64,000 nucleotides of DNA from Dicyema japonicum (Eukaryota > Animalia > Dicyemida), in assembly GCA_011109175.1 (NCBI GenBank), contig RDEW01000086.1, forward strand, positions 9,707 to 73,706. Direction: 5' to 3'. Made by a program: the position numbers and the translations under genes. Each line of letters begins with the position of its first letter. Position 1 is the first letter of the stretch. The notes under the pieces were generated by a model, which was given only the letters and a program-made list of their open reading frames with translations, searched no databases and had not been told where the DNA came from. Below are positions 1 through 64,000 of the stretch, piece after piece.

Positions 1-2033
1 ACCATTTTTTAACAATGAATTGGAACTAAAGCCACAGAAGGGGATTCGGAGAAAAATCTTAAAGAGTCCCACATCAACTAGTTTTTCGACTGAATTTCCC
101 GCCAACGATTTAAGTTTCACATCGAACAATATTTCACAACAATTTCTTGCCAATGATTCAAATTTAAAAAATGAAGTTGAGGTTGTTGACACCACAAATC
201 TTAGTTTGGAAGAAATTAAAGAAATTTTATTTACGACTGTAAATGTTTGCTGAATATTGTAGGATGGACACAAAAAACTGACTGATCAGCAGATTTTGCT
301 TCTTCTTAGAAATAAGCTTATACTTTCTTACAAATTGGAGAGTATTCTTGGCGACTACGAACGTGCTATTTCTATAAGGTTATTTCCTATTTATTTTTTT
401 GCTTAAAAACTTTTAGCAATTTATCATTAATTTATATAAATTTTTTGGTATGTCTATTTTAAATATTGTATCACTGTGGCTCATGAAATATAGTCTTGGT
501 TAGTTAGTTCCTCACTAACATGTAGGAGGCCGTTGTCACCAAGTGTCCATCTGAAAGTGCTCGGCGCTCCTGCTAGTCCTGTATAATTTTGGTTATGTTG
601 ACATAGCTCTTATATTCCTGCTAATGCTGAATATTATTTTTTATTAAAAGTATTTATTATTTTTCTAATATTTTTATTTTCATTATAATTAAAAAAAATA
701 TTATTTGGGATACTTTCCTACATGCGACAAAATAATTTCATTTTATGACGAATTAAAATAATCATAATTTAGGCGCCAATTTATGTTGGATGATTTGTCT
801 ACAGAATCTTAACCAAACCTTCCATACATAAACTACGGTCACTACAACATTGTACTTGTGTAAATTAGTCTTAGGTGGATGGAGCCTGCTGTGAGAACGT
901 TATAGGCTATATGCCTGTACCACTAGGAGTGTGTGGTCCCCTGTTACTGGATGGGGTCAAATATATGGTCCCCTTAGCAACAACTGAAGGCTGTCTGGTT
1001 GCTAGTGTGAATAGAGGAATGAGAGCCCTCACTTTTGGAGTCACATCAGTCCTCTCAATGACGAAATGACACGTGCTCCTGTTGTCAAATTTGACTCTGT
1101 TTCGAAGACCAATGAGTTCAAGCTGTGGTTGGAAGATAACTTTCAAGCTGTGGCCGATATTTTTAGCCAAAATAGTCGCTTCTGTCGACTGAAACGTATT
1201 TTCACCCGCCAAGCTGGTCGATTGTTGTACATTCGATTCTCAGCATCCACCGGTGACGCAATGGGAATGAATATGATCTCTAAATGTGCTGAAGTTGCTC
1301 TGAAGATCATAAAGGAGGAATTTTTTCCAACAATGAGAGTGATTAGTTTAAGCGGGAATTTTTGTTCGGATAAAAAGTCCGCTTCAATTAACTGGTAGAA
1401 TTATTAGACATTAATATTAGGATTGAAGGACGGGGGAAGTCCGTAGTTTGTGAGGCGGTGGTACCCGCTTCTGTTGTTTCAACTGTGCTGAAGACTACTG
1501 TGGAGAGTCTGGTGGAGCTTAATGAAGTAAAGAATCTGATTGGCTCATCCTTGGCCGGTGCTGTAGGTGGATATAATGCACATGCGGCCAATATTGTGAC
1601 GGCTTTGTACATTGCCACTGGTCAGGACCCTGCTCAGAATATTTCGTCATCAAACTGCCTGACTCTGCTTGAGTTTGGGGGAAAATCTGGACAGGATTTA
1701 CTGATCAGTTGTACTATGCCTTCCATTGAGTGTGGAACTGTGGGAGGTGGGACTATTTTACCTCCACAAAAATCTGCGCTAAATGTAAGGCCGTTTTTAT
1801 TTTCATTAGATGATGGGAGTTGCTGGAGCACGTCCTGGCGAATATGGCTCAAATGCCAGACAGTATGCGAGGATTGTATGTGCTACCGTTTTAGCGGGGG
1901 AACTATCACTTTTATCTGCCCTTTCGTCTGGTCATTTAGTCCAAGGTCATATGCGATATAATAGGTGATTTTTTGTGGCGATTTTTATAGGTCACAAGCT
2001 AACATTAACCTGTCTTGTCTTAACTTAAACTAA
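1..2033 (+). CDS. HMGCR: Class I HMG-CoA reductase, 5'-partial (linker plus catalytic domain), 6 introns
   Basis: Spliced translation gives [112 protein letters not shown] and GHMRYNRS. GT-AG introns at 239-262, 379-772, 852-874, 1395-1420, 1785-1809 and 1965-1990. Stop TAA at 2031-2033. One in-frame TAA (810-812) and one 1-nt frameshift (about 1045-1050) are probably sequence errors. Confidence 0.97.
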
Positions 2034-2045
2034 CAGTATTATTTT

Positions 2046-2057
2046 AATAAATTTATT
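2046..2057. terminator. Palindromic bidirectional poly(A) signal AATAAA/TTTATT between convergent genes
   Basis: AATAAATTTATT is a perfect 12-bp palindrome 12 nt after the HMGCR stop and 17 nt from a minus-strand TAG at 2075-2077. Confidence 0.6.
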
Positions 2058-2074
2058 ATTTACTTTTAAAATAA

Positions 2075-2890
2075 CTACAATTTGTCTATCTTAGCTGAGA
2101 CTTCCGTCTCAATTGTGTAAATTGTCGACACATCTGATCTCTTTAAGATCATTGATTCCTTCAGAACACCGGTCTTTGGAAATTGAGGAAAATTCTTAAT
2201 TCATACTAAATGGTCGAAATTATAAGTAATGACGTACCATATTGGACAAAATGTCTTAATCGCTTAAAAATCAAATTTATAACATGTAATTTTGCAAACA
2301 AATTATAACATTCTGCAAAAATTAGTTTTAATCAATCACAAGTTTCAATTTATTATCATCAATTTGAATAAACTTGTATTTATGTAATTGATAGTCACGT
2401 CATTATTGACGATATAAAAACCAATTTACTTTGAATATAAAATTAGGTTGTCTCCTGCAATCCGTAGAAAAAAACTATCCACAGAAATATGCAAGCAACA
2501 TTACTGAAAAGAACTTCAAAGTAAAGCCTACTGCATAAGAGACCAACGACGAGAACTGATGGAAATCTAGGGAGGGGGAAGCGGAATATAAGATAAAGTA
2601 CGGTTTGGTTGATAACAATGCCAAACGGGAGAACTAGTTAACTGTAAACTTTAAAAATTTACATTGATGTATAATCCAAGACGTTTCTCCGTGAAGGAGA
2701 GTTGTCGACTTGCCACGTCCTCCATTTCATCTTCGTTAAGATCAATCGACATGACATCACCAATCTGAGTCGCTCGATCCGAAGAGGAATTGTGCTTTGA
2801 AAACTCGAAATTTTGTCCCTTGGCACACGTTTTGTGAGTCTTCCTGTGCGATTCACTGACAAGAAAATAATAGTAAAGAATTTTCTAAAA
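2075..2890 (-). CDS. Unidentified, probably multi-pass membrane protein (3' exons), with micro-introns
   Basis: Minus-strand open frame KILYYYFLVSESHRK...IGDVMSIDLNEDEMEDVASRQLSFTEKRLGLYIN, then a GT-AG intron (gtaaatttttaaagtttacagttaactag), then FSRLALLSTKPYFILYSASPSLDFHQFSSLVSYAVGFTLKFFSVMLLAYFCG (hydrophobic). Last exon ends ...ETEVSAKIDKL-TAG next to a poly(A) signal. The exon structure of the 3' part is not fully resolved. Confidence 0.45.
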
Positions 2891-2949
2891 TCTTCACTAA
2901 GGGATGGAGACGAAGACACCTGAAATAGAATAATTTCCAGTTTTTATAT

Positions 2950-3150
2950 TATTATTAATAAACCAAAAACAATTAAACCAGAACTAAGCAAGTAATCTCG
3001 ACAGGAATCAGTAATGGCACTGGTTGCTCCTTTAAACTTACAATACTCTCTGCTGCCTTCTAAATCGTGACAGTCTGTATTTCTCCAGCATTGTTGAAGA
3101 ATAAATTATGGTCTTGTATAAGACACAACAATCCTTCAGATCTTGGAGAA
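2950..3150 (-). mobile_element. Degenerate LINE 3' fragment with (TAA)n-like tail
   Basis: Higher-GC block ending in ttaataataat on the minus strand, resembling the RTE 3' ends elsewhere in the window. Confidence 0.35.
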
Positions 3151-3162
3151 TTGTTTCCAGTT

Positions 3163-3345
3163 TTTATTTTTATTTATTTATTAACCCCGGATACATCGAG
3201 AAAGAAGTTAAAATAAACAACTAATTAAGTGTATCCAGTCTCCACTTCCACAGAAAGAGTCCACCCAGAATCAGCATAAAGGGTAAAAGACGCCCATACT
3301 TGCAGTTGTGGAAACCCCTCCAATAAAGTGGGGTTTCCAAGTGAT
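3163..3345 (-). mobile_element. SINE-like family A, 5'-truncated copy
   Basis: Reverse complement aligns with the 3' half of 5383-5656, 19442-19760 and 51623-51952 (ttaaccccggatacatcgagaaagaag...cagcataaagggtaaaagacg...gcagttgtggaaacccctcca). Confidence 0.85.
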
Positions 3346-3545
3346 AACAACTGAGATGATTCACTTAAATAGCAAATTAATGTAAAATATGAAAATTAGA
3401 ATAATATGCAATTTAACTTCAAATATTGCGAATTTGTATTATAATAATATTTTATGGTAAATTAATTAAAACATGAAAATTAGAATAAATTTATAAATAA
3501 TAATCAATAAAATTATAAAATAGAAACTTTTAACTGCGCAAATAA

Positions 3546-4447
3546 ATGGGTTCATTCCATAATTTTAGATGCCCAAACAGTTTCGCACCTAATAATTGTG
3601 AAAAACCCATAATTGTAGGAAAATGTGAATTTTGCGATTATTTCTATTATCAAAATTTTAATAGCAGTAAATTAATTTTAAAAAATTAAAGTAGATGGTT
3701 TCTTTCATCCAGAGGATTCGAATCAAAATGCAATTCATCGTGATGTGGGGAAACAAACAGAACAGGGAGATTTCCAATATTCAAATTTAATAAATTACGA
3801 ACAAGTTGAAAATGAAGAAAATACATGGGAATACCAATTTTCGTGAGATAAGTATAATTTATAGGAATTTCGAACATTATCCACAAAGCGAGAATTCTGA
3901 AATGTTTTCAAATAATTGTTTTGATCCACAAAATTTATATTTTTTAGAAATTCGGGGGATTCAAATTTGGCAATTTTCCACAAATTCAGAGCAGTTTAAT
4001 TTATCAACATTAGATTAAGATAATACGACACTAAATCACGAACTAAATTCAAAAAATTATTTTGGCGAAAAATTAATTCCAAATGAAAAAACTACGATAT
4101 CTCAAAAATTAGAGAAAATAAATCGACGCCGAAAATGCAAATTTTGTGGAATTACCTTTACAAATATTGACATTTTGCCTGCTCACATTAATCAATTTCA
4201 TCATAATTTAAAACCTTATGTGTGCATCACATGTAGTAGTACATTTACAACAATGGCCGCTCTACATAAGCATAAAAATACTCATTCCAATGTAAAACGA
4301 TTTTTCTGTTCATTTTGTAAAAAACAATTCACTCAAAACGGAAATATGCACAGGCATATTCGGATGATGCATTTGGGGAAAATATCGGTAAGCGAATATA
4401 AGAGATTTACCAGGAATAATAAAATTGAAGAATTCAATAAAATTTAA
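3546..4447 (+). CDS. C2H2 zinc-finger protein with three C-terminal fingers
   Basis: ATG at 3546; introns 3667-3694 (28 nt) and 3843-3864 (22 nt) give a continuous frame. Fingers: CKFCGITFTNIDILPAHINQFH, CITCSSTFTTMAALHKHKNTH, CSFCKKQFTQNGNMHRHIRMMH. The TAA at 4016-4018 may lie in a further micro-intron. The 3' end may be spliced at 4388. Confidence 0.85.
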
Positions 4448-4699
4448 AGATCATTTTCTTTAAATCCTTTTCATATTCCCGTTATATTCTTAAATAATAT
4501 TTGTCTTTTATTTATTCTCAACCGAGAAATCCTTAATAGAAAGCATTTTTGATAAAACAAAAATAATTTATACTCTTTGCCGAGGATACGGTTTATCTCA
4601 GAATAAATGAGAAGTTCGAAATCTCTTTACTTATGACGACAAACGCCAGCTTCGACTTTTAGGGAAGTTATGGTTAATATTTAATTTAAAAGATGCCAA

Positions 4700-4870
4700 G
4701 AAAAGTGGAGTCTTCGGGTCCGAGACAGTCTCTTTTCTAAGATCGCTTAGGTCAATGATTTCGAAAGTTAGTACTGAGCGTCGGGAAACCGAATGGTTGT
4801 TCCAAACGATTTCTCTTGCAGTTGTCAGTGGAAACATCCATTCTATACTATCGGCTGGATTATTTTGATT
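4700..4870 (+). mobile_element. CRE-clade non-LTR retrotransposon, 3' fragment
   Basis: Aligns with 8395-8555 (SGVFGPETVSFL...RRETEWLFQTISLAVVSGNIHSILSAG). Confidence 0.75.
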
Positions 4871-5382
4871 GTCTTGTTTTTTAATAAATTGTTTTATGCA
4901 TTCTTTAACAAAAGAACAGATTTGCCATATTGAATTTGATAAACTAAAAACGCATAGTTTTTCACACGGAGAGATACTCTTTTGAACAAAAATATTCTCA
5001 AACAGTGGTGTATAAAAAATTTAAAATCTATATTCTCAAAACAATGAAACCTTTTAAACGTCTGCTTGTCAAAACTCCATAATAATATAAAGTGTAGGAC
5101 ATCAGGAAGGAGATGGGAGACTTCAGTAATGTCCAGGCCGCTAAGGCGGACTAGTTAAGACCCTGTATACCTAACTAGTAATCCGGTTTTGTAGTAAAGT
5201 TTTTTAGTTTTCGGTTTCAACAGGAACGGTATGTGTGCAATTTTGAGCCACGAGGCTATACAATTAAGTATAAAATCTACCAATTTTTAGCGGACATTGT
5301 GATTCAAACATAGTTTTATAGGATTTCTTTAGAGTTTATAAACATTTCCGTCTTATGTCATTTAAGACAGATATAAAAATTG

Positions 5383-5656
5383 AACCACGTGGCGCCATGT
5401 AGTGCTGCGTGGCTAATTGGTTGAAGTTTTTTGTTTGCTTGTCTGTTCCTCTTCTCTTCCTATTAGAGTGGCGTCATGTGATCCATTTGTCTAGGTGGCG
5501 CCCATTGTCTGGCTGGCACGAAAAAGGATCATTTGTTTTCCCCCACTCCACTGGAGGGGTTTCCACAACTGCAATTATGACGTCTTTTACCCTTTATGTT
5601 GATTGGATGCACTTAACTAGTTGTTTACTTTCACTTCTTTCTCGGTGTATCCGGGA
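5383..5656 (+). mobile_element. SINE-like family A
   Basis: Begins aaccacgtggcgccatgtag and ends tctcggtgtatccggg; colinear with 19442-19760 and with the reverse complement of 51623-51952. Confidence 0.9.
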
Positions 5657-5697
5657 AGACATATTCGAAATAATCAAATTATATTAACTTCCTTTAA

Positions 5698-5860
5698 TTG
5701 GTTGACGAGTAACGCCTTCATTAGTGTTTTATCACTGCAGAACCGGATCTTCTTGGACTCGCATACAAGTAAAAAAGAAAAGAACGAAATATCAACATAT
5801 TTAATGCTTGGATTAATAAACATGACTGTTTTTACTTCTTCAATAAACTATGAGTTTCTC
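5698..5860 (+). mobile_element. SINE family B body, diverged copy
   Basis: ggttgacgagtaacgccttcattagtg...cactgcagaaccggat...caagtaaaaaagaaaag...actgtttttactt aligns with 16627-16790 and 61910-62070. Confidence 0.65.
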
Positions 5861-7529
5861 CTGAGCTGATGTTTAATTATGTAATATTACTTAAGGCAAG
5901 GCTGTTATTAGGTAAGGTGGTGACAGCTTCTATTGTAATTGAAAGCACCCAGTATTTTTATTTTATTTAAACGATCCATATTGAATGTATTAGACATGTG
6001 TTGAACACGTTAAATTAATGATCAATGCATTTAAGGTATTTTCCACGTTAAAATTCAAATTATAATAAACAATTAAATTTTAAGAAAGTGATAGAAAAAA
6101 ATAATTATCAAAACATTAGCCTTTCCACTAAAAAATATAATATTTTTATTTAAATCAACTTTCAACACCAATTGCTCTCAACCTTTTTTTTCGCCGCCCA
6201 TTAGAAATATCATTGCCATGAGAAAACTCAACTTTTAGAATTTTATTAAATTAATAACTCATTTATTTATTTTGATCGTTGACGACTAGGATTATTGAAA
6301 AATTCAATAATCGTGTCTATTAGCCAACATTTCAATATCAGGCATTATTCAACTTAAATTAAATACATTGATAACCAGCGAACCTAAATAAGTCAATTTA
6401 ATTTTTAAACCTCAGTCTGAAATAATAGAAGCACCTACATGCACATAATTTTGGAAACAAAATTAAACTAATTCTCTATGTTGTTTTCCGTAAGAATTCA
6501 AAAATATCTCTATACCATGTGATACTAAAATAAGATAAAAATTATTTTTTGCACAAATCCAAAATAAGGAGAAAGAATATTGGTCTTCCGTTAAATAGGT
6601 CGAAAATTTATCACTAAAAAATGCAAAATAAGAATTTTGATATCAATAGAGACCAGATTGTATTTATTTCCAAAATTTTTTTCTCAAAATATGGTAAGAG
6701 TAATTGGTGGTATCTCAGAGACGACATGGAATTAACTCCTCACTAAGAATAGTCGACAATTTAGTTTTTATATTTGTGGTGTTAAACACGAGATTTTTGA
6801 CTTAGAGAATAACAATTAACAACCCCTTTTTGCTTTCAATATATCAATTCAAACTGCTCAGAATCCACTATAGCCATATAGATCTTCCATACGACCAGTT
6901 ATCGATCGATGTGTCACGATAAAGCCATAGCGGTCTACTGCATCATCACAGCTTGGTGTGGGAACACTTTAAAAAAGCGTTCTCTCAAGACAACCTCAAG
7001 AAATGATCCCTAGAAGTATAGTCTTAACATTTTTTAAATTACACAACTGAGCAGATTTTTCCAACTTTCAGCATGCAAGAAATATTATGATGTCCTTTAA
7101 ACTCGCTTTAGCTATTTCTGTTAAATGCTTTAATTAATTATTAACATTATATATAGATTAAAATATTTTTAAATCAGTTATTTTTAATAATTAACTTAAG
7201 TTAGTACGCAAAGTCAGTTGTTATGACAAAATTTCATTATGGTCTGCATCATTGACTAACGCAATGGACTTACCTTTATGATCAAGAGCCAATGTTTTGG
7301 AGGAGCCATCGCTCGCTTTTTAATCGACTTTTCTTTGCATTAATCTACGAACAAGAATAAGGTAGATAGCTTTTGTTTGTACTCGATGCATTTTCAAAGC
7401 TTGGAAGTAAAATTCAGATATTATCCTTACTACATTGTCAGTTAGGAGAGTACAGTTGAAGTTTTGGCTCTAACGGATATGTTATTTCAGATTCTCGAGA
7501 CTACTTGGAAAGAAAGATCAAAACAACTA

Positions 7530-8555
7530 ATTAATTAATCCTAATTCTAACAAGATCCAACTGAATTTGTCAAAATGTATTACTAATGTCGAATTCGACG
7601 AACAAGGATGGGAACAAGCAACCTTGCCCGTTCGCTTTGGTGGACTCGGAATTCTCTCACCATCTGATTTAGCACACCCGGCATATCAATCCTCATTGAC
7701 TCCAATCAGAATTTGATCATGATGATTCTCCAGCTCCCATCAGAGTCGTCAAAGATCGAAGATTTGGTACACCCTAAAGTCAAACAACTCGGGCAGAGAC
7801 CTTTATGAGTCTGTTTGCGAGGATAAATACGAGAGGCTTTTGAAAATATCTAACCAACACCGACGAGCCTGTCTTTTAACTGCAAGATGCGAGTGGAGGG
7901 GCTTGGATCAATGCCCTACCCATTGGAAATGTGGGAACTCACCTTGACGATGAAACGGTCCGCACCGGAGTTCTCCATCAGACTTGGATTGAAAGTTTGT
8001 TAACCCCATGAGTGCCGATGCGGCTGGAAGGTCGACTGCTATGGACATCATGCCCTTTCTTGTCGAAAAAGCGCAGGTCGATTCGCTAGACACAAGGCTA
8101 TAAATGAAGTGGTGAAGCGCGCCCTCGAGTTGGCGGGATACCCATCCATTCTAGAGCCAACGGGCTTGAGTAGGGATGATGGGAAGCGACCCGATGGAAT
8201 TACTGTCTTCCCCTTCTCTCGGGGCAAATGCTTAATTTGGGATGCTGCCTGTACTGACAGCTTTTCCCAGTCGAAACTTTTGAGGTCGGCAATGAAAGCG
8301 GGAGAGGCCGCCCGTTTATATGAAAACTCAAAAATAAAGAAATACAGCAGCCTCCTAAACCGTTTCCATGTACAGCCAGTGGTCGTCGAGACGAGCGGAG
8401 TCTTTGGCCCCAAGACGGTCTCTTTCCTTAGAGCACTTGGGTGTCTATTGACCAAAGCCTCGAGGGAGCGTCGGGAAACCGAGTGGCTTTTCCAAAGGAT
8501 ATCCCTGGCAGTAGTCAGAGGTAACAGCCACTCGATCATATCCGCTGGACTTTAG
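7530..8555 (+). mobile_element. CRE-clade (restriction-like endonuclease) non-LTR retrotransposon, 5'-truncated and degenerate
   Basis: WEQATLPVRFGGLGI (C-terminal to RT), zinc knuckle ECRCGWKVDCYGHHALSC, and PD-(D/E)xK-type endonuclease GKRPDGITVFPFSRGKCLIWDAACTDS...VETSGVFG...WLFQRISLAVVRGN. Stop at 8553-8555. Confidence 0.85.
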
Positions 8556-8661
8556 AACGATTTTATTGTTATAAATAAATGTCATTAATTAAGCAAATAT
8601 TAATCAATTTTTACTGATTTAGTTTAAGTAGTCAATTGAGATATAACAAAAATAAAAATCA

Positions 8662-11600
8662 ATGCAAAGTATATTAATGAAATACTTTTTAATATCCTTA
8701 ATGGATAGTTCGGCTGATAAATTCGACGATAATATCTTTGATTTAGTAAAAAACCAAAAATGGAATGAATTAGAAAATATTTTATTCCGAGAAGCTCAGT
8801 TCGACATAATCGAATTAAATGCTCAGGAAAAAGTTGATTTCATAAATAATTTTAAGCAAACTGGTTTAACTCTCTTAATGCTGGCAATCAAAGAAAATAA
8901 ATTTTCTATTGCTGAAAGGCTTATCCAACAAAACATAGACCTGAATATTCAATGCAATGTAAGCAAACCATTTAATTCATATTTATTAAAAAACTAAAAA
9001 TAGAAAGGAAAAACTGCTTTGCACTACGCTGTATTGGCTGAGACTGACGAATTCACTAAATCTTTATTATTCAGAAAAATCAGTGTATCCATTCAAGATG
9101 AAGTATTTTTTTTAATTTTTCAGGACGGGAGACTTCCTTTACATTTGGCATGCAAGAATAATAACCCCGCTAACAATTCCTCAAAATATCTGCTCAAATC
9201 ACCTACAAAGGATTTTATCGTTCAAGATAAGGTTCTTTATATAATTATTTTACGGAACGGATATATTCCGTTATTTTACGCCATCCAAAAGTCCAAAATT
9301 CAAACTTGTCGAGAATTGCTGACGCTTAACAAAAAACAGATAAAAATCCAGTCTATGGTAAAAGGGAGCATAATTTTAGACTAATGGAGACACGGCAATG
9401 CATATTGCTGCCCGTTTGGGAACTGCTGAGCTAGTTACTTTATTTCACAGTCATGGAGGAGATGTGAATTCCCTTAATGTATATTTGATGAAGATAATCG
9501 TTATTTTAGTACAACGGCGAAAATCCATTACATATTGCTGCACAAAATAAAAATTTAAATTTGGTAAAATGTTTGTTTCACTTAAATGCTTCGGCCGAAG
9601 TCTTCGATAAGGTAATTTAGTTCTCAGATTTAGATGGGGAAATCACCTCTCCACATATCTACCGAAATGGGAGACATAGAAATAGTGAAATATCTAATAA
9701 ATAAATTCAAAGCAAATATTTTTGCGAGAATTAATGACGGAAGCACTCTTTTGCACATTTCAGTAAAATTCGGGCACCATAGCCTATCGGAATTTTTATT
9801 AAAACTGGGGATGCCTCTTTACATGTCTAATAAGGTTTTCGGACTTAAATTAACTTTTTGGTTGGGGAAGTTTGCCTTCACGAAGCTGCGAGACATGGAC
9901 GCGTAAATTTAATAAAAATGCTGATGAAAAAAATTGAAAATGTTAATTTTGCAGCAAAAGTCACTTCATGTAAATATTTAAAGGACAATTATACAGCGTT
10001 GCATTTAGCCGTTGAGAATAACAAAACAGAGGCTGTTCAACTTTTACTCGGATTGGGAGCTTGTACTGAGATTTTCGCTGGAAAGGTTTATCTTAAATTG
10101 AAAGTTCAGCTGAGAGAATCCGCTTTGCATATTAATGCAAGAGTATCTAATGGAGAAAAATGTACTGAACTTTTGATAAATTCTGGCGCCAACGTTAATG
10201 CTGTAAATGAAGTTCAATATGACCTTATTTATTAAAGAATGGAGAAACAGCACTTCACATCTCAATTAGAAGTAACAATTTGAGTGTTTTCCGAATATTG
10301 ATGAAAGAGAACGTGGATTGCGCTGCTCAAAGCAAAGTACCATCCACGTTCATTTTGGCAGAATGGAGATTCACCTCTACACATTGCTATAAGAAAGTCT
10401 CGTTTGGATATTTTAAAGGAACTAATTTCAAAATTAAAAAAAACTCATAAACGTTCAAGTTTTTTGCCAATCATAAATCTTCAAAACTTTGTATTCAGCA
10501 ACTTTGAATTTTAGGAAGGCGAGACTGTACTGCATTTAGCATGCGAACAAGGCATATCAAGGAAAATTTGATCAAACGGATATAATTTTGCTCCTTTTAG
10601 AAAATGGCGCAAATTGCGCAATTGAAACAAAATTAGTTATTTTCATTCAATTTTTAGACTTTGGAATCTCCCTTACATTACTGTGCTAGAAGTGGGAACA
10701 AAAATATTCTGTTAGAAATACTCCACTATTTAGATTTAAATTCCATTCAGTCTATTATTAATAAACCAGCAAAAGTAGAAAATTTAAAAAAAAACTAGAA
10801 TGGCTGGACTCCTCTTTATTATGCCTGTGAAATCGGCCGTCGAGAAGTTGTGAAAATTTTACTAAAATACTTCTCACGAGTCGATGCTATTGACACAGTA
10901 TTTGATTAGCTTTATAGCCAGTTGGGGCAGTCATCGATTCATCTAGCAAGCGCAAAGGGGCATAGAAAAATTATACAAGAATTACTCACAAAAAATTCAT
11001 TTTTGATTTCCGCTCCAAAAACGGTTTTACCCCTCTTCACTTTGCTGCCAAGAATGGGCATCATCACATCATTGAATGGCTAGTAAACAAATGCAAAGCG
11101 TCTCTGGAAATAAATTCTCTCGTAATTAATATTTACAACTTACAGAATAAGCAAACATCCTTGCATTTGGCTGCGAATTCGGGGCAAATGGTTACTTGCA
11201 AAATGCTGGTGAAGCTAGGATCCAATATTAATGCTAAAGACGCAGTAATAAGGTTTATTTTTGCTAGAATGGCTCGACCCCTTTACACTTGGCTGCCGAA
11301 AATGACCATGACAACATTGTAAAATTTTTCATAGAATTAAAATCTGATTTAATTTTCAACTTAGATAATGTACTGGAAAGTTTAATTTAACATAGAATAA
11401 CAACACGTGTGCACATATCGCAGCATTCCACGGAAGCTACAAAACAATCAGCGATTTGCTTATTTTGAACAAGAAAGCTGTTATATCAGCCTTAAACAAG
11501 GTAAATGTAGCTTTATCTTAGACAAACGACTGGACCCCACTTCATTGCGCTGCTAGCAAAGGTCATAAAAATGTCGTTAGTGCGCTAATTGATTCTGGAG

Positions 11601-14245
11601 CTGAACCAGAAATCGAAGATGCTGTATTTTATGGGAATTTAATTCTATCAGAAAGGAATGACGGCATTGCATTTGGCAGCTAAAAGAGGGCATTCAAATT
11701 TAATCGATGTTTTCAAAAACAACGTGGATTTGAATATTATTAGCAAAAAGGTAAATAAAACGTTTTATTAAAGAATGGGTTAACTCCATTGCACGTGGCC
11801 TCTCTTTATGGAAATAGTCAATTCACTAGTGAGATGTTAATTCACGTTTCTCCGACAACTCCAAGCGAGTTTTCTAAATTTGGATGCACCGTCAAAGACA
11901 TTGGAAAAGATTTTGGTCTTCATCCTTTACATTTCGCTGCCTTCTCTGGGAATGAAAGTGTTGTGAGAGTTCTTTTGAACAGCAACAAAGTTGAAATGAC
12001 TAAGTTTACACATATTCATGTAAATTAATAAAATAATACGAAAGAATTACATTCCAATCCATTACGCCATCCAAAATGGAAATAATAGCGTAGTGAGTCT
12101 TTTACTGAACGAATCAATATCACAGCTCAATTGTGTTGATCAAAGAAAACGAAGTTGCCTTCATCTTGCAGCCTTGAAAGGGAATTACGACACAGTGGTT
12201 TTTCTATTAGGCCAAGGTGCCGACGTCAACTCCATTTCTGAGGTACTAAATTTAGTGAACTTCTAAATATTGTTTGTCATGAACATTTTAGTCAGGGATG
12301 ACTGCCCTTCATTACGCAGCGAAATATGGTCATATTGGTATTGTAAATTTGCTGATAAAAAACGGAGCTATGATTTGCTTGAAAACAAATGATGGGAAGT
12401 CAGCAATCTCCTTAGCAGCCGCAGGTGGATTTGTCGAAGTTTTAATATCTCTTTTAAGCGGCTCTGATATTGATGAACTCTGTGATAACAAACAAGTTAG
12501 CAAGTCGTTCGTTATTTCAGTTTCTAGTTGATTTAATGCTTTGTAATAAAAGTTCATCAAAATGTCCAATCAGACGTCTTATTTTCTTGCATTCCGTTCC
12601 TATTGAAATGGCCTTAAAATTGGCTAAAAAATACCATATTCTTGCTGAAAGAGAAAAGGAAATAACAAACGATCTTTTAGCGACTGAGGCTGAATGTGAA
12701 AATCTTGCTACAGATTTATTTTCGATAATATCAGGAATGGACATGGATGACAATTTGTTGAAATCTTCAAATGTTAAAGGAATGACATTTCTCGACATTT
12801 TAATCGAAACTGAACAGAAAAATGTTTCTCTCAAAAATCTACTTTAGGTTATAGCGCATCCAGCATTACAAAAATACTTTTCAGAATTGTGGCTCCAAAA
12901 TATTAAGTGGGGAAAGTCAAGTTTATTCTCTTTATTTTTCTCTTGATAATGTTCCCCCCAATATGGCTTTTATCTACTCTTCCATTCTTCGCCAAATTTA
13001 ACAGAATTCCAGTTATAAAATTTATAAATTATTTCGCTACTCATATTTACTGCATGTTGCTTTACTTTATTGTCTCTGTTTCTCCAATTTATCCAATATA
13101 TGACTCAAACAAGTTACTGAATGCTAATGCTTAGTTTCCTGTCGTGTTTTTTTGAATTTTTACTTTTATTTTGGATCTTTGGTTGGATTATATTTGAATT
13201 TTCCAACAAAAAAGGAAAGAACGGGATTTGATTACATAAAAATTTGTGTTTTGCTTCTTTCAACAATCGCATTTTTTATCCACATGTAACTTACAACTTT
13301 CAGGTAATCAACTTTATTTTATAACTTTAGGAAAGCGAGAAATATTACTACATTTATATCAGAAATCAGATTCTATCTGGCTCGCTATTTTCTGTTTCAT
13401 GTTACTGCTGGATTTTTTAAGCTTTCATTATATGTTTGGTCCTTGGGTAGTTATAATTCAAAGTTTGTTATCCGAGGTTGTTCGCTTCATGTCTATTATG
13501 CTAATATTTATGCTGCATTTACTATTTCTATAGCGGCTATTAGCTCTCCCATGAACAACAAAACGTTAACAACTGTCAATCAAACTTCAACTCCAATGAA
13601 AATTGTTGATATTTTTGAATTTCTTTATTTTGGATTATTTGGGCTCGTCAACCCAATGAGTTTATCCCCGTATGCTCAGACGCCTTCGTGGAGTTTCTTT
13701 CTAATGAAGACTATTCTCGGAATATACATGTCTGTTTCAATAATCGTGTTAGTGAACTTGCTTATTGCAATGATGTCAAACACTTATCAGCGTATACAAG
13801 CTCAATCTGACATAGAATGGAAATTTACAAGAACTAAATTGATCACAAATATGTACAACATACCAGCAAGTCCGTATCCATTAAACATATTCGTTATTCT
13901 GTTTAGAAATATTAAAACCGTTTGCAACAAGGCAGGTATCGGAACTTAAATAAATCAAAGCCCAAAGCCTCGGCTGCTGTTGGAAAGATTCTGAAGAGTC
14001 TTTCATCATTAAAAGTAAATTTAAAGAAGCAAAAATAAAAGAAAAATGGATTGAAGTTATGAGGAGGAGTACTTATCAAATGAAAGAGAGAAGCATCGAT
14101 ATTACACGTTTTCACAATTTAATATATTTTAGACTTGTATGGGCACAACAAAGTAAACGGAGAATCCATCAAAATGAAAGATGCTATAAATTGGAACCAA
14201 GTCATAGATAAATATAACTTACTCAAGTCAGAAAATAATAAATAA
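8662..14245 (+). CDS. nompC: NOMPC/TRPN mechanosensitive channel: 29 ankyrin repeats, 6-TM TRP domain, about 30 micro-introns
   Basis: Manual splicing yields 29 ankyrin repeats (e.g. GKTALHYA, GWTPLYYA, LHFAAFSGNESVVRVLLNS). These are followed by ILIETEQKNVIAHPALQKY, LLDFLSFHYMFGPW, GIYMSVSIIVLVNLLIAMMSNTYQRIQAQSDIEWKF (S6 and TRP box) and KDAINWNQVIDKY, colinear with my recollection of Drosophila NOMPC. Start is 8662 or 8701; stop 14243-14245. Seven 1-nt frameshifts are needed (about 10560, 11002, 12910, 13210, 13285, 13390, 13508). Confidence 0.96.
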
Positions 14246-15999
14246 GATAATAATTTGAAGCTACTAACTTAATACAATAAAATGAGCTAATTTAAATTTC
14301 GCTGAGGAATCATTGCGCAGAGCAAATGGTCTCCCATCTTAAAGATATGGAAAAAGTAGCTCTTTGCGGCGAGTCACACGACATTTTTTTATTGGGCGAC
14401 AACAGAAGATGGTGAGGATAGCCAGTCTACCTAACAGCCCCCTCTATGAAGCCATGAACAAAAATCCATAAAAACCGTCCTAGATACGAGATAACAACAT
14501 GTACTTTCGGAGAGCCATCCAGGAGTCTGATCCAAGTCGTATGGACCTGGATTAGTTGTAATTATTACTTCTTGTCAGCGTATCGGTTAATAAATTAAAG
14601 TAAGAGATGGCTAATCAATCTTATCCACTTTATTTTGTAAGCTTTCTCTTTTTATGTTATAAACGTAGCATAATTAGTAACTCTGATCCATGACGATCAA
14701 AAATGAGGCCAACTCTCTTGCCCTTATGGCCTGTATATCCTACCTACACTTTAAACATCTCTGACCCAACAGAATCCAGGCCGTTCATGATTTTTCCCTT
14801 TTTTATATTCATGTTGTGGTAGAAATCAATCGTTGTCGTATTGCTCAAAACAACATTCTTCTTGTCCTTCTTTCACAGACAAAATTCTCTATCCTCTATC
14901 CTGGGAATAGTTCTGAATGAGAATTTCTTCTACATCAACCCTTTCTAATCACAATGTGTCTTTCGTCATCTTCACTCGACAACTTCCAAACCTCTCCACC
15001 TGACAAGATTTATTGCTGAAGATTTTAATAATTCTATGCTCCCTAAAGGCAATCGATTGATAAAAGTTTTAATATTTCTCATGTAGTCCTCTCAAACAAA
15101 CCAGATCATCAAATTCTTTTAGTTTGTTAGTCTGGCACAAAAATTTCTTTTTGAAACATGGTTCATTCTGTTTATACTCTCATATCTCCAGATTTTGTTA
15201 TTTTCCTCAGAGATCTGTTCTTTTCACTTCAAAGTTCGATCTTCACTTAAGCAACTTTCCAAAAACTCAGAAAAAGTTTATTTAATCATACGATGATTAT
15301 CTTGAGAGATTAGGAACTTCCAAATGCCATCAGAAAAATCTAAATTTATTTAAATCTATTGTCCGACTGGATGGTATCACATTTGATGTCTACGATATCA
15401 TAAATATCGCTGAAAGGTATTGGAGTCCTATATTAATCTCCGAAATTAAAACGTCCAAAATTCTAAAAAAGTGATCACATTTTGCAAAGAACAAGGGCAA
15501 CAAAGGTTTGTTGAATGATTCTTTATTAAATATTCGGAAAAATGATTTTTGTCTGTTTTGAAAAGTCCAATCACGCTTGAAAAAAAATTAGATTTTAATT
15601 TATCTGACGATATTTCAAGGCAATATTCTGAAACAGGAAACAAATTTTCTTTCAAAAAGTCGAAATGATGTCAAAATGAGGCCGTCTGAATGTGACTACA
15701 AATTATAACCAGTCTTAATTTTTGGTCATAGTTGTTCACGACTATTATTGCAAAAACAACTAAGGCATTTTTGATTAAGAAAGATTGTACCTAAACGAAT
15801 CAATTGAAATTAATATTTTTTGCAATATTTTCTAACTATCTGTTCTGTTATAGCTTATTCTGTAAAAAAAATTTATAACAAATTTATTTTGATTCCTTGT
15901 TAATAGCAGAAATACTCATAAACAATGTCACATCAAGAGCGAAATACCCATTATAAACGCGCAAATTAACCACCATAAATCTTCGTTTAAGTCAGCATT

Positions 16000-16250
16000 A
16001 CGCGTGAATTCCGCAGCGAGCACTGCTGAAGATTTGAAAAGAAGAAAGTACTGCGACGCTGGTGACCGGTTCGCTTTACTGCCGATCTCCGTTGAAATGC
16101 CAGGCGTTATTGGCCGAGCACTTCCGAGTTTAGCATATTAATCGGAAAACTTTCGGGGCTGCGGACGAGCGAGCTTAGAATGACTCAATGGCTCTTTCAG
16201 GAAATTTGGTTCGCGATTATGAGGGGCAACTAACATTGTTAGCTCAATGC
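16000..16250 (+). mobile_element. CRE-clade endonuclease fragment, divergent subfamily
   Basis: AASTAEDLKRRKY...DRFALLPISVEMPGVIG...WLFQEIWFAIMRGN matches the 8290-8530 region. Confidence 0.65.
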
Positions 16251-16522
16251 CTGCAGACCATAATGTTATCTCTTTTCCTCTTTTCTCGCCATAACAACTA
16301 AAATTTATTTTACCTAACAAATAGTATAATTAAAAAACGATTTTTTTAAATGAGTCATAAAAAATTTAATGAAATGAAAAAAATCAACGACAACGTTACA
16401 CCAAACTAACTAATCACTAGGCAACCGAAAGTCAACGAAGTCAACTTGAGTTCTTTGTTTAATTATAATGTTAAAATGCTATTAATTAAATTACTTTAAT
16501 AAAAAATGTTTATATAAAAAGT

Positions 16523-16850
16523 TATGGCATAGTGGTTAGGTGTCGGGCTAAAGTGACTTAGGTTACGGGTTCGATTCTCGCTGCTGTTCACCTGGTGGAA
16601 GGTTCCACGCATCTACGATGCCAAAAGGGTTTGACGAGTGACGCCGTCATCAGTGGATACTCACTGCGGAACTGGATAGTCTAGAAAGGATTTACACACA
16701 AGAAAAAGAAAAAAAGAAGTGAAGATCATTCCTCGGTTTTACGATTAGTTAAAATTAACTGTTCTTTACTTAAATAAAGTGTGTGTCCTGTCTATGCGGA
16801 GCTATAAATATTATGGCTATCGTGAAAAACTGTTATTATTATCATTATTT
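16523..16850 (+). mobile_element. tRNA-derived SINE family B, full-length-like, with RTE-derived tail
   Basis: A box TGGCATAGTGGTTAG and B box GGTTCGATTCTC; body shared with 61883-62070; tail atgcggagctataaatattatggctatcgtgaaa matches the 3' end of the RTE at 32840-32880; ends in tta repeats. Confidence 0.85.
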
Positions 16851-17119
16851 CAAATAGATCCTTAAATGACCTGAGTAGCATAGGTAATGTATCCACATTG
16901 CTTTTTTCAGAATCATCTCGAAATCCATATTTGAAGTTCAATTAAATCGGTAATGCTTTGTTCAATTATGACTGGTACTGAAAACGCCGTAATTCCCCAG
17001 GTTTCAAATTTGGCGAATTCGATAGGTTTTACTGTATTATTTAATATTGTGATTTAATAAATAAATTTCTTCCATCTTAAGACAACTTTTTATTTTTTAG
17101 AGCAATTTAGTTGACTTTT

Positions 17120-17353
17120 TGGAGGCCCCCCGTTTCCGTGGTCGCCCAAGGACGACACTGGCAGTCGTTCTCGACGAGGACCTCAAAGAAATGGGACGGC
17201 ATCTTGCAAGTGGAGAGGATCTGGACTGGTTGCGCGCAGCGGCTTTGAATAGGAGGAAGTGGATGAAACTAACCAGTGATTTGCTAACTCGTGTTGCACA
17301 TGCTTTGTCAAGTCCTATGACATAGCGATAAGTGCTTATAATAATAATAATAA
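17120..17353 (+). mobile_element. 5'-truncated RTE-like LINE insertion with 12-bp TSD
   Basis: FRGRPRTTLAVVLDEDLK C-terminal motif, (TAA)n tail, TSD tagttgactttt at 17108-17119 and 17354-17365. Confidence 0.9.
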
Positions 17354-19441
17354 TAGTTGACTTTTAAGGTCAATTTTTTACATTTTTAAGAGCAACTTTC
17401 CGGTTGCCCTATTAATCACATAATCCTATAATATTCTAATAAAGATCTCAACTTGGCCCAATGCTCTTTCCTTGAGCCCACACAAGCCCGTATCGTCTGT
17501 ATAACTGGATCCTAGTACTCGCTGTCTTAATTTAAAGCTTGAATTCAAAAATAAATAAATTATGATAATTTGAGATAACGCGTCCGTGATGTGACATAAT
17601 AAAATAGAAATTCATTTAAGAACTCTATTTAATTTAATCCACTAGAGTAAAGAAGTCTACTTCGATCCATCTATTAGTTTTCAGTCTTGAATAACTTTAT
17701 ACCTTATGAATTTTTTCACTGGTCAGGACATCTGGTACATTGCTATTTCGACTCAGTGTCGAGGAAGATTTTGACCTGAAAATTTATTTGAACAAAAATC
17801 CCTGGAAATCATAAACTCTAGATAGCTATCTCCTTAGCTGTTGAAGGAATTTGCTTGTATCGACAGTCAAAATCTATTTCCAGGATATCTAACCTACTTA
17901 GTTGTTGAAGGAATGTGGTTCACGTGTGAGTGTTATTAAACGATCCGGTTCCGCATTGAAGTATTCAATAAAAATGGCGTCACTCGTAATATCCAAAGCA
18001 TCATTGATACGTAGAGCTTTCAGCTGAAAAAAAACAAGGTCAGCCTTTTTTTTGTTTCTTTTGGACTTTAGATGTTTATTATGGTTTCCTTATTTTGATA
18101 TGAACTGAAATGAAAATTCTTGAAAAAATGATAATTGACTCAATGTTCCTCCTTGAGCCCAATAGTAGTTTGATTTATTTTATTTAAGAAACCTCAAGAT
18201 CACCAAGAAAGGAGGTGTTGAACCAACTGATTAAATGATCCAAGCTTCCAATAACTTCTGAACACTTGAGTGATCTTCTAGCGATCCCACTACCATCCAA
18301 AACTGTTTTCTAGTATGTCTGCGTAGAGCTCTTCTGAAATGTCCATCTTCAGGCTAAAGAGATTTTTTACATAAGTGAATCTCATTTTTCTTTCCAACAT
18401 AATGACTATATTTTTAATGCTTTATATGCATTGCATCTTTTGAGTCTGTTAACAGTGATCCTACTTCTCTTTGCACCTCAACGGTCTTCTGATTTCGCTT
18501 TTTCACGGTTGATCTTCTGTTTTTTATTGGCTGACGATTAGAACCATTTTGTGTTCTTAACATTGTGAGACCTTGTAAACGATCCAGTTTCGCAGTGAGG
18601 TATCCACCGTTGACAGCGACACTCGTAACCAAAAAGCATAGTAGATGCGTTGAGCCTGAATGGATAGCAGTAAGGTTTGAGCCAGGAACCATTTGGGTTT
18701 ATCCGGAACCTACGGCACTTCTCCATTCCGACCATGAATTTACTCATAGCCTAAAATTTTGGCTAAATGAATTATATGGTAAATTATATTTTAAAGTGAA
18801 TAATCAGAGCTCAGGAACATAAGGGATATATTCTTCTTGTTGTGAATTAATCGCACGATAATAAAAGTAGGCCAAGCATCCAATTAGAACAAAATCAATT
18901 AGCTGAATAATCTAAAAAGATAAGAAATTATATTACCCAATAAAAAATCATTAAAGGAATTCGCTTAAGTATTAAAGTAATAAGAGTGAGGATCAGTATC
19001 GAACCATCGAACACAACGAATATCAAAATTATCACTATTTTCTGAATTTTAAATAATTAGAACTGTGGTGGTAATTTTTTTTTCAATTCTTCTATCGAAT
19101 TCAAACATATAAGAAATTATGAGGACGATTATGAGCACAAACCGAAGAGATGCGACGATGACAAAAAAATGATTAACTGAATAGCTATATAAATGAATGA
19201 CCAACCCCAAAAGAATTATATTAATAATCTAAAATTAACAAAGCTTTTACAAAACATGTAAACTGGAAAATGCTAAAATGCGACTTAAATTTTCTTATAT
19301 CGATGAACATAATTAAATATTTGAAAATTTATTTTTTTTAATTTTAATTATTCCATTAAATTTTATTATTAATTAATTGATTTAATTTATTAACTTTTTG
19401 TTGAACCATTAACCCACTTTAAAAAATTGGATTTTGAAAAT

Positions 19442-19760
19442 AACCGCGTGCGCCATGCGGTGTTTCGTGGCTAATTGATTGAAGTTTCTGTTTTGTTCGT
19501 CTGTTCTCCTCTCTCTTAGAGTGGCGAGTGGCGTCATGTGATCTACCTGTCTAGGTGTTGCTCAGTGCCAGGCCGAAAAAGGATCATTTGGTCTCTTCCA
19601 CTCCACTGGAGGCGTTTCCACAACTGCAACTATGGACGTCTTTTACCCTTTATGCTGATTCCGGATTGACTTTTTCTGTAGAAGTGGAAACTGGATACAC
19701 TTAATTAGTTGTTTACTTTAACTTCTTTCTCAGTGTATCCGGGGTTAATAAATAAATAAA
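19442..19760 (+). mobile_element. SINE-like family A with (TAAA)n tail
   Basis: ccgcgtgcgccatgcgg...ggcgtcatgtgatc...ccactggaggcgtttccacaactgc...gtatccggggttaataaataaataaa; colinear with the other copies. Confidence 0.9.
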
Positions 19761-20049
19761 CTACTAGGGTCAACATTTTTTCTATAATCAATTCAATAAC
19801 TATGTTTACGAATTTTTAGAGTACTGAGAAATATCAACTTGGCATTAAAAAGACTAATCACTACTGAAAAAACTAAGAAAACAATAATAACAGAAGATCC
19901 GCATGCGAATATCTGAAAAAGGTCTTCACTACCTTTGCATTAATCAGGGAAAATAAAGAGCATCTAAATAACCTGAGGCAAATAATCTTAACTACCTTAG
20001 GGATAAAATTATCTCGGATCTGACTTAGCAGAATAAAAGATAAGATTAA

Positions 20050-20480
20050 AGGGTTTCTATCGCCTAGTCACTGTGGCTTACGGACTGGAAGACTTAAGTG
20101 AATTCTATATGGAGCCATCGGTAGGTTTCTGCAATTTGCTATAAATACCGGAAAACTACATATATCCTCGGTATATACATGTCGCTGGCTTTTGATACCG
20201 TCATCAGCGATACTTTGGGGACATTGAGTCTAAACCCTTTTATACAACATGCGGTGTCCCCCAAAATGATTAACTATTGCCTGTTTATCTATTATAATAT
20301 CTCAAGCCACTCTGAACGAATTTAGGGAAACATAAGATGCGGTCTCTCGAAGTAATACAGCGGATGCTATCGACTTGATTTTAATGTGTTATGCAGACAA
20401 TTCTTTCGATATTTGAAAAATAGTTCTAATCGTCAGCCAATAAAAAACAGCGTACCAAGATCAATCGTGAAAAGGCGTAG
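20050..20480 (+). mobile_element. Degenerate LINE reverse-transcriptase fragment
   Basis: Disrupted RT-like motifs (LAFDT; CGVPQ-like; CYADN). The segment 20423-20480 recurs inverted at about 18505-18545. Confidence 0.4.
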
Positions 20481-20689
20481 CACCACATGGCGCCAATTCA
20501 GAGCAATAGTTATTCCGATCTACTCAAGTCGTAAAAAATGCTTCTTAATTCTTTTATAATTTTAAAATATCTAAAAATCTAATAAAATCATTTTATTAAA
20601 AAATATATTTTACAAATTTTTTCATCCGTCTTTCTTCCTTTTCTATTTCCGCTTTTTCTACTTTTTTCTATAACAGCTACTGGCTTTCT

Positions 20690-20870
20690 TGGCTAATCTA
20701 AAGTCTGATGACATCGGATCTGATAGTCGTGGATTCGAATCCAAAAAATGGACTTTTCAACGAAAGTCGATTCTCGTCGACTGGATCCCATCTGTGATGT
20801 CGAGTTTTTCTGCCACGACATAGTAGTTGAAACGACTGAATGAGTTTTTATTATATCTGGGATTATTAAA
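20690..20870 (+). mobile_element. tRNA(Arg)-like SINE family C
   Basis: gtctgatgacatcggatctga...ggattcgaatcc head; body aligns with 47388-47540. Confidence 0.7.
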
Positions 20871-21349
20871 TAAATAATGAATAATGTTTTCAAACTAAAA
20901 ATGTAGATCAGGGTTTCTTAATTTTTTATGTATCTCACATGCATGCGCTTCGTGGGGACCCTCCATCTATACAAATAAAAGAAAAATGAGAAATGCAGAA
21001 GAGGGCGTTCAAAATTACGGAGCGATGGACTCGTGGGAACATGGATCCGGACCGACTTCTCTGGAATTGCTCATCCGGCTAGATCCCGGGATGACTCAAA
21101 GCACCTCTTCAAACAGTCGACTGATACGTACATGTGTGGTATCGAGAAAGGAACATCGGGAAAATATGAGAACTTGATTCGAACATATCGGGATCACGTG
21201 ATAGTTAGTTTCGATTTTTGATTGTGGTCTTGGGGTTTAAAAAATAAATTAATCAGTCAATTTATTTCGATATTTATTGTTTGTGAATTATTTTACTGAC
21301 AATTGATTAACATAAATATGTCAGATCCAAGCATTGAAGCGTGTTTATA

Positions 21350-22270
21350 AGCATTTGTAAGTATATTCAAGATTTTTATTTGGGAAGTAAGCTTGAGTCA
21401 ATTTATTAAGAAAAGAGAGCAAATGGTATATATCGGCTGCCCTGACTGCGTGGCTATTCCCTCTCAAGAAGGCGAACGAGATTCTTTCAAATAACCATTA
21501 ATTAAACAATAAAATTCAATCAAATTTCCAATTTTGAAAAATGAGGTAAATACCACATTTTATTGAAGATCTATTAATTCCAATTGGAGTGATGATGGAG
21601 CATTCTTAGGATATTAAATAGTAATGCAAAAATTTTCATTAATGGCAAAATTTTATCAAACTCTTAAAATAAACTTAATTTAAATAAACCATAGAGAGTT
21701 TTTCAAATTCTAGAATAAGATGACTGATAAATGCAGTATATTTTTCAAATCAACCGCTGGCTTTATTTTCGCGCAAAAAGTGAAATGGTCAGATCTTTGA
21801 GTGCTATTTGATCTATCCAAAGATTTAATTTCAATATAAAAGTAGCAACTGATCCATACAGTTGATGACAAAATTTGTATTGCCCCTGTAATTCACGATT
21901 CAACAAGAATAAATGAGAAGATATATCGAGCCAAAAAAGCTAAATCCACAATCCACTCCTTACTGTTCAACAAAGCATGATATTTGTGGTGTTAAAGACA
22001 AATTCTCTTATTTGATGGAGTAATTTATAAAATCTACGTTTTATACAAACAAATATACCTTTTAAGACACACGAAAACTCGAACCGCGGAATGATAAAGC
22101 ACATCACTATGGACTGTGTCAACTTCCATAAATATTTTTAATCTCCTGTGATTGAGAATTTACCGCGTTTCCAATTCACAATAGACAGCGCCGTACTTAT
22201 TACATTTTACATTTTAAGTGACTTTTCTATTATATTCTCCTGATTTATGAGACGTGGTTCCAAAATTTGG
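21350..22270 (-). mobile_element. Degenerate hAT transposase relic (Charlie/Buster/GTF2IRD2-like)
   Basis: Minus-strand remnants YHSAVR, EWIVDLAFLA, ELQGQYKFCHQLYGSVATFILKLNLWIDQ and FISHLILEFEK, with stops and frameshifts. Confidence 0.6.
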
Positions 22271-22794
22271 AATAAAGATTTTTTATAGTCTCCATTAAGA
22301 AAAAAAGTCCACGAGACCCTTTATTACGATTAATCATATTCCGCCCCCATCAGTAAAATAGAAATTAATTTCAAAGGATCAATGTCAAATTTTTTAATAG
22401 TTTCAAGGAATTTGCTAAACACATCGATTCCTTCTGTATAGCCTTTTAATGAACGAAGAGAAAAAATTCTTAATGAATTTGAAAATCCAAAATGACACCT
22501 CTTGTTAAAATAACCAATCGATCGCTATCAAAGATATTTTTACTCATGTCAACAGCAAAAAATATTTAAAAAAAGTCTTTCGATGCTATAAGAACTTGAT
22601 TAGCTGACGGGCAATGTGCTCAAAAATACATTATATTTTTCTTGTAATGGTATCATTAATAAATAGTAATCGTTTTGTAATATTTTGAATATTTAAGGAC
22701 AATATTTATCACAATAAATGGAAATAACAGTTTTAATAATTTCTCCATAAGAATAAGATTTCATAATATATCGAGTTTTTTTCCTTAACTCTCT

Positions 22795-23650
22795 ATACCT
22801 GGTGTGTGAACCTGTCCAAGGCTTTCGATAGTGTGTGGCATGAACCCCTCCTATCAAGGCTAGCAGCTGCTGACATCCAAAAGAAACTTTTCACATGGAT
22901 AAAAGACCTACTAACAGGGTGAACTTTCCGAGAACATGTCGGGCATATATGTCAAAAGATATCTTACTGAAGAGGGGCGTTCCACAGGGCTCTGTCTTGA
23001 AACGCTTCTGTTTTCTGTGTTTCTGTCTAACTTCCCTACTCCGACGGATGCGAACACCAAACTGATAATTTACGCAGACGATATTCTGATTACGGATACG
23101 TCGGGGAAGTCAACATTGTCAGAAAAAAGAATCAAGTTATTAATCGATCAAGTGCAGGATTAGACGGAACCAAAAACGTCCCTTTTCTTGATAGTTAATC
23201 AACCACGGAGACATCATGCGCAGCCTTATTTACTTAGTATTCCGATAGTACATTCACTCCACTACCTCGGGATAGTTATCGACCGGGAAGGGTCTTTCAT
23301 GGAGGGCATCAGACGACGAAGGCGTTGCAGGCGCTTCTCTGTACAAGCAAGTTGTCCGTTAGCTTGGAGACCTTCCTGTTCATCTTCATGAGGATTGTTC
23401 TATCGGGGATACTTGATGTGAGGCATGGTATTTCTCACGACAAAGGGATAAAATAATGTTACTATAGAAAAATCGAGAAAATCAGCAATAAAGTTAGCCT
23501 TGGAGAAAAAACTGCGTAATGTCCTGAGTGCAGAAGAGGACAAGATTCTCGCCCCAGTCATGTACATTGTGGAGAAGAGGAGTAACGGGATCCGACGCTT
23601 GGACTAAACTAAATGGAGATGGGATCCGTAGGAAGTGTCCAGCTCGCATT
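22795..23650 (+). mobile_element. Degenerate Jockey/CR1-like LINE RT
   Basis: CVNLSKAFDSVWHEPLLSRL, LIIYADDILI, LHYLGIVID. Confidence 0.65.
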
Positions 23651-24943
23651 AGCGGACTCGTTTAAATATCCCGTAAACTAACTCCTAATTCCTGTTTGAA
23701 TAAAGTGTTTTCGGTTCATTTTATTTAGGTAGTGATAAAGTGATTAGAATTTTTACAATAGAGAGAAGATTGGATTTTTGGCGGATAAAAAACAACCATC
23801 GCGTCCATTTGTAATATGGAGACAATCACTCTATCGAAAATTAAAAGAATTTCGTTTCTTTAAGTCTTGATAGTACTTCGAGGGAATTCCTTCTAGGTCG
23901 AGAGTCACCAATGTGGTCTCTTAACTTTTTGTAATTCTTTGCTTAAAATTTCGTAGATAATTTTGTCGAAATTTCTAAACTTCCTAACAAAAACACGTGC
24001 ATAAATTAAGTAATTTAATAAAATTTAAAAAGTTTAATTTAACCTTAAAACTAAATTTTTAAATCACAATGCATGTTCTACGTAAAATTGGTTTCAGAAA
24101 ACTTATATAACCTGAGGGCCAATGATTGGCAGAAAGAGGGACGTTTTGGTTCCGTCCTTTCAGAAGCTTTAGCAACAATTTCCTTCTTACAATGTTTCCA
24201 AGTACCCTAGAAGAACCAACTTAAATTCCACCAGTTTACGGTACTTCCTGGTTCAATCCGATGATCTCGAAGATATCTTTTCGAAATGTTCATTGTAGAG
24301 ACCATTTTGCCGGTCGGTCTGGTGAAACTTTCAGAAGATGTAGAAGTGTTTTTTGTTACTTGATACAAAGTCAAATACTACAACAAAGACTGTGGCAGAC
24401 TGTGGCAATTATGGCACTAATTGCCAACTGTTTCTTGGCAGCTGGTTTCAGATTTGTTTCTTCTCACACATATAGAAAAAGTTTGATTTTTATGAATTTA
24501 TAAATCCTACTTACAAATGACTATAGCGAGAAATTAACTTTTGCATATATCGTTAATATAGTAATATTGCTCATTGAGCGTATCTCCATGCAAATCATCA
24601 AGGGAAATGCGTTTTGAATTATGAGAGCAGCCAGCAGTTGTTAACTATAAGTTTCTCTATTAAACCGATTAATTAAAAAAATATAGTAAGCAGACAAAAA
24701 AATCTCTGATAGTTAATAAAGTTGGTATTTTTAATTATTGTTATTTTGTCTTCTAATTAAAGTGTGTTCGTTTTTGATGGAAATAAAATTTTTGTAGAAA
24801 ATATATTTATTAGGGCTTCAGTAAAAGGAATTTAATTCAGTGAAGGTAAATTTTCATTGTCATTTTTTGATTGAAGATCCGTGTTGTTTGATTATTTTTA
24901 TCTTTTATTTGATTTCTTTTTTTATTTAATGTTTGTTTTAAAT

Positions 24944-27900
24944 TCATAATAGTTTAAAAAGAATGAATAAACCTTGAAAACTAACAAAGATTATAAAAAT
25001 ATATTCTATCACCGTGGTGAATCTAACAAAAAATAATAAAATCCATGGAAGTCCTAAAATATATTTTAACTTTACCTGAAAAAATAAAAAGTGAAAATAA
25101 AATTTTGTTTTTAATCAAATTCATACTATTAGGTGTAGTAGTTTTTATAAATCCAGACATTAAAATAATGTATAATATTAAATTTAAAAGCAGACAGATT
25201 ATAATCGGACCAAGCAACCCCAAATAAAAGCCAAGTCCAGTAATCAAGCATTTCCCTTCGGAATAATATACATTTTTATTTATTATTAAAATCAAACCGA
25301 CGATGGAGAGTGGAATACCTAATTACAAATAAAACTAATATTAAACCCCAACTAAAAACAAATAATTTGACCTTCAAATATTTTATGTTGACTCCAATTA
25401 CTTTGTTAAATTTTAAATAATGGACATATGATATTGTGAACATCCATAAAAATTGAGACAAAATTCCATAGTGGAGTAAAACTCCAACTGTTACACACTC
25501 TAATAACTCTTTTCTGAAGAATAAATGATTCCAAAAATAAACACCATGTTCAACATCAAAATTGATGTTTTCAAATTAAGTAGAAGAATTTGAAAAATAG
25601 AATTCTTCAAAAGTCTAAAGTAAATAAATTTTACCAACTTAATTTTTAGTATAAATAAAATAAATGAAATTATTATAGCGACTGTGGAGAGAGAAATTCC
25701 AATTATTGTAATCACTGTAGTTGCATCATCTCTATTTTCAGAGTTAGTTATTGGACTCTAACGTGAAAATGATAATTACAAATAGAATAGCAAAACTCGT
25801 CAAATGCAGAGATTTACATCTATAAAACAGTCCAGAAATTTCTATTTCACCCATTTTCCCAAAGACAAGTTTTGCTGTTGTAAAATACACAATTTGGAAA
25901 TAACCCCTGTAATTAATTATGTTTTGATACATTATTTATATTTTCTATATAAAATGGAAGTATTGGAAATTTTAATATTAAAGATAAATTTTCAGATTCA
26001 GCGACGACCGAAACTTGTAAAGATTGTGGACTTAGTCCAATTGAAGGAGTTAATACGTTTTCATTGTGAAAAACCACGCGAACTCGATTAATATTTAAAG
26101 TTACTATTAGTAGAAACGTTAGTAGGAAATTCAATTTCAACAGAGACATTATTATTTGAAGAAATGTTTAAATTTCCCACTACTTTTTTATCGATGACTT
26201 CATATTTTAAACTACTATCTGGAGGAATAGCATTCACTAAATCAAAAATAGCTTTTCTTGCTTTAGACGCGGTATCATTTGATAGCTTATTAGTTGATTC
26301 AAGTAATACAAAAAATGTTGCAACAACTTCAGTATTCTAGTATTTTCATTTAAAATCAAAAACCTCATCGCTGTGATCCCTATTAATCAATTTATCTTAG
26401 AATCAAAAAATGACTAACTTGCTAATTTTTCTATTTTATAAGCAGGTTCGATAATTTTATCAAAAATTTGAATGTTTGATACACTTTCTCCATTTATCAA
26501 GTTATTTAAAAATTCGTTAACAAAATCATGTTTCGACTCAAATAAAACATCTGTAATATTTTCATTTGGTCTTTTGTTTCGTACAAGCTAAATTATTATT
26601 TCAAAATTTATAAACATATTATTTTCATTTATACAATTAGTATCATAAACAGAATTAGCTACATAAATACTTTCTGAATCATTTCTATTTTTAAAATAAT
26701 TTTCTATAATATTTTGTAATTTCTTTTTTAATTCTTCTTTTATAGTATCGTCTACAAAAATCTTAAATTGAGTATCATTAAAATTGAAGGCCATTATTTG
26801 GCAAATAGATATCTCTAAACTCAAAAAAGGTTTAGATCTTACATTATTAGGAAAATTTCTCTATTAGCATCATTAATCTAAAAGTTATGAAAATTTTACT
26901 TTTGTTTCAAATAAGTAATTTAAATTTCGCAAATAATATTCTTCCTCACTATATAAAATAGTTAATTTAAGACCTACGAATTAGTTATATCCATACAATG
27001 ATTCAATTCTCTTCTACCTGTACACCAGTCTAACGTTTCATCAATATTTGTATAATTATTTGAAATAGATGCTAATTTTTTAAATTTATAGTCGAATTCA
27101 ATAATTTTATCGAAAATTTGAAAGTTTGATACACTTTCTCCATTTATCAAGTTATTTAAAAATTCGTTAACAAAATCATGTTTCGACTCAAATAAAACAT
27201 CTGTAATATTTTCATTTGGTCTTTTGTTTCGTACAAGCTCAATTATCATTTCAAAATTTATAAACATATTATTTTCATTTATACAATTAGTATCATAAGC
27301 AGAATTAGCTACATAAATTATTATTGAAGAATTTCTATTTTTAAAATAATTTTCTAAAAGAGTTTGTAATTTCTTTCTTAATTCTTCTTTTATGGTATCG
27401 TTTACAAAAATCTTTAATTGAGCATTATTAAAATTGAAGGCCATTATTTGGCAAATAGATATCTCTAAACTCAAAAAAGGTTTTGATCTAATATTATTAA
27501 AGAAAATTTCTCTATTAGCATCATTAATCTAAAAATTATGAAAATTTTACTTTTGTTTCAAATAAGTAATTTAAATTTCGCAAATAATATTCTTCCTCAC
27601 TATATAAAATAGTTAATTTAAGACCTACGAATTAGTTATTTTTATACAATAATTCAATTTTCTTCTACCTGTACACCAGTTTAACGTTTCATCAATATTT
27701 GTATAATTATTTGAAATAGATGCTAATTTTTTAAATTTATACTCGAATTTAGTAATTTTAACGAATATTTGAAAGTTTGATACACTTTCTCCATTTATCA
27801 AGTTATTTAAAAATTCGTTAACAAAATCATGTTTCGACTCAAATAAAACATCTGTAATATTTTCATTTGGTCTTTTGTTTCGTACTAGCTCAATTATCAT

Positions 27901-29739
27901 TTCAAAATTTATAAACATATTATTTTCATTTATACAATTAGAATCATAAGCAGAATTAGCTACATAAATTATTTTTGAAGAATTTCTATTTTTTAAAAAA
28001 TTTTCTAAAAGAGTTTGTAATTTCTGTCTTAATTCTTCTTTTATGGTATCGTTTACAAAAATCTTAAATTGATTATCATTAAAATTATAGGTCATTATTT
28101 GGCAAATAGATGTATCTAAACTCAGAAATGATTTTGATCTTACATTATTAAGAAAATTTCTCTATTGGCATCATTAATCTAAATGTTATGAAAATTTTAC
28201 TTTTGTGTTATATAAGTAATTCAAATTTCGCAAATAATATTCTTCCTCACTATATAAAATAGTTAATTTAAGACCTATGAGTAACTTATATCCATACAAT
28301 AATTCAATTCTCTTGTACCTAGACACCAGTTTAACGTTTCATCAATGTTTGTATAATTATTTGAAATAGATGCTAATTTTTTAAATTTATACTCGAATTC
28401 AGTAATTTTATCAAATATTTGTAAGTTTGATACACTTCTTTTATCAATCAAATTATTAAAATATTCGTTAACGAAATCATCTATCGAGTTATATAAAATA
28501 TCTGTAATATTTTCATTTGGTCTTTCTTTCCTTAATTGATCAATTATATCTTCAAAATTTATAAACGTATTATTTTCATTTATACAATTAGAATCATAAA
28601 CAGAATTAGCAACATAAATAATTACTGAATCATTTCTATTTTTAAAATAATTTTCTATAATATTTTGTAATTTCTTTCTTAATTCTTCTTTTATGGTATC
28701 GTATACAAAAATCTTAAATTGAGTATCATTAAAATTGAAGGCCATTATTTGGCAAATAGATATCTCTAAACTCAAAAAAGGTTTAGATCTTACATTATCA
28801 TAGAAAATTTCTCTATTAGCATCATTAATCTAAAAGTTATGAAAATTTTACTTTAGTGCTATATAAGTAATTTAAATTTCGCAAATAATATTCATCTTCA
28901 CTATATAAAATAGTTAATTTAAGACCTACGAATTAGTTATATACATATAATAATTCAAATCTCTTCTAATTGTACACCAGTTTAACAATTTATCAATATT
29001 TGTGTAATTATTTGAAATAGATGCTATTTTTTTAAATTTATATTCGAATTTAGTAATTTTAACGTATATTTGCAAGTTTGATACACTTCCCTCATTAATC
29101 AAGTTATTTAAAAATTCGTTCACAAAATCATGTTTCGACTTAAATAAAACATCTGTAATATTTTCATTTGGTCTTTCGCCATATAAATGATCAATTATAT
29201 CTTTAAAATTTATAAACATATTATTTTCCTTTATACAATTAGGATCATAAGCAGAATTAGCAACATAAATTATTCTTATGCAGTTATCATCAAGTATAGG
29301 TTGTGGATTTGTGCCAATAGTAAAACAATTGTTAATTATGAGATACAATTTATTTTCTAATTTTTTATGTAGCAAAGCTATCATCAAATCTTCCAGACCA
29401 TTTGCTCTATATGAGAAGTTCATTATTTCACAAATACTTATTATTAAGTCAAAAAAATCTATGGAATCGATAGCATTGAATAACATTGTTTTATTACGAT
29501 TCTAAAAATTATGTAAACTTTACTGCATCGTTACATAACTCATCTAAATCTTCCAAAAATTTAGATGTTCTACTTAATGTGCCGATTAACTCTCTTAAAC
29601 CTATGAATAATTCATAATATATACAAGAATCTATTTCATCTTGAGCAAAGCACATGTTATACATGTCATTGATGATATAGGTAGGTTTACCAATTGAGAT
29701 TATTGAAATAGGTAACAACCAACATAAAAACATTAGCAT
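24944..29739 (-). CDS. Adhesion GPCR: signal peptide, about five tandem ~200-aa repeats, GAIN/GPS, secretin-family-like 7TM
   Basis: Signal peptide MLMFLCWLLPISIISIG. GAIN-like SPQSLQVSVVAESENLSLILKF. GPS NCVFY...W...HL|TSFAILF. TM1 TVITIIGISLSTVAIIISFILF; TM3 LLHYGILSQFLWMFTISYVHY; TM4 FVFSWGIPLSIVGLIL; ECL2 Cys (EGKCLI); TM5 GLLGPIIICLLLNLILY; TM6 FSGLPWIL; TM7 YIFIIFVSFQGLFILF. Many 22-29 nt introns. The exact C-terminus is uncertain; several 1-nt shifts and a TAG at 26588-26590. Confidence 0.9.
26400..29490 (-). repeat. Tandem array of about five 650-651-bp exon/intron units inside the adhesion GPCR
   Basis: Homologous positions at 26974, 27625, 28275 and 28926 (periods 651, 650, 651), plus a partial unit at about 26400-26920. 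Each full unit carries the same 29-nt and 22-nt introns (e.g. 27600-27628 and 27529-27550). Confidence 0.95.
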
Positions 29740-30454
29740 TATAAATTTAATTTTGGCCTTATATATAAATGTGAATTATATCGTGGAAATATGCTAATTT
29801 TACTTTCGAGCAAATTTTAGAACTTTCATTTAAACTTATATTTTCAATTCTAGCGACTTTAATTTGACGATCATCAAATAAAAAAATAAGATTGAAATCT
29901 ACGTTAAAAAAATCGAACAGTCCAATAAAATTCTGGCCTTGAGATTCCTTCTGTTGTTTAAAAGGCTCTGATTTGAGGCAATTTCAAATAAATAGATTGC
30001 TTAGGTTTAAATATAGAGAACCGTAAATTGTGACAGTTGATGAATATCATATAGGTCCAAAACCAAGATTATTTGGTTCAATGGATAAGATTTCTATATC
30101 AACTTGACTATTGAAAAGCCTAATTTGGCTACTTAACTGAAGATTAAATTTCAATTTTTATTATTCAAAAAATTAGATCACGACCTAAATAAAATTAACT
30201 AAAAGTTTATAAAATGATTAAATTTGATAACTTTAATATCTTTGTAAGAAGCGATTATAAACATCGACTAAAGCAAAACTCACTTACTACGGGAAAATCA
30301 GATGTGATCATAATAAGGCTATACAGCACTATATGAGTATATTCCGACAATTGGTTTCGTCACTGTGACTATCCTTCCATCTAGTAGACCTCAATATGAG
30401 TCATCTCTTTTTTGTTCTCATCCTCCTTCAATTTCTTCCCCACATAGAGTGACC

Positions 30455-32885
30455 CTTCAAGACACGGACGTGGGAAAAAAAACTTCCTTGACCATACTTG
30501 ACCATTTCTGCACGGCAAACAAACTGTTCTTGTGAAACACCGCATTCTCTCATCGTGCATGCCACATAACCACTTGTATGGGCGAACGAAGAAACCCAGA
30601 AGGAAAACTAGTCCCTATTTACAACCAAATTGAATATATTATATTTCGGATCAATGACAAACGCTCTCTTATAAACGCATGCTCATACGAAGGTTTAACA
30701 ACTGTCAGCGATCACAGAATGGTTATTTTCACCTTCAGCCTGGCGAAACATGGTATCAAACATAAGAAACATTACAAACAATAATAATGAGAATACAAGA
30801 AATGGATACGCAACGGGAAAACTGATCTCTCATCTAAACACAGTCAAAAATTAACAAAAACACCTCTGCTCTCATCTGAAGGACCAAACAGTAGGAATTT
30901 CGTGGGATCACACAAAGTATATAATAAACGATGCAGCAAGCCAGTACCTCGGCACGCGGGAGATGGCCAGTAAGGGTCGGACGACACATACAGAACTAGT
31001 AATGGAGTTAGCAAAGGAGTTAAAAGAAATCCATACAAAAAAAACTAATCGAAAAAGACAATAACAAGAGAAAAGTCTTTCAGGGGCAGAAAGACCAAAT
31101 CCGTAGAAAAATCAGGAGTCTGAACAAGACACTCCACCAAGAAGAATTTCTTCGCAAAATCAATGAAGTATCCAAACTAAACGATAATTCACATATGTAT
31201 ATGGCCGCTCGTTTACTACGCCACACAAACCGGAAGGAAAGAATAATCATCAAAGAAAAAAATGGCATGACATTACTGAATACTAATGAGTAAGCGGAAA
31301 TAATTGCAACACATTTTGAAAAGCTTTTTAATGTGACTACAGCAATCTCCCCCATTCAAAGAAAAGCCTAAACCCTTAAAAGAACCAATTTCAATTTTGG
31401 AAGTAAAAACAGCATGTCAAAAACTAAAAAATAACAGAAGCCCTGGACCAGATACGATAAACCCTGAATTACTGAACTACGGGCCTGACCCCCTTTTTGA
31501 AAAAATCGCTACACTACTAAATGAAATGTTTTCAACTAACTCAACCTTGCCCCTGGGAACGGGATTACTAATACCTATACAAAAACCCAATAAACCCAAA
31601 GGACCGGTTGAAAACTTACGACCTATTATATTATCAAATTCTCTACGGAAAGTCTTAGCTAACATTGTATTGGAACGAATAAAAGGACCCGCCTATGAAT
31701 ACCTACCCGAAAGTCAAAGTGGGTTCAGAGAAGGAAGATTAACAGCTGATGCAGTCTGGAGTCACAGATAAAGATGTGCAACACATCAAAGATATTGCAA
31801 TGCCATCCAAATTCTGGGAATACATCTATCAAAAGCCTTTGGCTCGGTTAACAGGAAAAAATTGATGACAGTGCTGGAAGGGTTTATTTACGAATCGAGT
31901 CCAAGAATGATTCAAATCCTTCTATCTAACACACAACTCCTTGTGAGAGTTGGAAAAACCTACTCAAGAAAATTTGAAACAAACACAGGCACTCCTCAAG
32001 GAGATTCCCTCTCTCCCCTACTATTCACAATATACTTGGAGGCCGCTATGAGGGAACTGAGACCATCATATCAAGGAAAAATAGAAGAAGTGATTTATGC
32101 AGAAGATTTCGACCTAATTTCTGTAGACAAAGAACTCCTGGAGCATGTACTAGAAAAAGCACCAGATATACTTGGGAAATGGTTTCTCACCGTGAACAGG
32201 GAAAACACAGAACGGACAGAAATAAGACGAATGAACAACTCACTCGAAGAAAAATGGAGACACATAAAGATACTTGGCTCACTACTAGGAGATAGCGAAG
32301 ACATCATACGGAGAAAAACATTGGCAAATGCGGCATTACTTGGCTAAACGGAAAGGATATAACATAAAACAAAGGATTATGTTATACGACACTTTCATCA
32401 AACCAATTCTACTATACAACTCTGGGACCTGGGCCACCTCTAAAAAGGAATTGGAGTGGCTAGACTCATTTCACAGGAATCATTTAAGAAACATAACTGG
32501 AATGTCCTGGCCATCCAAGATCTCGCGGAATGGACTGTACAATAAGTGTGACTGTATACCATTAAGCCACGATTAGCTCTCGTTGGAGACTTTTTGGACA
32601 CGTCCTGAGGTTGGACCCGATATCCCTTCCGAATATAGCAATGGAAGATTACTACTCCTCCAATGTAAAACGCTTTCGTGGAAGACCGAGAACTACCCTC
32701 CCGGTTGTTCTACAAAACGATCTGAAAGCCGTGAAGAAAACATTGGCATCTGGTGACGATCTGGACTTACTGAGTGACCTAGCAAAGAACAGAAGAGCTT
32801 GAACCAACCTAACTAATTCTCTTATATTTTTTGCTGCACATGCGGGGCTATAAAAATTATGGCTCTCGTGAAAGTGCTAATAATA
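30455..32885 (+). mobile_element. RTE-like LINE, 5'-truncated, with 11-bp TSD
   Basis: End of APE domain (SDHRMV); RT motifs KNNRSPGPD, NLRPIILSN, SQSGFREGR, GTPQGDSLSPLLF, IYAED; C-terminal FRGRPRTTLP; (TAA)n tail. TSD atagagtgacc at 30444-30454 and 32886-32896. Confidence 0.93.
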
Positions 32886-33145
32886 ATAGAGTGACCTCTG
32901 TTGGCTGTTGCCATTCGATTAACTACTTGTTTCATTCACTTGAATGAATCTATATTAACGAAAGAGATTAAGCAAGGTAAGAAACTGTAGAACACCATAG
33001 TTCCTATTCAGTCCATAATCCATTTTTATTCAAGTTAGCTGTAAAAGGACAATGGTATTCTTGCAGAATGAGATGATCCCCATCTGAAAAACTATAAATA
33101 TGATAATTTATTTTAAAAACAATTAAAATTTTTAAAGGTAATAAT

Positions 33146-34906
33146 TAGGGCAAGTTGTTTTTAGCAGTTAAAAAAATTTTTAGCGCTAAAAAATCACAAA
33201 ATCTAGCAATTATAATTATAAAAATTAGCACTTAAAATGATAAAATCTAGCATTTAAAATTGTAAAATCTATAACTTAAAATAATAAAATATAACATGTA
33301 AATTTTATTTATTGTAATATAATAAACTGTAATGCTTGATATTGTCTGGATGGAAGTTTTTTAAATATTTTTTAGCATTTTAATAGCTCTTTCAACAGAT
33401 GCAGAGGATGCCTGACTGCGTGTAAGAGAAAAATAATTTTGTTGGCTAATTTTTGGTTCAGTCATTTCAATAATAGGTTTAAATCCATCTTCCTCCATTC
33501 TTTTATTTATATAATTTTTGATATTTGCCTTGTCATTATCAAAATGTAGTCCTTGTATATTATAATATGCCCGATTGATTGAGTAGTCACAACATTCCGA
33601 AAGTTTAAGAAGATCTATTATTTGCGAATAATTTAATATGATTTCCGTTAATTGAAACTTAATATCCGGATTGTTGATATGATGTTTAGCATTTGATACT
33701 AAAACTCCATCTGACTGAAATGCGTTAACAATTTCAAAAATTATTTCAAAATTCATGAAATAATATTTCACTGCTTGAAACCAACTTCCCCATCTGCATA
33801 AATTAAGCAAAAGAATACCTAGTAACTACCACATCAGTGGGTATCCAACATCCTTGAACAAATTACGACGTTTTCGGTTTTTAACTGTAGCAGCTTTAAT
33901 GCTTGCAATTAAACCATCTATTTCCGGATATGCACACTTTATACGTAAAATTGTATTGTGTAACAAATGAGAAACACACGTCACATGATGCATGTTGTTA
34001 TACATGACCATTAATGTTTTACCACCTATTTATTTAAATAAATTTATATCACCAGAAATCATATAAGGAGCGGCATCTGAAATTAGTAGATAAAAATTGT
34101 CACGAATAATCTTCATTTCTCTAATGACGTCATCTATTAATTGGCAGATGATAGCAACAGTGGCATGATTTTCCAGTGTTTTGCATTCAACCAAATAGGA
34201 TTTTGTTGGAAAGCGAATGCTCCCAATTAGAATCACTACAAAACTTTTCCTTCGGATATCTGTTTCATCAATTATTATAAAAATCTTTTCGTTTCTAAAA
34301 GTTAAAAATAAATTTTAATACGTTAATAATTTTGTCAACTCATTTATCTTTTTTTCTGCAAGAAACTTGACCGTAGTTCTGCATGAAAATTCGGACGGAA
34401 GTTAATGTTGTTTGAACTTAATTACATGAATGACCTACAATTGTATTAACAAATTTATACGCATATTGTTCTGATGTTTTAAAGAACGATGAGAATCAAC
34501 TGAAAATTTTTTTGAACAGTTGACTTTGGATAAACAAAGAGAACAAAATAGAAGGCCATCGTCAGCAGTACAAAACTCATCTTTGAATTCCGAGACTATA
34601 CGCTTAGCTTTCTTAAGCAACGAACACGTGGGTTTTGGCATCACTAAAAATACTATATAGCGTGCTAAATTATTTTATTTAAATTATTTTATTATCATTT
34701 TATGGGTGATATTAAAATGATTTTTTAAATGCAATTTAAATTAGCATTTAAAAAAAAGTTAGCATTTAAAATTAAAAAAAGCACTTATAGCATTTATAAT
34801 GTATGTTCTTTTTTAATAAAATTAAAAAATAATTATTCCAAATTCAATTTTATATTAAAATAAGTATAAAAAATAAAAATAGCATTTTAGCACTTAAATT
34901 GCCCTA
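33146..34906 (-). mobile_element. hAT DNA transposon with intact TIRs and 8-bp TSD; frameshifted transposase
   Basis: TIRs tagggcaa / ttgcccta; TSD gtaataat at 33138-33145 and 34907-34914; subterminal aaaatctagca-like repeats. Transposase pieces: BED-like FCSLCLSKV...SH..KH, IIIDETD, ISDAAPYM, CVSHLLHN, SASVERAI. Confidence 0.92.
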
Positions 34907-35399
34907 GTAATAATACTCATGGTCATTCAAAAATATTTCACTTTGCGAGAGAGTTCAGTATCGATTGTGATATGAGCAAAAATACTGAGAACGTGTTTTT
35001 TGTGAGGTTCGCTTTCTAAAAATTAAAAAGGCCACTTATAAAAGTCATCTGTTTTGGGATTAATTCATCCTTAACTATTTGTTGACATAACTCGTGGTCA
35101 AAAGATAGGTTTTGAAGCAATTTGAGAACAGATCTTCGTTTGTGGAAGGAAAATTGTTTCCAAATTAACCATAATTGCCGTCCATTGCTAAAATAATTGA
35201 GATATTAAACCATGTCGTTGATTGCATCTGCAAAAATACTGAGTTTTTATTAGGAAAATACGATGACAATAAGCAGGTCGGATCCTGATCTAGTGAGGGA
35301 CCGAATAAGCAGCCCGACGATGTTCTTGCTGTGCATTTTCATATCCACCTTCAAATCCTCAGCGAGATTCAACAGAAAAAAAGTGACTAAGAATCTTGC

Positions 35400-35660
35400 G
35401 GAATTTTCGAATTTCGCATGAAATTTGAGGCGGTAGTGAGACATCTCCCTGATTGGAAAACAACCGGGGTCGATAAAGTTTATAATATCTTTATCAAAAG
35501 ATGCACTTCATTGCACGAGTCTATGTGTCGTGTATTACAGAAAAGCATCACTACCCTAGAAACGATTTCTGATTGGGCATGCACAGGGAAAACTTATTTG
35601 ATCCCAAAGCTGGACAACCCCAGTCTGCTGCAGATTATCGACCGATTACCTGCATGCCAA
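35400..35660 (+). mobile_element. Non-LTR RT fragment (R4/Dong-like)
   Basis: HLPDWKTTGVDKVYNIFIK...GKTYLIPK resembles the RT N-terminal region of that clade. Confidence 0.45.
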
Positions 35661-35669
35661 CCCTGTATA

Positions 35670-37543
35670 AGTGACTAGCTTTTATTTTTTATACTTTTTT
35701 AAATATACAATTGAATTTTGAATAATTATTTTTTAATTTTGGTTAAAAAACATACATTATAAATGCTATATAGTGCTATTTTTAATTTTTAAATGCTAAT
35801 TTAAATTGCAGTTAATAATGTGTTTACGGAATTCCGAAATTCGCGGGAGCACTCCTTTGGCTGAATAACAACAGAGCAGCTGGCTATGACAATATTTGTG
35901 GGGAGTTTGTTAAAATACGCACCAACCCAGCTAGCAGAAAAGATAACTTTCATATTCAACGAGATATTCAGGACTCATTGTTCAATTGACATCGCGATGG
36001 GAGTTCTACTTCCTTTACAAAAACCTGGCAAACCTGCAGGTCCAATTGAAAATTTTCAAGCCGATCGTGCTTTTGACCACTTTGCGAAAATATTGTCGAT
36101 TACAACATTGAATCGAATATCAAATTCAGATGACCAATACTTGTCACCAAGTCAAAGCGGATTCAGACCAGGAAAATCAACTGCTGATATAGTATTGGAG
36201 TCATCGTTAGCTTACGACAATATGTAAGAAGTACATTAAAAACAATATATACTCTGGGAGTCGACTAATCAAAAGCATTCGACTGTGTCTGCCGAGATAA
36301 ACTATTGCAAGCTCTCAAGGACATAATTGATGAGGACTGTTTGATGATTGTGCGTTTTTTGCTGGCTGACACGAGCCTGATAGTGAAAGTGGGGAAGGGC
36401 TATTCGGAAATATTAACGACCGGCATTGGTATTTCGCAAGGGGACTCGCTTTCGCCAGTTCTCCTTGCAATCTATTTGGAAGCTGCGTTGAGGAACGTTA
36501 GGAAAGAATTAGGTCACTTAAATAATCATTTTGTTGAATTAATGTATGCAGATGACATCGATTTTGTGTCTGAGGTTGTGGTGGTAATAAGAACTGTAAT
36601 AGATAAAGCCACAACAGTTCTGGAGAGGTGGTCTTTGAAGATCAATTCAGAAAACGGAGTTAACTTCGATTCAGCGGTTACCGACACGGATTGATAAGAA
36701 ATGGAAGTTTACTAAAAGGCTCGGCTCGTTTTTGGGTGATGCTGAGGACATTGCTCGCAGAAAGATGTTGGCATCGTGTGCACTGAAAAGATGTGAGTAT
36801 TTGGACTCGCAGAAAACTTATCGCCTTACATCTTCGGATGTGCTTATATAGCGCGTTCATACAACCAGTCCTATTATATAACTCGGGAACATGGGGAACA
36901 TCAAAAACGGACCGTGACTGACTAGACACATTTCATAGAAATCAATTGAGAAAAATTGCGGGAATTAAATGGCCACAGATTATCAAAAAAGACACTCTCT
37001 ACAAATTATGTAAATGCAGACCGATAAGCAGATAAGTAATTACCTCACGCTGGCGACTTATCGGACATGTTCTGAGAATGGACGAAGTGATTCCTTGCAA
37101 TCAAATGATGGAAGAATACTATTATACAAAGGACTACATTTTGATAATGACAAGGCAAATATCAAAAATTATATAAATAAAAGAATGGAGGAAAATGGAT
37201 TTAAACTTATTATTGAAATGACCGAACCAAAAATTAGCCAACAAGATTATTTTTCTCTTTCACGCTGTCAGGTATCCTATGCATCTGTTGAAAGAGCTAT
37301 TAAAATGCTAAAAAATATATTTAAAAAAGATAGGAACTTCCATCCAGACAATATCAGGCATTAACTTTTATTATATTACAATAAATAAAATTTAAATGTT
37401 ATTTTTATTTTAAGTTATAGATTTGACAATTTAAATGCTAGATTTTATCATTTTAAGTGCTAACTTTTTTAATTATAATTGCTAGATTTTGTGATTTTTT
37501 AGCGCTAAAAAAATTTTTTTAAGTGCTAGAAACAACTTGCCCT
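35670..37543 (+). mobile_element. Second, inverted copy of the hAT element; most of its interior is occupied by an RTE insertion
   Basis: 35680-35820 is the reverse complement of about 34730-34890; 37120-37543 is the reverse complement of 33146-33560 and includes the TIR caacttgcccta. Confidence 0.8.
35860..37100 (+). mobile_element. Degenerate RTE-like RT nested in hAT copy 2
   Basis: LQKPGKPAGP, SQSGFRPGKST, GISQGDSLSPVLL, LMYADDIDF, VLLYNSGTW. Confidence 0.85.
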
Positions 37544-38336
37544 AGTTATGATGTTGGTTGATTAACAATGAAGATCCTTTTATTTGATAATTACTACGAA
37601 ATACAGTTTCTACAATATCATCAACAATCGTAACTATGACTTATCCGGAGACCATTATTGACCTCAAAAAGACACTGTGGAAAAATTTACTTTCTGCCAA
37701 AAACGAATCTGGGCATAAAGTTAGCGAATTAATGTCTATTCGTGCCATATAAAAAAAAAAATAGTAGAGAGAGAGACTCCTGAGATTACTTATCAATCTC
37801 TTTGCTTGCTCAGGACCATCAAGGAAGCGAAGATGAAGAATTACTAGGAACGATTTGATTCACTGACGTGTTTCCTAATGGATCCTGTTCTATGAACACG
37901 ATTATTTTTATCCTCAAAAAGACTTCGTCGTAGCTTTCAGCTAAAGATCTTTAGTTGTCTATAACTTTTTTGTGGCTAAATATCATATTTGACCGGAAAA
38001 GTATACTGGTTAGGTTAAATATCTTACGATTGTGATACATTGAGTCTTTAAATATATATTCTCGAATTCGGAGAAATCATCAAACTGTGAATAATAAGTC
38101 CAAAATTCTTGTATGACGAGGATTGTCAGTTACTCTCAAAAATTATTTATCAAAAAATAACAGACTAATTTTATAAGGCTGAAAGCAATTGAACATTGCT
38201 TTTGTTGAATAACCCATTTCATTTTTATCCGGTATAGAGGGGAGCCGGTAAATTGAATAAGTCATTACATTTACTTATAATGAAAAAGTGAAACACTAAA
38301 ATTAATAGAAGTCTGTCTATAAGGATTGCTTCGCAT

Positions 38337-38777
38337 TTAGCTTTGATTGAGCTTTAGTAAACTCTGTAGCTTTTGCGATAAAAATAGCTCTTGACTAACA
38401 AAAGTTTTTGGAATGCTGTTTGAAGTGGACCCCAACAATTCCGATAAATAGCTTTCCAGAGAAATAGAACGAAATTCTTGTATATTGGTCGTGTAAACAT
38501 TGAATAATTTCAAATAAACATAAGTTTTTTTAAATATGTCTGATACAGTGCTGCATTCAACTCCATACTTCTTGCTGAGAAATTTTTGTGTCGGCTTACG
38601 TGTTTGGTTCGATTCATTTATTATTTGAATTTTCTTCTTTAAGACAATTCGTATTTCTTTACATTTACCGCCATCTAACAACGAAATCTGTTTAAAGTTG
38701 ACCCCAACGATTCCGATAAATAACTTTTCAGAAAAATAGAACGAAATTTTTGTATATTGCAAGTGTAAACCTTCCAC
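38337..38777 (-). mobile_element. Tigger/pogo (CENP-B-type HTH) transposase N-terminal fragment between ~80-bp direct repeats
   Basis: LKKKIQIINES...LSKKYGVECSTVSDIFKK HTH motif; direct repeats at about 38418-38498 and 38695-38769. Confidence 0.55.
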
Positions 38778-39009
38778 ATGTGCTAATAACTCAAAACTTT
38801 AATGTTAATCATGTTCCCATAATTTGTAGCAGCAAGCCATTGATTACTACAAGTTTATTACCAATTTTTCCAGTTCGTTCGTACACTAAACATTTAAATT
38901 GCCGTTCGTTTAATTTTTAATTTTAACTTTTATTTTTTTTAATAAAGTCAATTTGACATGTGTGAAAAAGACATAATTTAAGAATCAGTTCAACCAATAG
39001 AGAAATGAT

Positions 39010-39250
39010 CAAGTATGCATCAGGCGTAAGCTGATTAATACTATAGTGCTCCCGGTTTTTCTATACGGCGCAAAATCATAAATACTGAAAAAGACAGATA
39101 GAGTAAAAATTGATGCTTTTGTGCTGGAGAGTTTACTAAGAATCCCTTGGAACTTTCAAAATAACAAACATCGATGTACTCGAACTGGTGTATACGGACA
39201 TTTCGCTAGAAGGAAAAATCGTAAAACACAGATTGCGTTCTTTGGGCATG
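39010..39250 (+). mobile_element. RTE (BovB-like) C-terminal fragment
   Basis: RKLINTIVLPVFLYGA...DRVKIDAF...LLRIPW. Confidence 0.55.
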
Positions 39251-39269
39251 TTGTCCGCTCTGATTCCCT

Positions 39270-39545
39270 GAATGACCGATTATGCTGAGCAATATTACTG
39301 GGAAGAGAAGACCTGGTCGATCGAGGACTCGGTGGCTATCCACGGTAGAAGACGTCACGGGAATGCCTATATCAAGGCTACTCCAAATTGCTACGGAACA
39401 GTCTACAGTACCATCGCATCGGGACTTGTGAGTCTGCAAATCTTCAGTCCAAGTCTGATAGATATCGTCATCAAGGTGACTCCTGACTGTGAAAGCATCG
39501 ATCCAAACGCCTCTACATCCACATTTTCCAGTGACTAGACAGGCA
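39270..39545 (-). mobile_element. CRE-clade fragment
   Basis: Minus strand GVWIDAF...HLDDD...IRLGLKIC..HKSRCDGTVD...DRPG matches 7890-8200; also aligns with 63230-63365. Confidence 0.65.
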
Positions 39546-40194
39546 CGTCGGTGTTGGTTTGATTGGTTCAGAATTGGTGTTCAGATCAATGGAGATTTTA
39601 CGAGAGAACAGGCCAATATTAACAGGAATGAGTGATTATCCTACTTTAATCCCTCCGAACTTAAATTTGAATAATTTTGGGCATTTTAATTTTGCTTTAA
39701 CATAAATAAAATCGGAAAGCAAAATTGGAGTTGAGGATCGCAGTTTATCTACGTGGCTATTCCTCCTGCGATGGAACTTTGTTAGATCATTCGCGAAGAT
39801 TACCTGAGCGGGCTGAGATTAGTATCCGAATTTTTTGAAAAATCGTAAGATGAGGTTCCCAGAGGTTCCAGGAAGAAATGTTACATCACCGGGAAAGTCG
39901 TCGTACTTCCTGCAATTCTATTGTGGCCTTCCCAACAGCGATGTATCATTGGCATAATTATTCAAAATTAGTCAAATTGCATAAATCAATATTTAAATTA
40001 GAGGAAATTAGAATAATATCAGATTTAACGTTGAATGTCTGGGTGAGCTTATGATCTTCATTGATCCTTAAATATGGGTGGACTCACTCAAAGTTGACAG
40101 GGGATCAATTTCTGAGATTTTCTTTTACTTTGTTATGCGTCATTTGCGCCACGGACAAGTATTTTTAAGTGAAAATGGCGCGTATATTTCTGTC

Positions 40195-40906
40195 ATGGAT
40201 AGCGATTTCCCTAATTTCCCCCAGAAAGTCCAAATAATCTGTTTCCAATAACCTCGGTTGGAATTTTGAAGACGACGTCTTTTACTCCTATAACTCTGAA
40301 ATGTTTCCGGAGTTTTTCACGGAAACGTACAATCTCTGTGAAAATCTGAACTTGAATAATAACTACAACAATTCGTGTGACACTGATGACAAAATCTATT
40401 CACATTTTGAGCCCCCGTTTTGATAACTGGTTAGTTCTAAGACCTCTTTCTTATATTTTCCTACAAATTAACTCTTTACTTTCATTTTAGAAAAGGAGAA
40501 CCCTTCCCCTCAAAATTACGACTTTTCAATGATGCTTCAGCCATCGGAGGATCACTTTGTGACTCAAGTCGAGGACCCGGTAAAAACTGAGGATACATTT
40601 TGCTTTAATGATGAAGGATATCATTTTAATTCTCACTACAATAAGAAAAAATACATGAAAAATCGGGAGAAAGATCGAAGGAGAAAAATCGCCAGAAAAA
40701 TAGACAAACTGAAGACATACATTCCATCGCTTGCTTGTAAAAAGGCAACGAAGGTTGTCATTTTGACCGAAGCTACGTCCTTAATTTTGGCAATGAAAAA
40801 TAAATGTCTCCGCCAGATAGAAGAAGCGACGAGGCTGAAGTTGCTGGTCAAAGAGAAGTCAGAGTCCATATTGAAGCAAATAGAATCCATCCCACGTGAG
40901 GAGTAG
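40195..40906 (+). CDS. Myc-like bHLH-leucine-zipper protein
   Basis: NREKDRRRKIARKIDKLKTYIPSLACKKATKVVILTEATSLI followed by a coiled coil; KATKVVIL..AT resembles Myc KAPKVVILKKAT. Intron at about 40429-40489. The 5' exon needs a frameshift correction, and no Myc box is recognisable. Confidence 0.75.
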
Positions 40907-42329
40907 TGAATTGACTCTAATTAATTTTCTTTTGTATTTTAGCTTTGTTTTGTTTTTTTATGTCACTTACAAAGGCATTCCAATCACCAGCAATGAATAT
41001 AAGGTAAGATGAAGAAATAAAATTGTACACTTCATTTACAGTTGAGTAGAAACTCTAGTTCTTCAGGGCTAGATGAAACTTTGACTCCTGTTGGCGTATA
41101 TAGATTCATTATAGAGATCACAGAATTCGGTCTATTCCCCCATCTGTTTCGCACAACAGCTACTCAGTCAGAAACTTGCCAGATTCGAGTTACATGATTG
41201 CGGATATTGTGATCTAATCCATAGTGTCTACATGTTGCTGGAAGAGTAATTATGTAGTATTCATTATACCTATTCCTTTTCGAAGACATCTTATACTAGA
41301 GAAAAGATTTATCTACTAGAGAAGCTGCTCAGGTCAAATCTCTTTATCTTACTACCTTCAACATTTAGCCGCACATGAATTCGAGCGATAATTTTTCTAC
41401 AAGATTAATATGTATGAATATCACGGAAAATAGGCTAATATACCATAATATGTATAACTGTGAGAAGCAGACACCGATTGAGTTCGGACTCTTATAAATA
41501 AAATCAGTTGATTTTTGCTCTCAGAGAATTAATCTGTGAAAGTTTTAAAGTGAAATTCCATAAGCCCAGGAGTCACAGGCTGTCTGCGACATTGAATCTG
41601 ATCGTATCTTTATTAGGGACGTTGGGTATTTATCGACGTATTAAGAGTTCTCTTTAGTGAAACATCTATGTATTCTAGCTTCTTCTACGTTGGCCTCAAT
41701 GATTCGGATGTTACCGAAACTGGGGTTAATAGTTTAATTTTTAATCATCTGACTTGGGAAATTGAATCCCTTCAAGAAATGATCCGGTGAAGAGTTAAAG
41801 ACTAATCGTTGAAATACGTAACCAATAATAATGGGAGGAAAGTTATTAGATGATAGAATATTGCTAATTAACTACAGGGCCCTGATAATATTTGGATTTT
41901 TCCGACCTCCGTCTAGTTAACCTTGTGTTATGGTACAACGAATCCAAAAAAAGTAATAACAGTTTTACCACTTCCAGTATTAAAGGTTGTTATTGGTGAT
42001 TCTCATGTATGATATCTTTGCTGCTGAAGATTAAAGGTATATTAGCGATGTTCTATCAATTCATCTTTGTAAGGTATATAACAAGGAATGGTACTCATTT
42101 CTTTAGTTGTTATGATTGAGTCCTTTATCCGAATCCCCGACGATCTCTATGAATTAAGAGAACTTGCGAAAGAAAATTATAAAGCGGGTGATTTTGAAAA
42201 ATGAAAATAAAATCAGAGTTAATCTTGGGGATTTTATAAATCCTTAGTAAGCGGAAATGAACCGTTCAAACAGCACTTTGTATTTTACTTTGTCATCTAA
42301 CATTATGCTACAAGGATACAAGTTCTGGA

Positions 42330-42415
42330 ACGCTGGAACGAGGATCACCGTCTTGGGCCCGAAAACTCCATTTGTCTCGACGACAGTGGACTGAACATGG
42401 AATCTTGGAAAAAAT
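42330..42415 (-). mobile_element. CRE-clade short fragment
   Basis: Minus strand RFHVQSTVVETNGVFGPKTV is nearly identical to 8360-8420. Confidence 0.7.
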
Positions 42416-43861
42416 TTAAAATCTAACAGTTAACATCTACTGGCTGTTTCATAATTGACAACTTATTTACCCTGACTATTTGAAAGGAAATGCATCTTAA
42501 ATAAGGTGCGTGCTTTTCCTAAGCTAAGGTTTACTAATGGAAACATTACTCTACTCTTGGTGGGAGGACTGTGTGGTTTTCTCATATATTGTTACGTTTT
42601 CCGGCATCATATTGTTTTGAGCAAGGATTTAGTCTACTTAACCATATAAGTAAGAAGTGGTTAATTTACTAACTGCCAAAAGAGGGACATCACTGTTGCT
42701 CTTAGTAAAAGAATCCCAAATAGAGAGAATCTGGTAAACCATCACCTAGGTAAAGGGTCATATTAACAATTTTTTATAAAAAAATACATTGCTATCTATA
42801 GTTATTATGGGGGCAATAAATTATTGACGGTGGCGAAAATATTTTTCATAGGGGCGATACGAAAAAAAAGGTAGAGAAACACTGACTTAGATCATTGTCC
42901 TCAATTGATTAAAGCCAATGGGGTTTCGCCCCAATGGGGTTGTAAATAATTAATCTCCCCTCAGTTCTTCAAGAGAAGCTAGGACGTGAACTGTTTGTCA
43001 TATCAAATATACATCCGGACACTAACTGACATATTCTTGGAACTAAAGGAAAACCTAAATCACACAACTCACTTGATTTCGTTACTTTCCTGTTAGCCAC
43101 TTGTTTTCTAATAATCTCTCTTAGTCACTGAGGAAACTAGTCAAAAATGACTGAAGTGGTATGTGCTGACGACGAAACTTCATTTCCATGATTAGTTGAC
43201 CTCGAAGAATTGCTCAACATAGTACCTCACGGCCTTGGAAAAATTGGTTCTTAAAAGTTAACACGGAAAAAAACCGGAGTTCGTCAAAATAATCGGCCCA
43301 CTATCAAGGACGAGGAAGAAAAAATCCAGTATGACTCTTCCAAACATGATTGGTAACTCGTTTCCGAGCCTCTGCAACTTGAAACTTATCTGACCTATCC
43401 ACATTCCGACTGAAGGTTTTTTAGGAAGCAGGTGATGGCTCTTAGTTCAAATGTCTCTTACTTCCATCTTATTTCCATCAATTTCAATCTTATGACCAGT
43501 TAATCGACAGCAGCCATCAAGTTAAGCTGTAAACCCAGCTTTGTTAACATATAAGAAGCTGAGAATCTCACCATCATTGACACCATATTTCAGTATAGGC
43601 AAGGTTCGACCCTGTATTGACAAATAATATAAAAAAATATTAATATTTGACGAATCAAAGTATATTGTCGGGGTTTAGACCCATGTGTGGTCAATAAGAT
43701 ACCCATTAGCAAAAAGAATGTTGATCCATAGATGTGATCTTCTTTAATCAAAACGCCAATAACATGATTCAAACACTAAAAATGTTCAGATCCACTCTTA
43801 AAGGTTTCCTGTACAGAGTCTTGAAAGGAATCGTCAATGGAGTGACAACAGGCGTTACTAG

Positions 43862-44070
43862 CCCGGCCGAAGCTCAGTTTAGTGGACTTTCTGACTGAAC
43901 TAAACGTATGACCACATCCGATCTGAAGGTCGTGGGTTCGAATCCGATAGATGGAGTTTTCAGCAAACAAAAAAAATAAGTGAACAGCATTCCTTGGTTC
44001 TCCGTTAAAATTAGTGTAAGGTTTGTTTTCGTTACAGCCGTATCCGTACTGATCATCGTGTCCACAGGAA
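43862..44070 (+). mobile_element. tRNA-like SINE: family C head plus family B module
   Basis: gatctgaaggtcgtgggttcgaatccga..atggagttttcagcaaa is shared with 47405-47455; it is followed by an A-rich tract and agcattccttggttctcc, shared with 62010-62030. Confidence 0.7.
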
Positions 44071-44439
44071 TCTCTCCACAAATTCATTTGCGACAACGGA
44101 TTTTACTGAATGGGTCTTCAGTTTCTTAGTTTTTCTTATTCATATTTAATTTTATTAATAAATTCATTATTAATAAAATTTTTAAGCTTGTTCATCTCAT
44201 AAGTAATCCTGCAATTCTTAATTTTTAAATTTATCCTCCGAAATTTAGAAGGAGTAGGACCAGGAAGTGAATCAAAATAAAAAATTATTATATGTAGGGA
44301 AATGCAGTCTGTAAGAGCATTTAATTGTGGGAAATGTGGCATCTCTAAAGGAAGTCTAAACGACTGAAAATTGAATAGGTAAGAAATCTATGTGTAGGTT
44401 GTGCTACATCAAATTGGGTACATGGTTACCTATCAAATA

Positions 44440-44975
44440 CGGAAGTTTATGGACACATTAAGACTTTATTACATCAATGAGTGGCTCCGCCGATTTAGGA
44501 ATAATTTGATATAAAATCCAAAGCCTTCAAGGCGAAGCACGGTCAGTTGATAAAAAGGAGCAGAAAACTTTCGATCAAATGGTCAAGAAAACATTTTCAA
44601 TTGTGACGAAACTGCAACTTTTTTATAAATCTTTGTCGAAAAAAGTGAATCATCCAAGGGACATAAGAAAAAAACCTCTCTCGTGTTTTTATGTAGCAGC
44701 TACACTGGGAAATATATAAACCATAGGACGGTCAAAGTCACCAAGAGTACTGAGAATAAATAAAAAGCCAATGACATTGAATATGATGATTCATTCAAAG
44801 ATTTGATGACAAAAAGTATTTTGAAAATAGCTATCTCGTAATAAAAAAATGAAGGAAAGAAAACTAACATTATGATGGATAATGCAACTTAACTAATTTT
44901 CCAATATTGTAACATCGACTATTCCAAAAATACAACTTCTTAATACATCCACATGATCAAGGGAAAATAAAAGCT
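44440..44975 (+). mobile_element. Degenerate Tigger/pogo transposase (HTH_Tc5 plus DDE_1)
   Basis: EWLRRFR...QGEARSVD, FNCDETATF, IMMDNAT, FQNTTS..HDQG. Confidence 0.65.
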
Positions 44976-47387
44976 TTAAAAACATTTACTGATGAAAATA
45001 TTTATGATAAAAATGCTTTAGCTCAGATAGATGAAACTGTAAGGGATCACAATATGCACTATCATGTTCAACATTGGCCTGGAACGAAACATATAAATCT
45101 GCAATACGAAATTGCTTTGAAAAGGCCTTGGATGTTGAACTTTGATACAACATAACGAAAGCACTATAAACAACTGTAAACATGATGATCATATCATTGA
45201 ATAGCAGCGAAACACTTATTGAACATTCAGAGTATAAAGAAGTCATAAGGACACGGAACGTGCATTCACAATGCTTCATATGTCGTCAAAAAGAAACTAC
45301 TGCAAATGTTCTTAAATTATACAGTTTTTTGTGCATTCACTACAAAAAGAACAAAATAACATGAAAATAACAGTTATATATTCTGCAACAGTTTATTCTG
45401 AAGCCAATCAGGATGTTTGATTCTAGGGACAGGATTGTGAATTTAAATTATCAATACAACTACTCCTTGTAAAAAGGCCGGAATTGTTAAAATCGGCCAA
45501 TCTTAATAAATCCAACCAATAACATGCCTAATGTCAAAATCACTTCAAATTGTCGAGTCCAGCACGGGTCACCCTGTGCTGGTTGCATGTCACCTGTCAT
45601 TAAATCAATATTAATTGGTTTCTAATCAAAAAATTTAATTTTTTGAAAGTCTATATATTTTGGACTTGAATCAAGTTGACTATTTTTAATTCCTAAAGTG
45701 CCTTGATATGTTATAAAAATATTAAATAATCCTCTATTTGGTTGTTCGACAAAATTTGAGTAATTTCACTTGGTTCTTCAAATGGAGATTCAAATCTGTG
45801 TACCTTTAGCCATGGATTAGTCTCATAATCCTTTAAGACTCGTATCTAAAATTATTCACTATAATTCCTAGTGAAAAATAATGTGTCGATTTATGAAAAT
45901 ACATTCTTTTGTTCATCCGCTTAAAATAAGCTGAATTTAGATTTGGAGGAAAAAATTCAGATCAAAATGATATGCATCTAAGTTTTCTAGCATCTAGTTT
46001 TCTACATTATACAATAATTACCTGAAACATTTGAAAAATGTTCCACGTCAAGATCATCTGATGATCGTGGATAAACATCATCCGAACTCTCACTTTCTAT
46101 GAATTTAAAAAATAATGAACTTTTATTCTGACGATTGACTGTGTTTATTCAAGAAACTCCTCTCAATTTTATAAATGGAGTTTCATTTATAGCGAATGAA
46201 TCGTAATATACGAACTTTAATGAATTTTTACTGTTTTTAGTTGATTGAAAAATTTATTGTCAAAGTTTGGTTAAACTTTTCTATGATCCCAGGAAAAGAA
46301 TAAACTATTATTTCATTATTTGTCATTGAACATGATTTGGTATTGCATAAAAGCACATGTTGAATATTTATACGGCAAAATATTATATAATTCCGACATG
46401 AGTAAAATTGATTAAAGTTACATTAAGTATGGCATCTGACTGTGATTGTTTTCCATAACTTTTCAGAGCACGTGACATGTCTTAACTTTCTGAAAAATAT
46501 TCGAATAATTCAGTCTATCTGAAAAACCCCATTAGAGTACAAAATGTCCAGGAATAATTATTATAAAAAGATTCAATATTATTCCCATCCAAGAACGACC
46601 CAAAAAGTAAGGACTGAAAATTCTTTACCAAATGTTACTCTCCTCGTCGTTTAATCTCAAATCCCTGAAGTAAATGCAAGAATAACCTTCGAATTCAACT
46701 AAGAATTGTCAAATACAGCATATCCTTTTTTTGATTCCCTTCCCTCATAGTTGGAATCAGAGAATTACTGCCAAATATGACCATAAATTTCAAAAATATA
46801 AAATTCTCAGATCGAGCAGAATAAATATATTTAGTTTTATTAATCAATTCCATTATTGATCATTTGAGAAATTTTCTTATAAATTAATAGCAAAACTACC
46901 CAATGACCAAATTATTTAATACTGAATTAATGAGTGATATTATTACTGTCGAGGCTAATGTTTTTAATTAAACAGAATCAGGAAAAGTGGATGGAATACC
47001 AAATTCGAGAGTATCCAATTCGAATGGCCTACTAGTATTAGAAAATATAACAACCCAATTCGTTGTATATTCTGACTTGTTTTATTAATTATAGTAGAAC
47101 CAGAATTACAAACAATTTCCATACTAATTATTATTAACCCCAAGCTTACCATTGTGAACCCAGCACAAACAGTCATAACTAGCTAGAACCAAAGGGAGAA
47201 CATCTGCTTGTGCCGACCAAATCCATCTTCCAATACTTCATTACAGGCTTCCGAAGAGAGGTGGAGAAGTAGGTCCGCCCTCTTCCATTTTTGTCCCACC
47301 TCCTACAGTCGCGGACATCACTTCATTCTTTAGCGGAATAGTTTTCATAATGCAATCTTCATCAGAGGGTTTGGTCAGGGAGAAATG

Positions 47388-47540
47388 TAACGTCTGATGA
47401 CATCGGATCTGAAGGTCGTGGGTTCAAATCCGAAAGATGGAGTTTTCAGCAAAGGTCAATTCTGTCAAGCAGATCCCACCCGTGAGGCGACGAGTCCTTC
47501 TGGCACGACACAGTTGTTAAAAGGGATCTTCCTACCTTTC
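47388..47540 (+). mobile_element. tRNA(Arg)-like SINE family C, 5'-truncated
   Basis: aacgtctgatgacatcggatctgaaggtcgtgggttcaaatcc; body aligns with 20700-20840. Confidence 0.75.
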
Positions 47541-49879
47541 TCCCTGACCAACCCTCTGATGATTTCCATACTAAACCATCGAGCACTAAATAATAAACAC
47601 AACAAACCCTTTTTAATAAACATTTTACCCAATCTCCATTCTTATTGGCATATGAAAGTTTATTTTTTCATACCTTCAATAATCTCTTAAACGTCACCTC
47701 CTATCTCAGAAATCCCTTACAGTGTTAATATAAAAAGGATTCTCTCGTTGACAAACTATGGCCTTCTTTTCCTTACAAGTAGAATGTAATTATGTGATAG
47801 GCTTTCTGAAAGTAATCTAATTTAATTCAAAAATGAAACTCTTAATGTTTGTTTTTCATCCTTTGGTAGTTGGTAAATGGAAGTCTTTTCCCATTTTCTG
47901 TAAAGATTTCCTCATTTTGCAATTGTTTGTAATAAATTAAAGTTCTCCAGACTTAGAACTGCAATTTACATGAATCCTTACTACTCTGTCCTCTCAATTC
48001 CAAATCATCTTACTTTGACGATTTGAACCAAGGCTATTTACATGACTTGAGGCACATTTACCATCACTTAGAAAGGCATATGGCTAAAATATACTAGAGT
48101 ATTAGGGATCTTCCTACCTGTAGTCTATTAGTCAATATAATATTTGGACACTCATTCTCAACATCAACATAGTATATCAATCGAGTACAAATAAATGTGG
48201 CTGATTTCTATTGTCCAATTCGTTCAAGAAGTTATCATACACTTAATCAAAATCGATATTATATTCCTCAGAGAATAAGATATGTAGAAGTGAGCAAATA
48301 TTATTAGTTAACCATTCAATGTTAGATTCACTATTTAAATTATTATAATCACTACAATTCTAAATTTATATGGTACATCAGCTCTAAAAGTCCACTTTCT
48401 AATCCCCTCACGGGAAACCAACATATGTCCCTGATTGTATTACTTGTCCTTTGTTTAATTCCCTTCCCTCATAGTTGGAAGCAGACCATCCTCAATAAAA
48501 CAATATGCTTCCATATGTTTGATTATCCCGCTATAGTAGCCTGTGTCAATAATAGTACCTCACAGAGAGTGCCTGTCCCTTTCCTAGAGCCTTACATATA
48601 ATGTAATACCAAACTCATCAGGACTGTGGAATAATTAATGAGAATATACAAGTGTTAATAAAATTAATATAAAGTAGCTATAGCACCAGAGTAATTTGCA
48701 AAGGATTGAGGAACCTCACAGCCATAGAACGCTTATCTTCAGGGTCCATCTCAACTGGTTCATCATTTAATTTAGTTCGGTTACTCATTTAAGTGCCTGA
48801 ATAGGTAAATGAACATCTCTTTTCACCCATCTAAAATAACAATAAAATGAACTTATCCACCATATTACATGCACAACGACGAATATAATCTCCATGAGAA
48901 TCCATCTTTACTCCAATCTCACATATATGGTTATATTATGAAATGAAGCTCAAGCATCTTAATGTGACAAATACATCTGACTGAAATTGTGTCATGTAGT
49001 CAGGAAAGGAATCAATGTAGATTTCTGATATTAATATAAATATAACGTCATCTGGCTGATTTATCATTGTAAACTTTCCACCAACCCCAGGAATGAGAAT
49101 ATACTCGAAATCCTGAACATCATGAGGTACCACATCACGATTGATAGATGGAAATCCCTATGATAACTTAGATATGATACATTTCCATCAACAAAATACA
49201 ATTCATAATGAAGAGCCGGAGAATTTTAATTATTCAAAAATATATCCTCAACTTAATGCTTCTTGAGAACATCACACGTCACGTAAAAATGGATTATAGG
49301 GCATAGTTAGCTTTTATTACAATTCACCATACTTTAATTTTGTTTCCATCCTCCTCCATAAAGTAAGGTACACTGATGGCAAAGTTGACCATCCTCATCA
49401 TTCGCTACGCTCTTCTCAATAATGTATGTTATACAGTCTTCATATTGATTAACCTACCTTCCTTCTCTGAGATTTTTTGTAATTCTTCATAGTCGTATCT
49501 CTGTTATCAAATAAATTCCTTGATTTTGCATTTACCGACGATCAATCTTTGTGCCCCACTATTTGATTTATTTAAATTTAATATTTAAAATATTAATTTA
49601 ATATTAATAATATTTATCTTATCACTACTTTAGAATAAAACTCAAAGATTGTTAAAATAGTTATTATTATATGAATATTGCTGATTTGATGTACAGTCTG
49701 CTATTTCCAAAAGACGAGGGCAGGAGATTTTACAAACGTTCTGGAAATTATAGAGTAATCCTACTCGCATCAGACTGCAAATTCTATAGACAGGCTTTCG
49801 GTGTGCATAAAATTTACTTTCATGATGTATTTGCTTTTGGAAAATAAATGATCTGATTAACGTCATTCATTTATTTATT

Positions 49880-52235
49880 GGACCCAAAGGGAAATCTAGA
49901 CAGCTAATCACTTTTGTGAATATGTACGCCAGACATAATGGCCGCGTTTCTAAGACGCGGAGGAATTGGACGCTTTCTAAAGAACTTGCCAAAATTGTGT
50001 CTCACCTAAAGTCTTCCTCATTCCTCTTCATTGGCGGGCGATTGGAATGAGAATGTTTGAGTACAAAAAGAATATAACATTTTATTGGACCACACGGAAG
50101 GGTGATCAAGAACTATCCTGGCACTGCTCTAGCATATTTCTTAGATGCTTTTGACTTGTTCCTGTGCAACACCTAATTTTAACATTCCGGACGTCATAAA
50201 CAATGTGGGAAGGCTGCCGACTTTCGATGGATATCCGATAAAGATTTATAATCAATTATATTTTCTCTAATAAAAGACAATTCTCTTACGCTACTCGAGG
50301 TCTTATGGAGGACTCACTGTTAACAGTGTCGTGAGTAATGTTTCTGCAAAATTCAATCTAAAATCTGGTCTAACTATGGAAGATGGCTATGAGATTATCC
50401 ACGCGGAATCTAAAGAGATGTTTCATCCAAACACAATGTAGTTGACATTCCACGAGATCACGAAGGATGTACATGACTAAACTCTTGCTTGTCAGCAAGA
50501 ATGAAAATGAATATCAAAAGTTATATCAGAGTCAATCAGAAGTATAGGAACGGAAATTCCACCGGGAAAGGTATGGTTCGAAACTGTGAGAGGATCCTTT
50601 CCGCGGCTGACAAACACCTTAGGAAACCTAAGCTCTACAGCAGTTAGCGTCACCCACACGTGCCAACTCTATTGAATCTACAGAATGATTTAAGGATCAG
50701 GTTCGAAAATAATGTGGATCCGCAAACTGTTTCCAAACTGAAACAAGAACGAAGGAGAATCGATAGAAAAATCAAACTCTTAAACAAAAAACATCAACAC
50801 CAACTTGGAAAACAAGATTAAAAAGATCGAACTCTTTAACAGCGCTGCACAATTATAGGTATTCGACTAATCAAGAGGAAGAACCAAACAGAAAGCTTGT
50901 TTTATAAGACAGAAATCGGAAAACAATAGGAAATTCTGCCTAGTCATCCTTCTACACACCCTGCGAAAGATCGTTGCCTTGATTGTACTTAATCGGTTCC
51001 AAGAACTAGTGGACGGGTTCTTGACTCAGAGCCAGAGTGGGTTCACGACAGAGATCAACTGCTGATGTATTACGATGAATAGGTGACATTGTGCTATTCA
51101 GCAAAGAGAGTTAATCCTTGAATTGATCTCACCATAGCTTTAGACACTGTACGTCTAGGAAAACTCATACTTGAAAGTTTCCTGGATCAGGACTCGTTCA
51201 CAATAATATGGATCCTCCTACCAAACACAGTGTACCGAAAACTGTAAGAAGATCATTAAACTTACTCGCTTCTTGGAGACTCTGAAGACATTGCCAGATG
51301 GAAATTATTTCTATGGTGACCATGCAATAGCTTTTGAACAGACGGAGCCAAAAGCGTCTAGTCTGTCCATCACTTCGACTCAGATTGTATGAGGCAGTCG
51401 TAAAACCGAATTTTACGTACAATTCTGGAACTTGGGGAATCTAGAAAACCAACTGATAAAGACTCGACTCCAATCATTTTAACCACCTTTGGTCTCTCCT
51501 GTGATCGAAGTGGCCAAAGCGATGTTGATTGAAATACTGTACAAAAGATGCTCCTCTAGACCTCTTTTTTTTTCTTTTTTTTATTAACCCTGGATAACCG
51601 AGAAAAAAGTTAAATCTAGACCTCTTTTTTTCTTTTTTTTATTAACCCTGGATAACCGAGAAAAAAGTTAAAGTAACCAACTAATTAAGTGCATCCAGTT
51701 TCCACTTCTACAGAAACAGAGTCCATCCGGAATCAGCATAAAGGGTAAGACGTCCATTACATGGAGTTGTGGAAACCCCTACAGTGGAGTGGGGTAGAGC
51801 AAATGATCTTTTTCATGCCGGCCTGGCACTGGGCGTCACCTAGACAGGTGGATCACATGACGCCACTCTATTAGGAAGAGAGAGGAGGAACAGACAAGCA
51901 AGCAGAAAATTTAAACCAATTAACCACGCAGCACCAGATGGCGCCACGCGGCAAATCTAGACATCTGAGCACCCTGATCATGAGAATGCGCTGGAAACTG
52001 TTTGGTAACATTCTAAGAACGGAACGAATATGCCAGCAAACATTATCATGGAAGAATTCTTTGAAACATCTTGGAAAAGTTCAGAAGTCGTCCACGTATA
52101 TGCTTCCCGAAATCATTTATAGATATTTGAGACCAGTAAACAAGGCACTAAAGGACAGTGAAGACCTCATCAGTATGTTGAGTTTAGCATCGAATTGGAG
52201 AGAGTGGAGAAACTAATATCGAGGATAATAATGAT
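49880..52235 (+). mobile_element. Degenerate RTE-like LINE interrupted by a family A SINE
   Basis: APE remnant (FVNMYA), SQSGF, AFDTV, VVKPNFTYNSGTWG, and RCSSRP / LSTLIMRMRWKLFGNILR split by the SINE. Confidence 0.65.
51555..51962 (-). mobile_element. Family A SINE with A-rich tail, ~11-bp TSD and tandem duplication of its 3' end
   Basis: TSD tctagacctct (51555) / tctagacatct (51956); 60-bp unit duplicated at 51555 and 51615. Confidence 0.9.
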
Positions 52236-53599
52236 TAAGGTGCATTCTGTCCTTCTCAGAATAATCTTCAATTAATGCAATCCATAGAGGAGATAATCCA
52301 AATGAATTTATAAAATAGGTCTAAAACCAATCCCTTGTCCCAACATGGCACATTCTCAAACCCCAGTATCAGAAATAGGAATTGCTCCACATATGGCCTG
52401 TAGCCATTCAAATCTAAGATTCACATCTCCCAGTTTACCCAAATCTTATCCAATAGCAAAACCAGAGAAAGTCTTTTAAATACTTTATTAAAATAAGGCA
52501 TAATACCTTACTCCATCTACATGCCGGACAACTAGTTAGATAATGGGGATCTCCTCCAAAACCCCAAAGAACTTTCGAATGATTCACAATAGATAAGATC
52601 ACTAAAATGCTCTTGGTGATGTTTTTTGCCATTTTGTAGCCATGCTATCGAAGGATTTTTAAAATATAAAGGGTCTCTTTTAAATGACAGAGTGTTTGAT
52701 GTTCGCCTTTGATGCGATGCAAGAATGTAGGATTTAACGTCGTGTGCAATTTGGTGCCATGTGATAGATGACCTCTTTAGTTACTTCATTAGGGGTTAAG
52801 AACCCCGCCAACTGGTTGAGGGCTTAGTGAGGGATTTTTGATTATCGGCAGTAAATTCCTCCCGATAGCTATCTGTCCCTCCTATTACCCATCTTTCGCT
52901 CCTATTTCAATATGCATCAAGTGATCCCAACGACTCTTAGTATTGACCGCATCGTGTCCCAGAATTTCTCTCTGGTACCCACGCATTTGCTGTGTGCCAA
53001 TTTTTGGGCGATTTTTCGTGTTGGACGAATATGGGAACAAATTTTTTCACGAGGTCTTCGAACTAGGTTCCTTTGCCATACCCCGTGAGTCGAAAGATGT
53101 TCTTGACGGTTCTAGACTGTGCACAGTAAATCCTCACAATGTTCGATCTAGGTAGGTTTGTTCACCATCCATGACTGACAGTTAACATGATAAATTGGGT
53201 ATACAAGGGACGTACCGTTGAATCAAACGATCTTTTTAATTTGGAAAGTAACATTTTTAGAAAGTTTGATTTTCTTGTGGACTCATCGATTACATTCAAC
53301 GTTTGCTGAGGTCATCAGTGCGTCTCTCAAAAACTCTTAACTGAGCACTTATATGTGATTGTATCCTTCCACAAACAGTTGAAGAATAATGTCCTTTTTG
53401 GTTCTCATGAAAACAACGAGGAAGGTACGGAGATTATGGGAGATACCGGCATCACCAAATATATTAAATGTATAACTATTTTTATTCGTTTTGTTTAACA
53501 AAGTTGCAAATGGCCTTAGTACGTGTGAACTATGTTCTTATTAAGAAACCGAAGCCCTCCGAACACTTTAACGACCATATGGTGCAACTAATGTTAACT

Positions 53600-54310
53600 T
53601 CCATTATTCTATTTTATGCCATAAAACTTAATCTATTCTAAAGTACCCACTCTTTGTTTTGCTGCTTTATACAAAGCTGCACTTACACTAAAATTACAAA
53701 ATAATGAAACTAAACCAGTGATTCACTGATCACTACATGATCGCCTTTGCCGAATACATGAACCAACAACGAAGAATTTCCCACAGATTGGTAAAAGAAA
53801 TCAGTCATCGCGTATGAACAAGAATGGTTACCAGATTATACTTAAGTTGACTCCCAGATTTCAATTAAAGTCCAGTTGTCCAATAAAACGTACAACATCA
53901 ATACAAAATTTTCAACGCAGAACAACCTCCGTCTTTTGGGGAAGAGCTGCCAATACTATCACAGAAACCTGCCAAGCCAGAAAAACCCTAACAATTCTCA
54001 CTACACTACGAAAAACACTGTCAATCTTGATTTTTAGTAGAATCAGGCATAAGTTCGACGAATACTTGTCTTTAAATTAGAGTGGATTCCGCAGTGGAAG
54101 GTCTATTACAGATGGTTCGTGGTCATGTGCCAGAAATACACAGGTGCACTTACGTTTGTAGACATTTCGAGAACCTTCGTATAATAAATAAAGAAATTTT
54201 ATGAAGGTCCTCGAAAGAATTATCAACCCAGACAGCACACTGCTAATAAGCCTTTACCAGATAACACATACCTTGCAGTAAAATGGGAGATGCAATGTCA
54301 AAATATTTTA
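53600..54310 (+). mobile_element. Degenerate RTE-like RT fragment
   Basis: SGFRSGRSITD and FVDISRTF remnants, homologous to 31400-32000. Confidence 0.5.
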
Positions 54311-54659
54311 GACTACGTGCGTGGGTCATCTTATGGAAAGTAATAAATTAACATACTTCCGGACGACTTAGTTGTATAACGTGGAGGTTCATTGACTCAC
54401 ATTTTGTTAAAGATATAACTTCCTTAAAAACTTTCACAAAAAACTACACACCGATGGTATAGGCTGTAGACTTCATTCATGAAAAAAATTAATGTATCAA
54501 AAGAATACCTACTCCGGTACCTTCAAATTAAGAGAACCGGCTCCTAACTGAAATAAATAAATATTCTTAAAATATTTATGAAAGTAATTTAAAAAAATAA
54601 AAATAAATCATCGCTCGTATAATGATTTAGTCGACATTGGCGCTAACCTGAAATTATGT

Positions 54660-54930
54660 TTGAGGAATTCCCTAAGCGATGGCCAGGGGCGAGTATGCCC
54701 GGGTAATCGATGTTCCCCATTGAGACTATTAGCAATTGGCATTCCTCATGGTTCCCCATTATCTCCCCTCTCATTCAATCATGTGACGAATTACCTACCA
54801 ATTCCACAAGGTGACAACGAAATATTACTGTCCTACGCGGAGGACATAGTAGTTGCATCGAGATGTGAGTAACTTCATGAAGGTTTTTCTATGAAATCTA
54901 AGAGACTCAAAATGCCTAAATGGATTGGAC
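54660..54930 (+). mobile_element. LINE RT core fragment
   Basis: IGIPHGSPLSPLSFN...LSYAEDIVV. Confidence 0.55.
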
Positions 54931-55619
54931 GAAGAGCACTAACATGGTGCAGGGGCAATTAAATATCTTAATTAATTTGCTAATGAAGATAGTCATGCAA
55001 GATCCTGTTTTGAATGAGTACCGAAAAGAATTGGAAGAACTTGCTAATGAGAAGAAATAACTCGAACAGAAATGACGAAGAGAACGAAATCGTCATTCTT
55101 TTGAAGAGGAGGAAACTATTGATGCCGAAAATGGAGAGATTGTTATTATATATGAAAACATAAATATTAACTACAATTAAATTAGTATTTTTATTTACTT
55201 CACAATCTTATCTTCAAGGTAAACATAAGTGAATCGACGTCGTATACCGGTTCTTTTACGTCTGGTATTATTAGTTCGAGCACGTCTGAGCTCATCAGGT
55301 TAAACTGTCGTATACAAGGAAGCGGAAGTGACCTAGAAAGAAGCGATGGATTTTCAGATTATTGGGCTCGCGTAACAACCCAAAAGTATATGAATATGTG
55401 CGGTTCAGCTTGTCCCGTGCTCTTCATAATCCGTTCTACCAGATTTCTCTATGTAGCTTTCCTCCTCGCACTTCTTCACAGTACATCGGCTCGTCCACAG
55501 GGTAGAATAGACAGACTAAGAGACGATAAGAACATTATATATAAATAACTATTAGAGAGGTGAACTAACAAAAAACTTCTAAACTAACAAAAATTATTGT
55601 TGGATTGTTAAAAATTATT

Positions 55620-56010
55620 ATTGAACCAGAAAACCACCGTCATATCCAAAATAAACAAAATTCAGGTGATCCCAGCCTCCCTAAGCAGTCTCCACATCTT
55701 TTCATAGTGTTCCGACTACGTTCTTGCACATTTCGATATGGACTGGGTCCGCATACTAGTGTCCTTCGCAGGGGCACAGTTCCAGTCGCCTCGATTATAT
55801 TTTCTAGGTTTCTGGGCAGGATTTCCACACGGGAATATTTCCTTAGTAGGTTTGCTGCCTTCACTTGAATGTGGCAGATCTTGTCCAAATTCATTGCAGC
55901 AAGGTTAGATCCCCAGACATTACATGTGTATCCTATTGTAGCCTTGATGACTGTTTGTATATGACATCCAGTCCATTTAGATCTTTTTTGTCTTTTAGGT
56001 TTCCCAAGAA
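55620..56010 (-). mobile_element. Jockey/I-like LINE C-terminal fragment
   Basis: VIKATIGYTCNVWGS...LDKICHIQVKAANLL pattern, typical of the region after the RT domain. Confidence 0.4.
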
Positions 56011-56133
56011 CGCCTTCAGGAATTAAAATAAAATTGTAACTAATTTAATTTAATACATATATATTTTTAAAAATTGTTTTACAATATGGCGAACCTATAA
56101 ATACATTTACATATTATTTAGCATGCGTTTGCC

Positions 56134-56647
56134 CTTTTTTGGTTGAGGTGGTGACTTCCGTCTTGAAAAATATGTCTGAAAAACACAAAAATTGCAACCT
56201 AAATGACTTCTCTCTTTTAACGTTCAATGTCAAAGGACTCTCTACTTCATGGAAAAGAAAAGAACTTTATGAAGACCTTTCAAAATACAAGATATCAATC
56301 GGATGTCTCCAAGAGACAAAAATATCGAAGGAGTTTGAAATCTTATACAAGAGAACAGGAACTGAGCCAATATTATGTCAGATTACTGATTCAAGATGGA
56401 GGCTCTTTGGACACATACTCCGCCACGATATTGGGACCCCTGCCAAGGAGTATTTTGTCTCAGAAGCTTCTCGTTTCCGCGGCCGGCCGAGGACAAAACT
56501 GCCGGTTATTCTAGATGAAGATTTCAGGGAATGCTACGGAACATGGCAACGGATCGAAAAGATGAGGGACGTTAATTAGATTGTTAACTTTTCGTGTTGC
56601 ACATGCTTTGTCATGATCTTGGCATCGCGTACGTGCCTATAATAATA
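56134..56647 (+). mobile_element. Short internally deleted RTE derivative with 11-bp TSD
   Basis: APE start (LLTFNVKGL...IGCLQETK) fused in frame to the RTE C-terminus (RWRLFGHILR...FRGRPRTKLP); 3' hairpin and (TAA)n; TSD atgcgtttgcc at 56123-56133 and 56648-56658. Confidence 0.88.
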
Positions 56648-59519
56648 ATGCGTTTGCCTCGTTGTTGTGGTACGCTGTTTGTGTATATTGTATTCTTCTG
56701 TTGTATGGTCATACATTATATAATTGGATTCATCAAATAGTGTTGAAGGCTGTTGTCAAAATGTCTAATATATATTTTATATTTTGTCAACCTATGAATA
56801 TGGATTTTTTCACTATTTGATTTCTCCCTATTTATATTCTTTGGCTATATTTTTTTCAGTCTGTTTGTATTCCTAATTGTTATGCGTCTGCATCATGGCA
56901 AGAATATTTTCAGTATTCCAATTATTATTAAGGCACTACACGAAAGCCATCATGTTAATAGTACCTCATGTGCTACAATCAACTCAATATTTAGAGTTTC
57001 TCCTTTATTTCCCTCTGTCGAATGCAATCGATCTTAATTTGTATGGGTCGTCCCCGTTTTGAGTTTCTTTTCACCTGGTTTATATCAGTAATCCAATAAT
57101 ATACATAATTCGAAGAGAAAAATAACATTTGATCACTCATCTATGATTTATTTACTACATTTTCTCCGAACTATATTGAATCTTCACTTCGATGTTTACT
57201 GTTTGAACATTGCTTTTTTGCATAACCCAATTCATTTTTATCCTATTGATTGTAATTCTTCACAAAGTTTGTCGATCCCTTTGTTGACATAATACATAAA
57301 TTCCTGAAGAAATATTTTCTTTTCTGCTTCTGACCATTTAATCAATAATAACATTTAATTCCTGATTCCATCAAGGACATTTTCCTCTGAAATAGAAAAT
57401 TATCTAAATTTTTCTTCAGGTAACGATGTGTGTTTTTGAATATCTCAATAATATTCTGAGACATCGGTTTTGTAACACTTTCAGTTTGTATATTGTGGTT
57501 GCCTGCCTTTTATACTTCAGAACGTTTACCTTTTTTGCATTTGCTATCTCATTTTTGACATCCAAGATATGGAAGGTCCTGGATTTAATTTATAGAGATG
57601 TGGCTGATCTATTTTGGAACTTTTTGTAACAGTTTGATTCGATCGTTGCGATGTCAATAAGTAGTTCAGTGTCCATGCCATAGTTTCCCACATCATTCCA
57701 TTCCAGGATCAAATCTCTACGATCGTATATACGAAAAATTTCTAAAGTAGGTCCTCATAGTCAGAACCATCAATGCTTATAATATCATCTTCGTCAGGTA
57801 TTAGATAATTTATGTTTAAATCATGCTTGTTATTTGTTATTTCATCTGCCTGGTGGCTTGGACTGTTCATCCGGGTACCTTTTCTTTGCTAACCATCCGT
57901 TTGATGGTTTAGTAAGTTACACATCCTGATTTGAATATCTTCCCTGACTGATCAAGTGGACAGGATTTGCTTATATATGTGGCGTTGGCCTACGTAAATC
58001 AATATTAGCGGCTAACTTGCTTTTTGGCGGAAGATCGTATCGTGTGAACAAAAATTGACATCCTTCGGGATCTGCTATTGGTCTCTATGGACTATAACTT
58101 TTTTTAATGGTCACTTTTGAATTTATTATATAAATTGGCATTTTTATCCATTTACATTGTCCCATTGATCAGTCTATTAGCATGAACTCAGCAATATTGA
58201 TTACATGAGTAATAGGAATATCAAATGACCTACGTCTTGGTTGGGGATTTAACGAGATAAGTAGTAAGGATGCCAAATGAACATTGGCAAGATAGAATAG
58301 GCTGATTGTGTCTTAGTTGAGTATACAAAAGGACATAACGAAGATGTCCTAGAGAATTCCCTTCGGGGATCAAACGAGATCATATAAACAAAAACTCAAA
58401 TCGTTAAGAATCTAAAAAGTTAAAGTACATTAAAAGATTATGACGAATATTTAGAATCAGAACTGCGTGAGACAGTAAGAAAATATATAAGTAAGAATTT
58501 ATACAGAAAACATATAGGATCTCCCCATTTGTGCAGCTGTCTCAAAGTCATCTTTTGTTTATATTCTGCATCAGACAGTATCGTTACCATTAATTGTATT
58601 CCTTCTATATATCACCGAAACTTTCACCATAGATGATCTCACCCTCCTAAAGACATCAAAAACCACAGGTATTTCATCAGAGACAACTTGAACAAGATTC
58701 CTCATTTTTAAACATACACTTGACCAGCCATTTTCTTATCCTCTAACATGATTTTGATTAAGAAATCAATTTTCCACAAGAACCTCAAGATGGAGGATAA
58801 GATATAGTCACCCCTATGTCTATACAAGCTTCTTGCTGCGGATTGTCTCAGAATACTGGATAATCCCTAAAAAGGAAGGTTTCTTCTTGTATCTTGGGGA
58901 TATTTCGAGATATAATCGTTTCTGATGCTCTGGAGACCAAAACAAATTGCTTGTGTATTGATTCCAACAAAGGTATTGGAGATACTGGGGAATACGAAAT
59001 CATCAACGTAAGAAAATGAAGTGATTTTAATATTTAAATTTTAGTAATGTTACTTCCAAGTACATTAGAATAATAATCTGATTGTTTGTATTTTATGCAG
59101 TCCCTGGAAATCACAATTCGATTCGGATTACCATCACTAACGTGTTTATTCCCCAACGGTCATAATAACGCATCCCGACAATTTTTACTCACAAGTCAGC
59201 CATCTTCTGAAAGTCATGGGATCTTAAATGACTAAACTCACGAACACAAAATCTGCCCACAACGCCAAATATAACAGTTGTAGTTATTTTTCAAGGTTAT
59301 TAAATCACTCTTTAGTCTTGGTTTTGTCCTAAGGTACCTCTTTGTATCTGAAATGTATTAGCAGTTCCAACCTCGATCGGTTGAGTTCATAGTTTGCTCT
59401 AATTTTGTACAACATGCCCGTCGCTGTGTTAATTAGCCTTTAAAATTAAATTACAATTATTCCAAAAACCAAGGGTAACCACACTAACTAACTCCTTGAT
59501 CCTAATCGTTCCAGAACTG

Positions 59520-59682
59520 TCTCCGGGTTACCACATTGTCCCCGGGGAAAAATAGTGGATCTTCTTGATTGCGGCCAGGCATTGGCGTATCTTTAGTAAG
59601 GTGGATCCAATGACGCCATCAAAGGGAGGGAAAATAATTATTGACATTTTATCAACATGGAACTACATGGCGCCACGTGGTC
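59520..59682 (-). mobile_element. Divergent family A-related SINE, 5' part
   Basis: Reverse complement begins gaccacgtggcgccatgtag and contains ggcgtcattggatcca...gcctggccg...gatccactatttttcccc, matching family A blocks. Confidence 0.6.
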
Positions 59683-60559
59683 AAAATTCTTTAAGTCTTG
59701 AACACGTATTAAGCCCTAGTATTTATTGCTTAATCGATAGTTAGTTTCTGTAGTTTCCATCTTTACGAAATACCCGTCTTTCTTCAAGTTTTTATTTTCT
59801 TCTTTGTTCCTATCTTTACAAAATACCCGTCTTCAAGACACCATTCTAAATGGATCAGTTTTTCCCAAATAAAAGACGGATAGCATTCCAAAAAAGTCTC
59901 TTAGATTTCATTTGTCCAATAGATGATAATAGTTTTTTCAAGGCTTTTTTTATTGTTTTATGAGGGTTGTGATTATGTGATTTAAATATTTTATATTCTT
60001 CAGGGCAAGATAAGGTAACGGGTTGCTTAATCTTCAATGAGTTTCTCATGTAAAGGAACAGGCTTCGGAGTCGAGCATAGTGTTACAGCATTTATACACA
60101 ACTCAAGGTAAACCTTTGACCTTGGTAAAGGTTAACCAGATGTTCTGTATTTGAGATTTCTTTAGTAAATCTCCTCTTTTGCAGATACTAAAATTATTAC
60201 GATTCTTCCACATCACATGGTTATATTTTCCCTGTTCAATACAATATTCGTGGAAAGACGATCGCATTCGATTTTCGATAATTTTATATTTTATTTGTAT
60301 TTTGCCTGTTTTTGGGAAAACTGGAATTTACCGTACATTCGGATTCCGTTTTAAATGCATATTTGATCTCTTATACCTCCTCGAAGAATTTAATGGATAC
60401 AGTCATCAAATATTATTCCGGACTGAATGTATATATGACACCATCTAGAGCTGTGGACTTTTGGTAGTACCGTTATCTTGATGTTCCCGAAGGCGATTCT
60501 AATCAGAAAGCATACTCGAGACGTGTCTTTTTAAAAATGAGGTACCACATTGAGAGCAT

Positions 60560-60760
60560 ATTGGATGTCTGAAGACTTACATGCCTCAAAGCGGTAAGCT
60601 ACCATTCAACAGGTGCCTGGCTGAATCCCCATCCTGTCGAGATTGACAACCTTCTGGACGATGAAGAAGTAGAATAGCCGCCTCGCTACGTCTTGGTCTT
60701 AAAGTGTGTGCGGAGCGAAAATGTCGTTGTGGATTTTTTTGATGTGTCTCCAGATTTAAT
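60560..60760 (+). mobile_element. CRE-clade fragment
   Basis: TGAWLNP...LLDDE...SLRLGLKVCAERKCRCG. Confidence 0.65.
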
Positions 60761-61882
60761 CTATTCTAGAATTCCTGATTATTACAAACTGATTTTGTAA
60801 CGCCAAAAAATCACATCAGAAAAGGCGTCAACGTTGCTTTGTCTTCCAACATAAAGTCAACATCGTCCACATACTTTATTTCGGTAATTGTGTTTTCGTC
60901 ATATGATTTTATAAGGTCACATAGTGCCATCTCTAGGTTGAAAGAATTTAGTACTATTGCTTATTGATAGGATATCAAGTCAGGAGTGACTGTTTTAACT
61001 GGTACATCCCCAACTTTGGAGAAACTAAAGATCCACTACTTTAGTGACGCGATTCTTATCTTATCTACAATTTCACACTCTTTGTCTGTAAAATTGTGGA
61101 ATTATATGTGATAGATAGATATTTTATTAACATGACAAACTCGTTACTAATTAAAAACTAATGAAAAGGAAAAGCCACGAGTTTGTCCTGGTTGATGGGG
61201 TCTGGTATAACGAGACACCATATGTCTCCTCTTTGAATTATTGACTCTTTGCATCCAACAAGAATTATTTTTACAAATGGTGCAATATTTCCTCAATGAA
61301 TCTTGCACGTCTCTCATCACTAGGCGGTTTGAAGGACTCGATGTGTGTTTCTCTTATTTTAGTTCAGATAGTGGCATTCCAAAAGATTTTAGTAGAATAA
61401 ATATTTTTTCTGACCAAAAAATGGTTTTATCAAGATATCTTTGTTGAGATCTCTAAGTTTTCGACAAAAAACGTATTGTTACTGAAACATTCAAACTTAT
61501 AATAATTTTTTTTAAAACAGACTTTTTAAAAAACTCATGTTAAATTTTTCTAAACCCTTTCGGATAAATGAATCAATTTTAAATTAATAATTGACCTGAG
61601 ATGTCTTTTCAATTTTAGATTATTGAATTGACTGGACTCAAGCAAGCAAGATCCGTTTAAGTAGCCATGGAGTTTCCAGTACGTGTGATGCATCATTTTT
61701 TGTCATCGAGTGAAAGAGTTTGATAACCACATGTGAATGCAACGTTAGAATTTAAATGAGCGTTTTTATTAATAAGTTCCATAAATATTATATAACGGAC
61801 GGGGAAATAAAAAGTTCGTACATTAAAAAATGTAGCTATTAATATTGATACTCCGATATTCATACAAATCAATTTTTAATAT

Positions 61883-62142
61883 GAAGGTTCACGCATCTAC
61901 GATGCGAAAAGGGCTTGACGAGTGACGTCGTCATTATTGGGATTCACAGCGGAACTGGATAGTCAAAAGAACATACACACAAGAAAAAGAAAAAAAACAA
62001 AGAAGTAAAGAGCATTCCTTGATTCTCCCGGTACGATTAGTTATAACTGTTCTTTACTTAAATAAAGTGTGTGTTCTGCACGAGCGAAACCCTAGGCATC
62101 ATACGTGCTTATGGCAACGCGGTAGTGCTTAATTATTATTAT
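61883..62142 (+). mobile_element. SINE family B, headless, with a different RTE-type tail
   Basis: Body closely matches 16598-16790; after taaataaagtgtgtgt the tail differs (gcacgagcg...gtgcttaattattatt). Confidence 0.85.
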
Positions 62143-63229
62143 TATAGTAGGGAGAAATCTCCTTCGACTGGTCGTCTTCTATATTAGACAGGAATATAGA
62201 TTCTGCCATACCTTTTCAGTTTGAACAAGCTTCAGCAATATCTATTATCTTTAATATCAAATTCATTTAACTGGTAGCATTTCGGACAGTATACGTGTCC
62301 GAGACTTTAATTCATATTCGGACTTTGAGTTCCTTTAATGTAAGCTATGCGCCATTGATTTTAGTTCTATTTCTTGCTAGGTTGAAATGGCCTTGTCATT
62401 ATGGACATAAATTCAAATTCATATTTAATCGTGTCAATTTATATTTTAGTTTTGGGAGATACCTAAGTTAAGTTAGACAGCTGCGGAAATCCTGTCTCGA
62501 GGTCGATTATTTGAAACGGCGCTGAGTCTTCTGGGACCTCCACAACCGGACTCGTTACCAATTAAAACTCAATTTTAATTGTCCCCAATCTCTGGGATCT
62601 CTAACATCTTGTATTAGTACCTAGAAATGATTAAAGTTGAAAGTTTTGAAATTAGCATTGAATCTCACGCCAATTGACAGGATGACTAGACGACATCTGT
62701 GCACGTTTAGCATTTTTAAAAAGTCTTCCAAAACCTCTTGCAGGAGAACTCTCGGTTGTATACGCCTGTCAATTAAAAAGTATTCAGTTAGTTGTGACCT
62801 GGGATGTATCGTCTATAAATTCTTTAATAGTTATGTCGATGGGCTATCCTTTGGATAAGATATAAGAATTTATATTTGATTCGTCGATTTAAAAATAACT
62901 TTAGAAACTATAATTATCAAAAACATGCATGAGATTAAGGTCTCCAATGAAGATCTTCTCTCTATCTCTAATCAACTTACGGAAATGATGTGTGGCTGAC
63001 TATAGACAAAGGGGATAATTATCAGTCTGTGGTACATTCCTGTAAGAGGAAGAGAGTGATTGCCACCAATTTTGATGGTTAGCTAATAATGTTGTGTGTT
63101 TTAAAATTCTCCAACTCCAACAGAATCGTCAGAGATCAGAGATATCAGCATTTGAAAGTCAAGCTGCCTGAGCAGAGAGTCGTATGTAAAATAAATATGA
63201 GAGGCTTCTGAACCAATAAACCAACACCG

Positions 63230-63420
63230 ACATTCCTGTTAGTGACTGGAAGTTGCAAATGAAGTGGTGCTTGAATCAATGCCCTCCGTGTCGGGAATCA
63301 CTTTGACAACGATAGATTCTCCATCAGTATCTCCACAGACCTGGACTGAAGATTTGCTGACTCAAATACGGAGTGGAAGTACTGTTATGGACATCACGCC
63401 CCTTCTTTCCGAAGAATTGC
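63230..63420 (+). mobile_element. CRE-clade fragment
   Basis: SGA.INAL.VGNHFDND...GLKIC...CYGHHAL matches 7890-8060. Confidence 0.65.
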
Positions 63421-63869
63421 TGGACGATTCCCGAAACATAATACGATCTGACTGTAAAAGAAGAGTCTGTAATACTTATGGTTTATAGTTGACATAACGT
63501 GATATACAGAGGCCACGAACACAGAAAATCTCATTTTATATATAGAAATATTAATAGCTTGAGTCACTTAGCTGGGTACTATTATGTTCGTTCGATTGTA
63601 ATTTACTGGAATCGAAACCTAACTATTAATCTAACAACTAAGATGCTTTAACTTTAAATAAGGCAAAATTTTTCACAAAAGAACATGTTAGAACTTAGAA
63701 ACTATTAGAGGAGTCATCCACTTAACTAACAAAAATTATAGTAGGATTATTAATTAAAGTCAAATTGTGACTATTTTAAATAAATTTAATACATATATAT
63801 TTTTAAAAATTATTTTACAATATGGCGAACCTATAAATACATTTATATTAATCTGCCACTTTCAACATG

Positions 63870-64000
63870 GTTTCAAATGTGAGCGTTCAACTACGACACA
63901 TTTGACTTCACTGTCTCAATTTATATCAGAAGGGTTCAACGTACCGAAACGCCATCTACGTACAATAATGGTTTCCCTGGATATCCAGAAGGCGTTCGAT
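63870..64000 (+). mobile_element. LINE RT fragment, cut by the window edge
   Basis: IMVSLDIQKAFD at the window end. Confidence 0.45.

Follow-up and report, generated by a model that had tools for sequence, protein, structure and literature searches.

An interrupted adhesion-type receptor gene with a five-unit repeat ectodomain in the dicyemid Dicyema japonicum

Results

A minus-strand receptor gene with five tandem repeat units

We analysed a 64,000-nt stretch of the Dicyema japonicum genome (hereafter the window), which comes from a dicyemid with ultra-short introns and has a GC content of ~36%. On its minus strand, starting from an ATG at 29739, lies a gene that encodes an adhesion-type G-protein-coupled receptor (GPCR) with an ectodomain of five tandem orphan domains of ~200 residues (Table 1). 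Fragments of LINE reverse transcriptase occur 1.7 kb upstream, and open reading frames with Ank and Ion_trans matches mark a TRPN-like gene at 8–14 kb of the window; the proximity of this gene, offered as context in the original prediction, carries no evidential weight. Within the 64-kb window we found no paralogue of the repeat unit or of the 7TM region.

Table 1. Features of the receptor gene, in window coordinates.
Feature	Position	Strand	Details
Exon 1: ATG, hydrophobic leader (probable signal peptide), Cys-containing head with unit-tail-like C-x8-C	29524..29739	-	hydropathy 1.7, residues 1-19
Unit 1	28852..29523	-	intron 29523-29502 (22 nt), exon 29501-28930, intron 28929-28901 (29 nt), mini-exon 28900-28852
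Unit 2; 29-nt intron donor AT for GT at 28278	28201..28851	-	unit alignment
Unit 3 (650 nt); 1-nt deletion between 28152 and 28151	27551..28200	-	39-nt intron 28200-28162 keeps frame
Unit 4; sole lesion-free unit	26900..27550	-	unit alignment, gene model
Unit 5, truncated after ~147 codons; TAG at 26590-26588	26419..26899	-	39-nt intron 26899-26861
GAIN-like spacer, ~150 aa	25931..26418	-	exons 26395-26364, 26336-26105, 26082-25931; introns 23, 27, 22 nt; no Pfam match
GPS motif, HL/T site and tethered-agonist-like TSFAILF	25780..25906	-	frame broken at 25851/25850
7TM region	24944..25757	-	exons 25757-25347, 25318-25076, 25053-24944; introns 28, 22 nt
Displaced C-terminal tail, 38 codons open in +2 frame	24837..24953	-	in frame with TM7 in related contigs

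Repeat search and alignment place the five units head to tail with start-to-start spacings of 650, 651, 650 and 651 nt, in agreement with the 650–651-bp unit first proposed. Tandem Repeats Finder does not report the array because the period exceeds its 500-nt limit. Units 2–5 are 88–95% identical in nucleotide sequence and share 71–78% with unit 1, whose divergent N-terminal half contains an insertion of 27 nt; the suggested recent expansion of the repeat is supported. In each unit a main exon of 551 nt (533 nt in unit 3, 572 nt in unit 1, truncated in unit 5) precedes a 29-nt intron, which is followed by a mini-exon of 49 nt and an intron of 22 nt. The predicted count of about five copies is correct in number; unit 5 is incomplete. 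Both introns, with GT-AG at identical positions, were recovered in the unit alignment and the curated model, with exceptions at lesions, and are nearly invariant among units. They vary less than the exons (5 of 51 against 182 of 593 variable columns, p=0.001), a comparison that becomes 3 of 51 against 85 of 599 (p=0.13) once unit 1 is left out. Unit 4, with a main exon of 184 aa (27528-26977), was taken as the reference.

In place of the anticipated N-terminal signal peptide there is a hydrophobic leader that probably acts as one, and every unit has four conserved Cys; together with the 25 N-x-S/T sequons of the ectodomain, these bear out the cysteine and glycosylation pattern described earlier. 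Constraint among units is weak (dN/dS 0.63–0.95). Two further relationships were considered and rejected. Exon 1 as a unit tail, which would give five complete domains in shifted phase, has only the C-x8-C spacing in its favour and is not significant (p 0.05–0.4), and the repeat unit shows no similarity to the GAIN-like part from which it might have diverged.

It is very improbable that the array is non-coding, be it satellite DNA, a repeat of transposon origin or an artefact of assembly next to the LINE fragments. The array is an AT-rich island (GC 23% against ~35% in its flanks), LINE fragments are nearby and no read spans it. However, four units hold 184-codon open frames, each with a chance probability of ~2e-9 at local base composition, and micro-introns, Cys and sequons recur in conserved places. 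Unit-specific contigs occur at single-copy depth, and in the curated gene model the array joins in register with the GPS and 7TM exons.

The repeat unit as an orphan domain

The unit had been described as unlike EGF, cadherin, Ig, LRR, TSP1, CUB or lectin domains. A Pfam hmmscan that covered every unit (E up to 10) agrees: it returned none of these and no HRM, and the unit belongs to no Pfam family. A phmmer search of the unit against 1.84 billion protein representatives found no relative, its one match (E 6.7e-4) being spurious, and a PDB profile search gave only two chance-level matches. Structure prediction and Foldseek, which had been suggested as checks, gave no confident fold: the AlphaFold unit models are mostly helical and of low confidence (pLDDT 47 and 61), and fold searches with them stayed at chance level (best E 1.8 in PDB and 3 in AFDB; TM at most 0.43 in the Atlas). 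The Pfam, phmmer and PDB profile searches support the designation of the unit as an orphan domain.

A relationship to SEA domains is hinted at by a protein-language-model search, in which SEA clusters were the top named neighbours (24–28 of 100 matches, score 0.77–0.83), a score of 0.8 also being attained by a third of shuffled sequences. The language-model neighbours point weakly to a possible SEA affinity. The SEA profile PF01390 matched none of the units in hmmscan at E up to 10.

GPS motif and 7TM region

The tethered-agonist sequence TSFAILF reads directly at the GPS. The GPS profile PF01825 matches over its full length (1–45 of 45) at 26.1 bits, above the cut-off of 22.5, only if an X is placed at the frame break (25851); the HL/T cleavage site, originally called intact, is present with SFAILF following HLT, but it sits in a frame-broken motif. 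The GAIN domain proposed around it was not detected as such: the GPS motif was found alone, and the exons upstream of it (a short region of ~150–180 aa) have no Pfam GAIN match.

Downstream of the repeats, the expected 7TM exons contain seven hydrophobic segments, and three exons match 7tm_2 (PF00002) collinearly, at profile positions 73–137 (E 4.7e-4, 19.9 bits), 126–195 (E 2.9e-5, 23.9 bits, above the 20.6 cut-off) and 210–250 (E 0.013). The TM1-2 exon alone has no PF00002 match, and a word-indexed search with the TM4–TM6 exon found nothing. The best PDB matches of the 7TM exons are almost all adhesion GPCRs (ADGRL2, E5, D1, G5, G6, G2 and G4), and the region carries SWGIP, FQGLFI and the TM3-ECL2 Cys motifs. 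The assignment to adhesion GPCRs stands on the GPS, the collinear 7tm_2 matches and the PDB matches; the coding sequence is interrupted.

Five lesions interrupt the assembled copy

The gene had been read as one continuous spliced coding sequence from ectodomain to 7TM, a reading that a premature stop, a lost donor and three frame breaks contradict. In unit 5 an in-frame TAG replaces the GAG or GAT of the other units. In unit 2 the GT>AT change destroys the donor, and unspliced read-through meets a TAG immediately. Both are substitutions absent from every other unit, and the donor change sits among a cluster of four, so neither unit mixing nor typical PacBio error explains them. The frame breaks fall in the GPS, in ECL1 (25503/25502) and after TM7 (~24955–24960), where read contigs show loose ends at 24960. 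The stop at 24946-24944, taken originally as the gene end, is a product of the last break; the ancestral frame stops at 24839-24837, after a tail whose openness has a chance probability of 0.03. Units 3 and 5 also share an identical 1-nt deletion, and their frame is kept only by a downstream AG.

Greedy GT..AG intron chaining yields a continuous open reading frame only by inventing introns of 18–45 nt that delete conserved sequence, and we replaced it with a curated model. Rescue of the locus by unusual splicing, or its survival as a shortened secreted two-repeat protein ending at the failed unit 2 intron, is an alternative explanation: in-frame GT..AG intervals exist at each lesion (31 nt at the GPS, 29 or 41 nt in ECL1, 44 nt in unit 2 and 45 nt over the TAG), and dicyemid introns are equally short. 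We regard this explanation as unlikely. The 31-nt interval would remove the strand before the cleavage site and weaken the GPS match from 26.1 bits to 16.9, under the cut-off, and it is unsupported because the profile matches in full only with that stretch read as coding. The ECL1 intervals would delete half of a TM2 that otherwise aligns with TM2-ECL1-TM3 of adhesion GPCRs. In the model, the 14 introns of canonical length (22–29 nt) have T-rich ends that these acceptors do not share, and the candidate-intron stretches are coding in related contigs.

Related copies and sequencing depth

Contigs of related copies carry two extra nucleotides at 25851/25854 and one at 25502, read SEKSFIECVTVG... 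in ECL1 and FQGLFILLLNIMNL after TM7, and thereby close all three frame breaks. These gap-closing contigs differ from the window by 3–5%; they are paralogues or divergent alleles and do not prove the true sequence at the window locus. Summed depth over the 7TM part is 5–25 times the single-copy level, with up to 7–9 distinct contigs at one place, which shows that this part is multi-copy. The reads come from four sequencing runs of one sample that behave as DNA: they show no splice joints, and one loose end contains a Nextera junction adaptor. The contigs of these runs include only ~41% of the window's 31-mers.

Discussion

With at least five interruptions, the assembled gene probably belongs to a multi-copy family as a member that is either dead or mis-assembled. 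More specifically, we lean towards reading it as a disabled paralogue or null allele, most likely disabled recently, within a family of adhesion-class (family B2) GPCRs that has several copies and is specific to dicyemids. The unique TAG and AT donor, the closure of each frame break in related contigs and the elevated 7TM depth all argue for this reading. Against it stand several features of the data. Some of the indels may stem from the assembly, since HMG-CoA reductase, a conserved gene in the same window, is also frame-broken, at a place too tight for an intron. Illumina and PacBio RS II contigs from pooled animals with 1.24% heterozygosity were combined in the published assembly, and the three breaks could therefore be consensus errors. 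The break-closing contigs are too divergent to prove the sequence of the locus, the read contigs cover a minority of the window's 31-mers, and the deletion shared by units 3 and 5 is compensated by the in-frame downstream AG, as in a working gene.

The same observations can be turned into a tentative case for a functional full-length gene, in which the breaks are PacBio-consensus indels, the TAG and AT donor reflect either errors or a single haplotype of the pooled, heterozygous sample, and the 39-nt introns are genuine. The damaged HMG-CoA reductase and the hybrid, pooled assembly fit such a gene, as do the conserved positions of introns, Cys and sequons among units and the alternative acceptor that rescues the frame in both deletion-bearing units. 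We consider it possible but rather doubtful, given two substitutions seen in no other unit, three breaks in ~1 kb at the 7TM end against one in ~1.1 kb of the control gene, and dN/dS near 1. The sequence was found in no RNA run, which weighs little. Although we favour a disabled copy, assembly error is possibly the source of part of its indel damage.

The ancestral product would begin with a signal peptide, followed by five tandem N-glycosylated, Cys-containing domains of ~200 aa for which no relatives are detectable, a short GAIN-like module with the GPS motif at its end, the tethered-agonist strand TSFAILF, and a 7TM bundle whose short tail is rich in Lys and Asn. If it worked like other adhesion GPCRs, this protein would self-cleave at HL/T, its two fragments would stay together non-covalently, and a pull or ligand on the repeat stalk would expose the tethered agonist and trigger signalling. 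As assembled, the window copy could not make it, owing to the unit 5 stop, the unit 2 donor loss and the three frame breaks. A role for the receptor in host adhesion or mechanosensing is speculation.

A signal peptide and a long glycosylated ectodomain are common to this gene and to ADGRL2, ADGRD1, ADGRG2/G4/G5/G6 and ADGRE5. As in these receptors, an H-L/T GPS and a tethered agonist of the TSFA(I/V)L type lie immediately before TM1, and the helices are of 7tm_2 type with a TM3-ECL2 Cys pair, (G/S)WGxP in TM4 and FQGxFI in TM7. Unlike them, it builds its ectodomain from an orphan domain, has a GAIN-like part of only ~180 aa that Pfam does not recognize, retains one of the two usual GPS Cys pairs (on direct reading), matches 7TM profiles only weakly exon by exon (E 1e-5 to 1e-2), and is interrupted by five lesions. 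SEA modules occur in the adhesion GPCRs ADGRF1, ADGRF5 and ADGRG6, and tandem SEA repeats in mucins such as MUC16. Like the units described here, they are tandem, glycosylated juxtamembrane stalk modules of ~120–200 aa, whereas our units have no PF01390 match, no G/SVVV-type site, and low-confidence models that are mostly helical.

Our literature search found no paper that mentions dicyemid adhesion GPCRs. Dicyemids have lost nearly all other GPCRs, with two rhodopsin-type and four secretin-type receptors reported (PMC6543705). It is conceivable, though unlikely in our judgement, that they expanded adhesion GPCRs that pair a near-identical 7TM signalling module with repeat ectodomains of a new fold, which evolve fast and are restricted to the lineage. 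Duplication of units, gene conversion and diversifying selection would have shaped these ectodomains, with pseudogenes as a reservoir, and the receptors would form a variable surface system that senses or holds the cephalopod renal epithelium.

For now, the main lesson of the locus is that plausible micro-introns can mask lesions in first-pass gene models of this genome. If intact, expressed paralogues exist, the family would form the main GPCR repertoire of an animal of ~30 cells without a nervous system, and its ectodomain would represent a novel protein domain that arose and multiplied inside a single parasite lineage. Such a family would then offer a tractable case for how adhesion receptors gain new extracellular modules.

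A repeat array of coding origin in the receptor ectodomain

The array lies on the minus strand as five copies (window 26420–29321) whose starts are 650, 651, 650 and 651 nt apart in a repeat search, as originally predicted; Tandem Repeats Finder missed it solely because that program accepts periods of no more than 500 nt. Nucleotide alignment of the copies as units u1–u5, in gene order, recovers the predicted 29-nt and 22-nt introns, and splicing of both is required because read-through of either meets a stop at once. Identity is 88–95% among u2–u5 and 71–78% against u1, in which the first half has diverged and is longer by 27 nt. Since 184-codon open frames, each with a chance probability of ~2e-9 at 78% A+T, are present in four units, we conclude that the array is real and of coding origin. 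Contigs specific to a unit match, in each of four DNA runs, that run's single-copy depth, and contig depth therefore gives no sign of array collapse or inflation; no read spans the array. At window 28940 and 24883, every contig in all four runs carries a 1-nt indel relative to the window, at single-copy depth; these contigs also bear substitutions, and thus represent a divergent allele or else an error of assembly.

Receptor exons were curated by hand (see table). The model has 14 introns of canonical length (22–29 nt; GT start in 13) and two that need 39 nt. Its conceptual product of ~1,456 residues begins with a hydrophobic leader, probably the predicted signal peptide, and carries the expected four conserved cysteines per unit and 25 N-glycosylation sequons in the ectodomain. 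Ultra-short introns and a GC content of ~36% agree with the published Dicyema japonicum genome (PMC6736024). Across window 24000–30000 the receptor gene is an island of AT-rich sequence (GC 23–27% versus 31–40% in the rest of the window), and its protein is rich in Asn (12.7%) and Ile (12.4%). ORFs matching reverse transcriptase (RVT_1) at 31397–32347 and 35886–37364 on the plus strand, read as LINE-type retrotransposon fragments, begin 1.7 kb upstream of the gene.

Features of the receptor gene and of the control gene in the window
Feature	Position	Strand	Remarks
Exon 1	29739–29524	minus	begins with hydrophobic leader (hydropathy)
Repeat units u1–u5	after exon 1	minus	u5 ends after ~147 codons
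22-nt intron of unit		minus	GTAAAATTTTCATAAYTTTTAG; unit alignment
Main exon of unit		minus	551 nt (533 nt in u3, 572 nt in u1); unit alignment
29-nt intron of unit		minus	identical in three units with intact GT donor; u2 deviates at donor base alone
Mini-exon of unit		minus	49 nt; unit alignment
Three small exons	26395–26364, 26336–26105, 26082–25931	minus	~150 residues; no Pfam match
GPS exon	25906–25780	minus	HL|T-SFAILF, read in curated model
Three 7TM exons	25757–25347, 25318–25076, 25053–24944	minus	curated model
HMG-CoA reductase (control)	875–1965	plus	Pfam E 2.5e-33 on one exon

Between units, dN/dS is 0.63–0.95 and codon positions 1, 2 and 3 differ about equally. Variable columns are fewer in introns (5/51) than in exons (182/593; p=0.001), with u1 giving most of the signal (3/51 versus 85/599 without it; p=0.13). 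These values fit splicing maintained while the protein evolved almost freely, and the variation is compatible with diversifying selection and relaxed constraint alike.

Identity of the repeat unit

Sequence searches show no relative for the 184-aa main exon, in line with the prediction that the unit lies outside familiar domains. Against 1.84 billion representatives, phmmer returned one spurious match (E 6.7e-4, an unrelated repeat protein); Pfam gave nothing consistent at E up to 10, and a PDB profile search two chance-level matches. AlphaFold, run with the five units as sole alignment, reached a pLDDT of 47 for the main exon and 61 (pTM 0.62) for a 139-residue core, both models being mostly helical; fold searches with the better model gave no match (best E 1.8 in PDB and 3 in AFDB clusters; TM ≤0.43 in the Atlas). 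The sole positive lead came from a language-model search, in which SEA-domain clusters were the top named neighbours (24–28 of 100 matches), at scores of 0.77–0.83 that one third of shuffled sequences equally attained; on our reading, several segments alternate in hydrophobicity in a way that would fit a beta-alpha-beta-beta-alpha-beta core. Derivation of the unit from the GAIN-like part, the exons upstream of the GPS, was rejected on internal comparison. We also considered five complete domains in shifted phase: the C-x8-C end of exon 1 resembles the unit tail, and the similarity is not significant.

Lesions in the assembled copy

At motif level the receptor has a GPS, its cleavage triad and an agonist-like strand, and its 7tm_2 exons carry the TM3-ECL2 Cys pair, SWGIP and FQGLFI. 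Their best solved-structure relatives are almost all adhesion GPCRs, every match being weak (E 0.05–0.9). The receptor has just one of the two usual GPS Cys pairs and an unusually short GAIN-like part. Of the GAIN domain with intact cleavage site once proposed, the HL|T and TSFAILF motifs are present, but the GPS is frame-broken and the GAIN-like exons find no Pfam match.

Set against the unit consensus or against related copies, the assembled gene shows six departures. In u5 a TAG (26590–26588) replaces the GAG or GAT of other units. The 29-nt intron of u2 begins with AT instead of GT (28278), within a four-substitution cluster, and a transcript unspliced past this donor meets an immediate stop. 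A 1-nt deletion just past the 22-nt intron occurs in both u3 and u5, whose frame would be kept solely by use of an AG 17 nt downstream, yielding the 39-nt introns and six residues fewer; because it is common to two units and cleanly compensated, this deletion is probably real and tolerated.

The remaining three are frame breaks. At 25851/25850, within the GPS motif, related-copy read contigs have two more bases and an open frame. At 25503/25502, in the TM2–TM3 stretch, one additional base in related contigs gives SEKSFIECVTVGVLLHYG, which is a normal TM2-ECL1-TM3 junction. Past TM7 the window has FILFKLL-stop, against FILLLNIMNL in related contigs, which continue into the window's +2 frame; that frame is open for 38 codons (chance 0.03) up to a stop at 24839–24837, and the gene end previously placed at 24944 is therefore a product of the break.

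It seems improbable that unusual splicing rescues the gene or that a shortened product is made. A 31-nt GT..AG interval could bridge the GPS break, but removing it leaves only the last 12 profile positions (16.9 bits), whereas the stretch read through with X at the break matches positions 1–45 of 45 (26.1 bits; Pfam cut-off 22.5); the full profile being matched by read-through alone, we rejected this intron. GT..AG intervals bridging 25503/25502 were likewise rejected, as half of TM2 would be lost.

Assembly error or decay

The published assembly merges Illumina (Platanus) and PacBio RS II (Falcon) data from pooled animals with 1.24% heterozygosity (PMC6736024). The control gene in the same window, HMG-CoA reductase, shows good conservation and correct micro-intron splicing, yet its frame is broken once, at ~1055, by two surplus bases in a CTCTC context where an intron would not fit; the cause is an indel error of the assembly or else pseudogene formation in the very recent past. 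This makes indel errors in the assembly plausible, and not all of the three GPS-7TM breaks need be real. A working gene damaged by assembly errors would account for such breaks and is a possibility we hold to be rather unlikely; against it, the u5 TAG and u2 AT donor are substitutions present in no other unit, which unit mixing and typical PacBio consensus error both fail to explain. Contigs closing the breaks diverge 3–5% from the window; they come from paralogues or divergent alleles and do not represent the receptor locus itself. On balance, we lean towards a disabled copy or null allele.

Related copies and the receptor family

Summed contig depth over the 7TM exons (window 24967–25800) is 5–25x the single-copy level; such depth does not equal copy number and therefore shows just that the sample contains several related 7TM sequences. 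Up to 7–9 distinct contigs cover one position of these exons, and the repeat region is near single copy. This pile-up suggests that the genome or population holds many other 7TM copies of close relationship. For a Dicyema species, published surveys record no more than two 7TM proteins of rhodopsin type and four of secretin type (PMC6543705); the literature we searched contained no mention of dicyemid adhesion GPCRs. Ankyrin-repeat ORFs followed by an Ion_trans pore region (window 8662–13949, plus strand) are consistent with a TRPN-like channel gene. The suggested roles in host adhesion and mechanosensing, and a link to this gene 11 kb away, found no support; overall, the original prediction is partly confirmed as observation and partly supported as interpretation.

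We read the receptor as an adhesion GPCR whose repeat ectodomain is an orphan; the copy in the window is probably dead or mis-assembled. By analogy with adhesion GPCRs, from which we infer everything functional said of it here, HL|T within the GPS would be the cleavage site of an intact family member, the repeat stalk would stay attached non-covalently as its N-terminal fragment, and the receptor would signal once pulling or binding of the stalk lets TSFAILF engage the 7TM part.
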